NCBI GenBank assembly: GCA_964626075.1
Contig: CAZVDD010000015.1
Span: 8,773-72,772 of the forward strand
DNA length: 64,000 bases
DNA from: an uncultured bacterium
GTDB lineage: Bacteria; Hydrothermota; Tepidihabitantia; Tepidihabitantales; Tepidihabitantaceae
Reading direction: 5' to 3'
The position numbers were made by a program, and so were the translations under genes. Below the pieces are notes generated by a model. That model did not search any database. It was given only the letters and a program-made list of their open reading frames with translations, and was not told the DNA's origin. Below, piece after piece: positions 1-64,000 of the stretch. Every line of letters begins with the position of its first letter. The stretch's first letter is position 1.

Positions 1-506
1 TGAAAGCCGGCGAGGTCGCCCTGGACATTGAGGGCGAATCCGTGCAGGGTGATGCGGTCTTTTACCGCAATGCCCAGGGAGGCGATTTTTTTGTCCTGGA
101 CCCAGACGCCAATCTGCTTTGGTTTTACACCGGCGTCAACACCGACTTTTTTCAGGGCAAATATCAACGCCTGTTCCACCCCTTCCACGAAACGGCGCAC
201 CCCGAGAAGCCCGGCGCCTAAATGAAAGATGGGGTAGCCGATAAGTTGCCCGGGACCGTGATAGGTGATGTCACCACCTCGTTCAATCTGATAGACTTTT
301 ATGCCCCGGCGAGCAAGTTCCTCTTCGGAGACGAGAAGGTTTTTTTTGTTTGCCCGGCGGCCAATGGTGATGACAGGCGGGTGTTCGAGGAGTAGCAGGG
401 TGTCTTCAATCGTCCCGTTGTGCCGGAGCCGGTGCAGTTCGCGCTGGAGTTCGAGCGCGGTCAGATAGTCGACCGAGCCAAGTTGCAGCAAAATCGCCGG
501 ACGCAT
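1..506 (-). CDS. lipB: lipoyl(octanoyl) transferase, 3' end beyond the window edge
   Basis: Manual translation from ATG 506 gives MRPAILLQLGSVDY...LLLLEHPPVITIGRR...ERGGDITYHGPGQLIGYPI, the LipB signature; lies next to lpdA. Confidence 0.93.
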   Translation of the reverse strand, partial: MRPAILLQLGSVDYLTALELQRELHRLRHNGTIEDTLLLLEHPPVITIGRRANKKNLLVSEEELARRGIKVYQIERGGDITYHGPGQLIGYPIFHLGAGLLGVRRFVEGVEQALIFALKKVGVDAGVKPKQIGVWVQDKKIASLGIAVKDRITLHGFALNVQGDLAGF

Positions 507-515
507 CCCGGATGT

Positions 516-1919
516 TTAGCGGTTTACGATGTGAATGGCACTGCCGAGCAGGGCGTGGGCGGTTTCAAACACCAGTTCACTCATCGTTGGATGGGGATGA
601 ACCGATTTACCTAACTGCGCCGCAGTCAAGCCCAGTTCGACCGCAAGGGTGATTTCGGCGATAAGGACATCAGCGCCGGGTGCAACAACGCCACCACCAA
701 GGATTTTACCGGTTTTTTCGTCCATCACGAGTTTGCAAACACCTTCGGAGCGGTTTAATGTTAAAGATCTGCCGATGGCGTTAACCGGTACCCGGGCGAT
801 TTTTACCTTTAGACCCTGTTCGTTTGCGACTGTTTCGGTCAAGCCGACGGTGGCAATTTCGGGGTCGGTGTAAACAACTGCGGGGATGGGCTTCTTTTCT
901 CCAAGAATCGGTTTTTTATTTAGGGCCAGCGCCTCGGCAAGGTTGAAACCTTCGTACATCGCCTTATGGGCAAGAAGTTGCCCACCTCGGACATCACCGA
1001 TTGCGTAAACGCCTTTGATGTTTGTCTCGTATTTCGGGTCGGTTACAATAAAGCCGCGGCGGTCAACCTTTATTCCCAGATTTTCTATACCCAGTCCCGC
1101 GGTGCGGGCGGTTCTGCCCACCGCAATCAGTACCTTGTCCGCCTGCCATTCAAGGTGTTGTGGTTCCTGGACGCAAACCCGGGCGCTTTCTGCTGGAGGC
1201 GGGCAGGATAAGCCTTTGAGTCCGGTGTGAAACTGGACTCCTTCCCGTTCCATCTGCCGCTGGAGCAGGGTGGTTAGGTCGCGGTCAATCCCGGGCAAAA
1301 TTGAGTCGCACACTTCAAGCACGGTCACTTTAGCACCGAGACGCCGGAAGATGGTTGCGAACTCCAGTCCAATTGCGCCCGCGCCGACGATGACGATGCT
1401 CTCGGGCAACTGGACTAAGTTCAGGGCGCTGTTGGAGTCGATGACCTTTTTGTGGTCTGGTTCAAGTCCGGGTAAAACTGTAGGTTCTGAGCCAGTGGCG
1501 ATGATGATATGCGGGGCAGAAATTTCAGCATCGTTTTCGTTTCCCTGGACAACAACCCGGTCCGGTGCAACGATTCGGGCTTTGCCCCGGAACAGTTCGA
1601 CGCCATTGGCTTTGAACAGGAATTCAATACCCCGTGCCAAGCGGTCGATGATGCGTGCCTTCCAGGAGTTAAGGCTTACCGGGTCTAGTTCGGGTGACTG
1701 GAATGTGATGCCCATCGTCCGGGCTTCCTGGGCATTGCGCACCACAGCCGCGGCATGGAGCAGCGATTTTACCGGAATGCAGCCGCGATTTAAACAGACC
1801 CCGCCGACTCGGGCTTCTTCAACCACGGCAACCTTTTTGCCCAGTTGGGCAAGACGGATTGCTCCAACATAACCGGCAGGGCCGGCACCAATCAGTACCG
1901 CGTCAAATTTGTTTTCCAT
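516..1919 (-). CDS. lpdA: dihydrolipoyl dehydrogenase
   Basis: GAGPAGY FAD motif, GGVCLNRGCIP redox disulfide, C-terminal HPHPTMSE. Confidence 0.95.
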   Translation of the reverse strand: MENKFDAVLIGAGPAGYVGAIRLAQLGKKVAVVEEARVGGVCLNRGCIPVKSLLHAAAVVRNAQEARTMGITFQSPELDPVSLNSWKARIIDRLARGIEFLFKANGVELFRGKARIVAPDRVVVQGNENDAEISAPHIIIATGSEPTVLPGLEPDHKKVIDSNSALNLVQLPESIVIVGAGAIGLEFATIFRRLGAKVTVLEVCDSILPGIDRDLTTLLQRQMEREGVQFHTGLKGLSCPPPAESARVCVQEPQHLEWQADKVLIAVGRTARTAGLGIENLGIKVDRRGFIVTDPKYETNIKGVYAIGDVRGGQLLAHKAMYEGFNLAEALALNKKPILGEKKPIPAVVYTDPEIATVGLTETVANEQGLKVKIARVPVNAIGRSLTLNRSEGVCKLVMDEKTGKILGGGVVAPGADVLIAEITLAVELGLTAAQLGKSVHPHPTMSELVFETAHALLGSAIHIVNR

Positions 1920-1924
1920 ACCTT

Positions 1925-3076
1925 TCACCAGAGGGTTCCTTTAATCAACTCCGAGGCGATGACGAGGCGTTGAATCTGGTTTGTCCCTTCGTAAATTTGG
2001 GTGATTTTGGCGTCGCGCATCATCTTCTCGACCGGATAGTCTTTCATATAGCCGTAGCCACCCAAAATTTGCACCGCATCGGTGGTGACGCGCATGGCGG
2101 TGTCGGACGCCATTACCTTTGCCATTGCCGCGATGCCGGCGATGTTTTTGACTCCAGCATCGGCGGCGCGCGCCGCTTCGTAGACCAGAGCGCGCGAGGC
2201 TTCAATTTGAATTGCCATATCGGCGAGCATCAGTTGCACCGCCTGGAAACTGGCGATAGGCTGGTCAAATTGAATGCGGGTTTTGGCGTACTCCAGGGCT
2301 TCGTCAAGGGCACCCTGCGCAATCCCCAGCGCCTGAGCACCAACTCCGGGCCGGGTACGGTCAAAGGTGCGCATCGTATGGACAAATCCCATACCTTCGC
2401 GACCACCGATGAGATTTTCTGCGGGCACCCGGCAGTCCTGGAAAACGAGTTCCGCGGTTTTTGAGCAGCGGATGCCCATCTTGTCTTCAATCTTGCCGTA
2501 GGTGAAGCCCGGAGTACCATCTTCAACGATGAAGGCGGATAACCCGCGCGCCCCGCGTGCCGGATCGGTAGAGGCAATAACCGTATAAATCTTGGCAACA
2601 CTGCCATTGGTGATGAACTGCTTGGTGCCGTTGAGGACATAGTGGTCGCCTTCGCGCCGTGCCCGGGTTTTTACATTGCTGGCGTCAGAACCGGCTTGGG
2701 CTTCGGTAATCGCAAATGCCGCGAGTTCGCCTGCGGCGAGTCGGGGTAGGTACTTCTTTTTCTGCTCTTCGGTGCCAGCAAGGAGGATGGGGAAGGTGCC
2801 AAGGCCACAGGCGGCGTAACAGAGGGCAACGGCACCGTCAATCCGAGAGAGTTCCTCAACAACAAGACACATCTCCATTATGCCGCCGCCAAATCCGCCG
2901 TACTCTTCTGGAATGTAAACACCCATCAACCCCAGTTCTGCCATCTCTTTCATCAGGGCAAAGGGGAATTCACCGGTGCGGTCCAGTTCCGCTCGTACCG
3001 GCTTGATTTTCTCCTGAGCAAAACGCCGGGCAAGGTCCCGGATTTCTTTTTGACTATCGGTTAAAAAGTACTCCAT
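1925..3076 (-). CDS. acyl-CoA dehydrogenase (butyryl-CoA dehydrogenase-like)
   Basis: FAITEAQAGSD, NGTKQFITNG, GGYGY and IYEGTNQIQR motifs. Confidence 0.93.
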   Translation of the reverse strand: MEYFLTDSQKEIRDLARRFAQEKIKPVRAELDRTGEFPFALMKEMAELGLMGVYIPEEYGGFGGGIMEMCLVVEELSRIDGAVALCYAACGLGTFPILLAGTEEQKKKYLPRLAAGELAAFAITEAQAGSDASNVKTRARREGDHYVLNGTKQFITNGSVAKIYTVIASTDPARGARGLSAFIVEDGTPGFTYGKIEDKMGIRCSKTAELVFQDCRVPAENLIGGREGMGFVHTMRTFDRTRPGVGAQALGIAQGALDEALEYAKTRIQFDQPIASFQAVQLMLADMAIQIEASRALVYEAARAADAGVKNIAGIAAMAKVMASDTAMRVTTDAVQILGGYGYMKDYPVEKMMRDAKITQIYEGTNQIQRLVIASELIKGTLW

Positions 3077-3098
3077 AAACACTCCTTTTTATCTTTCG

Positions 3099-4073
3099 TT
3101 AATTTTCAAGGTGATGCCCCGGTTTCAATCGACTTTTGATGTCTGCGGCAACCCGGAGCGCACCCGATTTAAGGAGCAGCGCAATTTGGCGATAAAACTC
3201 TATTGAGCGTCCGATTGGGTCCAAAATCTCCTCTTCTTTTTCCGGATAGCCGCCCAAAAGCCGGACTTTCTCTGCCGCTCCAGGCACCTGTTCAAGGATG
3301 ACCCGGCGCTGACCCTGTTCCATTACGAGAATCAGGTCTGCGGTTTCAACCATCTTTCGGTCGAGTTGCCGTGCCCGATGGCTCGTCAGGTCAACGCCCA
3401 TCTCCTTACCCACGGCGATTGCGAACTGGGTTGCCGGATTACCAACTGGTGCCGCAATTCCCGCGGAACTGACCACGACCGGCAGTTCGGCGCAAATCTG
3501 CGAGAGAATTGCCGCGGCAAGCGGGCTGCGGCAGGAGTTGCCGGTGCAGACCACAAGGATGGAAAGTATCACTTTCGGTCCGAGATGAACCTTTGTACCG
3601 AGAATCTGCTCCAGTTTAAGTATGCCCGGTGTGCCTTTACGAAGAACAACCGGGGGTAAATTGGATAGGTCAAGGACGGCGGGTCCAATATCGGCTGGCA
3701 TATCCTTATCAAGTTGGATTTTTATCCAGTTGCCAGCAATCTCAACGGTCTCGTCAATATCTTCTGGTTGGTCCGGGATGCCGAACCAGACCGGCTGCGC
3801 AATTGAGGCAACTGCTGCCGCTAATAACCCTGACGGTGCAACTGCCCAGCCCGGTTGTTGTGTTTCGGTAATCAAAACTAACGGCTGGGTTAAAAGTTCG
3901 GGGTATTTTAACTCCCCGGGAGGTAATTTTTCCGGGTGAACAAGTTGATAGGCAACGCCCATAAGTTGGACAATCTTCTCTTTATCTGTGCTCAACAGGC
4001 AGGTTGTGCCGAATAGCGGTGCGATAACCCCGCCCTGTTTAAGAGCCCGGGCGATGTCCTTTTCCTTAGCCAT
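3099..4073 (-). CDS. low-molecular-weight protein Tyr/Arg phosphatase fused to a degenerate Sua5/YrdC-like N-terminal domain
   Basis: C-terminal half has the CTGNSCRS (CX5R) P-loop and DPIG; N-terminal half resembles the YrdC fold (LKQGGVIA...VLDL...VVLRKG). Confidence 0.8.
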   Translation of the reverse strand: MAKEKDIARALKQGGVIAPLFGTTCLLSTDKEKIVQLMGVAYQLVHPEKLPPGELKYPELLTQPLVLITETQQPGWAVAPSGLLAAAVASIAQPVWFGIPDQPEDIDETVEIAGNWIKIQLDKDMPADIGPAVLDLSNLPPVVLRKGTPGILKLEQILGTKVHLGPKVILSILVVCTGNSCRSPLAAAILSQICAELPVVVSSAGIAAPVGNPATQFAIAVGKEMGVDLTSHRARQLDRKMVETADLILVMEQGQRRVILEQVPGAAEKVRLLGGYPEKEEEILDPIGRSIEFYRQIALLLKSGALRVAADIKSRLKPGHHLEN

Positions 4074-4079
4074 AACAGT

Positions 4080-5366
4080 TCAGGGACTGCTAACCGTGCG
4101 GGCGAGGTGTCTCAGCCCTTTTTCGCCGATGTCCCGGCGGTAATGCATGCCGGAAAAGTGGATAAGTCCGAGTCCGTAATATGCCCGGTCCCGGGCTTCA
4201 GGTAGAGTCGAGCCCAACCCGGTAACAGCCAGTACTCTACCACCATTGGTAACAATTCGGTCGTCCACCATTTTTGTCCCGGCATGGAAAACGATTGTCT
4301 GTTCGCCGTCTTCCAGTTTGCCGGAAATGGGCAAGCCCTTTTCATAGTTGCCCGGGTACCCCTGAGATGCGGCAACAACACACAGTGCCCAGCGATTGCC
4401 CCATTCAGGAGATGTCTGCTCTTTTAAGTTGCCGAGTGCGCATTCAAGGCACATTTCGGCAAGGTCGTCTTCGAAAAGGGGAACAATAACCTGGGTTTCG
4501 GGGTCGCCAAACCGACAGTTGAATTCGAGAACCTTTGGTCGCTCCGGAGTGAGCATCAGTCCGGCATAGATTGCACCCCGGTAATCAATCCCCTCCTTTT
4601 TAAGAGCCAGCAGCAAGGGGTTGAAGATTTCATTTACCACTCTATTGAAAATTTCTCTCGTTACCACAGGCACCGGTGCATAGGCACCCATACCGCCGGT
4701 GTTCGGGCCGGCATCACCATCCAGGAGCCGTTTGTGGTCCTGAGAAGGCACGAAAAAGTGAAGGTGTGCGCCATCGCACAGGGCGATGATTGACGCCTCT
4801 TCGCCTTCAAGGAACTCCTCAATCACCACCTGTTTGCCCGCTTCACCCAGTTTTCCCTCCTTCATAAAACTGTTAAGCGTGGTGAGTGCCTGTTCAACCG
4901 AATTGGCAACAACAACACCTTTGCCCGCTGCCAGACCGGTGGCTTTTACAACAATCGGGAACCGCTGGCTGGATATAAACTTCACCGCCTGGTCATAGTC
5001 TTCAAACACCGCAAACCGGCCGGTGGGGATGTTGTATTTAGCAAGAAGATTTTTGGTGAACGCCTTGTCGCCTTCCAACTGGGCAGCGGTTTTATTCGGG
5101 CCAAACACCTTTAACCCCTTTTTTTCAAACTCATCGGCAAGCCCGGCAACAAGCGGCGCTTCGGGTCCAACCACAGTGAGGTCGATTTTCTGCTTGCGGG
5201 CAAATTGAGCAAGGCTATTGATGTTTAGCGGGTCAATATCAGCGCACTCTGCCAGCCGAGAAATTCCAGCGTTACCCGGAGCGCAGTAAACATTATGGCC
5301 CGACCGGGAAAATGCCCAGACAAGGGCATGCTCGCGACCTCCGTGGCCGATTACTAAAACTCTCAT
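4080..5366 (-). CDS. purD: phosphoribosylamine--glycine ligase
   Basis: GGREHAL, GLAAGKGV, GPNTGGMGAY, EFNCRFGDPETQ. Confidence 0.97.
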   Translation of the reverse strand: MRVLVIGHGGREHALVWAFSRSGHNVYCAPGNAGISRLAECADIDPLNINSLAQFARKQKIDLTVVGPEAPLVAGLADEFEKKGLKVFGPNKTAAQLEGDKAFTKNLLAKYNIPTGRFAVFEDYDQAVKFISSQRFPIVVKATGLAAGKGVVVANSVEQALTTLNSFMKEGKLGEAGKQVVIEEFLEGEEASIIALCDGAHLHFFVPSQDHKRLLDGDAGPNTGGMGAYAPVPVVTREIFNRVVNEIFNPLLLALKKEGIDYRGAIYAGLMLTPERPKVLEFNCRFGDPETQVIVPLFEDDLAEMCLECALGNLKEQTSPEWGNRWALCVVAASQGYPGNYEKGLPISGKLEDGEQTIVFHAGTKMVDDRIVTNGGRVLAVTGLGSTLPEARDRAYYGLGLIHFSGMHYRRDIGEKGLRHLARTVSSP

Positions 5367-5860
5367 ATTTTTATATTATCCTTCAATCTACCAGCAATTG
5401 GCTCATTGTCAAATGTGCCATATCAGGTTCTTCCACCGTAAGCCGTGGGGGCCGGGTTCAAAGCGGGCTTTGGACCACTAACATAATCGTACCCTGTGGA
5501 GGACACGTGAAGACAGAACCGAAAACGGTATCAAAGAGAGGGTAGGAGGTTAAGGACTTTATCTTGCAGGATAGGGTTTCAGATGTGCAATCGGGCATAA
5601 CTGTAAGGATTGCCAATAAGATAGTAACTAAGATGGGTTTTGGAAAGGTGCTCAAGTTGTTTAGAGGGAGGGGAAAAGGGGTGATGAGCAAAGGGGCGCT
5701 GGAGGCTATCCTGGGGATTGTTCCCGGACAACGGAGGGGCGGTAATTTTGTCACTTTTTTGTTTATTTTTCGTATTGTAAAATAAAATAGGAGAAAAGTT
5801 TTTTACGACTGGCATCAGCTTTTGGCATTTTATTGGTGATTCACAAGTTACACCGATTAG

Positions 5861-5890
5861 TTGACAAGGGGCAAAATTTTGGTGTATAAT
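5861..5890 (+). promoter_or_regulatory. sigma70-type promoter for the pilB operon
   Basis: TTGACA-18 nt-TATAAT; AAGGAGG RBS before ATG 5954. Confidence 0.7.
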
Positions 5891-5953
5891 ATTTCACTAA
5901 TGAGATTTATTAAGATAGCTAATCGGGCAGTTGCCCGTTAAAGGAGGCGTAAG

Positions 5954-7537
5954 ATGGCAGACGAGCAGACGCCAGTTGAAGAAAGTGGTTCTGTACTGGA
6001 ACAGCGTTACGGGGTTCCGTTTATTGACTTGACAACTTTTAAACTTGATTCTGAGGTATTGCAACTCTTTCCCGAAGAGTTTTTGCGTAAGAATAAGTTA
6101 ATACCCCTTTTCCGTTCTGGCAACACTTTGGCGGTCGCAATGGTTGACCCGGGCGACATTTTTACCATTGATGAGGTAAGGCGGACAACCGGAATGGAGG
6201 TTGAACCGATGGTTTGCCGGGAGATAGACCTTTACCAGGCGCTGAATCAGTACTACACCGCGCCGGAACCCGCTGACATCCCGAATGAGCCCGAGATCAC
6301 CAGCCTTGATGACCTGCCCGAGGAGGAAAGCGCGGCGGTTGCCGAGCAGGGGCTGGAACCGCGCAAGCTGGAGGAGCTGGCTTCCGAAGCGCCGGTGGTA
6401 CGATGGGTGAACCAGATGATTATTCGGGCGGTACGAGAACGGGCAAGCGACATCCATATCGAACCGACGCGGGAAGGGTTGCGGGTCCGGTTCCGCATTG
6501 ACGGTATTCTCCATCCTATTGTCTCGCCGAAAAAGGCGCTGCAGCTGGCGGTCGTTTCCCGTATCAAGATCATGTCAAGAATGAACATCGCCGAAAAGCG
6601 GGTGCCGCAGGACGGGCGCTACGGCGCAATAGTTGATGGCCGGGAGATTGACTTCCGTGTTTCCACTTTCCCGACGACTTACGGCGAAAAGGTGGTGATG
6701 CGTATCCTCGACCGGATGCGCCTGCTGTCGCTGGACGAACTGGGTCTGGTTGAGGAGTCTTACGATACGCTGCGGGAGATGATTGCCAAACCCCACGGCG
6801 TTATTCTTATTACCGGTCCGACCGGGTCGGGTAAGTCCACGACGCTGTATGCGATTTTAAATGAGATTCGTTCCGGTGATAAAAATATCATTACGATTGA
6901 GGACCCGGTGGAGTATGATATTGACGACATCTGCCAATCGCAGGTGAATGAGCGCGCCGGCTATACCTATCTTGTTGGATTGCGGCACATTCTGCGTCAG
7001 GACCCGGATGTGATTATGATTGGTGAAATTCGTGACGCCGAAACCGCCGGGGTGGCGATCCGTGCCGCTCTTACCGGTCAGCTGGTTTTCTCAACGATTC
7101 ACACCAACGACGCACCGGGTACTGTGACCCGATTGATTGATATGGGGATTGAGCCATTTCTGGTTGCCTCTGGTCTCGAAGGTGTTGTTGCCCAGCGATT
7201 GGTGCGCCGGATTTGTCCGAAGTGTAAAGTTCCCTATGACCCACCGGCAAAGATGCTGGAGGAGTTTGACCTACCCCCGGGAACAAAGTTTTACAAAGGT
7301 AAGGGGTGTGAGCACTGCCGGAATACCGGCTATCGGGGCCGGATGGGAATATTTGAGGTTATGAAGTTGAATGACCGAATTCGGGAACTGGTCGTTACCC
7401 GGCCGCCAACCTCGGCAATTCGGGCTTTAGCCCGGGAGTACGGAATGAAGACATTGTGGGAGGACGGAATGCGTAAGGTCCTCAATGGTGTGACGACGAT
7501 TGAAGAAGTGATGGACGAGGCGGAAAAGGTCGAGTAA
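5954..7537 (+). CDS. pilB: type IV pilus/T2SS assembly ATPase (PilB/GspE family)
   Basis: ASDIHIEP, Walker A GPTGSGKST, LRQDPDVIMIGEIRD, tetracysteine zinc motif. Confidence 0.92.
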   Translation: MADEQTPVEESGSVLEQRYGVPFIDLTTFKLDSEVLQLFPEEFLRKNKLIPLFRSGNTLAVAMVDPGDIFTIDEVRRTTGMEVEPMVCREIDLYQALNQYYTAPEPADIPNEPEITSLDDLPEEESAAVAEQGLEPRKLEELASEAPVVRWVNQMIIRAVRERASDIHIEPTREGLRVRFRIDGILHPIVSPKKALQLAVVSRIKIMSRMNIAEKRVPQDGRYGAIVDGREIDFRVSTFPTTYGEKVVMRILDRMRLLSLDELGLVEESYDTLREMIAKPHGVILITGPTGSGKSTTLYAILNEIRSGDKNIITIEDPVEYDIDDICQSQVNERAGYTYLVGLRHILRQDPDVIMIGEIRDAETAGVAIRAALTGQLVFSTIHTNDAPGTVTRLIDMGIEPFLVASGLEGVVAQRLVRRICPKCKVPYDPPAKMLEEFDLPPGTKFYKGKGCEHCRNTGYRGRMGIFEVMKLNDRIRELVVTRPPTSAIRALAREYGMKTLWEDGMRKVLNGVTTIEEVMDEAEKVE

Positions 7538-7555
7538 TTTAGAAAGGGAGGAGCA

Positions 7556-8797
7556 ATGCCGCTGTTTCGTTATAAAGTCCGTGATAAAGAAGGAAAGATA
7601 ATTTCCGGGACAATTGAAGGCACGGATGTGGCGAGCGTAACCGAAAAACTTGACAGTTTCGGTTATGTCCCGATTACAATTCGGGAGGAAAAGGCCGCGG
7701 CGGCGGGCCCGTCGTTTGATTTGAGTCGGTTCTTTGAACGGGTAAAGCCGGCCGATTTGATTAACTTTACACGGCAGTTTGTTACGCTGCACCGTGCCGG
7801 TCTGCCGATGCTGACCGCAATCGGCGCGCTCCAGGCGCAGACGAAGTCGAAACCACTCGCCAAGGCGCTGGACGCCATCCGCAAGGATTTGATGGGTGGA
7901 GCGGCACTGTCGGTGGCGATGGCAAAGCACCCCCGAATTTTCAACGAACTTTATGTCAACTCCATTTGGGCGGGTGAAACCGGTGGTGTTCTTGACGACA
8001 TTCTTGACCGGTTGGTGATGCTTTTAGACCACGAACGAAAACTGAAGTCCGATGTCGGCAGTGCGATGCGCTATCCGATTATCCTGATGGTCACCTTTGT
8101 CATCGCGGTTGCGGTACTGGCAACATTCGTTTTGCCCAAGTTTGTGTCGTTAATTGCCACCGTAGGTGGTAAGATGCCGTTGCCGACACAGATTCTCCTC
8201 ATCGTGACCAATTTTATGGGCAAGTACTGGTATCTGCTGGTTCTAATTATTGCCGCGGCGGTGGTGTTGTTCTATATGTTCATCCGAACAAGTGTGGGGC
8301 GGATGTGGTTTGACCGATTTAAGTTGCGCCTGCCGATATTCGGACCAATTATCTACAAGATGGCGCTTTCCCGATTTGCCCGGATGTTTGAGACCCTGGA
8401 CCGAACCGGGTTACCGATTCTGCGCAGTTTGAACTTAGTTTCGAAGACCGTGGGCAATGTTTATCTGTCACAAGCGATTGATAAACTGGCGGAGAGTGTG
8501 CGCCGGGGCCGAGGTTTAGCAACGCCGATGCGTGAACTGGGTGTATTTCCGCCGATGGTCGTGCAGATGGTGGCAACCGGTGAGGAGTCGGGAGCGCTCG
8601 ATGATATGTTAAAACAGGTTTCCGACTACTATGACAGCGAAGTTGAATATGCGGTCAAGAACCTTACCGGAATGATTGAACCGATAATGATTCTGTTTAT
8701 GGGTGTAGCCGCGGTGTTCCTGATTGTCGCCATTATTATGCCCTACATGTCAATCCTCACCAGTTTCGGTTCGGGCGGCGGTTACGGAATGCGCTGA
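7556..8797 (+). CDS. pilC: type IV pilus/T2SS inner-membrane platform protein (PilC/GspF)
   Basis: Two GspF repeats (AGETGGVLD...RYP; GEESGALDDML...IEP); follows pilB. Confidence 0.92.
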   Translation: MPLFRYKVRDKEGKIISGTIEGTDVASVTEKLDSFGYVPITIREEKAAAAGPSFDLSRFFERVKPADLINFTRQFVTLHRAGLPMLTAIGALQAQTKSKPLAKALDAIRKDLMGGAALSVAMAKHPRIFNELYVNSIWAGETGGVLDDILDRLVMLLDHERKLKSDVGSAMRYPIILMVTFVIAVAVLATFVLPKFVSLIATVGGKMPLPTQILLIVTNFMGKYWYLLVLIIAAAVVLFYMFIRTSVGRMWFDRFKLRLPIFGPIIYKMALSRFARMFETLDRTGLPILRSLNLVSKTVGNVYLSQAIDKLAESVRRGRGLATPMRELGVFPPMVVQMVATGEESGALDDMLKQVSDYYDSEVEYAVKNLTGMIEPIMILFMGVAAVFLIVAIIMPYMSILTSFGSGGGYGMR

Positions 8798-8844
8798 GGT
8801 TTAATAGTTAGTAAAATTTTCACCGCGGAAACAAGAGCGCAGAA

Positions 8845-9756
8845 ATGACACCAAGAGTAACAAGGGTTTTTATCCGGGCACGAGCCGCGGAACCGGGCTG
8901 GCAGGTTTTCCCTTTTGCCCAGGATGCACCCGATTCGACGGACATAAAAATTGTCGAAGTTGCCGAACTAATCCGGCGCAAGCCGGGATTTTTGAACTTT
9001 GCCGAGCAGTCAGCAGCACCATTTCGGGTTGCCGCGCCGGTTTCGAATAGTTTTGGTCTCAGTTCACCGATTCTGGTTGCGGTCGATGAAATGGGGGGCG
9101 TTTTTCTTGTTGGGTGTCCGGATGAGTCAGGTCCCAATGCCTATCGGACGGTTGTTGCCGATGTGCTCGCGGCAAGTACCCGACTGTGGCGGTTGAGTTA
9201 TGAGCAGTTCTCCCAGATTTTTACCGAGGTTGAAGGTGCCTCTTTAGAGGAGTTGATGCTTTTGCGGAGCCGTGCCGACTGGGATTTTGACCAGTTCGAG
9301 CCGACCGTTGCTGCGAACCTCGAAAAGGGGCGGTTTCCGATTTTGATTGTGACCGCTCATCCAACCGGCGATGTACGCCAGGTTCTAGACTATCTAAAGG
9401 GAATGAACCTTGTGGTTGCGGTGGTCAGTTATTCAATCTGGGTTCGAGGTGGAATACTCGTAGTTGAGCCGGTCAGCCCTTCCCAAACCACGCTTGGTGT
9501 TTTATCAGCGCCCGCAACTTTTGCCCCGCCTCCAACTCTTCCCCGACAAGAGCCGCCGGTTGTTCAGCAACCGGTTGAGGCGGAGTTGCCCCCGGTTGTT
9601 GAGGAAGAAAAAAGGGAAGAGGAACCAACACGCTCGATACCGGCAGGTGCTCTACCGACCGAGCCCGCGAAAACTGTTGCCAAGCCACCCGGTCCCGGAA
9701 CTAAACCGGGGGTGATGGCTGGTAAAAGACCGCCGCCCAAACCCAAGCAAGGGTAA
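8845..9756 (+). CDS. hypothetical protein with a degenerate PD-(D/E)xK-like domain and Pro-rich tail
   Basis: LVAVDEMGGVFLVGCP...DVLAASTRLW...NLEKGRFPILIV; paralog of the next gene. Confidence 0.6.
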   Translation: MTPRVTRVFIRARAAEPGWQVFPFAQDAPDSTDIKIVEVAELIRRKPGFLNFAEQSAAPFRVAAPVSNSFGLSSPILVAVDEMGGVFLVGCPDESGPNAYRTVVADVLAASTRLWRLSYEQFSQIFTEVEGASLEELMLLRSRADWDFDQFEPTVAANLEKGRFPILIVTAHPTGDVRQVLDYLKGMNLVVAVVSYSIWVRGGILVVEPVSPSQTTLGVLSAPATFAPPPTLPRQEPPVVQQPVEAELPPVVEEEKREEEPTRSIPAGALPTEPAKTVAKPPGPGTKPGVMAGKRPPPKPKQG

Positions 9757-9759
9757 GCG

Positions 9760-10896
9760 ATGCAGCCCTGTATTATCAGAGCAAATAAGGAGACGCCAGA
9801 TTGGCTGGAGTTTCCCACGAAGCCGGTGCCGGGTGTGGTAGACCGCATGGAACTTATCAATCAGGCTCCGGAGTTTCTTGGGATGGCGTTTGCGGACGCA
9901 CCTTTGCCCCGGGCGGTTACGCTGGTAATGGGCGCGGCATCAAATCGGGTACTGGTGGCGGTGGACGAGGCGGGCAAAGTGATGTTAGTTGGTTGTCCGG
10001 ACCAGAAAGAGGAAACCGGAATAAGTTTGATGGTCGGCGACCTTTTGGCGGCAAGTGGGCGGTTGTGGCACCAGCCGTTTGCTCAATTGGCGGCGATGTT
10101 TGGCGACCCGTCGGGTAAAACGCTGAGCGAGAAGATTCGCAGTCGGGTCAAATCGGGGTGGGAGGAAAAGAAGTTTCAAGAGGCGGTGGCAAAGAGCCTT
10201 GACGAAGGTAAGTTTCCGGTTGTCGTGGTCGTTGATGAGGTGACCAAGGCGGTGGAAGATATGATTGTTTACCTCAAGGGAATGAACATCAATGTCCGGG
10301 TTTTGACCTATGAGCGGTTTGGTGACAACGGGATAGAGATTGTTGTGCCGCGGGGGGTAGGTGAAGCACCGAAGCGGGAAGAGAAAAAGGTGGCGGTTGA
10401 GCAGCCGATGTCGCCATTTTTAGAGTACACCCCAACCGTTACCAGTTTCGGCAAAACGGCAGGGGGACCTCCCAAAACATACGAACCATTTCCGACCGCC
10501 GGTACGACACCCAAACAGCAGGCGATACTGGAGCGGCTGGTTTACATTGAGGATTTGGGATTGATTCGTCGCGGATTTGAATTTTTCTCACCCCGGGCAG
10601 CGCAACGGCCCGAGGCAGAAGGCACCATAGTGGTAGCAGTTGACCCAACCCGCTGGCCCTTTCCCCGTGAGGACGAAGTGGTTGTCGTTGTACGCACGGG
10701 TCGAGAACATCTTGCCGGTTTTCTGAGGATGAAACAGCAGGAGGTTGAAGACTTTTTAAGGTTGTTGCCCCGCGATGAAAAGCGGGAGCACAAGGGGGCG
10801 CTGCTCTTGTGGGCGCGCAACCCATTTGAGGCAACCCAGTTGGTCAATGAGTTAAAGGCGTTAAAAGAAGTTTCTCAGACCCGACCGCCTGTTTGA
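9760..10896 (+). CDS. hypothetical protein, paralog of the upstream gene with an extra C-terminal domain
   Basis: LVAVDEAGKVMLVGCP...DLLAASGRLW...SLDEGKFPVVVV...YLKGMN shared with 8845..9756. Confidence 0.65.
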   Translation: MQPCIIRANKETPDWLEFPTKPVPGVVDRMELINQAPEFLGMAFADAPLPRAVTLVMGAASNRVLVAVDEAGKVMLVGCPDQKEETGISLMVGDLLAASGRLWHQPFAQLAAMFGDPSGKTLSEKIRSRVKSGWEEKKFQEAVAKSLDEGKFPVVVVVDEVTKAVEDMIVYLKGMNINVRVLTYERFGDNGIEIVVPRGVGEAPKREEKKVAVEQPMSPFLEYTPTVTSFGKTAGGPPKTYEPFPTAGTTPKQQAILERLVYIEDLGLIRRGFEFFSPRAAQRPEAEGTIVVAVDPTRWPFPREDEVVVVVRTGREHLAGFLRMKQQEVEDFLRLLPRDEKREHKGALLLWARNPFEATQLVNELKALKEVSQTRPPV

Positions 10897-10897
10897 T

Positions 10898-11455
10898 TTG
10901 AGCACCAGCCGCCTTCTGCTTCATATCTGCTGCGCACCCTGTGCGAGCGAGGTGGTGCGTCGGCTGCAACCGATTTACCAGGTGACCGGTTTTTTCTACA
11001 ACCCGAACATCTTTCCGGAGGAGGAGTTCCGACGGCGTCAAGATGCGGTGCGGCGATTGAGTCTCCTATGGCACATTCCGATTGAGTATGGGCCGTATGA
11101 ATACGGGCGGTTTCGGGAAGCGGTAAAGGGGTTGGAGAATGAGCCGGAAGGTGGAAAGCGGTGCGAGGTCTGTTTTCGATTGCGACTGGAGGAGTGCGGA
11201 AAACGGGCACGGGAAATCGGTTGCGGCGCAATCGCCACGACGCTGACAATAGGGCCAAATAAGCGCGCAGATGTGATTAACCAGATTGGCAGAGATGTTG
11301 CCGCGATGGCGGGGATTGAGTTCATTGAAAGGGACTGGAAAAAACGGGATGGCTTTAAACACAGTGTTGAAATTTCGCGGGAGTTAGGTCTTTATCGGCA
11401 GGTCTACTGCGGCTGCGAATTTTCTATAAAAGAAAAGGCGGGGCGGAACCAATGA
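10898..11455 (+). CDS. queH: epoxyqueuosine reductase QueH (DUF208)
   Basis: LLHICCAPC, FYNPNI, RCEVCFRLRL, LYRQVYCGCEFS. Confidence 0.92.
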   Translation: MSTSRLLLHICCAPCASEVVRRLQPIYQVTGFFYNPNIFPEEEFRRRQDAVRRLSLLWHIPIEYGPYEYGRFREAVKGLENEPEGGKRCEVCFRLRLEECGKRAREIGCGAIATTLTIGPNKRADVINQIGRDVAAMAGIEFIERDWKKRDGFKHSVEISRELGLYRQVYCGCEFSIKEKAGRNQ

Positions 11456-11472
11456 CCGCCCCGCAACTTTTT
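11437..11472. terminator. probable bidirectional intrinsic terminator
   Basis: GCGGGGCGG...CCGCCCCGC stem flanked by A and T runs between convergent genes. Confidence 0.6.
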
Positions 11473-11479
11473 GTAACCT

Positions 11480-13405
11480 TTAGCGGGCGATAACGAACTT
11501 TGTTTCAGCCTGAATTTCCGGCGAGTTCAGGCGGGAGAAGTAAACACCTGGTGGTACGGGTTTGCCCCCACCGTCTTTGCCGTCCCAAATCCAGTTACCC
11601 GAGCCCGAGATGGTGCGCACCAACCGGCCAGTACGGTCGTAGATGTTGACAGTCGCATCGGCGCCAAGATTTGAGAAGAATTGGACCGTTCCGCGGCTGG
11701 GGTTGGGATGACAGATGAGTGCCCGTTGATCGCGATGGGTTCTGGGTTCTTCAACGATTGCGGTTGGGTCCGCAGTGGTGTATTTGATTGCCCGGCCTGG
11801 AGCAATCGGCGCGCTGCCTCGATGATAGTTGTTGTCAAACAGGCACTGGATAGCGATGGTCTGGCTCGGGTCCTGGATACCAACGGTGCTTGATGTGTAC
11901 TGGTTGGCGGTGAGGTACTGGACGACAATTAGGTTGTCGCCGGTCGGAGTCGGGGTCGTTGGGTCGTAGAGGATGAGCTGGAATCGTTCATAAGGAGCAC
12001 CAGAGCCAGGGAAATAGTGTACCGAATCCCATTCGACAATAAAGCGGTGGTTATCGGCGTCGTAAAAGTACCAGACGCCGTTACCAACCGGTGGATAAAG
12101 GTCATCCCAGTTAAGGCAGATGGCACCCGGTAGGTATGTCGTGGGTAACGATGTGTTGTTGTAATAGTTGCTGGTGGTTGAACCCGGTGCGACCCAGCCA
12201 TTGGAGCAGATGGAGATTTGAGTAGAGGTTGAGCCGTAGAACTGCCAAGTAAACGGCAGGTCAATGGTAATCGTCTGGTCATCACTGAGGGATAGTTGAG
12301 TGCCCCGATTGTTGATTTCTATCCAGGAGAAGTTGGGATGCTGGGGATAGAGGGTGTCAATGTCGTCGTAAGCCCAGTAACGGGGCGGATTGCCGTTGTC
12401 CGGTATCGGGTCGGTAGGGCGTAATTCGCCAACCACGATGTTAAAGCGAATAGTGTCGTTGTAGCCGGTACCGTTGATGAAAAGATAAAGGGTTACCGGT
12501 GTTTCAATCGGGATTGAATGGTCCACCTGAATGCCAAATGGGTCGGTTTCGTTGGTTCGGGTTGCGCCAGCAGGAATTGAGCCGTAGGAGCTGATTGAGT
12601 CGCTGATAACGAAGCGGCTGTCAGAAGAGCGTAACTTGACATTGACACTATCTACTCCTTGATTGCCGATGTTGCGCAGACTGACAATTAAACCGCCAGT
12701 TTCACCGGGGTCAAATCGTCCGTTGTTGTTGCCGCCCGGCGGCGAGTCCAGAACGGTTCTGCTGCTGAGCAGGAGGTAGGGACCTTGATTGTTGTTAATT
12801 AAGGAGATGTCATCGGCGGAGACCACCGCCACCGGAGTGCCTCAGCCGCTGTGGGTGTAACTCCAGAGCGCAACTTCAACTCGGGCGATATCACCCGGGT
12901 TGACACCGGGCAAATTAGCGGTAAGTTCATCGGCGATGTTTAATTCGTACCGGTTCCAGTCCGGGTTGGTGATGCGGTAGAGGCTTAAAGTCGGAGTTGG
13001 TGTCCAGGTGGCGTAGGTGGAGTAGTAGTAACGGGTTTCACCCAGGCGGTTGTCGTTGAAATCATAGTAGCACACCTGAAAGCAGGCTGCGGGCCAGCAG
13101 GTCGATGAGCCACCACTTTCAGTAAACTTTGCCCAGAAGGACAGGTTCAGGGCGACACCCGGCACATCAACCTTTTGACTGAGCCTTGTCCAGCCCGGGT
13201 TGTCGTATTGATAAACCCAGGCTTCGTAGTCCGGGTCCGGTTGATATTCGGTGCCGCGCTGTACTTGATGAGTGCCGAGACCGCTATCGGTATAAGTCCA
13301 GCCAATAGACAACTCCTGTTCGAAGTCGCCATTGACCAGAAGTTCCTGGCTTAAACATAAGCCAAGAACAAACGGCACAATCAGCAAACTGGCCTTGAAA
13401 CGCAT
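11480..13405 (-). CDS. putative secreted selenoprotein (641 aa, Sec at codon 188): signal peptide, CBM-like domain, Ig-like domain, FlgD/T9SS-like C-terminal domain
   Basis: ORFs 12842..13492 and 11480..12832 are in frame across a single TGA (12842-12844); SECIS-like hairpin 11 nt downstream; GGGAGG RBS before ATG 13405. Confidence 0.8.
12815..12830 (-). promoter_or_regulatory. bacterial SECIS-like hairpin
   Basis: mRNA reads UGA-GGCACUCCGGU-GGCGG UGGUCU CCGCC; 11-nt spacer and GGUCU apical sequence as in E. coli fdhF. Confidence 0.75.
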
Positions 13406-13494
13406 TGCGAGCCTCCCTTTTACATTTATAAATATTATCGCCGGGGTAAGCCAAAAGTCAAGAGACGATAGCCGAACACAAAATCCCAACACCG

Positions 13495-13523
13495 TTGACT
13501 GATTCAGGATATCTTTCTATAAT
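13495..13523 (+). promoter_or_regulatory. sigma70 promoter for a probably leaderless rtcB transcript
   Basis: TTGACT-17 nt-TATAAT, ATG 6 nt after the -10 box, no SD. Confidence 0.65.
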
Positions 13524-13529
13524 ATTTTG

Positions 13530-14987
13530 ATGGCAGGATGGAATGGACCATTAGAGAGAGTGGACGACACCAAACTTCTAATTCCCAGAAGTTATAAGTC
13601 GGAGATGCGGGTTGATGGTGTGATTTATGCGGATGCGACTTTGATTGAAGACATCAAGGCGGACCAGGCACCAGAACAGGTTGCCAATGTGGCGACCTTG
13701 CCGGGCATTGTTGGTAACTCTCTGGCGATGCCCGATATCCACTGGGGCTACGGTTTTGCGATTGGTGGTGTTGCTGCCTTTGACCTGAATCAGGGCGTGA
13801 TTTCGCCCGGTGGTGTGGGCTATGACATCAACTGCGGTGTGCGCCTCTTGCGCACCCGTCTTGAGCGGAAGGACCTAAAACCGGAACTACTGGAAAAACT
13901 GGTAGAGGCGATTTTCTACAATGTTCCGTCCGGTGTGGGCTCAAAGGGTAAAATCCGGATTTCGCAAAAGACGGTTGCCGAGGTTTTGACTAAAGGGGCA
14001 CGCTGGGCAGTAGAACAGGGTTATGGAACGCCCGAGGATTTGGAGTTTACTGAGGAGCAAGGTGAGATGAAGGGTGCCGACCTTGCCGGTGTGTCTGCCC
14101 GGGCGCTGGAACGGGGGATGCCGCAATTGGGAACGCTGGGCGCGGGCAACCATTTCCTTGAAATTCAGGAGGTGGTGGAAATCTACGACCCAAAGGCGGC
14201 AGCAGAACTGGGCGTTTATCTGGGTCAGATTACGGTGATGATTCATACCGGCTCCCGGGGTTTGGGTTACCAGATTTGTGATGACAATGTTAAGAGTCTG
14301 GTGGCCGCGGCGCGCAAGTACGGGATTCATCTCGTTGACCGGCAACTTGCCTGCGCGCCGATCGACTCACCCGAGGGGAAAAGATATTTTGGGGCAATGG
14401 TTGCGGCGGCGAACTATGCCTGGGCAAATCGCCAGGCAATCACCCATTGGGTACGGGAGGCGTTTTCTCAAGTGCTTGGCATTCCAATTGAGAGGTTGGG
14501 GATGAGTCAGGTTTACGATGTGGCGCACAACATCGCCAAGATTGAGGAACACGAGGTCAACGGTAAAAGGATGAAACTGTGTGTGCACCGGAAGGGGGCA
14601 ACACGAGCATTTCCCCCCGGGCATCCGGCATTACCGGAGAAGTACCGGCATCTTGGTCAGCCGGTTTTAATTCCCGGAGATATGGGGACCAGTTCTTACC
14701 TGCTGCTGGGTACGGAAAAGGCGGCACAGGAGACCTTTGGTTCTGCCTGTCATGGCGCGGGCCGGGTGTGGTCAAGAACCCGGGCGCTGGAGGAGACGAA
14801 AAAGCGCGATGTGGCGGCGGAACTGCGCGCCCAGGGGATTTTGGTTAGGGCCGCAAGCCGGGAGGTTTTGAACGAAGAGGTGCCGGACGCCTATAAAGAT
14901 GTTGACAAAGTGGTTGATGTGTGTCACCGGGCGGGCATCGCCCGTAAGGTGGCGCGGATGAAGCCGTTAGGTGTGGTCAAGGGCTAA
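13530..14987 (+). CDS. rtcB: RNA-splicing ligase RtcB
   Basis: MPDIHWGYGF, GYDINCGVR, GNHFLE, HRKGATR, HGAGR, YKDVD. Confidence 0.96.
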   Translation: MAGWNGPLERVDDTKLLIPRSYKSEMRVDGVIYADATLIEDIKADQAPEQVANVATLPGIVGNSLAMPDIHWGYGFAIGGVAAFDLNQGVISPGGVGYDINCGVRLLRTRLERKDLKPELLEKLVEAIFYNVPSGVGSKGKIRISQKTVAEVLTKGARWAVEQGYGTPEDLEFTEEQGEMKGADLAGVSARALERGMPQLGTLGAGNHFLEIQEVVEIYDPKAAAELGVYLGQITVMIHTGSRGLGYQICDDNVKSLVAAARKYGIHLVDRQLACAPIDSPEGKRYFGAMVAAANYAWANRQAITHWVREAFSQVLGIPIERLGMSQVYDVAHNIAKIEEHEVNGKRMKLCVHRKGATRAFPPGHPALPEKYRHLGQPVLIPGDMGTSSYLLLGTEKAAQETFGSACHGAGRVWSRTRALEETKKRDVAAELRAQGILVRAASREVLNEEVPDAYKDVDKVVDVCHRAGIARKVARMKPLGVVKG

Positions 14988-15023
14988 GCGTAGCCCGCAG
15001 GTTGCACCGCAGGCGAGCCGGTT

Positions 15024-16838
15024 ATGAAAGACAGTGTTGCCGAGAAAATTGCCCAGGCACCAACCGAACCGGGTGTTTACCTTCTAAAGGACGATAAAGG
15101 TCGGGTTATCTACATCGGAAAGGCACGGATACTGCGTGACCGGTTACGTGCCTATCTCGGTGTGCAGAAGGACCCCCGGCTTGCGGCGCTTGTGCGCCGG
15201 ACCAGCGACATCGAGACCATCGTCACCCGGTCTGAGGTTGAGGCGCTACTCTTAGAAGAGAGTTTAATCAAGATTAAAAAGCCCCGCTACAATGTCCGAC
15301 TGCGCGACGACAAGAAGTACCCTTATCTCAAGATTACCATTAATGAGCCGTTTCCGCGGATTTTTGTCACGCGCAACATCAAGCCGGATGGTGCGGTTTT
15401 GTTCGGACCTTACACGAGCGCCCGGGAGTTGCGCCGGGCGCTGCGAGCGGTGAAACGCATCTTTGGCATCCGGACCTGCAAGCGCAGTTTGCCCGACCCG
15501 ACCCGACCCGAGCCCTGTCTCAACTTTCAAATGAAACGGTGTCTGGGACCTTGCCGGGGCACTGTGGATGTCGCTGAGTACCGGCAACGGGTAAACGATG
15601 TGATTCAATTTCTTTCCGGCAACAGTGAAAAGTTAATCGAGGAACTGGAAAGGCGGATGTGGGAAGAGGCACAGGCGCAGCGGTACGAGCAGGCGGCGCT
15701 GTTGCGCGACCAGTTAATGGCGCTGCGCGAGATTATTCGCAATCAGCAGGTTGTTACTACCGACAAAACCGGGCGGGATGTGATTGGGCTGGCACGGGCG
15801 GAAAAAAGTGCCGCAGCGGCGCTGTTCCGCATCCGCGAGGGTAAAATCGTCGCCCGTGAGGAGTACCTGCTCAGCGCCACCTGCGACATACCAGAAGAGG
15901 AACTGCTCCAAGGGCTTTTACGGTCGATTTACACCCACACCGTAGACCTGCCAGAGGAAATTGTCCTGCCGGCACCAATCGCCGAGGGGGAACTTTTCCG
16001 GGAACTGTTCTGGGAGAAAGGGCGGCGTAAGGTTGAAATCAGCGCGCCCCAGCGGGGGGAAAAACGGAAACTGGTTGAACTGGCACAGCGTAACGCAGAA
16101 AAGGCGTTAGTTGAGGCGTTGCCGGTAACGGCACGGATTCCGGAAGGCAGCCGGCAACTGGCAGAAATTTTAGGATTGCCGACCCCACCACGCTTGATTG
16201 AAGGGGTTGACATCTCCAATACGCAGGGCAGTAATGCGGTGGGTTCGGTGGTTGTGTTCCGCGACGGCAGACCGATAAAGAGCCAGTACCGGCTGTTTAA
16301 GATTCGAACCGTGTCCGGACCAAACGACTTTGCGATGATGGAGGAGGTGTTGGCGCGGCGGGTGCGCGGGCTTTTGGAGAAAAACAGGCCGTTGCCCGAT
16401 CTGGTGCTGGTTGATGGCGGCAAAGGGCAACTTTCCGCGGCGGTTAAGGCGTATCATCAATTTGACCAGGAGATTCCGATTCTCGGGCTGGCAAAACGGA
16501 CCGACACTTTGTTTTACATCGATGGCCGAGAGATTTCGATACCCGCAACCTCGGCGGCTTTGAAACTTTTAAAGCGGATTCGGGACGAGTCGCACCGTTT
16601 TGCCATCACCTTCCACCGGAAACTGCGCAGCAAGAAACTGGTGGAATCGGAAATTGACAGAATTCCCGGAATTGGCACGGTGCGGCGTCAGGCGCTACTA
16701 CAGTACTTTGGCTCGCTTAACAAACTGCGCGGGGCGGGTGTTGATGACATCGCCCGGGTTAAGGGCATCGGCCGGAGCCTGGCGGAAAAGATTTATGAGT
16801 ACCTGCACCCAACGGGCAGTGCCACCTTGTTTAAGTAA
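15024..16838 (+). CDS. uvrC: excinuclease ABC subunit C
   Basis: GIY-YIG (GVY...YIGKA), DISN, VDGGKGQ, RDESHRFA, C-terminal HhH. Confidence 0.96.
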   Translation: MKDSVAEKIAQAPTEPGVYLLKDDKGRVIYIGKARILRDRLRAYLGVQKDPRLAALVRRTSDIETIVTRSEVEALLLEESLIKIKKPRYNVRLRDDKKYPYLKITINEPFPRIFVTRNIKPDGAVLFGPYTSARELRRALRAVKRIFGIRTCKRSLPDPTRPEPCLNFQMKRCLGPCRGTVDVAEYRQRVNDVIQFLSGNSEKLIEELERRMWEEAQAQRYEQAALLRDQLMALREIIRNQQVVTTDKTGRDVIGLARAEKSAAAALFRIREGKIVAREEYLLSATCDIPEEELLQGLLRSIYTHTVDLPEEIVLPAPIAEGELFRELFWEKGRRKVEISAPQRGEKRKLVELAQRNAEKALVEALPVTARIPEGSRQLAEILGLPTPPRLIEGVDISNTQGSNAVGSVVVFRDGRPIKSQYRLFKIRTVSGPNDFAMMEEVLARRVRGLLEKNRPLPDLVLVDGGKGQLSAAVKAYHQFDQEIPILGLAKRTDTLFYIDGREISIPATSAALKLLKRIRDESHRFAITFHRKLRSKKLVESEIDRIPGIGTVRRQALLQYFGSLNKLRGAGVDDIARVKGIGRSLAEKIYEYLHPTGSATLFK

Positions 16839-17049
16839 CAGCAATCGCTCAATAAAACTGTTGCCAATCGAATAAAGGTTGCTGCGCCCAACCGGTTCAA
16901 TTCAGCGCCCGGTTGATTGTAGTCAGTTGACAATTGTCAATGGGTGCCAACTGGTTATCAGTTCTACGCCTGCGCCGCAAGCGGCGGGCAAGCAGTTTTA
17001 GCGAACTCTGAGGCAAAGTAATATTTAAGCGGCTGCCCGGTTCGCGAGA

Positions 17050-18012
17050 CTACTCCTGAATATGGAACTCAACGATGTCCTTGTCGGCGAGGGTGTGCTC
17101 CCGTTCCACGCGCTGCCCCGAAAAACCGCTTGTGTTCCAGAGCCGGGCGTAGGAAAGCCTGCGGGCAAAGTCTTTGTGGAGATAGTAGGCGGCGTCAATC
17201 ACCGTTGCCGGGTTTTTGAGAATTACCGGGTCCTGCATATCGGGCGGTTTGCCCGGTTTCTTGGTGTAGACACGGATGATGTTCAAACTGGTAAAAGCGG
17301 CGTGGCGAAACTCATCCAAACCCTGTTTGGTTTCAACTGAGACCAGAAGCAATGGGATTTCACCCCGCAGTTCCTTGAGTACCGCAAGCCGGTCCAGGGC
17401 ACCAGGGGCATCAACTTTGGTGCCAACCTGGAGCAGTGGTGGTTGGCGATAAGCCTCAGGTCCGATGATGTGGTTCTGGATTAAAAGTTGTTCAATCTGC
17501 TCAGTTGTTTCCAGCAGGGTGTCGTCGCTAAGGTCAATGAGCCAGACAAGGGCATCGGCGGTGCGCAGGATGTGAAAGAGCCAGGCCGGGGAATCTTTTT
17601 CCAGCGGGGGGGTGTCAATCAGTTGAATCTGGATGTCTTCAAACCGCATCATTCCTGCCAGCGGACGGGTGGTGGTAAACGGGTAAGCGGCGACCTCGGT
17701 GTTTAAACCGGTCAATTCCCGAACCAGTGCCGATTTGCCGCAGTTGGGAGGACCAAAAATCGCTACCTGACCGGCACCCTGTTTCTCGATGTGGTACCAG
17801 TCGGTGCGTTTGCCGCCGCCTTTGCCCTCAGAGAGTTCGCGGCGCAATCGGGCGATGCGACTCTTGATGTCCGCCTGCATCTTTTCGGTGCCTTTGTGCT
17901 TGGGGATGGTGGCGAGCATATCTTCAAGGCAGAGCAGTTTTTCTTCGGGCGTTTTTGCTTGCCGGAACCGCTCTTCGGCTTGTTTGAACTCCGGGGTTAA
18001 ATTTGCCGGCAT
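17050..18012 (-). CDS. OBG/DRG-family GTPase with C-terminal TGS domain
   Basis: PKHKGTEK N-terminus, G1 GPPNCGKS, YPFTT, IRVYTK...TGS-like tail. Confidence 0.85.
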   Translation of the reverse strand: MPANLTPEFKQAEERFRQAKTPEEKLLCLEDMLATIPKHKGTEKMQADIKSRIARLRRELSEGKGGGKRTDWYHIEKQGAGQVAIFGPPNCGKSALVRELTGLNTEVAAYPFTTTRPLAGMMRFEDIQIQLIDTPPLEKDSPAWLFHILRTADALVWLIDLSDDTLLETTEQIEQLLIQNHIIGPEAYRQPPLLQVGTKVDAPGALDRLAVLKELRGEIPLLLVSVETKQGLDEFRHAAFTSLNIIRVYTKKPGKPPDMQDPVILKNPATVIDAAYYLHKDFARRLSYARLWNTSGFSGQRVEREHTLADKDIVEFHIQE

Positions 18013-19299
18013 CTAATCCGGAAGCACCTCCGTTTCTGCCACATCCATAAACACCAGCCCGGAAATCAGTTTCGGGAAGAAGTCGGTTGATTTTTGGGGC
18101 ATCCGCTCCATCTTTTCTGCCAGTTTCTGCACCTGTTCAGGTCGTGTTGGGTTAAGGAATAGAGCACAGGCGGCGGCGCCAGAATCAACCCGGGCAACGG
18201 TATCCTGCCAGTAGCGCTCATAGAGCACCCGGTTTTCGGTCTCAGCCGGTTTGATACCGAACACATTATCAATTATCAGGGCGTGGAGGAGCGCCACATC
18301 CAGTTCTTTGTAGTCCGGGCTCTTTTCCGCGGGGAGAAGGTTTTTCGCCTTCTCAGGGTCGCGCAGGAGGAGCAGATAACTTTTGCCTTTGCCAAAGTAG
18401 ACAACAAACGCATGCGCACTTTTGTGTTTCTTTAGTTCGGACTTTGCGGACTCGTCGGGGACCAATCGGACTTCAAACAGTTCGTTCAAGCGGGACAGCG
18501 CCTCATCGGGCGTGATGGTTATTGTTTTCAATAGCCGATGGGTAGGCAGGATTACAAGGCCGGGGTCGGTAATTTTGAAGAAAGCGGCGGTTTTGAACCG
18601 GAGCGCGGCGTTGGCGGGCACATTACCTTTCTGTTCCAGCTCCCGGCGGTAGTTGAGTGCCGTCTCATAACGGTGGTGGCCATCGGCAATCAAAACCACC
18701 TGTTCCTGCATCGCCTGACGCAGTGCCGTAATCCAGTTCTGGTCGTTGATTTGCCAGAGCCGGTGGACAACACCGAACTCGTCGGTGGCGGTCAGGTCGG
18801 GCTCTGCCCCTTTTTTGCTGTCCAGCAACCAATCAATTTCGCCTTTCGGGTCCGGATAGAGGAAGAATATCTGTTCATAGTCCTTTTTTGTGGCGCGTAA
18901 AAGTGCCAACCGGTCCGCCTTTGGTCCGGAATGGGTAAACTCGTGGGGCAGGACTGTTCTTTTTTCAAACTCTTCAACCCGGATGGCGCCGATAAACCCT
19001 TTGCGCCGCATGCGCCTGCCTTCAATATCAAATTCCTCTTCAAGAATGTAGAAGGCGGGTTTGGTTTCGCGTACAAGAATACCTTCATCAAGCCAACGGT
19101 TACAGGTGTTTGCCGATGTTACATAAGGGTCTTCGCTTTTGGGCAGAATCAGGTTGATGAAACTGAACTGGTGCTGTTTCAGGTACCGTTCGCGCATCTC
19201 GGGTGTGACCTTGTCGTAAGGCTGGGTAATCACCTTACTGAGGTCACCAATCTTTGTCAGGTTGTAATGAATTGCGGGGAACGGTCGAACATCAGCCAT
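18013..19299 (-). CDS. DUF1015 family protein
   Basis: PYD, PHEFT, IADGHHRYETA, MPQKSTDFFPKLISGL. Confidence 0.9.
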   Translation of the reverse strand: MADVRPFPAIHYNLTKIGDLSKVITQPYDKVTPEMRERYLKQHQFSFINLILPKSEDPYVTSANTCNRWLDEGILVRETKPAFYILEEEFDIEGRRMRRKGFIGAIRVEEFEKRTVLPHEFTHSGPKADRLALLRATKKDYEQIFFLYPDPKGEIDWLLDSKKGAEPDLTATDEFGVVHRLWQINDQNWITALRQAMQEQVVLIADGHHRYETALNYRRELEQKGNVPANAALRFKTAAFFKITDPGLVILPTHRLLKTITITPDEALSRLNELFEVRLVPDESAKSELKKHKSAHAFVVYFGKGKSYLLLLRDPEKAKNLLPAEKSPDYKELDVALLHALIIDNVFGIKPAETENRVLYERYWQDTVARVDSGAAACALFLNPTRPEQVQKLAEKMERMPQKSTDFFPKLISGLVFMDVAETEVLPD

Positions 19300-20201
19300 T
19301 ATGCCTCCCTGAGTGCATCCCGGACCTTTTCCGCAATCTGGATTCCGGCACGGCGCTGCCCCTCTTTGGTCTGAGCGCCGATGTGAGGCGTACCAATCAC
19401 CTGGGGCAGGGAAAACAGTTTGAAGTCATCAAGCGGCTCCTTTTCGAACACATCCAGCGCCGCCATCGCCACAATGCCGGACTGAATCGCCTCGTACAGC
19501 GCCGCCTCATCAACCACGCCACCCCGGGCACAGTTGATGATGATGACCCCTTTCTTCATCTTCGCAAACGCCTCTCTGTTAAGGAGGTGATAGGTCTTAT
19601 CGGTCTTCGGAATGTGGAGTGAAATGAAGTCAGACTCTTTTAACAGATAGTCAAGTTCGCAAGAATCGCCAAACTGGACCTTGACATCGGGTAAGTCGTT
19701 TACCAGGACCTTCATCCCTAGTGCCAGTGCCCTTTTTGCCAGTTCGGAGCCGATGCGGCCAGCGCCGATGATGCCCAGGGTTTTACCGTAAAGTTCTATG
19801 CCGTGGAACGTTTTTTTCTCCCATTTTCCGGCGCGTAACGAGGCGGTTGCCTGCGGAATGGAACGGGCACAGGCGAACATCAATCCCAGCGCCAGTTCGG
19901 CAACCGAAATTGAGGTCGCCTCCGGTGTATTCACCACTTTGATACCGCGGGCGTCAGCCGCCTTCTTATCCACATTGTCCAAGCCAACACCGGCGCGGCC
20001 AATGACTTTGAGGTTTTTGCCCGCTTCAATCACCGCGGCGGTGACCTTGGTGGCACTGCGAACGATGATGGCATCGTATTCGGGAATGACCTTTAACAAC
20101 TCATCAGGTGCAATGCCCGGCTTTTCATCAACGGTGCAGCCGGCACTGCGTAATATTTCTACCCCTTCTGGGGCAATTGGGTCGGTAATGATTACTTTCA
20201 T
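19299..20201 (-). CDS. serA: D-3-phosphoglycerate dehydrogenase / D-2-hydroxyacid dehydrogenase (short form, no ACT domain)
   Basis: RAGVGLDNVD, GAGRIG, INCARGG, TPHIGAQT; adjacent to DUF1015. Confidence 0.75.
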   Translation of the reverse strand: MKVIITDPIAPEGVEILRSAGCTVDEKPGIAPDELLKVIPEYDAIIVRSATKVTAAVIEAGKNLKVIGRAGVGLDNVDKKAADARGIKVVNTPEATSISVAELALGLMFACARSIPQATASLRAGKWEKKTFHGIELYGKTLGIIGAGRIGSELAKRALALGMKVLVNDLPDVKVQFGDSCELDYLLKESDFISLHIPKTDKTYHLLNREAFAKMKKGVIIINCARGGVVDEAALYEAIQSGIVAMAALDVFEKEPLDDFKLFSLPQVIGTPHIGAQTKEGQRRAGIQIAEKVRDALREA

Positions 20202-20271
20202 AGTTTAACTCCCTCGATTTGGTATTAACCGTCTGATTAATAATAACGAACTCCGGTTTTCAGTCAACCCC

Positions 20272-20300
20272 TTGCCGAAAAGGGCGATTTACGGTATAAT
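20272..20300 (+). promoter_or_regulatory. sigma70-like promoter ahead of small ORF 20317..20538
   Basis: TTGCCG-17 nt-TATAAT. Confidence 0.5.
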
Positions 20301-20419
20301 TATATGGGGGTGAGAAATGAGGGGTGGAAAGAAACATCACTATTCAGACCGGCAACGGCTGCAGCAAAAGAAGCGGCAACAGAAGAGTGTCGGGCTGCTC
20401 GACTTTACCGTTCTGACCG

Positions 20420-21208
20420 TTAAGGACAATGTCGCCCCATCTTTTTTGGTTTTACCGGTTGGGTCTGTTTTTCACGAGCGGGCGCCAGAACAGGGAAGAG
20501 GTCAAGACCGGTCAACTTCTCTACCGAGTCCACACTGACGAGAAATTGGGGCAGGTGCTTGCCGGTGCGCCGGATTGAGTCGTTGGGGACGACAAAGGCG
20601 AGAAGTTCGGCTGGTCTTCTGAACACCACACAGTAACAGGCGTGGGGAATGGGCACCTGATGGGTGCCGAGCCAGATGGTGTCGCGGTTCCGATAAAATA
20701 CCGGACCGACCGTTACCCAGACGGTGTCTTTTACACCAGCCCAATCCCGGATTTTTTTCTCCAGTGATGCCCAGATGAACCGGTTGGTGCTGGCAAATTG
20801 GGGGATGATGTTGGTGAGGAAGTAGGTTTCCTTTTGCGCCTCGGTGCCGAACACCTTAATCGCCGCATCGGGAGCGAGATGTCCCTTGTCCAGTTGATGG
20901 CGGATAAATCCAGGCACAGATTCGTAAACCGCCGGGAATGCGGCTTCGGCTTTTTTTAACCGGAAGGTGTCGGGCATAAACTTGCCCTGATAGCGGGGTC
21001 GGTTAAGTCCGGCGCAATGATGGTAAAGGTAAGATACCCAGAGGGAGATTTTCGCCCGGGGCAAATAGCCGCAGTCAAAAGCCCGATAGTGCAGGACTTT
21101 TAGTTTTGGTTCCTGAGAAGCGGGCATTCCATAAGGGTGGAGCGGTGAATCTTTGGACGCGCCAAGAAGGCAGAAGGAGAGAAGAGAAAGGGTAATAAAC
21201 CGTCTCAC
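20420..21208 (-). CDS. secreted DNA/RNA non-specific endonuclease
   Basis: Signal peptide, LDKGHLAP (DRGH-like), TYFLTNIIPQ, NRFIWASLE, SVEKLTGLDLF. Confidence 0.85.
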   Translation of the reverse strand: MRRFITLSLLSFCLLGASKDSPLHPYGMPASQEPKLKVLHYRAFDCGYLPRAKISLWVSYLYHHCAGLNRPRYQGKFMPDTFRLKKAEAAFPAVYESVPGFIRHQLDKGHLAPDAAIKVFGTEAQKETYFLTNIIPQFASTNRFIWASLEKKIRDWAGVKDTVWVTVGPVFYRNRDTIWLGTHQVPIPHACYCVVFRRPAELLAFVVPNDSIRRTGKHLPQFLVSVDSVEKLTGLDLFPVLAPAREKQTQPVKPKKMGRHCP

Positions 21209-21371
21209 AATTAATTTTAGCCCGTAGCAGCCTAAATTCAACCGGGAACCGAAGCGGTTTCCGCAGTTGGTAAATTGCCCGCCGGGCGTTATACTTTAAA
21301 GTATAATTACACCCAAGGGGCGTTTTGGTATAACGCCTTGAAATTTAAGGTTTTAGCAGGTTAAGGCCGAA

Positions 21372-21419
21372 TTTCCCTACCCAACCCTGGGGTAGTTCCG
21401 GGAATGGTATGGGAAATTG
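21372..21419. repeat. intergenic repeat, copy 1 (imperfect palindrome)
   Basis: 38/48 identical, ungapped, to 41777..41824 by manual alignment. Confidence 0.65.
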
Positions 21420-21612
21420 CTATTTTGACCGTTTTTGTTGTTATGCCGGGTGGGGTACGGTGTTTTGGCGCGGGTTTGATGATAAAGGTGGCAGCATTAA
21501 TGCTGATTTTGTTTATCTTAAGGTTTCAGGCAGGAGTGGTTGCGACTCTCAATTGACTGTACTCTGTTTCAGGCTAAAATGAGATGGTAGTTTAACAAGA
21601 AAGGAGTGTTAT

Positions 21613-22812
21613 TTGAATACCCAGGAGCATATTAACCTTGTTGAGCAGTTTGCCGCCCATAACTACCATCCTTTGCCCGTGGTGTTAGCGCGGGGCGAAG
21701 GTGTGTGGGTGGAGGATGTTGAAGGCAACCGTTATCTTGATATGCTGGCGGCTTATTCGGCGCTTAATCAGGGTCATCGCCATCCGAAAATTTTGAAGGC
21801 GTTGACTGAGCAAGTTAACCGGATTTGTTTGACTTCAAGGGCGTTTCATAACGACCAGTTAGGACCGTTCTGTAAGTTGCTCTGTGAAATCACCGGTCAG
21901 GACCAGGTGCTTTTGATGAACTCGGGTGCCGAAGGGGTGGAGACGGCGATTAAGTGTGCCCGGCGCTGGGGTTATAAGAAGAAGGGCGTGGCGCCGGACA
22001 AGGCGGAGATAGTTGTCTGTGCCAACAACTTCCATGGCCGAACAATCACCATCATCAGTTTCTCGACGGAACCGCTTTATCAGGACGGGTTTGGACCGTT
22101 CACCCCTGGTTTCAGGGTGATTCCCTACAACGACAGCGACGCTTTAAAAGAGGCGATTAATGAGAATACGGTCGGTTTTCTTGTTGAGCCGATTCAGGGC
22201 GAAGGTGGTATTGTCGTGCCGGATAAGGGGTATCTGAAGGCGGTGCAGGAGGTGTGTCGGCAGAATCGGGTGCTGTTGATTCTGGATGAGATTCAGACCG
22301 GAATGGGCCGGACCGGTAAACTTTTTTGTTACCAGTATGATGATGTTAAGCCAGACCTTTTGATTTTAGGCAAGGCGCTGGGTGGTGGTGTTATGCCGGT
22401 TTCGGCGCTTTGCGGTCCCAGGGCGGTGATGGACGCATTTGTTCCCGGAAATCACGGTTCAACCTTTGGTGGGAATCCGCTTGCCTGCGCGGTTGGTAAA
22501 GCGGCGGTTGAGGTGATTATTGAGGAGAAACTGCCCGAACGGTCGGCAGAACTGGGAGGATACTTTCTTGCCGAACTGAAGAAACTGAATTCACCCCGGG
22601 TGGCAGATGTCCGGGGACGGGGTTTGTTTATCGGCGTGGAGTTGAAGCCGGATGCCGGTCCCGCACGGCTCTATTGCGAAAAACTGCTCAAACTGGGCAT
22701 CCTTGCCAAGGACACACACGAGAAGGTGATTCGGTTTGCCCCGCCGCTGGTGATTAAGAAGGAGGAGATTGACTGGGCGCTGGAAAGAATCAAGGCGGTG
22801 TTTAAAGGGTAG
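21613..22812 (+). CDS. rocD: ornithine--oxo-acid aminotransferase
   Basis: AHNYHPLPVV, AYSALNQGH, EPIQGEGG, DEIQTG, GKALGGG, HGSTFGGNPLAC. Confidence 0.93.
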   Translation: MNTQEHINLVEQFAAHNYHPLPVVLARGEGVWVEDVEGNRYLDMLAAYSALNQGHRHPKILKALTEQVNRICLTSRAFHNDQLGPFCKLLCEITGQDQVLLMNSGAEGVETAIKCARRWGYKKKGVAPDKAEIVVCANNFHGRTITIISFSTEPLYQDGFGPFTPGFRVIPYNDSDALKEAINENTVGFLVEPIQGEGGIVVPDKGYLKAVQEVCRQNRVLLILDEIQTGMGRTGKLFCYQYDDVKPDLLILGKALGGGVMPVSALCGPRAVMDAFVPGNHGSTFGGNPLACAVGKAAVEVIIEEKLPERSAELGGYFLAELKKLNSPRVADVRGRGLFIGVELKPDAGPARLYCEKLLKLGILAKDTHEKVIRFAPPLVIKKEEIDWALERIKAVFKG

Positions 22813-22821
22813 CAAAAGTGG

Positions 22822-24048
22822 GTGATGATTCGGCTCCTTGACATCAGTTATACCGAGGACCTTTATCAGGAACTGGCGCGGGTCGGTGTTGACCGGGCAG
22901 CCTGGGAGATTTTTCGCGCCAAGAGCGCGGTCCGGGCGCTGAAAATCAGCGGGCTGTCGGCTGCCGGTGCCAACATCTTGAAACAAACCGCGCTCGTTGC
23001 CGGTGGTGACTGTGCGGTACACCGGAATACAATCAGCGGCAAAGTGCGCCAGACCGATGCGATTCTTTTCGCCACCGAACGGCAGATTGAGGAGATTTGC
23101 CAGCGGCTCAGTCACCAGCCGGAGTGTGCCCGCAGGTTGGTGCCGTTTTTGCAAAATTTGCAGGCAAACAGTTCTTGTCCGAACCTGATTTTAAAGGTTG
23201 GGTCGTACGAGGTCGATTTAGCCCGCCGGGTTCAGGTAATGGGGATTTTGAATGTCACCCCGGATTCGTTTTATGACGGTGGCCGCTTCTTTGCGCCGGA
23301 ACAGGCGGTTGAACAGGGGATAAGGTTGAGCGAAGAGGGTGCGGACATCATCGACATCGGTGCCGAGTCAACGCGGCCCGGTTCGAACCCGGTACCGGCT
23401 AAGGAGCAGTTGCGCCGGCTGCTGCCGGTGTTAAAGCAACTTACCCGTCAAATCAAGGTGCCGATTTCGGTTGACACCACCAGTGCCCGGGTAGCAAAAG
23501 CGGCGCTTGACGCTGGTGCCGGGATGGTCAACGACATCTCCGGGCTGAACTTTGACCCGCAGATGGCAAAGGTGGTGGCGCGGGCCGGGGTGCCGGTGAT
23601 TGTGATGCACATCAAGGGTAAACCCCGAACGATGCAGAGAAATCCAATGTATCAGGATTTGATGGCGGAGATTGTCAATGGTCTTGCCCGGTCAATAAAA
23701 CAGGGTGGAGATGCTGGTATCGCGCCGGATAAGTTCCTCGTTGACCCGGGAATTGGTTTTGGTAAGACCGGGGCGCACAATCTGGAAATACTGCGCCGGC
23801 TCCGGGAGTTACAGACGTTGGGGAAACCGATTGTGGTCGGACCGTCGCGCAAGTCTTTTATCGGTGCGGTTTTGAACCTGCCGGTTGAAGAGCGGCTGGA
23901 AGGCACAATTGCCGCGGCTGTTGTTGCGGCGTTGAACGGCGCCCGTATCGTCCGGGTGCATGATGTCAGGGCGCTGCGCCGGGCGTTGGCACTGGTCGAT
24001 GCGATTTATCCGCCATTGGCGAGCAGGGGCACACACCGGGCACATTGA
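22822..24048 (+). CDS. folP: dihydropteroate synthase with N-terminal extension
   Basis: MGILNVTPDSFYDGG, GAESTRPG, DPGIGFGK, SRKSFIG, RVHDV. Confidence 0.94.
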   Translation: MMIRLLDISYTEDLYQELARVGVDRAAWEIFRAKSAVRALKISGLSAAGANILKQTALVAGGDCAVHRNTISGKVRQTDAILFATERQIEEICQRLSHQPECARRLVPFLQNLQANSSCPNLILKVGSYEVDLARRVQVMGILNVTPDSFYDGGRFFAPEQAVEQGIRLSEEGADIIDIGAESTRPGSNPVPAKEQLRRLLPVLKQLTRQIKVPISVDTTSARVAKAALDAGAGMVNDISGLNFDPQMAKVVARAGVPVIVMHIKGKPRTMQRNPMYQDLMAEIVNGLARSIKQGGDAGIAPDKFLVDPGIGFGKTGAHNLEILRRLRELQTLGKPIVVGPSRKSFIGAVLNLPVEERLEGTIAAAVVAALNGARIVRVHDVRALRRALALVDAIYPPLASRGTHRAH

Positions 24049-24050
24049 TT

Positions 24051-24797
24051 ATGTGGTTTTTGCGGTTCCGGGTGATTGATGCCATTGACATCATTATCGT
24101 TGCCCTGCTTGCCTACTACTTTTTGCGGTTTCTGCGGGGCACGCGGGCAATCCGGATGCTCTATGCGCTGCTTTTTCTATTGGTGATTGGCGCCGTTGCC
24201 CGCTGGCTTGACTTCAAGGCGCTGGGCTTGATTGTCAGTTCTCTGACCACGGTCTGGCTTGTTGCCTTTGTTATCATCTTCCAGCCGGAAATCAGGAACC
24301 TACTATCGCGCTTCGGTCGAACCCGGCCGGTGCGTTTTTTGTTTCGGCCCACCGCGGACGCAACGCTGGTTGAGGAACTGGTTGCCGCCGCCGCACAGAT
24401 GAAGGAGAGAAGAGTGGGTGCCCTAATCGTGTTAGAGCGGGAAATCGGCTTGCGCGAGTATGCCGAGACCGGCACCCGGCTCGAGGCAAAAGTTTCGGCA
24501 CCCTTGCTCGTTTCCATCTTCACCCCGCCATCGCCTTTGCACGATGGCGCGGTGCTTATCAGCGCCGGTCAGGTGATTGCCGCGAGTTGCACATTGCCTT
24601 TGGGTGAGACCGAACCCGGACTCGGGATGCGGCATCGCGCTGCCGCCGGTATTACCACAGTCACCGACGCGGTGGCGATTGTTGTTTCCGAAACGACCAG
24701 CAATATCAGTTTTGCCCAGCGGGGCAGGTTGCTAATCAATTTGACACCATCGCAGTTAAAGTATAATCTGATGCAGGCACTATTAAAGGAGAGTTAA
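24051..24797 (+). CDS. dacA: membrane diadenylate cyclase CdaA/DacA
   Basis: Three TM segments, FQPEIR, PLHDGA, GMRHRAA. Confidence 0.93.
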   Translation: MWFLRFRVIDAIDIIIVALLAYYFLRFLRGTRAIRMLYALLFLLVIGAVARWLDFKALGLIVSSLTTVWLVAFVIIFQPEIRNLLSRFGRTRPVRFLFRPTADATLVEELVAAAAQMKERRVGALIVLEREIGLREYAETGTRLEAKVSAPLLVSIFTPPSPLHDGAVLISAGQVIAASCTLPLGETEPGLGMRHRAAAGITTVTDAVAIVVSETTSNISFAQRGRLLINLTPSQLKYNLMQALLKES

Positions 24798-24800
24798 AAG

Positions 24801-27683
24801 ATGAATGAATCACGATGGCGACTGATTTTCTTTATTGCAGTTTTTCTGACCGTTCTGGCGGTCTATCTTTACAGCGTGGCACCAACCGCATCGTTCTGGG
24901 ACTGTGCGGAACTGATTGCGGTTTCTTACATCGCCGGAATTCCCCATCCTCCAGGCACACCACTTTTTGTGATGCTGGGAAGGATTTTCACCCTTTTGCC
25001 AATTGGCCGGGAAATCGCCTTTCGGGTTAATTTGATACCGACGCTGTTTGGCGCCTTCTCCTGCGGGTTGCTCTATTTGATTGTTGTCCGGTTGCTTTCC
25101 CAGCACAGCGCTGATGAGAAGAACCGGCGCTGGTACTTGCCGCACATCGCCGGAATATTTGCCGCTTTGATGTGCGGTTTTGCCTACTCTTACTGGGACA
25201 ACTGCGTGGAAGCCGAGGTTTATGGTCCCTGCGTGGTGATTGCCCTTTCGGTGCTTTATATGGCACTGGTCTGGCGCGAGGGCAGAGAGAACAAGACCGG
25301 TGACAACCGCCAGATTCTCGCCGCCATCTTTCTCCTTTTTGTTGCCACCGGGATTCATTTCACCCCGATGCTGGTGGTGTTTGCGGTTCTGGTGTTTGCA
25401 CTGCTTGTTGACCGACAGGCGGTGATTCATTTGCGGTTTATTGAGTTTGCGGTCGGCTATCTTTTGATTCTGACGATAAACGAACTGGGTCTGTCCGCCG
25501 GCACCTTCATCGTGGTTCCCTTGATGCTCGTCGGCACCTACTATGCGATTCGGATTATGGAGCGTTCGGAGCGCAATGTGTCGCTCATCTACGGTCTGGG
25601 ACTTCTGGCGCTGGTTTTCCTTTTTGCCTGGATTGGGGCGGGTCAAAAGATTATGGACGATGTTGTGCTCTTTCTGGCATCGCCCACCGTTGCCCTGATT
25701 GAGCGCTGGGTTAAGTCACCAACGCTTTTGGTTCTTTTTGTGCTCGGTTTTGCCGGTTACCTTTACTGGCTGCGCCGGCAAAAGAAACTGCAGCCCCGTT
25801 TTGTCGGACTCATGCTCGGACTGGTGCTCCTTGCCGGCACGGTGCAGTTTATTATGCTGATTCGCGCCCGGCATTACCCGAGCATCAACGAGGTTGAGCC
25901 GACGCGCTGGCGCGACTTTGTTTCGGTGCTGAAACGGGAACAGTACGACCCGATGCGGCTTTTGCCGCGCAAGACCCAGTTTTACACTGAGGACGATTGG
26001 CGCCGGAATCAGAACCCGGCGTTCGGGCTTATCCGTGCCTACATTGAGCAGGTTGCGTTTTACATCCGCTACTTCCTCTGGCAGTGGGGCAACGAAAGGT
26101 ACCTTGATGTTTTGATTACGAACATCCCGCGCATCTTTCTCCGGCTTGGCTGGCAGGGGATTTTAGGGTTAATTCCGCCGCTCCTCGGGCTCTGGGGAAT
26201 GTGGCACCAGTTCAAACGGGATAAAAAGTCGTTTGCCTTAATCTTCGTTGCCTTTATCGTTGCCTCGATTGGGCTTTTGACCTATTTGAATTTGAAGTTT
26301 TCGCCTTCGGACCCGCGACCGGAATTGAGATTCCGGGAGGTACGCGAACGGGACTACTTCTTTGCTTTTTCGTTTGTGTTTTACACGATTTTTATCGGCA
26401 CCGGGGTTTACGCCTTTATGAAGTGGGTTGACGAGGAACTGAAATCCCGGAAAGCACCGGTGCCGATGCCGGTTTTAGCCGGCCTAATTTTGGGCTTCGG
26501 ATTTGTGCCGATGTTCCTCAATTACAAAGGGGTGACCCGGCGCCACAACTGGATACCGGCGGAGTACGGCTACAATATGCTTGTCTGCTGTGAGGGGGAG
26601 AAGGCGGTGGTGTTTACCAATGGCGACAACGACACCTTCCCCCTGTGGTTTATGCAAACGGTGCCATCACTGGTGGCAGACAACGACCCCAACTTCGGGA
26701 AGAATGTGGCGGTTGCCAACCTTTCTTTGTTGAATACGCCCTGGTACTGCAAACAACTCAAGCGGTGGGGGGCACCGATATCTTTTACCGAGGAAGAGAT
26801 TGAGCGGCTGCCTTTGGGGTATGTTGCCCGAAACAACCGCACAATCCTTTTGAAGGATATCATGATTCGCAATATCATCGCCACCGCCGGGGGCGTAAAA
26901 CTCAAATGGCCCGAAGACTACGAATCTCCTCCTGAGCAGTTTATGGCAAAGGTGTTCGGTTCCGGTTACAATCCCAAGAGCCCGGTCTACTTTGCGACAA
27001 CGGTATCACCGGACAATACGGCTGACTGTGAACCTTATCTCCGGCTGGAAGGTTTGGTGCGCCGGGTGGTGGGTGAGCGCAGTTTGTCGTCCGATGAGGA
27101 GATGGTTGATACGCTGCGGACCCGGGTCCTCTTAACCGAAAAGTTTAAGTTGAAGTCGATGCTCGACCCGAAGGTGGAAAAGGATGAAAACACCCGCGGC
27201 TTGCTTACGACCTATGCCCATAGCCACCTCTTGCTCGCCAATGCCTATGCCCGAGCTGGCGATTATCAGGCGGCGCACCAGACGCTCTTGCCCGCGCTCC
27301 GGTTTGAACTGGAACCGACCCAGAAGATGCTGCTGTTTTACCATCAGTCGCGTTTTGCCGCGCTCAATCGGCAGTACGATGTGGCGCTGGCGGCGATTGA
27401 CTCGGCACAGAGTTACGCCGGCAATGAGCCACGACTGCAGCTCGAACTGTTCTTGCAGCGTGGTTTCGTCAACCAGGCGATGGGCAACTATCCTGAGGCA
27501 GAAAGGATGTACCAGCAGGCGCTGGCGATGGCACCGAATGAGTGGCAACTGGTTCAACTTTTGTACCGCTTCTATGTTGAGGATATGCACAGCGTCGATA
27601 AGGCACGGGCGTTACTATCCGACTGGCTGCGCCGGCATCCCAGTGACTTCAATGCTGAGCAACTGTTGCGTCAGTTGCCGTAG
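24801..27683 (+). CDS. DUF2723 / TMEM260-like GT-C glycosyltransferase with C-terminal TPRs
   Basis: SFWDCAELI, HPPGTPLF, EAEVY, RERDYFF, GDNDTFPLW; many TM segments. Confidence 0.85.
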   Translation: MNESRWRLIFFIAVFLTVLAVYLYSVAPTASFWDCAELIAVSYIAGIPHPPGTPLFVMLGRIFTLLPIGREIAFRVNLIPTLFGAFSCGLLYLIVVRLLSQHSADEKNRRWYLPHIAGIFAALMCGFAYSYWDNCVEAEVYGPCVVIALSVLYMALVWREGRENKTGDNRQILAAIFLLFVATGIHFTPMLVVFAVLVFALLVDRQAVIHLRFIEFAVGYLLILTINELGLSAGTFIVVPLMLVGTYYAIRIMERSERNVSLIYGLGLLALVFLFAWIGAGQKIMDDVVLFLASPTVALIERWVKSPTLLVLFVLGFAGYLYWLRRQKKLQPRFVGLMLGLVLLAGTVQFIMLIRARHYPSINEVEPTRWRDFVSVLKREQYDPMRLLPRKTQFYTEDDWRRNQNPAFGLIRAYIEQVAFYIRYFLWQWGNERYLDVLITNIPRIFLRLGWQGILGLIPPLLGLWGMWHQFKRDKKSFALIFVAFIVASIGLLTYLNLKFSPSDPRPELRFREVRERDYFFAFSFVFYTIFIGTGVYAFMKWVDEELKSRKAPVPMPVLAGLILGFGFVPMFLNYKGVTRRHNWIPAEYGYNMLVCCEGEKAVVFTNGDNDTFPLWFMQTVPSLVADNDPNFGKNVAVANLSLLNTPWYCKQLKRWGAPISFTEEEIERLPLGYVARNNRTILLKDIMIRNIIATAGGVKLKWPEDYESPPEQFMAKVFGSGYNPKSPVYFATTVSPDNTADCEPYLRLEGLVRRVVGERSLSSDEEMVDTLRTRVLLTEKFKLKSMLDPKVEKDENTRGLLTTYAHSHLLLANAYARAGDYQAAHQTLLPALRFELEPTQKMLLFYHQSRFAALNRQYDVALAAIDSAQSYAGNEPRLQLELFLQRGFVNQAMGNYPEAERMYQQALAMAPNEWQLVQLLYRFYVEDMHSVDKARALLSDWLRRHPSDFNAEQLLRQLP

Positions 27684-27684
27684 A

Positions 27685-28023
27685 ATGCATGAGTTTGCCA
27701 TCACCCGAAGTTTGCTGAACGAGGCGCTTGCTGAAGGCAGGCGACAGGGTGCGAGTCGGATAACACGGATAAAACTGTTGATTGGTGAAAAATCTTCGGT
27801 TGTGCCGGAGTGTGTTCAGTTTTATTTTGACCACATGAAAGAAGATACGATAGCCGCCGGTGCGGTGCTGGAGTTTCACCGTATCCCCTTACAAATCCGG
27901 TGTCCGAAGTGTGGCAAAATCTTCTCGTCAATTGAGGAGATGTGCTCCTGTAACGCCGGGGGCGAAATCACCGGCGGCGAGGATCTGGTAATAGAGAGCA
28001 TCGAAATTGAAAAGGAGGAGTGA
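27685..28023 (+). CDS. hypA: hydrogenase maturation nickel metallochaperone
   Basis: MHE N-terminus, CPKC, GEDLVIESIEIE; true start lies inside the 279-aa track ORF. Confidence 0.88.
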   Translation: MHEFAITRSLLNEALAEGRRQGASRITRIKLLIGEKSSVVPECVQFYFDHMKEDTIAAGAVLEFHRIPLQIRCPKCGKIFSSIEEMCSCNAGGEITGGEDLVIESIEIEKEE

Positions 28024-29750
28024 TGGTCATACTTTTCTTGTTGACAGTTTCCGCCTCAATACCGGCATGGCGGATTGAAATTGCCGGACCAGAAGCCGCC
28101 TTACCAGGGATGGCAACCTGGCAGGAGGTTATGGTATCTGAACCCAAAACGGGCAGCGACGAGATTCGGATTATGCCCGGCTGGCCCAAGAAGGTGCAAA
28201 GTAATAGCACCTTTTCGCCCTGTAGAGGTGCTGCCCTTGCCGACTTTGACGGTGACGGAAGGCTTGAGGTGATTATGCCATCGCCGGCAGGCCAGCTTCA
28301 TGTCTGGCGCGCCGATGGCAGTTACTATCCGGGCTGGCCCAGAACTTTTTCGGGAATGGGGCAGTATGCGGCGGCGGTGGGTGATATTGACCACGACGGC
28401 GAATACGAAATCGCCATCTGCACCCGGGGAATGACTTCAGGTGGTGCGGTCTATGTGTTCGCGGAGAACGGGACGGTCAAGACAGGCTGGCCCTTTACCG
28501 GACTGGTCAACGGTAACTTTGCCGACAGTCCTACCCTTGCCGATATCGACAACGATGACACGCTGGAAATCATTGTGGGTGAGCGCGACTGGCCCATCGG
28601 TCACCTCCATGTGTTGCGGCATAACGGGGTTGAACAACCCGGTGCCTGGCCCTGTTCTTTGAGCCATGTGCCGGCGCTCGGTGCCGCGGTCGGCGACATC
28701 AACCTTGATGGGGAACCGGAGATTGTTTACGCCTCGTACAATGCGCTCTATGTGCTGCGCCCCGACGGCACGGCATTGCCGGGCTGGCCATTGACAAATC
28801 CAAACGGCGGTTCTTTTTCTTACCAATCTCCGGCACTGGCCGATGTTGACAATGATGATACCCTTGAAATCGTCATCGCCTATCACGGCAGTTCTTCCGG
28901 GACTGCGATATTCCGGCACGATGGAACGCAGGTTGACGGCTGGCCCTACTCTTTCCCGCGCTGGACCTATTGTCCGCCCACGGTTGCCGACCTTTATCGG
29001 AACGACGATTTGAAGGTACTGTGCGGGCTTTCCGGAATTGTGAGCGGTGCCGCCGCGGTTTTGTACGGTTTTGATGATGACGGTTCGGTTCTTAACGGCT
29101 TTCCTGTTGTGCAACCGAATGGTGATGCGGCAGAGGGTAACATCACGGTGGCGGATGTTGACGGCGACGGCGATATGGAGATTTTGTTTACCAGTAACCT
29201 GATGACCAACGCCGATACCTTAGGTTATCTGTACGCGGTTCATCACGATGGCACACCGGTTGCCGGTTTCCCTTTACGACCTTATGGCTGGACTTATCTC
29301 AACGGTGCTACGGTTGCCGATGTTGATGGTGACGACTCTTTGGACATCGTCACGGTTTCCTACGATAATGCAACAACGATGGCGGTTACGGTCTGGGAGA
29401 CGGGTGTGCCTTTCAATCGCATGGCTTGGGAATGGCCTACCTATCAATTTGATATGGCGCGGACCGGTGTTTATCAAAAACCGACGGTCGGGGTCAGCGA
29501 AGAGCATCGTAATAAAACGGTTGTCCAGCGTTTTGTGCCCAGTTGTGTGAAGCCGGGGATGAATGTCCGTTTTGTGCCCGCGCCGGAGAAAGAAGGGGCG
29601 GTGACGATTTACGACCGTACGGGAAAGGCGGTGACGGTGCTCAGGATGGGACCGCAGGGTGCAACACTGCCTGCCGCGCTCGAACCCGGGGTTTATTTTG
29701 TCCGGGCACCAACATCACGCCGGGCAGCAAAGTTGGTGGTCACTCGCTGA
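28020..29750 (+). CDS. secreted FG-GAP/VCBS repeat beta-propeller protein with T9SS-like C-terminal domain
   Basis: Repeated D(F/I/V)DxDxxxE(I/V) and PGWP motifs; C-terminal PGVYFVR...KLVV. Confidence 0.85.
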   Translation: MMVILFLLTVSASIPAWRIEIAGPEAALPGMATWQEVMVSEPKTGSDEIRIMPGWPKKVQSNSTFSPCRGAALADFDGDGRLEVIMPSPAGQLHVWRADGSYYPGWPRTFSGMGQYAAAVGDIDHDGEYEIAICTRGMTSGGAVYVFAENGTVKTGWPFTGLVNGNFADSPTLADIDNDDTLEIIVGERDWPIGHLHVLRHNGVEQPGAWPCSLSHVPALGAAVGDINLDGEPEIVYASYNALYVLRPDGTALPGWPLTNPNGGSFSYQSPALADVDNDDTLEIVIAYHGSSSGTAIFRHDGTQVDGWPYSFPRWTYCPPTVADLYRNDDLKVLCGLSGIVSGAAAVLYGFDDDGSVLNGFPVVQPNGDAAEGNITVADVDGDGDMEILFTSNLMTNADTLGYLYAVHHDGTPVAGFPLRPYGWTYLNGATVADVDGDDSLDIVTVSYDNATTMAVTVWETGVPFNRMAWEWPTYQFDMARTGVYQKPTVGVSEEHRNKTVVQRFVPSCVKPGMNVRFVPAPEKEGAVTIYDRTGKAVTVLRMGPQGATLPAALEPGVYFVRAPTSRRAAKLVVTR

Positions 29751-29771
29751 CATTTTTGGTGAAGATAAAAA

Positions 29772-29800
29772 GATGCGGCGTCCATTTCGGACGCCGCATC
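29772..29800. terminator. hairpin between convergent genes
   Basis: GATGCGGCGTCC-ATTTC-GGACGCCGCATC perfect 12-bp stem. Confidence 0.65.
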
Positions 29801-29821
29801 GCTATTAGCCTTCTTGGGTTT

Positions 29822-32800
29822 TTACCTTTTGACAATCAGTTTCTGAGTTTGTCTACCGTCCGGTGAAGTTATCCGCAAAAGATAAACACCGTTTGCTACC
29901 TGGCGGGCGTCCCAGTTGAGTTTTATCTCACCGGGTTCCATAACCTGGTTAAGAAGCGTGGCAACCGACCGGCCGCTGATGTCAAAAACTTCTGCCTGAA
30001 CCCTGCCGCTTCGGTTGAGGTTGTAGCGGATGGCGACCGAATGGGAGAAGGGGTTGGGCTGACAAACAACACCCGGGAGATTTCTGCCCCGGGCGGTACC
30101 TTCCTCTTCTGCAATGCCGACATTGTTGTCAAACCAGCTCTGGGCACTGTCGGCATTCGCCTCGAAGTTCGCTTCAGAAGAGCCGCCCACCATGGCGAAA
30201 GCCACCCGATAACTGCTTCCGGGGTTCAGGTCAAATGGACCGACTGAAACACCAACCGACCAGTCATAAGCGCGGTTAGAGTTGCGCTGATTGATTGTGC
30301 CATTGAGGATGCGTAACTTCATCCCTTCGGTCATCGCTGAGTCGGGATAGACATAACGGGCGTGGTCGATAGCACACAGATTGGCGAAAGATTGCGGGGC
30401 AAGAATTTTTACCCCGACACAAGGGTTGGCACTTGATGAGGAGCGCATAAAGGAGAACCGTTTAGTTTCGTTCGAGGTTACGGTATTAGAGGCGGCATTG
30501 GAACCAACATCAAAGTCGGCGATTATTCCGGCGTAGAGCCCGTTCACAGCGCTTGAACCCTGATTCTGAATGTCGTAGACCAGAACGACGAAGTCGTCAT
30601 AACCACCGGCCGCGTTCATATAGGAGTTCTGGGTAACCCGGATGTTTTTGGGAGTGGGGTGTCCCGCGTCACTGATTACCGCCCGGAACTGCTCGTCTCC
30701 TGTCTGCGGCGGAATCACCGGACGCAGGGAGTCTACAATTCGGAAGTCGGTGTTGTAACTGGATGCGGGCTGGCCATAAAAACGGTCAACAATGTAACTG
30801 GTGCTGTTGCCGAGAAGGAAACTGGCGTAGTAAAGGCTGGAGGAAGAACTCTTGGGATAGGAGAAGCCCGCGCCCAAATCAAGAGAGGGTGGTTCGGTAA
30901 AACCGATTGAGCCCAGGGCGGTGACCGAAAGTCGGCAGTAGCCGGTGTCATGGTCGAGCCAGACAGCACCCGGTTGGATTGGCGTGCCCACGGTGAGGGT
31001 GAAGGTTTGGTCCCAGGTGCCTTCGTTGCTGGTGATGTGGAGGGTGAAAGAGATTTGGGTGCCAGGTGGAGTTGAGGCACTGGCGCTCAGCCGATAGCGG
31101 TCGCCGCGCGCCGTGTCGCCCGAATTGAGATTGCCGTAGGCGCTGGTTGAGTCTAATCGGGTGATGTAAGTGGAGGCGGTGCGGAGTGTACCGTTGACAT
31201 TGGTTGCACCGGCATTGCCGAGATTTTTTAAGGTTACATAGAGGTCGGCAGTTTCTCCGGGGTCCAGCTGGTGATTGGCGCCGTCGTCAACATAGGTGCT
31301 TTGGATTGCGATGTAGGGTTGAGGAGCACCAGGCACAACGACAACCGTTTTCTCAACCGGCAGAAACTGCTTGCGGGTAACGGTCAAATACATTGTGCCC
31401 GGGGTGATGGGGTTGATAGTAATGCGGGCAACACCGGTGCCGTCGGTGCGGCCAACTTCGTGCAGTTCGCCTGATTTGTAGAGACATACCAAAGCGCCGA
31501 TAACCGGGTTACCACCGCTGGTTACGGTTACTTGGAAAGTCTGGGCACCGGTAGGGGTGGTGTCTTGATTTTGAACCGTCATCGTTGCGGGAACGCCGTT
31601 CCACATAGGCAGCGCCGGGTCACCAAACAGGTTCAACTCATAGTAACACCACCTCCAGAGCGGTTGACTCTGTGCCATATAGCCGTAAACCCCTTTGCTC
31701 GAGCAGTGGTTGCGGCCGATTTCCACCGTGTCGCCAATGAAGTAGTAATCGTAAAACATACAGTCCAGTTTTTCTGAAGGACCCATTTGCGGCGGTGTGC
31801 CCCAGCCGTAGCGGGAGTTCATAATGGTTGCGACTGCGCCGCCGTTCGGGTTGTTCACCAGTTCTTCGGCCAGACAGTCCGACGCTTCAAAGTTGCCGGA
31901 GATGCAGGCGATTGAGTTCAATATCACCGGACGGGTGGAGTTCGTCTGGTTGCGGGCAACGGTGGTGGTGTAGATGGGTGTGCCCGATTGGGTGTAGAAG
32001 CCATAGTCATCGCCATGTGCAGCAACATGACAGAAGTGAAAGCCGGTGTTGATAGAATCCCGCATCGGGGTGGTGGTTGTCGGATCTGCGATGTAACGGT
32101 CAACCCAGCCCGAGGGCGTTTTGGCGGCGATGGTATCGGACACGATTCGACCCGAGTAGCCGGTCCAGAGTAAAACATAGGGGAGGAGCATCTTTTGCAG
32201 GTAGTCGGTGGTCGGGGTTTTTTCATAGTAAAGCGTTTTATTGACAAAGGCACCGACTTGAGTGGCATTGTCAACTGAAGCCCGACCGATGAAAAGGTCG
32301 TAGAACAGATCCACCGTATCACCGTCGACTTCACCGAAGATGTTGTTGCGGTTGCCGTCCCAGGACCACTGCAGGTCTGCGTAGTAAACATCAGCCGGGA
32401 TGTAGTCGGCCGTGCCCTCAACATTAACATAACCGCGGCGGGCAGGAACAATTGAGTTGTCGCCGGCCAAGAGAACATAGATTAACCCGTGGTTCTGCCA
32501 GTAGTCGATGATAAAATTACGGATTCTTTCCTGCAGGTCTCTGCCCGGATAAACACTACTGATGGAGTCGGTTTTGAAAATGCGGGTGTAGTAGCCCTTT
32601 TTGGTACGCCATTGGGCAAAGGTCTGGAAATTTGATGCAAGGGTGGAGCTGGTGATGATAGCATAGTCGCAGTCCATATTGTCGCGCAACCTTTGCGGCG
32701 GGGCGAACTGCCGGATCGCTTCGGGATTGACAACAACACTTGCCACTGCGGGACCAAAATGTTCCAGCTGCTTTTCGGTTAAGGTCGGTGGTGTTATCGC

Positions 32801-33349
32801 ACCTTCCTTGTAATCGACATAGACCCTTAACCGTCGGTAAAGCGTGAGTTTGCCGGTAACGGGGTTCCAGTGTAGGGGATAAACCGCGAAAGGACAGACG
32901 CGCCAGCCCATCATCGTCCCGGTATAGCCGTTCCATTCATAAACCGCTTCTGGATACGGTGCGGGTGTTGAATAAACAGTCGGGTCGGGCGGAACAAATT
33001 GGGACGGGTTCTTTGCCGAAAGCGGGACCGGCGGCTGTGCCGGATGAACTCGATAGACACCGGGCAGTTCAAACACCTGTTCGGGAACGACCCGAATTGC
33101 TGTTACCGAGGCGTTAGCCGGGATGACAACATTGAGCGGGGCGATAGGTAGCGCGGGTTTGCCCGGTTCAACTGTTGAGGCGTATTTCGGCATCTGAACA
33201 ACATCAAAGCCGTTTGCTTCGGTGATGTAGATGTCGCCGCTATTGAACTCCAGCGTCTGGGTTACTGTGCCGGCAAAGAGCGCCACCGGCAAAAACATGA
33301 GAAGTCCCCAAAACTGGGGCACCTTGAAACCTGACAGGTTCTTATTCAT
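29822..33349 (-). CDS. C25 family (gingipain-like) cysteine peptidase with propeptide, Ig-like domains and T9SS-like C-terminal domain
   Basis: YVLLAGD, LFIGRA, AHG...SIAC catalytic pair, LNLFGDPA, C-terminal NGVYLLR...KLIVKR. Confidence 0.9.
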   Translation of the reverse strand: MNKNLSGFKVPQFWGLLMFLPVALFAGTVTQTLEFNSGDIYITEANGFDVVQMPKYASTVEPGKPALPIAPLNVVIPANASVTAIRVVPEQVFELPGVYRVHPAQPPVPLSAKNPSQFVPPDPTVYSTPAPYPEAVYEWNGYTGTMMGWRVCPFAVYPLHWNPVTGKLTLYRRLRVYVDYKEGAITPPTLTEKQLEHFGPAVASVVVNPEAIRQFAPPQRLRDNMDCDYAIITSSTLASNFQTFAQWRTKKGYYTRIFKTDSISSVYPGRDLQERIRNFIIDYWQNHGLIYVLLAGDNSIVPARRGYVNVEGTADYIPADVYYADLQWSWDGNRNNIFGEVDGDTVDLFYDLFIGRASVDNATQVGAFVNKTLYYEKTPTTDYLQKMLLPYVLLWTGYSGRIVSDTIAAKTPSGWVDRYIADPTTTTPMRDSINTGFHFCHVAAHGDDYGFYTQSGTPIYTTTVARNQTNSTRPVILNSIACISGNFEASDCLAEELVNNPNGGAVATIMNSRYGWGTPPQMGPSEKLDCMFYDYYFIGDTVEIGRNHCSSKGVYGYMAQSQPLWRWCYYELNLFGDPALPMWNGVPATMTVQNQDTTPTGAQTFQVTVTSGGNPVIGALVCLYKSGELHEVGRTDGTGVARITINPITPGTMYLTVTRKQFLPVEKTVVVVPGAPQPYIAIQSTYVDDGANHQLDPGETADLYVTLKNLGNAGATNVNGTLRTASTYITRLDSTSAYGNLNSGDTARGDRYRLSASASTPPGTQISFTLHITSNEGTWDQTFTLTVGTPIQPGAVWLDHDTGYCRLSVTALGSIGFTEPPSLDLGAGFSYPKSSSSSLYYASFLLGNSTSYIVDRFYGQPASSYNTDFRIVDSLRPVIPPQTGDEQFRAVISDAGHPTPKNIRVTQNSYMNAAGGYDDFVVLVYDIQNQGSSAVNGLYAGIIADFDVGSNAASNTVTSNETKRFSFMRSSSSANPCVGVKILAPQSFANLCAIDHARYVYPDSAMTEGMKLRILNGTINQRNSNRAYDWSVGVSVGPFDLNPGSSYRVAFAMVGGSSEANFEANADSAQSWFDNNVGIAEEEGTARGRNLPGVVCQPNPFSHSVAIRYNLNRSGRVQAEVFDISGRSVATLLNQVMEPGEIKLNWDARQVANGVYLLRITSPDGRQTQKLIVKR

Positions 33350-33359
33350 TCTCTCTCCT

Positions 33360-33791
33360 TTATTTAAGGTTTTGGTGCTGGTCCGGGAAGAAAAAGTTTA
33401 TCTCCCGGTTGACGTCTTCTTCGGGATTGGAGGCGTGGACCGCATTCATCCTAACCGATGTGCCAAAATCGGCGCGGATGGTTCCCGGTTGTGCCTTTGC
33501 CGGGTCAGTAGCACCGATAAATTCCCGGAGGCGATGTTGACAGCCTTCACCTTCAATCAAAAGCGCCACCACCGGTCCGGATGTAATGAACTCCACGAGT
33601 CCGGCAAAAAATTCTTTGCCGCGATGGAGGGCATAAAACCCTTCGGCTTCAGAGGGGCTCAGTTGTTTCATAACCATGCGGGTGATATTAAATCCTGCCT
33701 GTTCAAGACGGGAGATAATTGCGCCGATAAGTCCCCTTTTTACCGCATCGGGTTTAATGATGAGGAGGGTTTTTTCGGGCTGTCGCGCCAT
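33360..33791 (-). CDS. ndk: nucleoside-diphosphate kinase
   Basis: IIKPDAV, SGPVVA, PGTIRADFG, NAVHAS. Confidence 0.96.
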   Translation of the reverse strand: MARQPEKTLLIIKPDAVKRGLIGAIISRLEQAGFNITRMVMKQLSPSEAEGFYALHRGKEFFAGLVEFITSGPVVALLIEGEGCQHRLREFIGATDPAKAQPGTIRADFGTSVRMNAVHASNPEEDVNREINFFFPDQHQNLK

Positions 33792-33811
33792 CTATATAAA
33801 ATTTTATCTGT

Positions 33812-35113
33812 TTAAGGTTGAATGTCAAAATGTTTTTTCGCCCACTGCTGTGCGGCGCTCAAGGCGCGCCGAGCAAGAAGGGTGCGTTTTTTTAAGCCCC
33901 GGGCAGTGGTTTTAATGGGGGGCAGGATGCCAAAGTTGGCGTTCATCGGCTGGAAGTTTGGGTTGGCGGAGGTGATGTATTTTACGAGCGCGCCGAGGAT
34001 GGTTGTTTCTGGCGGGACGAGAGGCGGTTCGTTGCGAATGAGCCGTGCGGCATTGATGCCGGCCAATAAGCCGGTAGCGATTGATTCCCCATACCCTTCA
34101 ACACCGGTTAGTTGACCGGCGATGTAGAGGTCTGGTCGTTTTTTCGTCTGGAGGGTGGGCAAAAGTAGCTCCGGGCTGTTTAGAAAGGTGTTGCGGTGGA
34201 TACTGCCGTAGCGGAGAAATTGGGCGTGTTCCAAGCCCGGTATCAGACGGAAGATGCGCTCCTGTTCGGCGCGTTTCAATCGCGTTTGGAAGCCGACGAG
34301 GTTAAACATTGTGCCCGCTTGGTTTTCTTTGCGCAACTGGACAACGGCAAAAGGCATTTTGCCGGTGCGGGGGTCGATAAGACCAACCGGCTTCAAGGGT
34401 CCGAAGGCAAGGGCGAGCCGGTCGCGGCGGGCAAGTTCTTCGACCGGAAGACAGCCTTCAAAGAACGGGACACGGTCAAAGTCGTGCGCCTGATAGAGCG
34501 CGCCGTGGGCAAGTTCTTCAACCAGACGGTTGTACTCCGGTTCAGTTAAAGGGCAGTTTAGATAGTCGGCGCCTTTCCCATAGCGGGAGCCGAAAAACAT
34601 TTTTTCAAGATTTAACGAGTCGGCAGCAACGATGGGCGCAATCGCATCGTAGAAGAAGAGTTGGTGGGCGCCCAGGAACTGAATCAGGAACTGAGTTATT
34701 GCCGGTGAGGCAAGTGGACCGGCGGCGATGATGGTCGGAGTTTCGGGCGGAGAACCGACTTCCTGGCGAATGAGTTCGACGCCCGCCTGTTGAAGTTCGT
34801 TTTCCACTTCCCGGGAAAACTTTTTGCGGTCAACAACGAGCGCTTTACCACCCGGTACTCTTGTTCTTTCTGCACACCGGAGGAGGAAGGAACCGTAGAT
34901 TTGTAACTCGGCTTTGAGTAAGCCGTGGGCATTGGTTGTCTCTTCAGATTTGAGGGAGTTGGAGCAGACCAGTTCGGCAACATCGCCGGTCTGATGTGCC
35001 GGGGTCATTACCGCGGGGCGCATTTCGTAGAGCCGGACCGCCACCCCGAGACGGCGGCACTGGAGTGCCGCTTCACAGCCGGCAAGTCCGGCACCAATTA
35101 CCGTGACCATCAA
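33812..35113 (-). CDS. trmFO: tRNA (uracil-5-)-methyltransferase TrmFO
   Basis: GAGLAGCEAA, ELVCSNS, FYDAIAPI, GQLTGVEGY, FQPMNANFG. Confidence 0.95.
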   Translation of the reverse strand: MMVTVIGAGLAGCEAALQCRRLGVAVRLYEMRPAVMTPAHQTGDVAELVCSNSLKSEETTNAHGLLKAELQIYGSFLLRCAERTRVPGGKALVVDRKKFSREVENELQQAGVELIRQEVGSPPETPTIIAAGPLASPAITQFLIQFLGAHQLFFYDAIAPIVAADSLNLEKMFFGSRYGKGADYLNCPLTEPEYNRLVEELAHGALYQAHDFDRVPFFEGCLPVEELARRDRLALAFGPLKPVGLIDPRTGKMPFAVVQLRKENQAGTMFNLVGFQTRLKRAEQERIFRLIPGLEHAQFLRYGSIHRNTFLNSPELLLPTLQTKKRPDLYIAGQLTGVEGYGESIATGLLAGINAARLIRNEPPLVPPETTILGALVKYITSANPNFQPMNANFGILPPIKTTARGLKKRTLLARRALSAAQQWAKKHFDIQP

Positions 35114-35118
35114 CCGGG

Positions 35119-36690
35119 CTAATACAACCCGTTTACCCTTTTTCCCGCCGGGTACTCAACATTGTACTCAAGGTTGATTTCAAACCCCTTGCCCGACGGG
35201 ATTTCGGTAATGTAGGTTAAAGTGCCCTGGGCTTCATTCCCCTCGGTCGGTTTTGGTTCCTGCCGGGTGATGGTGACTTTTATTTCCCGCTGCTGGGACA
35301 CAGGAACCTGTTCGACGATTTTGATATTAATCGGTTTTGGGTTGAAGTTTTCAACCGTGGTGCGATAGACGAACTGGAGCCGTTCGGTTTTGTTTAAAAA
35401 ACCGGTGCGGGTTTTGAAGGTCTTGACCAGCTCCCGTTTCACTTTGATGCGGTCGTCAATGCCAAAGCCGATTTCCAGCGACTCCTGCGGTGCGAGGGTG
35501 GCGATGGTGGTTGTGCCGGTGTACTCGTCGCCTACATAGGTGCTGGCTTCACCGCTCAAGAGGATGAAATCAGAGGTATTGGCGAGTTGGGCGGTGAGGA
35601 AGGCTTTTTCCTGGGCACGGGGTAATGTGTAGTACTCAAACCGGGCCGGCAGGGTAATCTGTTTTAAAGGCAGTTTTTTTGCCTGTTCCCCGGATTTTAA
35701 ACTCACCCGACCGGGAACGACATACTGGATGGATACGCCGGTTTCCACAGTCGATATCTCTTCGCCACCAGGTGCGGGTAGGGCTTTGAAGGCATCCTCC
35801 GGAACAGCGGCTTCCGAGGCATATCCCGCTTCGGCGCGGGCTACGCGGGGCGGGGTTTGTTCAATCAACCAAAGGTACCAGGGATAAGGTTGCGGTGGCT
35901 GGAGCTCACGGCTCGGTGTTGCGGTGGAGAGGATGATTTTGACATCTTCCCAGTCTTCGCCGGTGCGCTGGTTGAGTTGGGCAAAGTAGTTGATGTCAAC
36001 CTGGTCGGTGCCGGGTTTTGCCCGCAGTTCGTAGTAGGGTTGCCAGTTTGCTGCCCGGGGTAGCGAGTAGGAGACGGTCAAGGGATAGGAACCGGGTTCG
36101 CCTTCGACGACAAACTGCAACTGTTTGCGGTTTTCAACCAGGGCACGGGTATCAGCCAGTTCCTGGCGGGCGGCATCAAGCCGTTTTCTGGTCTCATCTT
36201 GCTGCCGGGAAAGGGTAAGGGCGCGGATTTTTACTTTAGTTAACTCGTCGGCAACAAAGTTCAGAGCACCGCGCCACGACTCCGGGGCGACCTTGCCCTG
36301 CTGGAGTTCGCGGGCGATGATTTCCGGTGCACCCAGTTTTATTGAATTGAGGAAATCTTCTTTTGCCTTGAGGATGTTCCCTTCGTCCTCAAGCAGTTTT
36401 AAACTGTCTTCCAGTGCCTTGACCAGGTTTTCCAGTTTTCGGACCTCAGGGGTTGGTTCGGCAAGGTAACCCGGTTTTACCTGCACCGCACCGATGCGTA
36501 ACCCCGGGGCGCGGACCCGCACCGAGTTGTTGTCCAGTGCACCGGGCAGGTTAGGAATCGTCAGTGCCGCGCTCCCGTTCACGGTGACCGAGGCGGTGCG
36601 GACAACGACAACCTGATTTGAATAGACGATGACCGTGTCAACTTTCGAAGATACGGTGATACCAAACATCAGCGTTAGAATTAAGTTCAT
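35119..36690 (-). CDS. DUF4139/DUF4140 domain protein (MuiA-like)
   Basis: N-terminal VIVY...V-R, coiled coil, WQPYYELR, QRTGEDW...LSTA. Confidence 0.85.
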   Translation of the reverse strand: MNLILTLMFGITVSSKVDTVIVYSNQVVVVRTASVTVNGSAALTIPNLPGALDNNSVRVRAPGLRIGAVQVKPGYLAEPTPEVRKLENLVKALEDSLKLLEDEGNILKAKEDFLNSIKLGAPEIIARELQQGKVAPESWRGALNFVADELTKVKIRALTLSRQQDETRKRLDAARQELADTRALVENRKQLQFVVEGEPGSYPLTVSYSLPRAANWQPYYELRAKPGTDQVDINYFAQLNQRTGEDWEDVKIILSTATPSRELQPPQPYPWYLWLIEQTPPRVARAEAGYASEAAVPEDAFKALPAPGGEEISTVETGVSIQYVVPGRVSLKSGEQAKKLPLKQITLPARFEYYTLPRAQEKAFLTAQLANTSDFILLSGEASTYVGDEYTGTTTIATLAPQESLEIGFGIDDRIKVKRELVKTFKTRTGFLNKTERLQFVYRTTVENFNPKPINIKIVEQVPVSQQREIKVTITRQEPKPTEGNEAQGTLTYITEIPSGKGFEINLEYNVEYPAGKRVNGLY

Positions 36691-36699
36691 AAAACCTCC

Positions 36700-37773
36700 T
36701 TATCGTTCACTGCTTTCAATTGTTGCCCCGCCCAGAACCTCGTCGCCCTGCCAGAAGACAACAGCCTGACCGGGTGTTGGTGCCCATTGGGGCTGGTCAA
36801 AAACGACCCGGACACGATTTTTGGACTGAATTTTCAGGTCAGCCCAGGAGCCAGTGCCCTGATAACGAACCTTTGCCCAGACCCGGGTCGTAGCTTCAGG
36901 TGGTTTACCGGAAATCCAGGAAGCGTCGGAGGCGTTCACCACCCGGTGATAGACATCCTGTTCGAAACCAATGATAACCGCATTGCGCCGGGGGTCAATT
37001 CTGGCAACATACCGGCGTTCACCCAGGGCGATTTTCAGGCCCTTGCGCTGACCGATGGTGAAGTGGGCGATGCCGCGATGTTCACCAAGGAGATTTCCTT
37101 TTGTGTCGTAGATTGGTCCGGGCTGGAAAATTTCGGGACGCATTTGTTTCAGAAAGGCGGCGTAGTCGTTGTCGGGCACAAAACAGATTTCCTGACTTTC
37201 CGGGCGCCGGGCATTAGGTAGTCCGAGATCGGCGGCAAGTTTCCGGACTTCCTCCTTGGTATATTCTCCAATCGGCAGCAAAAGTTCTGCCATCTGCTGC
37301 TGGGTTAAGGTGTAAAGGAAGTAAGACTGGTCTTTGTTCGGGTCGACACCTTTGTAAAGATGCCAAACCCCCTGAGGGTCTTTTTTCTGTCGGGCGTGAT
37401 GGCCGGTGGCGATGAATTGGGCATCAAGTTGCCGCGCCTTTTCCCGCAGGGCACCAAACTTTATCAACTGGTTACAGCGCACACAGGGGTTTGGCGTTCG
37501 GCCTTGCGCATACTCGGTGATGAAATGTTCAATGACCTGCTGCCGGAACTGCTTGCGGAGGTCAAGGGTGTAGAAGGGGATGTTTAGAATGAGCGCAACA
37601 CGCCGGGCAATTTTTACCGCCTCCGAACCGCAGCAGCTCGGGTTCGGGGCAGTTGTTGCAGGCTCATCGTAGAGGTGCATCGTTATGCCGATTACTTCGT
37701 AGCCCTGCTCTTTCAAGAGCGCGGCGGCGACCGAAGAGTCAACACCGCCGGACATCGCCACCACGACCCGCAT
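36700..37773 (-). CDS. mnmA: tRNA-specific 2-thiouridylase
   Basis: AMSGGVDSS, TPNPCVRCN, KDQSYFL, ESQEICF, TIGQRKGL, PGQAVV. Confidence 0.96.
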   Translation of the reverse strand: MRVVVAMSGGVDSSVAAALLKEQGYEVIGITMHLYDEPATTAPNPSCCGSEAVKIARRVALILNIPFYTLDLRKQFRQQVIEHFITEYAQGRTPNPCVRCNQLIKFGALREKARQLDAQFIATGHHARQKKDPQGVWHLYKGVDPNKDQSYFLYTLTQQQMAELLLPIGEYTKEEVRKLAADLGLPNARRPESQEICFVPDNDYAAFLKQMRPEIFQPGPIYDTKGNLLGEHRGIAHFTIGQRKGLKIALGERRYVARIDPRRNAVIIGFEQDVYHRVVNASDASWISGKPPEATTRVWAKVRYQGTGSWADLKIQSKNRVRVVFDQPQWAPTPGQAVVFWQGDEVLGGATIESSER

Positions 37774-37788
37774 CGGTTTGCGCCGCTG

Positions 37789-38049
37789 TTATTTTTTGCG
37801 TTTCAGGTGTTTATTGAGCGTAGCCCACAGTTTTTCGTGAACATCAGGTGGGACGCAGCAACCGGGTTCAAGGCGGCAATAGGCGACGGTGCGTTGCAGG
37901 TCGTGTACCAGTTGGGCACAGGAGCGACAGGTCTGGATATGGAGCAGTATCGTCTGTTTGATTGTTGCCGGTAACTCGCCTTCCACATAAGACGCCGCCC
38001 ATTTTGTTATTTTAACGCAATCGATTGTTTCCGAATCTTTCTTTTTCAT
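37789..38049 (-). CDS. zinc-finger (zf-HC2) anti-sigma factor, soluble
   Basis: C...YVEGEL...HIQTCRSC (HxxxCxxC); directly downstream of the ECF sigma gene. Confidence 0.8.
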   Translation of the reverse strand: MKKKDSETIDCVKITKWAASYVEGELPATIKQTILLHIQTCRSCAQLVHDLQRTVAYCRLEPGCCVPPDVHEKLWATLNKHLKRKK

Positions 38050-38058
38050 AGCGCTCCT

Positions 38059-38664
38059 TTACAGGTAACGCGCCAGTTGTTCACGCAACGCCATTCGGCC
38101 GCGATGGAGGCGCGACTTTACTGCCGGGATAGACAACCCCAGCGTCTTACTGACCTCTTCATTACTCAATCCTTGCAAATCACGCATCACAACCACCGTG
38201 CGATATTCGGCGGGTAATCGGTCAATTGCCTTTTGTAATTTTTCGCGGAGGCGCTTCTGTTCAAACGCCTGTTCTGGGGTGGCGTGCGCGTCCGGGATGT
38301 CAAACTGGAGGTCGTCGGTGTTTCTGATCGGTTCGTCGAGCGATATCGTGTCCTGGGTTTTGCGCCGGCGTAGTTTTGTCAGGCTGACATTGGTCGCGAT
38401 GCGGTAGAGCCAGGTGTAGAAACTGGATTTGAATTTAAACCGGGAGATTGACCGATAGGCACGGATGAATGTATCTTGGAGGGCTTCGGCGGCATCATCC
38501 TCATTCCCGAGCAACCGATAGGTGATATTGTAAACTCTGCTCTCGTAGCGCCGGACCAGTTCTTCAAAAGCCGCGGTATTACCGCGCTGTGCCCGGCGTA
38601 CCAGTTCATCATCACCGACCGGTAGTCCGGGAGCGGCTACTTGAAGGGTTTTGCCTGTTGCCAC
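38059..38664 (-). CDS. ECF RNA polymerase sigma factor
   Basis: AFEELVRRY, QDTFIRAY, FYTWLYRIATN, VKSRLHRGR. Confidence 0.93.
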   Translation of the reverse strand: MATGKTLQVAAPGLPVGDDELVRRAQRGNTAAFEELVRRYESRVYNITYRLLGNEDDAAEALQDTFIRAYRSISRFKFKSSFYTWLYRIATNVSLTKLRRRKTQDTISLDEPIRNTDDLQFDIPDAHATPEQAFEQKRLREKLQKAIDRLPAEYRTVVVMRDLQGLSNEEVSKTLGLSIPAVKSRLHRGRMALREQLARYL

Positions 38665-38719
38665 GGCCTTATAGGATATTCACCACCGGAAGGCTGTCAA
38701 CCTCCCGCAACGGCGCTTT

Positions 38720-39643
38720 TCACCTTTCAAGCGGTGGCGTGACCCGCTGACCACGCCACTTGCCCGGCGAATTGTCAAACACCTGTACGATATGGTAGAG
38801 GACGGCAATCGATTTCTGGGGTGATGCGCCATGGAAGTAGTCGTGGACGAGGTTGACATATTCAACAACCTGTTTTTCGTAATCGGTCAGATGCGGGTCC
38901 GCAGGGTGGAGTAGCTGGGTGATGGCACGCAACTCATAAGATTTGGGCAGGTCGAGAAAGACGATGGCGACGCCGGGGTCGGTCATCTGATTTAAAAAGG
39001 TGTGGGTTTCGAATGCCGGGTTTGAGTACAGTTCCAGCGATGTTTGCTTGGTAAGGTCAAACAGTTCGGCACCCTGGTTGTAGAGGCTTTCGATGATGGT
39101 GATTTTCATTTCCATTGAGTCGTTCCAAGTGCGCTGGAGGAGGGCAATCATTTCCGGTAGTTTTTCCTTTTTCGGCAGCCAGCCCATCCCTTTGACCGCA
39201 TTGTTGAGGGAGAAGTAAGCGTCGTGGCGTTTTCTGCCATGACTGGCAACGATGCCGTTGTGCGGTCCGGCAATCTCGGGCATATCACCGCTCGAACTTT
39301 TCATCAGGGAGCGGATTTTGCTTAACTGGGCAAGGCGCCGGCTGAAGTTCCAGTTGATAAAACCTTCGGGTAGCGAAACGAGTTTGAACTCTTGCCATTT
39401 TCCTTCAACCCGGGCACGGATGATGCCCGAATCGAGCCGGCTGACATCGATGTTGTCCTGATGGAACCACCCCTGATAACTGCCCTTGCCCGGAGCACGC
39501 GCGCTGGTGTTCGGAACGAACTTCACATCTTTCCAGAAGTTGGTGTCGCTGTGTTCGGGGTTTTCAAACGGCGGCAAACTACCCTCCTTTGCGCTGCTCA
39601 GGGCGGTCAACACAATCAGCAGAACGGGCAGAGTTTTTTTCAT
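38720..39643 (-). CDS. exported hypothetical protein, possibly PNPOx-like split-barrel fold
   Basis: Signal peptide, GGAGG RBS; NNAVKGMG, SLELY...HTFLN, SYELRA, VFDNSP motifs. Confidence 0.5.
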   Translation of the reverse strand: MKKTLPVLLIVLTALSSAKEGSLPPFENPEHSDTNFWKDVKFVPNTSARAPGKGSYQGWFHQDNIDVSRLDSGIIRARVEGKWQEFKLVSLPEGFINWNFSRRLAQLSKIRSLMKSSSGDMPEIAGPHNGIVASHGRKRHDAYFSLNNAVKGMGWLPKKEKLPEMIALLQRTWNDSMEMKITIIESLYNQGAELFDLTKQTSLELYSNPAFETHTFLNQMTDPGVAIVFLDLPKSYELRAITQLLHPADPHLTDYEKQVVEYVNLVHDYFHGASPQKSIAVLYHIVQVFDNSPGKWRGQRVTPPLER

Positions 39644-40133
39644 CTTGACCTCCTAAATGTTGATTTTCAACTGCTGGGCGGGTAATTACTGGTAACCCGG
39701 TGCCCGAATGTGCCCGGTGACGCTCGATGAGCCGGAGGATAACAATGGCGATTAAAAGCCCGATGCCGGCAAGGATTACCGCGGCGCGGTCGTTTAAAAG
39801 GGTCGCACCGATGAGGACGCCGGCAATCATCAGCAAGGCGGGCAGACCAAATATCAACAGACCGGAACGGAGCCGCTCCTTTTCTTCCCGCTGGATATAC
39901 ACTCTGTCTCCTGGTTCGGCACCAATCGGGTTGCGGGCAACAATCGTTCGGGTGCGTTCACAGGACCAGTTACAGAGATGAGCGGCACCACAGTGGCGGC
40001 AGGTGTCTGAAGGGACAACTTCAACCTCAGCCCGGTCGTCGTACACGGTTTTCACAACGCCGGGCTCTTCAGAACCGGTTGGCGCAATTTCTGCGGGCAC
40101 AGAAAATTTTACCGGACCGGCGGTTGAAGTCAA
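39579..40133 (-). CDS. RseC/MucC family protein (start uncertain)
   Basis: E-G-V...CRHCGAAHLC, NPIGAEPGDRV, two C-terminal TM segments. Confidence 0.78.
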   Translation of the reverse strand: MTSTAGPVKFSVPAEIAPTGSEEPGVVKTVYDDRAEVEVVPSDTCRHCGAAHLCNWSCERTRTIVARNPIGAEPGDRVYIQREEKERLRSGLLIFGLPALLMIAGVLIGATLLNDRAAVILAGIGLLIAIVILRLIERHRAHSGTGLPVITRPAVENQHLGGQDEKNSARSADCVDRPEQRKGG

Positions 40134-40158
40134 ACCGATAGGTAAAATAGAACCGATT

Positions 40159-40743
40159 TTATCTCGGGGTGGGCTGGGTGTTATGCTTTCTTTTCCCGCG
40201 GGCAGAAATCTGGATAAGAAATCCAACAATGGCAAGGCCAACCCAGGAGAGCGTAAGCACGGGCGAATTGAAACCGCGCCAGTTCCAATTGGTGTTATGC
40301 ATCAAGAGAGAGAAGATGCCGGTAACTGCCGACCAGGAGCCGATAAAGGCGGTCAAGAGGCAGAGAACCGGACGACTTATTAAAAGGGCGAGAACGCCAC
40401 CCACGACACCGGCAAGTAATTTGATTAAGAGGTGATAGCCCGCAGTGGTACCAATAAAGGTGCGCGCGAGTAAGAGCGCACCGGCGGCGCCGAGCAAAAA
40501 AATCCCCAGTTTTAACAGTAAGGACATCAGAAGAGCACCGACGATTGATAAAACAATGACGATTACGGCGGTTACCGGAACGGTGATGTTGAGGGTCAGG
40601 GCGATGAAACTGCCCAAATAGGCGCCGAGCGCCAGCCCGACAACCACAAGGGTGAACCGAAGCAGACGATAGCCGAAAAAGCATATCAGAATGCCAAGAA
40701 GGGTTGCGGAAATGGCGACGACTGTTAGCCGGCTCGGTTCCAT
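40159..40743 (-). CDS. DUF4203-like membrane protein
   Basis: ICFFGYRL start, Gly-rich TM helices, TAFIGS, G--IQ ending. Confidence 0.7.
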   Translation of the reverse strand: MEPSRLTVVAISATLLGILICFFGYRLLRFTLVVVGLALGAYLGSFIALTLNITVPVTAVIVIVLSIVGALLMSLLLKLGIFLLGAAGALLLARTFIGTTAGYHLLIKLLAGVVGGVLALLISRPVLCLLTAFIGSWSAVTGIFSLLMHNTNWNWRGFNSPVLTLSWVGLAIVGFLIQISARGKRKHNTQPTPR

Positions 40744-40750
40744 CTGCGGG

Positions 40751-40993
40751 TTATCGTTGCCTTTGCCGTTTCTGGCTCAGGACCTCTTTTAACCGCAGTA
40801 CTGTGCCGGACAACATCATAAATACCAAGCCGATGCCAATCAGTACCCCGCCCCATCGGAACCAGGCGTGGAGGTGTAAGAGGTCGTAAAACCTTTGAAA
40901 CAGTAGAATCAGTACGCCGGTCAAGGCAGTTACGAGAACAAAGGGCGCGAGTACCATCCCGACATAGATGTGTGCTTTACGAAGACGCCGCAT
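40751..40993 (-). CDS. small membrane protein (PepSY-associated TM-like)
   Basis: RKAHIYVG...LTG...LH...LSG pattern. Confidence 0.55.
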   Translation of the reverse strand: MRRLRKAHIYVGMVLAPFVLVTALTGVLILLFQRFYDLLHLHAWFRWGGVLIGIGLVFMMLSGTVLRLKEVLSQKRQRQR

Positions 40994-40996
40994 CGT

Positions 40997-41557
40997 TCAC
41001 TCCCCGGTGTAACGGTTGAGGAACATCACTTTTTCCTGAGGAAGCCGCTCGGGACGGGTTTTTTCCCATTCCACCTGCTTTTCGGATAGGACCGGGCTGA
41101 TGGTGGTGGCGTGTTTTCCAATCAGAATCAGGGTAATGATGTTAAACCGTTCCGGGATGTTGAGGAGTTCGCGCACCTTTTTGGGGCTGTAACCGGCAAT
41201 GGGGTGGGCAACAAGTCCCAGTTCAGTTGCCCGCAGGATGAGAAAGGCGGTCTGGATTCCGGTGTCAAAAAGGTAGTACTCCCGGTCGTGGATGATGCAG
41301 TCCGCCTCTTTTTCGGCAAACACCGCAACGACCATTGAGGCGGCAAAGCACCACTCGTTTCCCTTGCTGAAGGCGGGTTTCAGTTGCTCAAGAAGCGCCG
41401 GGTCGTAGACAAACACAAACCGTGCCGGCTGATTGTTGAAACAGGTAGGCGCCAACTGGGCACAATGGGTCAGGTCTTGAATCAACCGCTCGTTAATTGC
41501 AACCGGTGCCAGCGAGCGGTAAGCACGGCGCGAGTTAATTGCTTCTGATACTGTCAT
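40997..41557 (-). CDS. nitroreductase family protein
   Basis: AINSRRAYR, APTCFNNQP, LRATELGL. Confidence 0.88.
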   Translation of the reverse strand: MTVSEAINSRRAYRSLAPVAINERLIQDLTHCAQLAPTCFNNQPARFVFVYDPALLEQLKPAFSKGNEWCFAASMVVAVFAEKEADCIIHDREYYLFDTGIQTAFLILRATELGLVAHPIAGYSPKKVRELLNIPERFNIITLILIGKHATTISPVLSEKQVEWEKTRPERLPQEKVMFLNRYTGE

Positions 41558-41776
41558 TTTAACCTCCATTACCGGTAAGTTTACTGTTTGCCATAAACCG
41601 GTCAATAAAATTAAGAAGAGCGGTCAACCCGTTTTGCTTATCTTTAGCCCAACTCCTGAATGGTAAAAAGTCAAAATGGTGTTTCCGGTTCAGTATACTT
41701 TAAAGTATAACACCGGAAATTGCCGGTTTTCACATAAGGTATTGTTAATTAGTATGTTAGCCAATAGGAGCGAACT

Positions 41777-41824
41777 TTTCCCTGCCCAACCCCGGTACGG
41801 TCTCGGGGATGGTATGGGATATTG
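41777..41824. repeat. intergenic repeat, copy 2
   Basis: 38/48 identical to 21372..21419. Confidence 0.65.
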
Positions 41825-42132
41825 GGGCACGGGCGGTTTCTGTGGTGAATCGGGCAACACAATTGGGGTTTTTCTAATGGTCAAACACAATTACAGGGGG
41901 CGACTGAAAGGCGAGCGGTTTTTCCGATTCGGAAGGTGGTACTGGTCAAGGGTAGGTGGGAACAGTTTTTACTACCATTGTCGGTCTAACCGACATCGGT
42001 TTTGACGGTTGTGATTTGACCGGGGTTCAAGAACAGCCAGCAATAATTACAGAACGGCGCTGATGTTCGGGTCGGGGTTTACCTGTCAGGGCAGAGCCGA
42101 TTAACTTCGCCCTTTATTTCAGAATAAAAAAT

Positions 42133-42161
42133 TTGACAAAGGCTGTTTTTAAGTCTATAAT
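42133..42161 (+). promoter_or_regulatory. consensus sigma70 promoter
   Basis: TTGACA-17 nt-TATAAT. Confidence 0.8.
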
Positions 42162-42167
42162 AAAGTT

Positions 42168-42313
42168 GATAGGGCTAACCCCGGAGAGGGGAATCGGTTT
42201 AAGATGCTGGCATTAGTCTAGTCTGACTAAGCGATTCCCAAAATTGTCGGTTTAAGCCCGTCCTGGCGCAGAGGTTTAATCTCTATGCTCGCTGGTTAGC
42301 AGGGCATAGTTTT
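42168..42313 (+). promoter_or_regulatory. candidate structured 5' leader (riboswitch/attenuator-like) with terminator hairpin
   Basis: Nested stems GGGCT/AGCCC, GGGAATCG/CGATTCCC, TTAGTC/GACTAA, then CTATGCTC/GGGCATAG followed by TTTT. Confidence 0.5.
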
Positions 42314-42381
42314 GGGGAGTAATCGCCGACGCCGCTTCAGGGCGGCAAGGCAGTGAAGATGATGTTTAAAGGAGGCTTGAG

Positions 42382-43206
42382 ATGGCAATAAAGACCGTTG
42401 ACAGTGGCGCTTTGACCCGGCGCCGGACCGGGGCAGCAGCCACATTTAAATGGGAACCAGCCAAAGTTGGGCCAAGGTTCGAATGGCTGGATTATGAAAC
42501 CATCCGGATTCTTGAAGGTGGGCTCGCGGGCAAAATCCTTGGGGTGAAAACTGAGGTTTTGCGCCATACAGCGACTGTTTCCCTTTATGATGAAGCGAAA
42601 CAAATCGGCATCGTGTCAATTGAACGGGACCCACCGGGTAAAGGCATAATCCTTTGGGATGCCGGGATTAAGGAGCGTTACCGCCAGAACGGGCTTGCCG
42701 CGATAATGACCTGGATTATATTTCGGGAACTTTTGATGGTTCAGGATGTCGCCACCTTTCGAATTCGGATGGTACGGTCGCTCAAAACCGGCGATAACGG
42801 TACCGAGATACAGAATGTCGGGATGGGCATAATTGCCGTGCGGTTTGGTTTTACTCCGGAACTCAATCTGCGCCAGCTGCTAACCATAGATTATATTACC
42901 GGCATTGAAGTTTTGCCGGCAGCGAATGGCAATCCCCCGGCATTAAAGGTCAATTTGAACCGGGACCCGTTTGTGCTGGTGGCGTTTGTGCTCGATCCGG
43001 ATACGATGAAACCAATCAACGACTTCCGTACCTATCTTGAGTTAAAGCGAGACGACCTCGTTATTCACGAATGGGCGGAGCGGGGGGCGCTTGCTGTCAA
43101 CGGTAATTATGTGTTGCGCGAGCCTCAGGTGAACCATTTTGTGAACCGGATTGCGGTGAGCGAAACCGAGGCGCTCATCTTTCGGGAAAAGATTCGCGGC
43201 TTATAA
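42382..43206 (+). CDS. hypothetical protein with GNAT-like acetyl-CoA binding motif
   Basis: AAGGAGG RBS; ILWDAGIKERYRQNGLAA resembles GNAT motif A. Confidence 0.55.
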   Translation: MAIKTVDSGALTRRRTGAAATFKWEPAKVGPRFEWLDYETIRILEGGLAGKILGVKTEVLRHTATVSLYDEAKQIGIVSIERDPPGKGIILWDAGIKERYRQNGLAAIMTWIIFRELLMVQDVATFRIRMVRSLKTGDNGTEIQNVGMGIIAVRFGFTPELNLRQLLTIDYITGIEVLPAANGNPPALKVNLNRDPFVLVAFVLDPDTMKPINDFRTYLELKRDDLVIHEWAERGALAVNGNYVLREPQVNHFVNRIAVSETEALIFREKIRGL

Positions 43207-43277
43207 AGTAAGTAAAAACAATTTTAACCCCGGTCGCGGTCCTTTGATAGGCAGCGCTTTTTTGTTATTATTAATCG

Positions 43278-44174
43278 ATGGCGGTTGATAACCACCGCTC
43301 AAACCGACAGGGTAAGAGTCTGCTCATCGCGCTGGGTTTGAATTTGTTTTTTGCTGGCGCCGAGGCGGTAATCGGCTTCTTTGCCAATTCACTGGTGCTA
43401 TTGGCGAGCGCCCTGCATGATGCCGGCGATGCGGTGGCGCTGGCGATTTCTTATCTGGGCTGGCGCCTGGCGCTTTTACCACCGAGTCAGCGGCGGACCT
43501 TTGGTTATCGGAAGGTGCGAATTCTTGTGGCGTTTGTCAATGCCCTGGGTTTGGTAGTGTTTACGGTATTCGTGCTCCGGGCGGCGGTTTTGCGGTTGTT
43601 AAATCCCGAACCGGTCACAGGTTCGTTGCTGGTGGTGATGGCGGTGCTGGGCATTATTGTCAATGGTGGGGCGGTTGGGGTTTTGTCCCGGCATCGCCAT
43701 TCGCTGAACATCCGTGCTGCGCTCTGGCATCTCCTTGACGACCTTTTGGGGTTTATCAGCGTGCTGGTGGGGGGCGTAATAATTCACTTTACCGGCTGGT
43801 ATTTCATCGACCCGCTGCTCTCAATTGGGGTGAGCGGGCTGGTGCTCTATGGCATCTGGCGGGTGTTTCGCCAGTCGGTTAGCATACTGATCGATGCAAC
43901 GCCCGGCGACTTGAAGTTTGAAGATGTGCGGGAGTTTATCTTGAACTATTCGCCGGTGATTAGCGGTGTCCACGACCTGCACATCTGGACGATTGGTGAG
44001 GAGGAGCGGGCGCTGATAGCGCATCTGGTTGTAAACGATGGGCGGGTGAGCGAATTTCATCCGGTGCTTGCCGGTCTGGACTGCGCCCTGCGGGAAAAGT
44101 TCAAAATTACCCATACCACCTTTGAACTGGAGTGCGGCGGCTGCAAGTCCGAAGATAAGGTGTGCCTTAGTTAA
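43278..44174 (+). CDS. cation diffusion facilitator (CzcD/ZitB-like)
   Basis: ALHDAGD, TFGYRK, LNIRAALWHLLDD, VHDLHIW, HTTFELE. Confidence 0.92.
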   Translation: MAVDNHRSNRQGKSLLIALGLNLFFAGAEAVIGFFANSLVLLASALHDAGDAVALAISYLGWRLALLPPSQRRTFGYRKVRILVAFVNALGLVVFTVFVLRAAVLRLLNPEPVTGSLLVVMAVLGIIVNGGAVGVLSRHRHSLNIRAALWHLLDDLLGFISVLVGGVIIHFTGWYFIDPLLSIGVSGLVLYGIWRVFRQSVSILIDATPGDLKFEDVREFILNYSPVISGVHDLHIWTIGEEERALIAHLVVNDGRVSEFHPVLAGLDCALREKFKITHTTFELECGGCKSEDKVCLS

Positions 44175-44251
44175 ATTTCGGACCGGGCTAAATCGCAGTC
44201 CAGGAGTTGCGGCACGGAAGACAGCAACATTTTACGGCAAAGTAAAGGGCG

Positions 44252-46666
44252 TTACAAGCGCGTGCGGCGCAGACGCAGGGAGTTGGTGACAACGTTGAGG
44301 GAGGAAAGCGCCATCGCCGCTTCGGCAATTATCGGGTGCAGTAAGCCAAGGGTCGCGAGCGGAATTGTTAGGAGGTTGTAGAACAGCGCCCAGAAAAGGT
44401 TTTGCTTAATCTTTTTAAATGTCGCGCGGGACAGTTTTACCGCTTTGACCACACCGCTGAGTTCGCCCCGAATCAAAGTTACATCCGAGGCGGCGATTGC
44501 GACATCGGTGCCGGTGCCGAGGGCGATGCCAACATCGGCCGCTTTGAGCGCCGGGGCGTCGTTGATGCCGTCGCCGACCATCGCTACCGTGCCCAACTCA
44601 GCACGCAGTTGTTCGATTGCTTTTTGCTTCGCGGCGGGCAGGACGCCGGCGATGAAGCGGTCGATACCAACCTGACGGGCGATGATGGCCGCAGTTTGCG
44701 GATTGTCACCGGTGAGCATTAGCGGCGTGATGCTTAGGTTTTTGAGCTCGGCAATCGCCGGCGCGGCATCGGGTTTTGGGGTGTCGGCGACAACGATTAC
44801 CCCTAAGGGGTGGTGTCGGGTGGCGACATAGAGCAGGGTGTTGTTTGTTTCGCTGGCATTCACAAGCGATTCTAACGGCGCGGGGTCGATGCCGAGATTT
44901 TTTATCAGTTCTAATTTGCCGACCGCAACCAGTTCATCTGCCACCAGACCGGTTACACCGAGCCCGGGTTGGGCGGTGATTGCGGTTGCGGGCAGCGGGG
45001 TCACATTTGCCTCTTTTGCGGCCTGAATCACGGCACGGGCAAGGAGATGTTCTGAACCCTGCTCCACGGCACTGGCAAGGGCAAGGAGGTGCTCCTTTGT
45101 CGTACCGGGTAAAGGCAGGATGTTGACCACCCGGGGTTTACCTTGTGTGATGGTGCCGGTTTTGTCAAAAACAATCGCCTTGACCCGGCGCAGGGTTTGC
45201 AGGGCGTCGCCGGAACGGAAGATAATCCCTTTACCGGCAGCAACTCCGCTGGCAACCATCAATGCGGTTGGCGTTGCCAGACCAAGGGCACAGGGGCAGG
45301 CAATCACGAGGACCGCAATACCGGCAAACAGGGCAAGGGAAAGCCGGGAAAGTTCGGGATTGACCCAGGGCAGAAGGGTGTGCGCCCAAATGAGAAGCGG
45401 TTTAAGGTTCGGGGCAAAAAAGAACCACAGGAGTGCGGTCAGAAGGGCAAGGGTGATGATAACCGGTACAAACCAGGCGGTGATACGGTCGGCAAGCGCC
45501 TGAATCGGAATCTTTTTGCTCTGTGCCTCCTCGACCAGGCGAATCACCTGAGAAAGAAAGGTGTCTTTGCCGACCCGGGTTACGGCAACCTTGATAAATC
45601 CGGTCTGGTTGATAGTTGCGCCAATCACCTCATCGCCCGGCTTGCGCTCCACGGGCAGCGATTCGCCGGTTGCCATTGACTCATCAACCGCAGTTAGCCC
45701 CTCGACGATTTTGCCATCGGTCGGGATTTTCTCGCCCGGGCGCACGAGCATAATGTCGCCCGGTTTTAATCGGTTGACCGGCACTTCCACCTCAACGCCA
45801 TTGACAAGGATGCGAGCGGTGCGCGCACCCAGCGCCATCAGTTTGCGAATCGCATCCGCGGCTTTGCCCTTTGCCCGCGCTTCAAGAAATCTACCGGTGA
45901 GATAAACCGCGAGGAGCATCCCGGCAACTCTGCCCAGGTTTTCTACCTTTAAACCGAGAAGGACGGCAACGCCCGAAATGAGCGCCGCAATAGTACCAAG
46001 ACTGATTAACACATCCATTGATGCGGCACCGACCTTTACCGAGTTGAAGGCGCTTTTCAAGGTGTTTCTTCCCGGTCCGAACAGGACCGCAAAGCCAAAT
46101 ATCAGTTCTATTGCCGTCATTATTGACATCGGGAGATGAAACAGCCCGGTAAGGTGAAGAACCATCAAAACCATCGGGGGAACAACCAGAATCCAGGCCC
46201 AGACCATACGGCGTTTTGCCCGGTTCAGTTCGCGGGCGATTGTGGTTGGGTCCTCCTTTATCGTGCGTAGTTCGTAACCGGCATCGGCAAGCGCCTTTTC
46301 GAACTGTTCGACGGAAGCAGTTTTTGGGTCAAATTCAACTATCGCCTCTTCGGCGGCAAAGTTTACTTGTGCCAGCACAACACCGGGTAGTTTGGTTAGC
46401 GCCTTTTCAACGGTTCGGGCGCAACCGGCGCAGTGCATCCCACCAACACTTAAAATTGCGGTTTCGGTATTTTTCCCGGCAAGTGGTTTCTCCATTTTCC
46501 GGGGGGTGTCAGGATTCAAAAACTGTTCGGGGTTAGCCTGAAACAGTTTAAGACAGTTTCTACTACAGAAGTAGTAAATTTTTCCCCCATATTCCCAGCT
46601 GCCCGCTTCAGTTCCTTCGGCTACCTCCATCCCGCAGACCGTGTCAATGTGAATCTTATCTGCCAT
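44252..46666 (-). CDS. copA: copper-translocating P1B-type ATPase with YHS and HMA domains
   Basis: YHS-like N-terminus, [36 protein letters not shown] and MALSS motifs. Confidence 0.9.
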
Positions 46667-46718
46667 ACCTATTAGACTTATAAAATTTGGTAAACGGTGC
46701 CCAACAGGAGGGTGCCTC

Positions 46719-48224
46719 TTAACGCCCGAGATAAACGATGCGCAACCGCAGGGTTCGGGCAGTGGTGCGTATCAAAATGTGGTAAACGCCCGGCTCAATT
46801 GCGCGGTCGGGTTGCCACTTAATGAGATTTGAACTGAAAGTCAAGCCGTTTTCCGGTGCGCGGGCACGGATTCTACCGCTTTTGTCAACAATCATTACCT
46901 GCGACACATTTTCCGGGACATTGACAGTAAAAGTAGTTCGGAATGGGTTGGGGGTCAAAAGGAGTTGTTTCTGGACCGTACCCCTGTTTTCGGCAATGCC
47001 AATTGGTCCCCAGCGGGCAACAATTTGATAAGGAACACCGTTGAGGACGTCAACCCGGCCGGAATAGACCGGAAAACTGTCGCCCGACGCCGTAACTGTG
47101 GTAGCACACTCCACGCCGACAAACCAGCGGCCCGAGATTGGGAAGTTTACCCGAAGGAGTTTGATGTTGCCCGGGTTTGTGTCCGCATACTCGGCAACAG
47201 AGCGAAAGGCGAAATCGCCCGGGTGGAGATACAGGTTAAAATCGGTGGAGTCAGCACCGATGAGATATACGGTCAGGGTTTCACAGCCCGGCGGGATGTC
47301 ACAGGCAAAGTGGTGATACTGCCGGTCGCCAATCATAACGAATGCCGGATCGCTACCGGTGGGCTGGTTTATCACCCGGGGCACACCATTGGCGAGGATA
47401 CCTTTAAGGCGCGGCGCACCTTGACCGTCAAGGGCATAACTAATCATCCCCATCATAAACTGCAGCCGCTCGCCGTAACTGTACCCTTCGGGATGGGAAC
47501 CGGTGAGTACAATACGACCGCTGGTGTCCGCCCCCTTCCATGCCCAGCAACTAACTTTGCGATGCGCCCGATGCCCGGTGGTGTCGTAGCGGAGCAGGAT
47601 TTCTGTTTCGGGCGGAAAGTCAAGCGACTCATTGGCGAAGCAGCCACCATTGTGAGGGACGCGGGCGATGTAATAATCGCCGCCAAAGTTGTAGTAGCGC
47701 AACAAGGGTGACGATTCCGGGACAAAATGGCCTGTTGCCGATGAGGTGATACCGGTCGCCTTTACCCTTCCGGGCCAGAGATGATAGAAGTAGGGGAAAA
47801 CACCGCTGTCTTGATGACTCAGGGCGGCAAGGTAGGCACCGGCACAGGTGCCGATGTATGTGCCACCCCGGGCGCAAAAGTCGCGGATGCGTTGCCGTCC
47901 TGTATCGCCAAGGGCTCTGCCATGGCGGCCCGCATCGCCGCCATTGGTGTAGAGGAGCCGAAAACGCGGCGCGCCATCCGGATAGAGAAGATAACCGTTG
48001 GCGTCAGCCGGGTTATTGACCATAATGGATTGCATCAGTGCACTGTCGTCGTGGGCGAGGAGTTCCATCGTTAGGCCCAGGCTTTCCGCAGCGTAAAGTC
48101 GTAGGCGATGGGTCAAGCCGGTGCCGCCGTCCATAAAAATGTCTTTGTAAAAACCCTCAGTTGCTAAAGTGGGGAAGAGGCAAGCGGGCAGGATGATTAA
48201 AAGTAGGTGTTTTGAGCACCGCAA
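46719..48224 (-). CDS. secreted protein with BPL-N/class I glutamine-amidotransferase-like domain, PPC-like domain and T9SS-like C-terminal domain
   Basis: [30 protein letters not shown]...GRWFVGV, PNPF...PGVY. Confidence 0.7.
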
Positions 48225-48497
48225 CGGAAAATTATATATAGCGGTTATCGGATGTAAATAATGGGGATTTGAGGAAAGGGAAAAAGGTTGTTCTGATTAA
48301 ATAAACTGGCGGTGTGTATTTGAAAAAATCCGAACCGATTTTATTAACGGGCTCGGCGTGCGCAAGGGCAAAGACCGACCCCCCTTTCCGCCCGCTTCGC
48401 CAAAAAGCGGAAGCGGAAAGGACGATTTCAAGTTTTTCGCAGACAGTAGGCCGCAACGAAAATCATACCTAATTTTCCCCTTTGGCGGCAAATTTTC

Positions 48498-49199
48498 CTA
48501 CTTTAATAAATTTTTAAATACTTCCAATGCTATTAATAAACTTTCTTTTCTTAACGCTTTATAATATTCTGGTTTGTGAATCGGTTTATCAACCTTTCTC
48601 TCGCCTTCAAGCAAAGTAATGATATTTAAGTCAATGTCAAAATATGAAAGTAGAGTATGTGTAGAGGGACTACCATATTTAACATGATTGGCAGATGAAT
48701 AATCTCCGCCAAGCTGGCTTTCTAATTGAAATAACACAAAAGCAAGATCGGGATAAACTTGTTTAAAAAGCGTAAAATCAACTAAAATTCTTTTTAACAT
48801 TGCATTTTCTGTATATGCTTTACACTCCATTGCGATTTTAAATTTTCCGTCTACATGAACATGAACATCTGTTCGTAGTGGATAATAAAAATCATTAATA
48901 TGTTTCTTAATAAATTTTTTAACTTCTGGGCTTTTGACTCTTTCAATATATTCTCTTTTAATCGGAATTTTTACAGTTTCCTTATCAAGGGATAATCTAC
49001 TAGGATCTCTTCCTAGTTCTTTCCATGCTATTTCAATTAAACTTTTCGCTAAACTTTCAACAAGCATTCCTTTCCCCGCTCTTATTATCCCACCATAGGC
49101 TCGGTCTTCTGATTCTTTTGCCCTTGTATCAATACCTTTAACTAATAACTCGTAGGCATTAATAAGCGATTGTATGTCTTTTGAAAATTTTTTATCCAT
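48498..49199 (-). CDS. putative type II restriction endonuclease
   Basis: TDVHV...MECKAY PD-(D/E)xK motif; directly downstream of the methyltransferase. Confidence 0.75.
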   Translation of the reverse strand: MDKKFSKDIQSLINAYELLVKGIDTRAKESEDRAYGGIIRAGKGMLVESLAKSLIEIAWKELGRDPSRLSLDKETVKIPIKREYIERVKSPEVKKFIKKHINDFYYPLRTDVHVHVDGKFKIAMECKAYTENAMLKRILVDFTLFKQVYPDLAFVLFQLESQLGGDYSSANHVKYGSPSTHTLLSYFDIDLNIITLLEGERKVDKPIHKPEYYKALRKESLLIALEVFKNLLK

Positions 49200-49204
49200 A
49201 TTTT

Positions 49205-50365
49205 TTAAAGTAAACTTATATTAGCTTGAGTATTTTTAAGTCTATCCTCTGCTTTTTTGCAGTATTCTTCAGATACATCAATGCCAATATAATTTCTGGA
49301 TAATCTTTTAGCTACAGCGGTAGTTGTCCCAACGCCATTAAAAGGGTCCAAAATTACATCTCCTTTATAACTAAACAATTTTAACACTCGCTCAGCAAGG
49401 GCTTCCGGGAACATTGCAGGATGCCCGTATTTCTTCATGTTATACTCGGGCTGAATGTCCCATTTCGCATAAACCCATTTTTTAAACTCATCAGCAGTGA
49501 TATCGGCATTTCTCCAATTTCCTCCGTGTCTCAAGTCGCCCTTGCAAAAAATTTCAAGAAATTCCCAAGTGTATTTTAAGTAAGGATTGCTTGGACTTTT
49601 CCAACTTCCCCACGCAGTATATTTACAGCTGTAATGATGTTTATCCCATAAAATTTCGCCTTTCCAAATAAGTTTATTCTTGATAAAAAAATCAGAAATT
49701 ATATGGTGGATAGGAACATAATCTGAAAATAAAGGCTGGACATCAACAATAATTCTGCCACCATATTTAAGAACTCTTATACACTCCTGGAATATAGCAA
49801 AAAGTTTATTAAAGTATTCATTCCAGTTGACCCCGTCTTTGTGATTCTCATAATCCAAACCAAAATTATATGGTGGAGAAGTAAAAATTAAATCAATACA
49901 ATTATCAGGAAATTTCTTTAAAACTTGCTCACTGTCTCCGACTATTATTTTGTTCAAAAATTCATCAGGAATTTTATTATTCTGTCTAGAGAAATTGTGT
50001 CCTCTTGTATAATAGTGAATGCCGCGTTCTATTTCTTTTGCTTCTCTATTCTTTACTTTTCGTTCTTTGTTATAGCCAACATATAATCTTTTTCTGCCTT
50101 TTAGCCCATAACTTTTTATTTTTTCAACATTATAAAATATTAAGTTTAATAATTTAGCGGTTTTGCTATCTGAACTTTTAGCTAATGTTTGAATGCTGTT
50201 TTTAAAATGAAAAAAGTCTAATTCTCGTAAATAGATAGTTATTCCATTATTATTCAATTCAAAATAAATGTCCTCTTTTGGGAATGAAGAAAATAACTGC
50301 CGAAGTGTAGCTTCATTCTGATTCACGTCTTTAATACCAACTTTTATTGATAGGTAATTGTCCAT
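49205..50365 (-). CDS. site-specific DNA methyltransferase (N4-C/N6-A, beta class)
   Basis: TSPPYN precedes HPAMFP and LDPFNGVGTT. Confidence 0.92.
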   Translation of the reverse strand: MDNYLSIKVGIKDVNQNEATLRQLFSSFPKEDIYFELNNNGITIYLRELDFFHFKNSIQTLAKSSDSKTAKLLNLIFYNVEKIKSYGLKGRKRLYVGYNKERKVKNREAKEIERGIHYYTRGHNFSRQNNKIPDEFLNKIIVGDSEQVLKKFPDNCIDLIFTSPPYNFGLDYENHKDGVNWNEYFNKLFAIFQECIRVLKYGGRIIVDVQPLFSDYVPIHHIISDFFIKNKLIWKGEILWDKHHYSCKYTAWGSWKSPSNPYLKYTWEFLEIFCKGDLRHGGNWRNADITADEFKKWVYAKWDIQPEYNMKKYGHPAMFPEALAERVLKLFSYKGDVILDPFNGVGTTTAVAKRLSRNYIGIDVSEEYCKKAEDRLKNTQANISLL

Positions 50366-50368
50366 AAA

Positions 50369-50571
50369 TTATATTAATTCGTTCACAGTTATATTTAATG
50401 CTTTCGCTATTTAGCCATTACTAAAACCGAATGTTTTTTGATAACTCCGCTTTCAATTTTAGTTAAGGTGGTATATTTGACGCCGGATTTTTTAGCAAAA
50501 TCGTCCGGCGATAAACCTTGTTTTGTTCGGTTTTTCTTTATATTTTCACTAATGTTATTTTCTTTTGCCAT
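50369..50571 (-). pseudogene. XRE-family HTH regulator (controller-like) with a 1-nt frameshift
   Basis: MAKENNISENIKK...TLTKIESG...VMAK stop; the adjacent frame continues IAKALNITVNELI stop, ending 3 nt before the methyltransferase ATG. Confidence 0.7.
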
Positions 50572-50707
50572 ATTTTCAATAATTTGACAGCACGATATTT
50601 TAGTATTAACAAGCTCTACTTTCAATGTAATGATAACAATAAATTAAAATCAAGCAAGGAAAACAAAATAATAAAAGTACCCTTCTGAACTTGCTGAGCT
50701 TAGCCCA

Positions 50708-50798
<91 letters not shown>

Positions 50799-50890
50799 GT
50801 TGCCGGTTTATAGGAAAATAAAAGAAAATGTGCCCGATGTCAAACCGATTCATCGTGTTGACATTTTTCTCCGGACCGGTATTTTGTCCT

Positions 50891-51958
50891 GTGGCGTGGT
50901 TGAGTTTTCTTGTTCTGGTTTTGAGCCCGGGGGCGATGTCCGATACGGTTTTACTTGTTGGCCGATGTCCAATTGAGTCGGTGATAAGTTTAACCGCCGG
51001 TCTTTTTTTATCTGATTCTAATGACCAGGTGTTGGTTGCGCAGCGTTTAGGGGAAGTGAACCTGTTTGCCCTCGATGGCAAGGGCAAAACGAAAGCGGTT
51101 GTTTCCCGGCTGGTTTTGCTTAAAGTTGGCACCCGGGGATTTGAACCGGTGTGGCGGTCTAGTTTGATACTTGAGCCCAAGGGGTTGAGTGCCGGGGTTG
51201 GTTCGGATGTGGCAGCGGTTGGGGATTTTGACTTTGACCAGTTCTATGAGGTTGTTTTGGTGGGAGGTGATTCGGTCCGGATTTTGGAGTTGAACGGTGC
51301 GGAGCGAACGGTCGATTTTTCAGCGGGCGCGGTTGAGGGTGCGGTGATTGCCGATGTTGATGGCGACTCGTTTCCTGAATTGGCGCTGCTGGCGACCGTT
51401 TTTGATTCTCTGGGGAATAGGCAGGTGGTGGAGATTCTGGGTTGGCAGGATGGTGGTTTGGTGTTGAAGGGGAAGCCAGTTGAGATTTTGGCTGCTGAGA
51501 GGGGTTTACGGTTTTCCCTTTTGGGTGCGGCACGGCTGGAAGATTATCCAGGGACGCCGGTGATACTGGGAAGCGAGGAGAAAAGGGTGAAGCCGGGTGT
51601 TTACGGTGCGGTTTATGCGGTAAACCCGGACTCTTTTGCGTTTACTTTTACGCCTTTTCCGGCGCATGACTGGTTTTCCAAGGAGGAGGTGTTGCCCGCA
51701 GGTCGGTTGCAGCTTTTTAATGTTGGCGATACCCTGGTCGCTTATGGTTTTTTTGTGCCCGGGTCAAGACCAGGCGGTCCGGCAAAGAGTTTTGCCGCGT
51801 TGCAGGACGGCGCGTGGCGATTGTTGCGGTTGAAGCCAGCAGCGCAGCGGCTGAACGGTTTGATATGCCGGTTTCGGTATCAGGGGCAGAACGGCTGGCT
51901 GGAGTTGCGCGGCAATATCTTTTACTTTTATCCCGGAGAGCCGTTTTACTGGCGGTAG
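50891..51958 (+). CDS. exported hypothetical protein with FG-GAP/VCBS-like motifs
   Basis: Hydrophobic N-terminus; GDFDFDQFYEVV and ADVDGDSFPELA; start uncertain. Confidence 0.55.
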   Translation: MAWLSFLVLVLSPGAMSDTVLLVGRCPIESVISLTAGLFLSDSNDQVLVAQRLGEVNLFALDGKGKTKAVVSRLVLLKVGTRGFEPVWRSSLILEPKGLSAGVGSDVAAVGDFDFDQFYEVVLVGGDSVRILELNGAERTVDFSAGAVEGAVIADVDGDSFPELALLATVFDSLGNRQVVEILGWQDGGLVLKGKPVEILAAERGLRFSLLGAARLEDYPGTPVILGSEEKRVKPGVYGAVYAVNPDSFAFTFTPFPAHDWFSKEEVLPAGRLQLFNVGDTLVAYGFFVPGSRPGGPAKSFAALQDGAWRLLRLKPAAQRLNGLICRFRYQGQNGWLELRGNIFYFYPGEPFYWR

Positions 51959-51997
51959 TCAGTTTGACTGGGTGTTGGGTAATGCTAAAATTGTCAG

Positions 51998-52474
51998 GTG
52001 CGTAAGGTTTATGTTCTGGAGCGGGACCTGCTTTTTGCGTTGACGAATCAGATGAAGGAGACCGCCCATTATCTGGACCTCAAGACCGGTGATGTGATTC
52101 CAGTTTTCAGTTTTAACCGGGATGAGATTCTTGCCCGGGTCAGAGCAAATCCGGAGCAGTATGTCCGGTTAGTTCCTCAAACAAGGGGCCAGGGTATTGA
52201 GATGATAAACCGGTTTATTGAAACGGTAAGCCGGGCAGATTTGAAGGCAAAATTGAAGGCGGCGGTAAAAGAGGGTAGGATATTTAGTCGGTTCCGGTCG
52301 GTGCTGGAAACCGCGCCTGAGGAGTTACGACGCTGGCAGCAGTTCCGGGTTATGGTGCTGACCGAGTCCCTGAAACAGAAGTTGCAGAAGATGAATCTGG
52401 AACTGGTGTTAATTGCGGACGATGCTGCCGGAACAACTTGCGTTCCAATGCCTGAAGACGAGCCGGACGAGTAG
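51998..52474 (+). CDS. UPF0158 family protein
   Basis: YLDLKTGDV, FIETV...L..A...FSRFR..L...W..FR pattern. Confidence 0.78.
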   Translation: MRKVYVLERDLLFALTNQMKETAHYLDLKTGDVIPVFSFNRDEILARVRANPEQYVRLVPQTRGQGIEMINRFIETVSRADLKAKLKAAVKEGRIFSRFRSVLETAPEELRRWQQFRVMVLTESLKQKLQKMNLELVLIADDAAGTTCVPMPEDEPDE

Positions 52475-52482
52475 TAAAGCCG

Positions 52483-54489
52483 CTAATTCATCAGCACAAA
52501 CTTTTTCGTCAGCCTTTTGCCACCGGCGGTAAGGCGAATTAAGTAAATGCCGGCAGGAACCCGGTTGCCATAATCATCAATTCGGTGCCATTCAAGCCGA
52601 TAGCGACCAGCGGTCTGTGTGCCGTTAACCAGTGTTTTCACCTTTCTGCCGGTCGGCGTAAAGATTTCGAGCCGGACATTTTCGGTCCGGGGCAGGGCAT
52701 AGTTGAGGGCGAGCCATTTATTAGGAGTTGAGTGGAGGAAGAGTTCGTGCCGGCTGAATTCGGGTTTTCTGTTCGGTCCGGACTGAAGACCGACCATCAC
52801 ACTGTGCTGGTCAAGAATCCATTCGTTCGGGTCAAACTCTAAGGCGCTGGGCTGCGCTGGTACGGTGAACACATTGCGCTGCGGGTTTTCGGTTACCGGA
52901 TAGCGGATAATTGTGTCACCACCGGTATAGGTGATTTTTACCTCAACCGGGATGTGGAAGGTAGGCGGAGCGCCATTGATATTGTCCTGGGCAAGGTCAA
53001 CAATCACCTGCCATCCGTCTTGCGTTTCTTGTGCCCACCAGCCAATCTGGTAGTTGGGATAGCCGAGGCTGTAAACCCATTCGTCAAAGAACCAGTTCAA
53101 ATCCAGGCCGGTCACCCGTTCGAAAATTCGGCGGTAGTCTTCGGTGTTGGCGTTACCGTAGCGGAAACTGTCGCCGTAGGCGCGCAGGGCACGGAAGAAT
53201 ATGCCGGGCGCGTTCCAGACCGTGTCGCCGACCACATAGCGGAGCATATGCTGGACCCAGGCGGCTTTGCAGTAGGAGTGGCCCCAGTCAAATTCGTGAC
53301 CCGAGGGTGGGTTGTAAATCGGGTGCGGGTCATTTGCCTCTTCAGTAAAGTAGTCCTGCGCCCGGTTTTGAATCAGGCTTTGGAAAGCGGCAAGTCCCTG
53401 TTGATGCCAGGTGTAGAGTTCGTCCGAGTAGGTGGCAAACCCTTCATTGAGCCAGATGTTGCGCCAGTCAAGACAGGTTACCATATCACCCCACCAGTGA
53501 TGGGAAAGTTCGTGAGCAAGACCATTGTCGTTGCCCCGCTGGATCCAGTAGCGGTGGACCATCGTCAGGGTTTGATTTTCCATCCCGCCCCATTGAAATG
53601 GATACGCGACAACATGGCCATACTTTTCGGTGGCAAAGGGGTAGGGCCCATAGCGTAAGGAGTCGGAGAAGAATCCAATCATATCTGGGACATTGCGAAA
53701 GGCGGTGACCGCAAGGCTGGAGTCTTCGGGCCAGACGAAGTTCTGGATATAGAGCGACTCGTTAGGCGCTGGATAAAACCACTGTTTGAAGTTTGCCCAT
53801 TTTGAGGCGGCAAAGGTTACGAGGTAGGTGCTGATTGGATAGCGGTGGGTCCACCAGCAGGTTTTTTTGCCGCCGGCAACAGTGACGCTGTCGAGAACGC
53901 CGTTGGCACAACCCGAGAACGAGTCCGGTGTGGTGATGTTGACTCGACAACCCCGTTCCGCTTTGTCCCAGGGTTCGTCAAAACAGGGAAACCAGTAGCG
54001 GGCATCAGAGGGTTCGGTTGTTGAGTAGCAGATGGCATGGGGAATACCCTGTGTTCCCCGGCTGTAGTAAAAGAAGCCACGGTTTTGAATCGTAGCGTTG
54101 CGGTGGTAGAAGATGTCAACGGCAAGCGATTCACCATTGGCAAATTCCCGGTCAAGGTCGATGAGGAGGCGGCCGCTATTTTGCGTAAAGGTGCAGGTGT
54201 TATTTTCCCGGCGCACCGAGTCGCAGATGAGGTTGACCATATGGAGACTGAATGTGTCAAAGTTGTTATGGCGGGCGATAAGTTCCACCCGGGTGTGGCC
54301 GCTCATCGCCCTTGAGTTCATCGGCAGGTCAATGTCAATTGTGTAGTGACGGACATCAAAGTGGTGGGTCGATTCGGCAAATGTGTAAATCGGTGGCTCG
54401 AAAGGCAGAAATTTGCCTTCGGTCAATGGCTGGGCAATGCTAATGCCCGCCATCAGAACTACAATTACGAGTAATGTTGAGTTTTTCAT
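52483..54489 (-). CDS. secreted M1 family aminopeptidase with FlgD/T9SS-like C-terminal domain
   Basis: ARYWFPCFDEP, GGMEN, HELSH...WLNEGFATY, AGIYLIRL...KKFV. Confidence 0.92.
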   Translation of the reverse strand: MKNSTLLVIVVLMAGISIAQPLTEGKFLPFEPPIYTFAESTHHFDVRHYTIDIDLPMNSRAMSGHTRVELIARHNNFDTFSLHMVNLICDSVRRENNTCTFTQNSGRLLIDLDREFANGESLAVDIFYHRNATIQNRGFFYYSRGTQGIPHAICYSTTEPSDARYWFPCFDEPWDKAERGCRVNITTPDSFSGCANGVLDSVTVAGGKKTCWWTHRYPISTYLVTFAASKWANFKQWFYPAPNESLYIQNFVWPEDSSLAVTAFRNVPDMIGFFSDSLRYGPYPFATEKYGHVVAYPFQWGGMENQTLTMVHRYWIQRGNDNGLAHELSHHWWGDMVTCLDWRNIWLNEGFATYSDELYTWHQQGLAAFQSLIQNRAQDYFTEEANDPHPIYNPPSGHEFDWGHSYCKAAWVQHMLRYVVGDTVWNAPGIFFRALRAYGDSFRYGNANTEDYRRIFERVTGLDLNWFFDEWVYSLGYPNYQIGWWAQETQDGWQVIVDLAQDNINGAPPTFHIPVEVKITYTGGDTIIRYPVTENPQRNVFTVPAQPSALEFDPNEWILDQHSVMVGLQSGPNRKPEFSRHELFLHSTPNKWLALNYALPRTENVRLEIFTPTGRKVKTLVNGTQTAGRYRLEWHRIDDYGNRVPAGIYLIRLTAGGKRLTKKFVLMN

Positions 54490-54508
54490 TTTTATCTCCT
54501 TTTTCTTT

Positions 54509-55927
54509 TCAATGTTTGTGGCGTGCTGGGAATATCAGCGCCATCAGCACAAATACGATGAGGCTGACCACTATTCCCGGAATAAATCCATGGATACGGC
54601 CCGGGTTTTTCAATGCCATCCAGGTTAAGGCGGTGCTGCTGCCGGCAAGCATTGAGGTGAATGCCGCAACCCGGCTCGGTCGGTGCCAGTAGAGGCCAAA
54701 AAGGTAGGGCCAGAGGGTTGTTGCCGCAATAACCGCCCAGGAAAAGCCGGTGATGACGAGAATCATTGCCGGTGGCTTGATGGCGATGAGGAAGGCGATA
54801 ATTCCGATGCCCGCGGCAACGAGACGGGAGATGGTGACCTCTTTTTCCGGTGTAAAACGGGCGCCGAAACTGTCGCGCAGCAGGTCCTTGACAATAGCAC
54901 TGGCGGCGGTGATGAGAACCGCGGCGAATGTTGACATTCCCGCAGCAACAACACCGGTGAGGAAGACGGCGCCCGCTGCTGGTGAGAGGGCGGTTTTCAC
55001 GAGATGGGGAATTGCCTGGTCGGGATTGGCAAGGTTGGGGAAGAAGAGTCGCGCTGCGGCACCGTTGAAATAGGGCAAAAGCGCCATTGCGGCACCAGCG
55101 GTTGCCAGAGCCGTTCCCAGTTTCAAAACCCGAACGGTTTTGATGGAATAGAAACGGCTGACCAGTTGCGGCATTCCCCAGACGCCAAAACTGACAATCG
55201 CCGAGTAGGAAAGGAGTCCAGCCCAGCCCCAACTGCCCGGGGTCTGGACGAATTTACCGCCTTCAATTGCGCTCAGTCGGGCGAACAACTGGCTGAGACC
55301 GCCGGCACGAACAACCGAAGCGCCGGTCAAAAGAATGAGGGCGACAATCATCACCCAGGCTTGAAAGAATCCGGTCCAGACCACAGCGAGATAACCGCCC
55401 AGTGCGACATAGACGATGATGACAATGCCGGAAATCAACAGTCCATAGATGTAGGGCAAATCCATCAACACCGAGAAGGAGTGTCCCATTCCCTGAAGGA
55501 CCGAGACGCTGTAGATGGTAAGAAAGAGCCCGATGATGAAGGCGGCAAACAGTTTTGCTTCCGGGGAGTGGTACCGTTTGCCGATGAGGTCGGGCAGGGT
55601 AAGGGCGTGAAGTTTGGCGGTCAGGGTGCGGGTCCTTTTACCGAGTACAATCCAGGCGAGGAGAGTGCCGACGAGGACATTGGTGGCACCAATCCAGAGC
55701 GTTCCCATTCCGTATTTGTAACCGAACCCGCCGCCCCCGATGATGACCACTGAAGAGAAGTAGGCGGCAACGAAGGAGAAGGCGGTGACCCAAGGTCCGA
55801 GCGAACGGGAGCCGAGATAAAAACCTTCAGCCGAGCGTTTCATCCGGGCGCTGGTGATGACACCAATCACAAACAGCGTCGCAAGATAAAGAAACAGCGT
55901 CAGGGCATAGATGAGGGTCGGGTTCAT
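54509..55927 (-). CDS. sodium:solute symporter (PutP/PanF-like)
   Basis: FYLGSRSLGPW, YVALGGYLAVVWT, GMPQLVSRF, AAGMST, GLYW. Confidence 0.9.
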   Translation of the reverse strand: MNPTLIYALTLFLYLATLFVIGVITSARMKRSAEGFYLGSRSLGPWVTAFSFVAAYFSSVVIIGGGGFGYKYGMGTLWIGATNVLVGTLLAWIVLGKRTRTLTAKLHALTLPDLIGKRYHSPEAKLFAAFIIGLFLTIYSVSVLQGMGHSFSVLMDLPYIYGLLISGIVIIVYVALGGYLAVVWTGFFQAWVMIVALILLTGASVVRAGGLSQLFARLSAIEGGKFVQTPGSWGWAGLLSYSAIVSFGVWGMPQLVSRFYSIKTVRVLKLGTALATAGAAMALLPYFNGAAARLFFPNLANPDQAIPHLVKTALSPAAGAVFLTGVVAAGMSTFAAVLITAASAIVKDLLRDSFGARFTPEKEVTISRLVAAGIGIIAFLIAIKPPAMILVITGFSWAVIAATTLWPYLFGLYWHRPSRVAAFTSMLAGSSTALTWMALKNPGRIHGFIPGIVVSLIVFVLMALIFPARHKH

Positions 55928-56041
55928 TCAGTCGTCCTCAAGACGGGTGAATATCGCCCAGAGCAGGGCGCCAACGATGCTGCCCAGGGCAACAATTACC
56001 GCCCCGAATGTGAGCCAGGGACAGTTGAAGGGCCCGCTCAT
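55928..56041 (-). CDS. 37-aa single-TM symporter accessory protein (not in the ORF track)
   Basis: MSGPFNCPWLTFGAVIVALGSIVGALLWAIFTRLEDD; its stop abuts the symporter ATG. Confidence 0.65.
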   Translation of the reverse strand: MSGPFNCPWLTFGAVIVALGSIVGALLWAIFTRLEDD

Positions 56042-56182
56042 AAACTATTATATTAGCCCTGGTAACAGCAGAGTCAATAAAGTGATAACTGCTTGACATT
56101 ATAGGAAAATGCCGTTATGCTAATCAACCGGCAGGTTGCCGGTGTTAAGAAAGAGGCATTAAAGTTAACGAAAGGAGTGGTG

Positions 56183-57901
56183 ATGCGTAAGGTAGCATTA
56201 GTATGTCTGGCGCTGGGCATTGGCCTGGTGTTCGCGAGTGGCGAGCGCTGGCTGAGCCCAACACCAACCCATCATTACACGATTCCTGACCCTGAGCCTG
56301 GAATCTTTCCGCCGGCACCCGAGGTTTTTTTCTCGGTTACCGATACATTCAAGTACGATGACAATATGCCGGCGAGCGCCTGGGCGTGGAATCAGGGCGG
56401 TAATGGCTGGGGGGTGAAGTTTATCAGTCCGGCAAGCAGTTTTACCCTGAGTGGGGCGCTGATTCACTTCTACTCGGGCTGGCCTAATCCCGGTGGCACA
56501 CGGGCGATGGTCAAGGTTTACGCCGATGATGGTCCGGGCGGTTCACCAGGAACCGAAATCTGGCATTCCGACACCCTGAACATAACCCGTGGGCAATGGA
56601 ACTATGTGCCGATTGGTGAGCCGATTGTGGGTACGAACTACTACATCTTCTATATTCAGGTTGACTCCTATCCCATCTGTCCCGGTCTTTCAATCGATGC
56701 GGCGAACAACGCACCTTCGCACCGGATGTGGAGTTTGCTGGGTGGTGCCTTCAGCGAGGATGCCCGAAGGGGCGAGTGGTTGATTCGTTCGGTGGTTGAG
56801 TGGGACCCGCCCGCAACCGATGCGGCAACGCTCTGGTTCGCAACCAATATGCCGCAGGATACGCTGCCGAATGTCAACTTGACAATCCGAGCGACAATCA
56901 AGAATTTAGGGACCGACCCGCTACCATTAGGCACGCCGGTGCGGCTAAAAATCACCGGTCCGGAGAGTTACACCTATGAAGATACGATGACAACAACTGC
57001 CGCCTTGCAGCGGGGTCAGACCGCGCAGATGAACTTCTCACCGGCGTGGCGTATTCCCAATGTGACCGGTGCCTATCAGATTAATGTGTGGACCGAAGCT
57101 GCCGGTGAGCAGTACCCGGCTGACGATACCATTATCTATGACCTGAGCGTTGCGCGTTGGATTGAGTATGCAAATTACAACAGCCCGTACTGGATAACCT
57201 GGGCAGGACCAGAGCGGGCAACGAAGTTCAATCCGGCGGACTTCGGTGTTCAGTATCCGGTAGGGCTGGGCAGGGTTCGCACCCAGTTCTATCTCCATCC
57301 TAATTATCCCTGGCCCGATTCCACCTTCCGGTTCAAAATCTACGCCGGTGATGGTTCAACCCTGCTTTACGAGTCCGAGGACCTTGAGGCGCCAGCCGGT
57401 GCACCCGGCAGAATTATTGCCTATGACTTGGACTCACTCCTGATATTCCCTTCGGGTGAGTTCTATGTGGCGGTGGCGCCGGTACACCCTTCCGGTCATC
57501 CAACAAGCCTTGCGGACGACACCAGTAACAACCGCAGTTACTACGGTGGGGCGGGTGGCTGGATACCTTGGACCAACGGTGAACTTTTCATCTCGGCTTC
57601 GGTGCAGGGTGGGGTCGGCGTCGCAGAAGGTTTCAACCCGAATCTGCGCAACGCCCAGCTGGTGTTCACCAATCCGGCAACTGACCGGGTGGAAATCCGC
57701 TGGCAGGTACCCAAATCCAGTCGGGTGCAAATCGCCCTGTACGATGCAACGGGCCGGCTGGTACGCAACCTGTATCAGGCGGATGAGGCACGAGCAGGGA
57801 GGTTTGCGGTTGACCTGAAGTCGCTGGCCGCGGGCGTTTATCTCGTGCGGCTGGAGAGTCCGGCGGGTTCAGCAACCCACAAACTGACCGTCAACCGATA
57901 A
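56183..57901 (+). CDS. secreted protein with two related beta domains, a CARDB-like domain and T9SS-like C-terminal domain
   Basis: Signal peptide, AAGGAG RBS, ATIKNLG, NPA...AGVYLVRL...KLTV. Confidence 0.75.
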   Translation: MRKVALVCLALGIGLVFASGERWLSPTPTHHYTIPDPEPGIFPPAPEVFFSVTDTFKYDDNMPASAWAWNQGGNGWGVKFISPASSFTLSGALIHFYSGWPNPGGTRAMVKVYADDGPGGSPGTEIWHSDTLNITRGQWNYVPIGEPIVGTNYYIFYIQVDSYPICPGLSIDAANNAPSHRMWSLLGGAFSEDARRGEWLIRSVVEWDPPATDAATLWFATNMPQDTLPNVNLTIRATIKNLGTDPLPLGTPVRLKITGPESYTYEDTMTTTAALQRGQTAQMNFSPAWRIPNVTGAYQINVWTEAAGEQYPADDTIIYDLSVARWIEYANYNSPYWITWAGPERATKFNPADFGVQYPVGLGRVRTQFYLHPNYPWPDSTFRFKIYAGDGSTLLYESEDLEAPAGAPGRIIAYDLDSLLIFPSGEFYVAVAPVHPSGHPTSLADDTSNNRSYYGGAGGWIPWTNGELFISASVQGGVGVAEGFNPNLRNAQLVFTNPATDRVEIRWQVPKSSRVQIALYDATGRLVRNLYQADEARAGRFAVDLKSLAAGVYLVRLESPAGSATHKLTVNR

Positions 57902-57919
57902 GAGGTAAAGTCGCTCTTC

Positions 57920-57945
57920 AAGGGGGTCAATATTGACCCCCTTTT
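57920..57945. terminator. bidirectional intrinsic terminator
   Basis: AAGGGGGTCAA-TA-TTGACCCCCTTTT inverted repeat between convergent genes. Confidence 0.7.
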
Positions 57946-58312
57946 ATTTTTCCTGTTCCAGCCGATAAAGTTGTTCGTCGGTGAGCCCGAAGTAGTGGCC
58001 AATTTCGTGAATTGTCACCCGGCGCACCAGATCGCGGATTTCCTGTTCGGTCTGGCACCGGGCTTGAATCGGCTCCTGAAAGATGACGATGGTGTCGGGT
58101 AGGACATTGCCGTAGAATGGTCCCCGGCGGTTGAAAGGTATCCCCTGGTAAACGCCAAGAATTGACCAGGGGTCTTTGCCTAAATGCGCGGTTAGTTCGG
58201 ACGGTGCCCGGGGCATCACCATCACATTGAGGTTATGGATGCGGTTGCGGAAAAATTCCGGGAGGTTGCGAACAACATCTTCCACTAAATTGAGAAACTG
58301 CTCCGGGTCCAA
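57944..58312 (-). CDS. minimal zincin-like metallopeptidase (Zincin_1)
   Basis: LGVYQGIP, PDTIVIFQEPI, HEIGHYFG; start uncertain. Confidence 0.85.
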   Translation of the reverse strand: MDPEQFLNLVEDVVRNLPEFFRNRIHNLNVMVMPRAPSELTAHLGKDPWSILGVYQGIPFNRRGPFYGNVLPDTIVIFQEPIQARCQTEQEIRDLVRRVTIHEIGHYFGLTDEQLYRLEQEK

Positions 58313-58313
58313 A

Positions 58314-59000
58314 TCAGCTCCGGGGTCCAAACAGCGCGGTACCGATACGAACAAGCGTGGCGCCGGACTCAATGCCGACCTCAAAGTCGGAGCTCATTCC
58401 CATCGACAGATGGGGCAGGGCGATGCCGAATTTTTGCTGCGCCTCGTTACGCAAACGGGCGAGGAGTTCAAAACAGGGTCTTGATGCCTCGGGGTCGTTA
58501 ACAGCCCAGCCCGGGCCAATTGTCATCAGCCCTTCGAGTTTCAGGCGGGGTAGTTCCCGTACCGCAGAAATGAGGTCCAACAGTTTAGCGGGCGGCACGC
58601 CGTGTTTGGTCGGCTCTTGTGAGGTGTTTACTTCAATCAGGATGGGCACGATTTTATTTAACTGTTCTGCCCGGCGCTCGATTTCCTGCGCCAGATGAAA
58701 GGAGTCGACGCTCTCAATGGTATGGAACAGCTCCAGGGCTTTTTTAACTTTGTTAGTTTGCAGGGTGCCGACAAGGTGCCAGTTAACCGGCGTTTTGATT
58801 AAAGGGATTTTGGTGGCCGCTTCCTGGACCCGGTTTTCACCGAAATGGGTGATGCCGGCGGCAATCGCCGCCTGAATCTGTGCTATTGGTTTTGTTTTGG
58901 TTACCGCGACGATTGTTATCTCTTGCGGGTCACGGCCGGAGCGGGCACAAGCGGCTTCGATGCGATGCAAGAGGTGTTTGAGGTTTTCCGCGACGCTCAT
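58314..59000 (-). CDS. yggS: PLP homeostasis protein YggS
   Basis: VAVTKT, FGENRVQE, WHLVGTLQTNK, GLMTI, LSMGMSSD, VRIGTALFG. Confidence 0.95.
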   Translation of the reverse strand: MSVAENLKHLLHRIEAACARSGRDPQEITIVAVTKTKPIAQIQAAIAAGITHFGENRVQEAATKIPLIKTPVNWHLVGTLQTNKVKKALELFHTIESVDSFHLAQEIERRAEQLNKIVPILIEVNTSQEPTKHGVPPAKLLDLISAVRELPRLKLEGLMTIGPGWAVNDPEASRPCFELLARLRNEAQQKFGIALPHLSMGMSSDFEVGIESGATLVRIGTALFGPRS

Positions 59001-59281
59001 CAGGAGATTATAAAACACCGCAGAGGGAAATCAAGGGGGGATACCGGGAACAGTTCCGAGGAGGGGGAGGGGGCTACCCTAAAACAGCAGGACTAATTTT
59101 TCATATTGTTGCCAACCGTATGTAAAAATGTAAGTTAGGATGGCAGTCTTGATAAAAAGGGAAGTTTGGGCGTTAATTTTCTATCTTTTTGGGGTCTAAA
59201 AGATGGGGCGGTTAAAAGGGGGAGGGAAAAGAGGCGGTTTTGTGCTTGACAACAGATGGTTAATGGTAATACTCAAAACCG

Positions 59282-61222
59282 GTGGCACGCAAGAAAAAAG
59301 GGACGCCCAAGCCGATGTTGAAACCGCCGCCCTCAAAACCGGAGGGCAAAAGCACAGTTGTTGACTTTTTCCTGGTCATGGGAATTGCAATGGTCTTGCG
59401 GGTTATTTACCTTATTCAGGCGCAGGCAAACGACCCGCTGTTTTTTGCCCCGCAGATGGATGCGCTTTACCATCACCAATGGGCGCAGGCGATTGTTGCT
59501 CGAACCGAGTTTATCGCTGATGCCTATTTCCGGGCACCACTTTATCCGTTTTTTCTTGCCCTGCTGTACAGAATTTTCGGGGTTAATTTATTTGTTGTCC
59601 GGCTGGTGCAAGCGTTACTGGGCGCGGTAAGTTGTGGTTTTCTGTTTCTTATCGGCAAGCGGTTGTTTAACCGGCGTTCTGGACTGGCTGTTGGGTTGCT
59701 GATGGCGGTTTATCCTTTGTTTATCTACTTTGATGGCGAGTTGCTGATACCGGTGCTTTTAATTTTTCTCGTCCTTGCCGGATTTGTTGCCTTTTATATC
59801 AGTGAGAGGTTTGACCGATACTGGTACTTACCGGGGTTTGTCTTCGGACTGGCGGCGCTTGCCCGACCCAACATCTTAACTTTTTTAGCCGCTCTTTTCT
59901 GCTGGTTTTTATGGCGTTATCGGGCGGGCTGGTGGCGCCGGGCTGTGCCGTTTTTTCTTGCGGTACTTTTGCCGATTGTGCCGGTCACGGTGCGCAACTA
60001 TGTGAAGAGCGGGCAACTAATTTTGATTGCCTGGCAGGGAGGAACGAACTTTTACATCGGGAACAACGAGTTTTCCGACGGTACCACTGCGATTGTGCCG
60101 GGCACAAGGGGTTCCTGGTGGGGTGGTTACAACGATGTCAAGGTGAGTGCGGAAAGGGCGCTGGGCAGGAGTTTGAAGGGAGCGGAGATTGACCGGTACT
60201 GGATGGCACAGGGGCTAAAGTTCTGGCAGCAAAACCCGGGCCGGGCGCTGCTATTGACCCTGAAAAAGATTTACCTGCTGTTTGCCGGTTATGAGGTGTC
60301 GAACAACCGGGACATCTACTTTTTCAAGCGCTACAGTTTTTTGAATTTTCTCATCTTCGCTTTGCCCTTTTTTAAGTTTCCTTTCGGACTGGTCCTGCCG
60401 CTGGCGCTCGCCGGCTTTTATCTCAGCCGGAATAAATGGCGCTCCCTGCTGCCGGTTTATCTGTTTATCACTGTTTACGGCTTTTCCTTTGTACCGTTTT
60501 TCATCACGGCGCGCTACCGCCTACCCTTGGTGCCGTTCTATCTTCTGGCCGCAGTTGCCGGTATCAGCCAGTGGTGGCAGGTTGGTGCCCAAGAAAGGGT
60601 GCGTGCCGGGTTGATTTTCCTGGTGAGTTTAGCTGTCTTTAACCTTGACATTGCCGGAGCGGGAAGAAAGGCGGACCGGGCGCAGAATCATTTTACCGTG
60701 GCGCTCGGTTACTATGAGAACGGTAAATGGGAACAAGCAAAGAGGGAGATCGAGCAGGCGCTCAAGATTGATTCGGCAACAAACATCGTTGGCTTGGCAA
60801 CAACGGTTTATCTTGCTGAGGGTAAATCGGACGAGGCGCGCCGGCTGGCAGGAAGGTTGGTGCAACTTTATCCGGATGAACCGGAGGCGTTGGGAGTAGC
60901 GGGCAATGTGTATGCCCAGACCGGCGCACTCGATTCCGCTGAGATGATGTTTCGACGGGTCGTGGCACTGGACCCTTATGGGGTTGAGGGCTGGAACAAT
61001 CTTGGCAATATTGTTCTGGTGAAACACCGTTTTGGGGAGGCAAAGGATTTGTACCGCCGGGCGCTAAGTCTGAATCCGGTATTCACCACGGCGCTGTTTT
61101 CTCTTGGTCTGGCTTACTACTACGAAGGTCAGGTTGACTCGGCGCACATTCTTTGGCAGAGGGTTATAACGCTTGACCCGAAATACGAGAAGGCGCGTCA
61201 GGCGTTAAGACGGTTGCGCTGA
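59282..61222 (+). CDS. GT-C (PMT/ArnT-like) glycosyltransferase with C-terminal TPRs
   Basis: DALYHHQWA, PLYPFFLA, LARPN, VTVRNY, NFYIGNN, RYRLP; TPR-like C-terminus. Confidence 0.8.
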   Translation: MARKKKGTPKPMLKPPPSKPEGKSTVVDFFLVMGIAMVLRVIYLIQAQANDPLFFAPQMDALYHHQWAQAIVARTEFIADAYFRAPLYPFFLALLYRIFGVNLFVVRLVQALLGAVSCGFLFLIGKRLFNRRSGLAVGLLMAVYPLFIYFDGELLIPVLLIFLVLAGFVAFYISERFDRYWYLPGFVFGLAALARPNILTFLAALFCWFLWRYRAGWWRRAVPFFLAVLLPIVPVTVRNYVKSGQLILIAWQGGTNFYIGNNEFSDGTTAIVPGTRGSWWGGYNDVKVSAERALGRSLKGAEIDRYWMAQGLKFWQQNPGRALLLTLKKIYLLFAGYEVSNNRDIYFFKRYSFLNFLIFALPFFKFPFGLVLPLALAGFYLSRNKWRSLLPVYLFITVYGFSFVPFFITARYRLPLVPFYLLAAVAGISQWWQVGAQERVRAGLIFLVSLAVFNLDIAGAGRKADRAQNHFTVALGYYENGKWEQAKREIEQALKIDSATNIVGLATTVYLAEGKSDEARRLAGRLVQLYPDEPEALGVAGNVYAQTGALDSAEMMFRRVVALDPYGVEGWNNLGNIVLVKHRFGEAKDLYRRALSLNPVFTTALFSLGLAYYYEGQVDSAHILWQRVITLDPKYEKARQALRRLR

Positions 61223-61270
61223 GGGCGATTTAGAGCGGGCCGACAAACGGCGTAGACTTTTCGGTTTATC

Positions 61271-62510
61271 TTATAGCCGGTGTAATTGGGGGCGGATTGC
61301 GGTTGCCGTAAAAAGGGTAATAAGGACAACTACACCGCTGATAAAGAGGGCAAAGGGCGCGCCTTTTGTCTGCGCCAGCGTACCGGCGATTAAGCTGCCA
61401 ACCGGAAACATCCCGTTGAAAAAGATGTTGAAGACGCTCATCGCCCTTCCCCGAACATAATCTGGCGAGAGGGTTTGAATCAGGGTGTTGGTGAGGGCAG
61501 CGACGCTGGTCTGGCAGAAGCCGATGAAGACAAACAGGATGAGGGCGATATGGGCGTGGCGGACAAGTGAGAGTACCAGAAGGAGGATGCCCAACAAGCC
61601 GGTGCCAGTGATGAGGATTTTACCCCGGTGGCGGGTGCGGCTTAATGTTGCGAGGGTCAAGCCGCCGGTCAGGGCACCGGCACCAAGCGCCGACATCAAG
61701 AAGCCGTAACCCCGGGCACCGAGATTGAGTACATCACGGGCGATAACCGGCATTAAAGGGATGTAACAGATGCCAAAAGAGGAGAAGATGCCGGTCATTA
61801 CCATCAAAATCCGGATATCGGGATGTGATTTTACAAATTTTAATCCAAAACCGACGCGACGGAGAAAAGGTTCGTTAGATTGCGGGGGGTGGTGGGGTGT
61901 TGAGTTTAATGAAGAACAGGGCGATGATGATGGCGAGAAAACTGAGTGCGTTCAGTCCGAAGCAGACCGCTGGACCGGAGAAGGTCAAGATTGAGCCGGC
62001 GAGTGCCGGACCAATCATCCGGGCAAGGTTGAACATTGAGGAGTTGAGGGCGATGGCGTTGAGCATATCCTTTCTTTCGACCAGGTCCGGTACAAGCGTC
62101 TGGGCAACAGGGGCATTGAGTGCAACGAAGATGCCGGCAAAACCGGAGATGAGGAGAATGTGGGTGATGGTGATGATTCGGAACCAGGTGAGCAGGGTAA
62201 GGAGCAGGGCAAACAGGGCAAGGGCAGATTGGGTCACAATCATCAGGTTGCGTTTGTTGAACCGGTCGGCAAGGACACCGGCCGGCAGGGAAACAAACCA
62301 GACCGCAAGCCAGGACAGGGTGGAGTCAAGCCCGACAAAGAACGGTGAGTTGGTGATGGAAAGGACCAGCCAGCCTTTGGCGGTGTTCTGCATCCAGGTG
62401 CCGATAAATGAAACCGTATTGCCCAGCCAGTAGAGGCGGAAGTTGCGGTGTTTGAATGCGGCAAAGGTGGCGGGCAGTGATATTGAAGAGTTTGATTTAC
62501 CTTCGCGCAT
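61271..62510 (-). pseudogene. MFS transporter split by a frameshift
   Basis: Two MFS halves in different frames; junction at a G6 run (61884-61889); removing 1 nt gives PPQSNEPFLRRVGFGLKFVKSHPDIRILMVM. Confidence 0.75.
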
Positions 62511-62564
62511 CAGGTGATGAATTTTACCGATTTTACGGCGTTTGTCTAATTTCTAAAATTGAGG

Positions 62565-64000
62565 TTAAAATCCGCTTGGCAGGTCGCTGATTTTAAAGCC
62601 CAGAGACCAGCGGAAGGCAAAATGGGATTCGCCCGGTTCAGGTTTGCTCTTCCAGAAGGGAAAGTCGGCATAGAGCGGACCCAGTTTAACCCTGATTCCG
62701 GCGTCAAGGCAGGGGGAGAATAGTTTCCGATTTAAGGAGTCGCCAACATTGCCCAGGTCAAAAAAGGGCTGGAGTACGGACAGGGGAAAGGGAAAATCGG
62801 GGGCCGGAAAAAGGAGGTGGATGTTAAGACCGTAGGCAAAGCGGCCATGCCGGTATTGACCGTAGTAGCCCCGGCAATTGACATCGCCATCGTAGTGCCA
62901 GTGTTCCTGTCCGGAGGCAAAACCTTCGTATGCCCAGGAGACCGGTTCTGCGGGCGTGTAAGACAGGCCGCCAGAAAGGTAGAACTCCTCTTGCGGCGGG
63001 GTTGTGCCGAAGATGGTGCCGGCAAAAAGCCGAATTGAGACCGGGATGATTTCAGGGATGAAGACCGTGAGGTTTTCGGTGAGGCTGAATTTTGAGTACT
63101 CAAACTGGGAGAGGAGTTTTTTTTGCCCCTGATTCAGGAGTAGTTCGCCGTTGAGATTGCTGAACGGCGATTGGAGGTTGTGGGCAAGGCGGAAACGGAG
63201 TTCAGCGATGCGGGCAAGTTGCCAGGCACGGGGGTCGCGGCCCGTAGAGTCGAGAAGTTCATAAACACGATAACCAAAGTCAAATTCGGTTTTGGGCGGC
63301 GCAAGTGGGGGCCCAAAGTCGTTGAGCAGATATAAGCGTATGCCCCGGTCGCGAAAGGAGTTGTCGCCGGAGAAATAAATTCGGGACTTAAACGGGTTAA
63401 AAATTATCGGCGTCTGATAGCTGACACCGGTGTGCCAGTCGGATTTAAGGGAGGCGTAGTTTTGGAGGATAACCCAGTTGTGTGCGCCTTTTAACGGTCC
63501 GGCATCGAATAATTTTCTGCCGGCAAGCCAGATGCCAGGTTGAAAGCCGCGGTAGGTGTCAAACCAGAACCAAGGCCCATAAAAAATCTGATAGGTTTCG
63601 AAATCAGGCAGGGCGAAGATGGGTTTAATTTTAAGTTGACGGGGAAAGCGGTTGTTCCAGCGGTTGGCATCAAGAACTTTCTCTTCTGGGTCGAGGTTGA
63701 GGTAAACAAATTTTTGTCCCCGGGGCAGAAGCAGGCAACTGTTTTGCGGCGAGATGGTGTCGATGCGGCAGCGGTTGTCGGCAAACACGGTTTTAAGTTC
63801 GATTGGTAAATTGGCGGCGTTCTGAGCCGAGATAGTAATCTCGGTGTGGTTGTTAATATGACGTACCCGGCGGATGGCAAGGTCGGTTTTACCATCCTGA
63901 CTCAGGAGCCAATTCACGATAACTTCCTTTTCCGGTCCAGCGACCTGGGTAACAGTTGCAAGGAAGGCGGGAGTTGTGGAATGGAGGTTGCGGTTTGTTT
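62565..64000 (-). CDS. C-terminal part of a large exported protein, possibly an M1 peptidase with a beta-rich C-terminus; 5' end outside the window
   Basis: Frame open to the window edge; LDPEEKVLDANRWNN motif; aromatic beta-strand-rich C-terminus. Confidence 0.55.
   Translation of the reverse strand, partial: TNRNLHSTTPAFLATVTQVAGPEKEVIVNWLLSQDGKTDLAIRRVRHINNHTEITISAQNAANLPIELKTVFADNRCRIDTISPQNSCLLLPRGQKFVYLNLDPEEKVLDANRWNNRFPRQLKIKPIFALPDFETYQIFYGPWFWFDTYRGFQPGIWLAGRKLFDAGPLKGAHNWVILQNYASLKSDWHTGVSYQTPIIFNPFKSRIYFSGDNSFRDRGIRLYLLNDFGPPLAPPKTEFDFGYRVYELLDSTGRDPRAWQLARIAELRFRLAHNLQSPFSNLNGELLLNQGQKKLLSQFEYSKFSLTENLTVFIPEIIPVSIRLFAGTIFGTTPPQEEFYLSGGLSYTPAEPVSWAYEGFASGQEHWHYDGDVNCRGYYGQYRHGRFAYGLNIHLLFPAPDFPFPLSVLQPFFDLGNVGDSLNRKLFSPCLDAGIRVKLGPLYADFPFWKSKPEPGESHFAFRWSLGFKISDLPSGF

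Follow-up and report, generated by a model that had tools for sequence, protein, structure and literature searches.

An in-frame UGA followed by a conserved SECIS-like hairpin points to a family of exported selenoproteins in uncultivated hot-spring bacteria

Does the UGA that interrupts a gene of an uncultivated hot-spring bacterium (WOR-3) terminate translation, or is it read as selenocysteine (Sec)? The gene lies in a stretch of 64,000 nucleotides, here called the window, in which a single minus-strand frame runs from ATG 13405-13403 to TAA 11482-11480 with TGA 12844-12842 (codon 188) as its sole break. The initial annotation had joined two open reading frames into one, and re-reading the minus strand gives the same product of 641 amino acids (...ALWSYTHSG-U-GTPVAVVSADDISL...). 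We consider it very probable, judging from the sequence comparisons described below, that the frame is a single gene whose product is a selenoprotein of 641 residues. Its features are collected in Table 1; the terminator-like hairpin, with a 9-nt loop, is not listed by the scan used, which allows loops of up to 8 nt. The ORFs flanking the gene resemble RtcB and QueH by eye.

Table 1. Features of the gene, with positions given in the window.
Feature	Position	Strand	Basis or remark
Promoter-like TTGACT-16 nt-GATAAT	13434..13461	-	Upstream of gene; 10/12 consensus positions, consensus match only
Shine-Dalgarno-like GGGAGG	13412..13417	-	6 nt ahead of ATG; read from sequence
Start codon and putative signal peptide, residues 1-20, MRFKASLLIVPFVLGLCLSQ	13346..13405	-	Judged by eye
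N-terminal CBM-like beta-sandwich, residues 21-205, Sec-containing	12791..13345	-	AlphaFold2, Foldseek
UGA codon 188, read as selenocysteine	12842..12844	-	Column kept in 32/32 aligned homologues
Candidate SECIS: 11-nt spacer (12841-12831) and hairpin (12830-12815)	12815..12841	-	Conservation, covariation, bSECIS criteria
Ig-like (CARDB-like) beta domain, residues ~208-328	12422..12784	-	Strands 211-325; common to the genome's C25 peptidase paralogues
Beta-rich middle domain, residues ~340-545	11771..12388	-	Weak NIDO-like match; common to C25 paralogues
T9SS type A C-terminal sorting domain, residues 567-639	11489..11707	-	TIGR04183, PF13860
Stop codon TAA (true stop)	11480..11482	-	Frame reading
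Terminator-like hairpin GCGGGGCGG-(9 nt)-CCGCCCCGC then CUUUUCUUUU	11428..11464	-	Read from sequence

The genome carries the genes of a complete Sec system. A tRNA-Sec is found at 74.2 bits, above its cut-off and with anticodon tca by ARAGORN, and the curated cut-offs are likewise exceeded by selA (556.9 bits), by selB (385 bits) and by both copies of selD. All components that the initial annotation had proposed to look for are thus present, and, as it had cautioned, none lies in the window; they sit on other contigs. One of the two selD genes has an in-frame TGA of its own. Elsewhere in the genome TGA is an ordinary stop that ends 314 of 878 long frames, and both selA and selB are readable without internal stops. 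These observations, together with a hairpin whose spacing and GGUC loop are those of a SECIS bound by SelB, argue against recoding in which a near-cognate tRNA or a TGA-sense code would insert Trp, Cys or Gly at the UGA, a possibility that we regard as highly improbable. The observation in favor of such recoding is P0152, a Logan-derived database protein of 656 amino acids that has Trp at the Sec column. Over residues 20-260, P0152 shares ~62% identity with the query, and by eye it is near-identical, where compared, to homologue L046; given that L046 has TGA at this position, the Trp may stem from a code-4 gene call.

The UGA is kept throughout the family. In an alignment of 32 homologues (31-95% identity), which takes in Latescibacterota and Eiseniibacteriota MAGs, TGA occupies the same column in every sequence, is never replaced by TAA or TAG, and is crossed by continuous frame and amino-acid conservation in all 32. 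When the N-terminal domain was used as query, 41 related genomes yielded 101 matches, spread over 36 of them; one in-frame TGA is present in 89 of these matches, and the relatives without a selA match (G017, G027) also have no copy of the domain. A database search (E <= 0.001) yielded 160 representative clusters at 50% identity, the best 150 of which were examined: 110 of these 150 stop at the Sec column, and 76 of the 110 end in Cys, which would create a Cys-Sec dipeptide upon readthrough. The initial annotation had asked if codon 188 is conserved as TGA or aligns with Cys, and both occur: Cys stands at the Sec column in P0009, P0052 and P0055, and within the same loop in P0063 and P0078. Some full-length homologues (P0012, P0051, P0080, P0110, P0125 and L051) lack both Sec and Cys in this loop, which indicates that the Sec residue is dispensable for the fold.

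This constancy also bears on the least probable of the readings we considered, which is that a T9SS cargo gene has acquired a chance nonsense mutation, or that the TGA reflects a sequencing or assembly error. Decay does occur in this genome, as a copy of a sister subfamily (L059) contains TAG and TAA stops. At codon 188, the invariant column, the exclusive use of TGA and the single TGA in most domain matches speak against a pseudogene. An assembly error had been named as a possible objection; the TGA is unchanged in contigs from 4 hot-spring runs. Among the sequencing runs, the 14 top-ranked (each with at least 27% of the stretch's sampled words) are all labelled hot springs metagenome.

Downstream of the UGA, the hairpin GGCGG-UGGUCU-CCGCC begins after exactly 11 nt, as first described, with its arms at 12830-12826 and 12819-12815 and its loop at 12825-12820. 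In the relatives, the structure is a 6-bp stem capped by a GGUC tetraloop; the window's own copy has U.U where 29 of 32 homologues pair A-U. The initial annotation had called for evidence of conservation and covariation in homologues, and both were found: across the 32 homologues, pairing is kept in 191 of the 192 pair cells, and 3 of the 6 stem pairs show compensatory changes (GC/AU at 16:16, AU to GC in 2, GC to CG in 1). The covariation score was reached by none of 500 shuffles and every slid register performed worse. Codons within the stem are fixed (GCG, GTC and xxC in 32/32, GCC in 31/32, the lone exception being a compensatory change), and GCG, invariant here, has a share of only 0.27 gene-wide. 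Directly beyond the stem, synonymous sites vary, with Asp encoded by GAT in 19 and GAC in 13 sequences and Ser by four codons. The spacer between UGA and stem measures 11, 14 or 17 nt among relatives, i.e. it changes in whole-codon steps. Some of the covarying stem positions alter the encoded residues (E/K and S/F), and coupling at the protein level could account for part of the signal.

[quoted passage not shown] The window's hairpin lies within these limits (5-bp stem, 6-nt UGGUCU loop, 16-nt spacing, -8.6 kcal/mol), and the A-U version of the 16-nt hairpin alone is marginally short of the energy threshold at -7.3 kcal/mol. The 71-nt fold around the site has an unremarkable energy (z = -1.42; 14 of 200 shuffles fold equally well), and its MFE structure contains a competing structure in place of GGCGG-UGGUCU-CCGCC. 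For this reason, folding energy was not counted as evidence; it is conservation that does place the predicted hairpin beyond chance, whereas thermodynamics alone is insufficient. A search of 12740-12900 against Rfam returned chance-level matches only (E 1.7 to 8.7). The genome was also scanned, as had been suggested, for further sites of this type, defined as TGA, 8-23 nt, and a 5-bp stem with an NGGUCN loop, with 50-codon open frames on both sides; the codon-188 site was the single match. The genome encodes a second candidate for a secreted selenoprotein (C21, Omp28-like), and here, too, the TGA is followed by a loop of the GGUC type.

Together, the reading of UGA-188 as Sec is strongly supported, with its support coming from comparison rather than experiment. 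The organism's SelB and tRNA-Sec would decode the codon, and the signal would be an intragenic SECIS in which the 11-nt spacer leads to a GC-rich stem with (A)GGUC(U) at its apex.

Public annotation reads the locus as two genes, and the downstream half of 450 amino acids is found in databases as 'T9SS type A sorting domain-containing protein'. Under this scenario, the UGA is a true stop that leaves a secreted fragment of 187 residues, and translation restarts at GTG 12832 by means of a GAGG. Both elements are present as described in the initial annotation (GAGG 12843-12840, 7 nt ahead of GTG 12832), which had raised the restart as a caveat, and 10 of 32 homologues retain a GTG at codon +4. A conserved restart is not borne out, since in 18 of the 32 the frame offers no ATG, GTG or TTG at a distance of up to 16 codons from the TGA. 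The sorting domain would also fall to the half that has no signal peptide, while the upstream half would miss the final strand of a confidently modelled beta-sandwich. Neither the unbroken frame and residue conservation over the TGA nor the conserved hairpin with its frozen synonymous sites would be explained. We consider two separate genes very unlikely.

Which protein would readthrough produce? AlphaFold2 models the N-terminal domain with high confidence (pLDDT 94.1, pTM 0.90), placing Sec188 in the loop right ahead of the final beta-strand (residues 192-204). NGDFE precedes the TGA and DDISL follows it, as reported initially, and stopping at codon 188 would cost the modelled sandwich its last strand. 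The NGDFE start and ADDISL end are, in our estimation, like those of CBM4/9-type domains. Foldseek matches include CBM61 (2xom), CBM16 (2zey/3oeb), CBM11 (1v0a), a CBM4-derived structure (3jxs) and phage tailspike lectin-like domains (8iq9/5w6h), at E 8e-9 to 2e-6, TMq 0.42-0.59 and 11-17% sequence identity; the CBM61, CBM16, CBM11 and CBM4-derived matches fall at TMq 0.45-0.50. The proposed CBM-like character therefore holds at the level of the fold and not at that of Pfam, in which residues 1-205 match no family at E <= 1, PF02018 (CBM4/9) included. NCBIfam likewise gave no match to these residues, and the best hit of a profile search against PDB sequences was to a GH31 tail (E 0.025). The full-length model is moderate (pLDDT 72.4, pTM 0.41) and was used for domain limits only. 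The middle domain matches PF06119 below the cut-off (E 0.022), and residues 208-641 share 40-49% identity with the C-terminal part of seven C25 peptidase paralogues, six of which have frames of 1030-1247 amino acids and one of 862. The one paralogue examined for domains contains Propeptide_C25, Peptidase_C25, CARDB and FlgD_ig.

The sorting domain at the C-terminus scores 29.6 bits with TIGR04183 (cut-off 23) and 28.4 with PF13860 (cut-off 27), and PF18962 stays below its cut-off in this region (20.1 vs 27). The earlier observation that the downstream half carries a secretion-type domain and no signal peptide is hence confirmed by the sequence and TIGR04183 alike. The putative N-terminal signal peptide looks typical by eye; its Cys is not conserved in orthologues, which makes a lipobox unlikely, and the mature protein probably starts at Q20 or E21. 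With regard to the secretion system, the genome encodes PorU (422.5 bits; two copies at or above the cut-off) and SprA (463 bits summed). Taken with the signal peptide and the sorting domain, these T9SS genes lead us to infer a route in which the signal peptide would carry the product across the inner membrane, and the type IX secretion system would then bring it to the cell surface via the sorting domain. Sec in an exported, adhesin-like protein with no evident redox fold had initially been judged unusual. We have toned down this statement: a TonB-dependent receptor, for example, and an Omp28-related family are already catalogued as exported selenoproteins, and export is thus not the new part.

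The function of the Sec residue is more difficult to predict. Cys103, Cys108 and Cys112, all within STCWPAACFQVC, had been put forward as partners of Sec188, and family-wide patterns now favor Cys103, albeit indirectly. Cys103 is nearly invariant within the G-U subgroup, and across 100 Sec forms it is near-exclusive with a Cys adjacent to Sec: Cys occupies column 103 in 1 of 69 sequences with a vicinal Cys and in 15 of 31 without. The selenol and a nearby Cys would together make up an exposed centre, either redox-active or serving thiophilic ligand binding, with Cys103 as partner in the window's subgroup and the vicinal Cys (C-U) in most of the family. Such a centre could form a selenylsulfide or bind soft metal or sulfur species. 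We offer this function tentatively, at somewhat less than even odds; the Sec forms that show no candidate partner Cys (11 of 100) count against it.

Alternatively, Sec may serve the structure. Bonded to Cys103 as a selenylsulfide, it would pin down the final loop of the sandwich, without a reactive or binding centre, and would provide a cross-link more reduction-resistant than a disulfide in a hot, sulfidic and anoxic habitat. Selenylsulfides are more stable to reduction than disulfides, and the hot-spring origin of the top-ranked runs is in line with this idea, as are the distribution of Cys103 and the homologue P0078, which has both a loop Cys and a DCW-motif Cys, two residues that are missing from its relative P0051. 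The partner is the adjacent residue in 69 of 100 members, however, and such a bond staples nothing; 11 of 100 have no candidate partner, and several homologues manage without Cys or Sec in the loop. We judge the purely structural role unlikely, though less so than the alternatives to Sec decoding discussed above.

Gene neighborhoods of relatives offer a hint at the exposed redox or ligand-binding centre. Four genomes of one related family were examined (G028, G035, G038 and G040), and in all 4 a member of the selenoprotein family lies directly downstream of a gene for an Omp28-like T9SS selenoprotein; two of these loci are also near selA-selB and one adjoins a ResA/TlpA-like oxidoreductase. 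The Omp28-like neighbors score 29-43 bits vs an NCBIfam cut-off of 200. This arrangement was seen in the one related family only, and the window's locus has other flanking ORFs. Omp28-like UxxC selenoproteins encoded beside family members could possibly service the centre. Selenol-thiol arrangements proposed for the family are C-U, CxxU, UxxxC and U plus Cys103. At its broadest, and as a speculative proposal with odds clearly against it, WOR-3 and allied FCB-group phyla might use exported lectin-fold proteins to display a selenol beside a thiol at the surface, which together with Omp28-like UxxC selenoproteins and a TlpA-like reductase would constitute an extracellular selenium-based redox or chalcogen/metal-capture system. 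We know of no bacterial selenoproteins described in such a role.

We did not find the family in Pfam, NCBIfam or a 2026 catalogue of 119 selenoprotein families; supplementary tables and BSepDB may list it. Our literature searches found nothing relevant pairing selenoproteins with type IX secretion and nothing pairing selenocysteine and SECIS with carbohydrate-binding modules; on WOR-3 selenocysteine, the passage that we found concerns glycine reductase. The gene almost certainly belongs to a large selenoprotein family of uncultivated hot-spring bacteria that is not in the catalogues searched and is halved by gene callers. If so, public annotation splits a large family, given that 110 of the best 150 (of 160) representatives stop at the Sec codon. 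Most characterised selenoproteins are thioredoxin-like in fold (2026 review), and Sec in a T9SS-exported, lectin-like beta-sandwich would widen the chemistry and location expected of bacterial selenoproteins.

Several known systems come close to the protein. It shares its predicted fold with beta-sandwich CBMs and tailspike lectin-like domains, and differs from CBMs by the absence of a Pfam CBM match at E <= 1 and the presence of Sec. Like gingipain-like C25 T9SS cargo, it has the C-terminal part in common with the paralogues (residues 208-641), but it carries the Sec beta-sandwich in place of propeptide and peptidase, and the paralogues have no TGA. The Omp28-related family NF045500 ('hypothetical protein GOS_C', UxxC) is likewise a T9SS-tailed, exported selenoprotein of the same lineages, yet it has a UxxC motif and a different domain, and the window's protein (P0001) does not match the NF045500 HMM. 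Cys-Sec selenoproteins include MerB-like SaoL, HgcA, the KCU-star family and MbdU (Table 1, PMC13188914), and CU-dipeptide selenoproteins are among the subjects of a preprint by Haft and Gwadz (10.1101/2022.07.06.499078). The resemblance lies in the Cys right ahead of the UGA, present in 76 of the 110 stopped representatives, and, for SaoL, in database entries that are cut at the CU site. In contrast to these proteins, with which it has no sequence relationship, our family consists of lectin-type beta-sandwiches predicted to be surface-located, and the member encoded in the window has G-U-G in place of C-U.

For the SECIS itself, the closest parallel is E. coli fdhF, for which the element cited in the initial annotation agrees with the K-12 record (NC_000913.3): codon 140 is UGA and is followed by an 11-nt spacer and GGUUGC-AGGUCU-GCACC. 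Both systems have the in-frame UGA, the 11-nt spacer and a short stem capped by A-GGUC-U, which 29 of 32 family members match, and the window's genome encodes the full Sec system (SelA, SelB, SelD and tRNA-Sec). They differ in that the proteins are unrelated, the window's product being predicted to be exported and giving no sign of a Mo/W cofactor. The fdhF fold shows an unpaired U where the family's stem is a perfect, GC-rich helix of 5-6 bp, and at the loop edge the window's copy has U instead of the A of fdhF. Given the spacer length and loop that it has in common with fdhF, expressing and testing the family in E. coli may prove unusually easy.

Re-reading the window reproduced the gene structure described in the initial annotation: a single frame interrupted by TGA at codon 188, an 11-nt spacer, a hairpin, and GAGG ahead of GTG 12832. 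With the TGA read as selenocysteine (Sec), the product is a 641-aa protein, P0001. Its ATG has GGGAGG upstream, plus a promoter-like TTGACT/GATAAT pair largely matching the consensus. The genome carrying the window (G000; 1.8 Mb, 23 contigs, the window lying on C15) encodes the Sec genes on which this reading depends: tRNA-Sec with anticodon UCA (74.2 bits), selA, selB, and two selD genes, one of which adjoins selB and has its own in-frame TGA. TGA otherwise serves as an ordinary stop in G000, ending 314 of the 878 stop-to-stop frames of at least 300 codons. The 14 runs with the largest shares of the window's sampled words (at least 27%) among the runs listed are all labelled hot springs metagenome. 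The two ORFs flanking the gene, identified by eye from their translations, have no evident connection to a selenoprotein.

Features of the gene, its surroundings and related loci (positions are those of the window unless a contig or locus is named)
Feature	Location	Strand	Remark
Open frame	ATG 13405 to TAA 11482-11480	minus	single interruption; 641 residues if read through
In-frame TGA	12844-12842	minus	codon 188; sole interruption
Hairpin GGCGG-UGGUCU-CCGCC	12830-12815	minus	begins 11 nt past TGA
GTG	12832	minus	GAGG 7 nt upstream; possible restart signal
Flanking ORF	10898-11455	plus	QueH-type epoxyqueuosine reductase look; CCAPC motif
Flanking ORF	13527-14987	plus	RtcB RNA ligase look
T9SS-type ORFs	30986-31321; 52522-52680		open frames 1191 aa and 683 aa; match Ig-like or sorting-domain parts of P0001; internal stops absent
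selD/selB pair	G000:C1:68923-71756		outside window; selD TGA context ...CAG-U-ASK...
Second selD	G000:C5:45233-46150		stop-free; adjoins Omp28-like T9SS genes (C5:46775-49285)
Omp28-like gene	G000:C21:40670-41245		outside window; TGA in ...EEAYSEG-U-GSC...
Decayed copy	L059:1483-2007 = G000:C4:225558-226064		outside window; sister 'N-C-U' subfamily; truncated end
Omp28-like cluster	L078:98-8674 (G038:C37)	one strand	selA, selB, Omp28-like T9SS selenoprotein (UxxC), 642-aa C-U member, 216-aa short member, second Omp28-like ORF with two TGAs, ResA/TlpA-like oxidoreductase

Conservation of codon 188 bears directly on the Sec assignment, and the TGA is kept in relatives, with Cys in some homologues. 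Records of relatives bear the title candidate division WOR-3. Searching 41 related genomes with the joined protein listed 26 matches spanning residue 188, of which 25 have an in-frame TGA and one has none. Across 32 extracted homologues with 31-95% identity in the N-domain (residues 21-205), the TGA occupies the identical alignment column without exception; the set comprises orthologues of ~640-730 aa, short forms of ~300 aa (domain plus sorting tail), one 1669-aa form, sister subfamilies, and copies from MAGs titled Latescibacterota, Eiseniibacteriota and Desulfuromonadaceae. The N-domain alone gave 101 matches in 36 of the 41 genomes: 89 contain one TGA, 11 contain no stop (7 finish short of the Sec column and 4 extend to it, L051 alone among these having been inspected), and one is a decayed copy in G000 itself with TAG and TAA stops. 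Same-genus genomes G001, G002 and G003 retain an intact 663-aa 'N-C-U' copy with one TGA. Both relatives in which selA gave no match lack the N-domain too, in what is a small set of related genomes. An assembly error as source of the TGA was ruled out because contigs from four runs, representing four different studies (one possibly the source of the window DNA), cover 12842-12844 with zero differences. Trp stands at the Sec column in the database entry of P0152, a Logan-derived 656-aa protein closely related to the orthologue from G026; a code-4 (TGA=Trp) gene call may be the cause.

The hairpin is under selection at the RNA level. Its stem is kept in all 32 homologues, with 191 of 192 pair cells paired, and 29 share a 6-bp stem and GGUC tetraloop. 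Two-sided changes affect three of the six stem pairs (G-C/A-U 16:16; A-U to G-C in two homologues; G-C to C-G in one); the covariation score was reached by none of 500 shuffles, and all slid registers score worse. Synonymous sites are fixed inside the stem, where GCG, GTC and a third-position C are invariant (32/32 each) and GCC is found in 31/32, the lone deviation being a compensatory partner change; the Asp and Ser codons immediately flanking the stem vary freely, and GCG accounts for 27% of Ala codons gene-wide. The sole unpaired cell is the window's U.U at 12825, a strain polymorphism, where the coding strand has T (Val193) as opposed to A (Glu, A-U) in three of the four runs; this A, giving A-U at the loop edge, is also found in 29 of the 32 relatives. 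The spacer measures 11, 14 or 17 nt, lengths that differ by whole codons, and hairpin energies range from -7.3 to -9.7 kcal/mol. These features agree with the bacterial SECIS model as quoted in a 2026 review (PMC13188914). The fdhF element of E. coli, which the initial annotation had given for comparison, is correct against the K-12 record: UGA at codon 140, spacer CACGGCCCAUC, then GGUUGC-AGGUCU-GCACC. Rfam holds no family matching the hairpin region, and energy alone does not single out the site, as a competing structure folds instead in the 71-nt segment round the TGA (z = -1.42). Scanning G000 for TGA, 8-23 nt and a 5-bp stem with an NGGUCN loop, with open frames on both sides, returned a single site, that of P0001.

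Public records keep the two halves apart, for example as a 450-aa 'T9SS type A sorting domain-containing protein', as would be appropriate if the TGA were a true stop between two genes. The restart at GTG 12832, considered possible at first, is found in 10 of the 32 homologues, and in 18 no start codon lies in frame within 16 codons of the TGA. The downstream half lacks a signal peptide, though the sorting domain is there, and the upstream half would, according to the model, end ahead of its domain's final strand. The two-gene reading thus fails on restart, signal peptide and fold. In the read-through protein, residues 1-20 look by eye like a signal peptide, and residues 208-641 share 40-49% identity with the C-terminal module of gingipain-like C25 peptidase paralogues, ending in a T9SS type A sorting domain (TIGR04183, 29.6 bits vs a cut-off of 23); PorU and SprA genes are present in G000. 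The full-length model is moderate only (pLDDT 72.4). Residues 21-205 are predicted to form a beta-sandwich (pLDDT 94.1, pTM 0.90) in which strand 192-204 comes after the Sec loop, and their Foldseek neighbours are CBM61, CBM16, CBM11, CBM4-derived modules and lectin-like phage tailspike domains (TMq 0.42-0.59, identity 11-17%). The proposed CBM-like domain spanning the UGA is therefore supported by the model, but not by Pfam: no sequence match in Pfam, NCBIfam or PDB covers residues 21-205.

When 1.84 billion representatives were searched in full with HMMER, 160 proteins had E <= 0.001. Among the best 150 of these, 110 stop at or beside the Sec column, 24 continue beyond it and 16 are fragments. 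Given that 76 of the 110 end in Cys (and 23 in Gly), the family is mostly C-U, i.e. with Cys directly before Sec, and the window's subgroup is G-U. Vicinal Cys is present in 69 of 100 aligned members, only one of which has Cys at the Cys103 column; among the 31 others, Cys103 occurs in 15, another Cys within five residues in 7, and neither in 11. Further subgroups display CxxU, U-x3-C and C-U-x-G-H-C motifs. Sec-less homologues have Cys at the Sec position (P0009, P0052, P0055), elsewhere in the same loop (P0063, P0078), or, in several other cases, no Cys in that loop. A Cys nearly always accompanies the Sec, as sequence neighbour or, via covariation, elsewhere in the fold, and this association points to a selenol/thiol centre over a fold requirement. 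A surface redox or thiophilic-binding role is a tentative proposal with somewhat less than even chances, and a purely structural Sec, as selenylsulfide, seems improbable.

Genomic neighbourhoods offer a further lead. In four genomes of one related family (G028, G035, G038, G040), a member immediately follows an Omp28-like, T9SS-tailed gene bearing U-x-x-C. The G038 cluster comes after selA-selB, has a ResA/TlpA-like oxidoreductase at its end, and looks like a secreted-selenoprotein cluster beside the Sec machinery; in G040 the cluster is a few kb away from selA-selB. Given that the four genomes are kin and that Omp28 scores are far below cut-off, we consider this neighbourhood a lead rather than proof. 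The Omp28-like gene on C21 of G000 has a CCAGC-GGUCG-GCUGG hairpin (GGUC-type loop) 16 nt after its TGA and is a candidate second secreted selenoprotein of this genome.

Targeted literature searches on the family found nothing relevant, and it is unmentioned in main-text passages on deep-Sep (PMC12013277) and BSepDB (PMC13326102). Table 1 of PMC13188914 contains 119 prokaryotic selenoprotein families and subfamilies; none of its entries is given as T9SS cargo or CBM-like domain, and none has a domain model that matched P0001 in Pfam and NCBIfam scans. The initial annotation had regarded an exported, adhesin-like Sec protein lacking an evident redox fold as unusual. However, exported bacterial selenoproteins, among them a TonB-dependent receptor, UshA-like proteins and the Omp28-related family, are already catalogued in that review, and export is therefore not the novelty. 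Judged by the descriptions and domain models in Table 1, the novelty lies in the family as such, in its fold and in a T9SS cargo having a C-U or G-U site.
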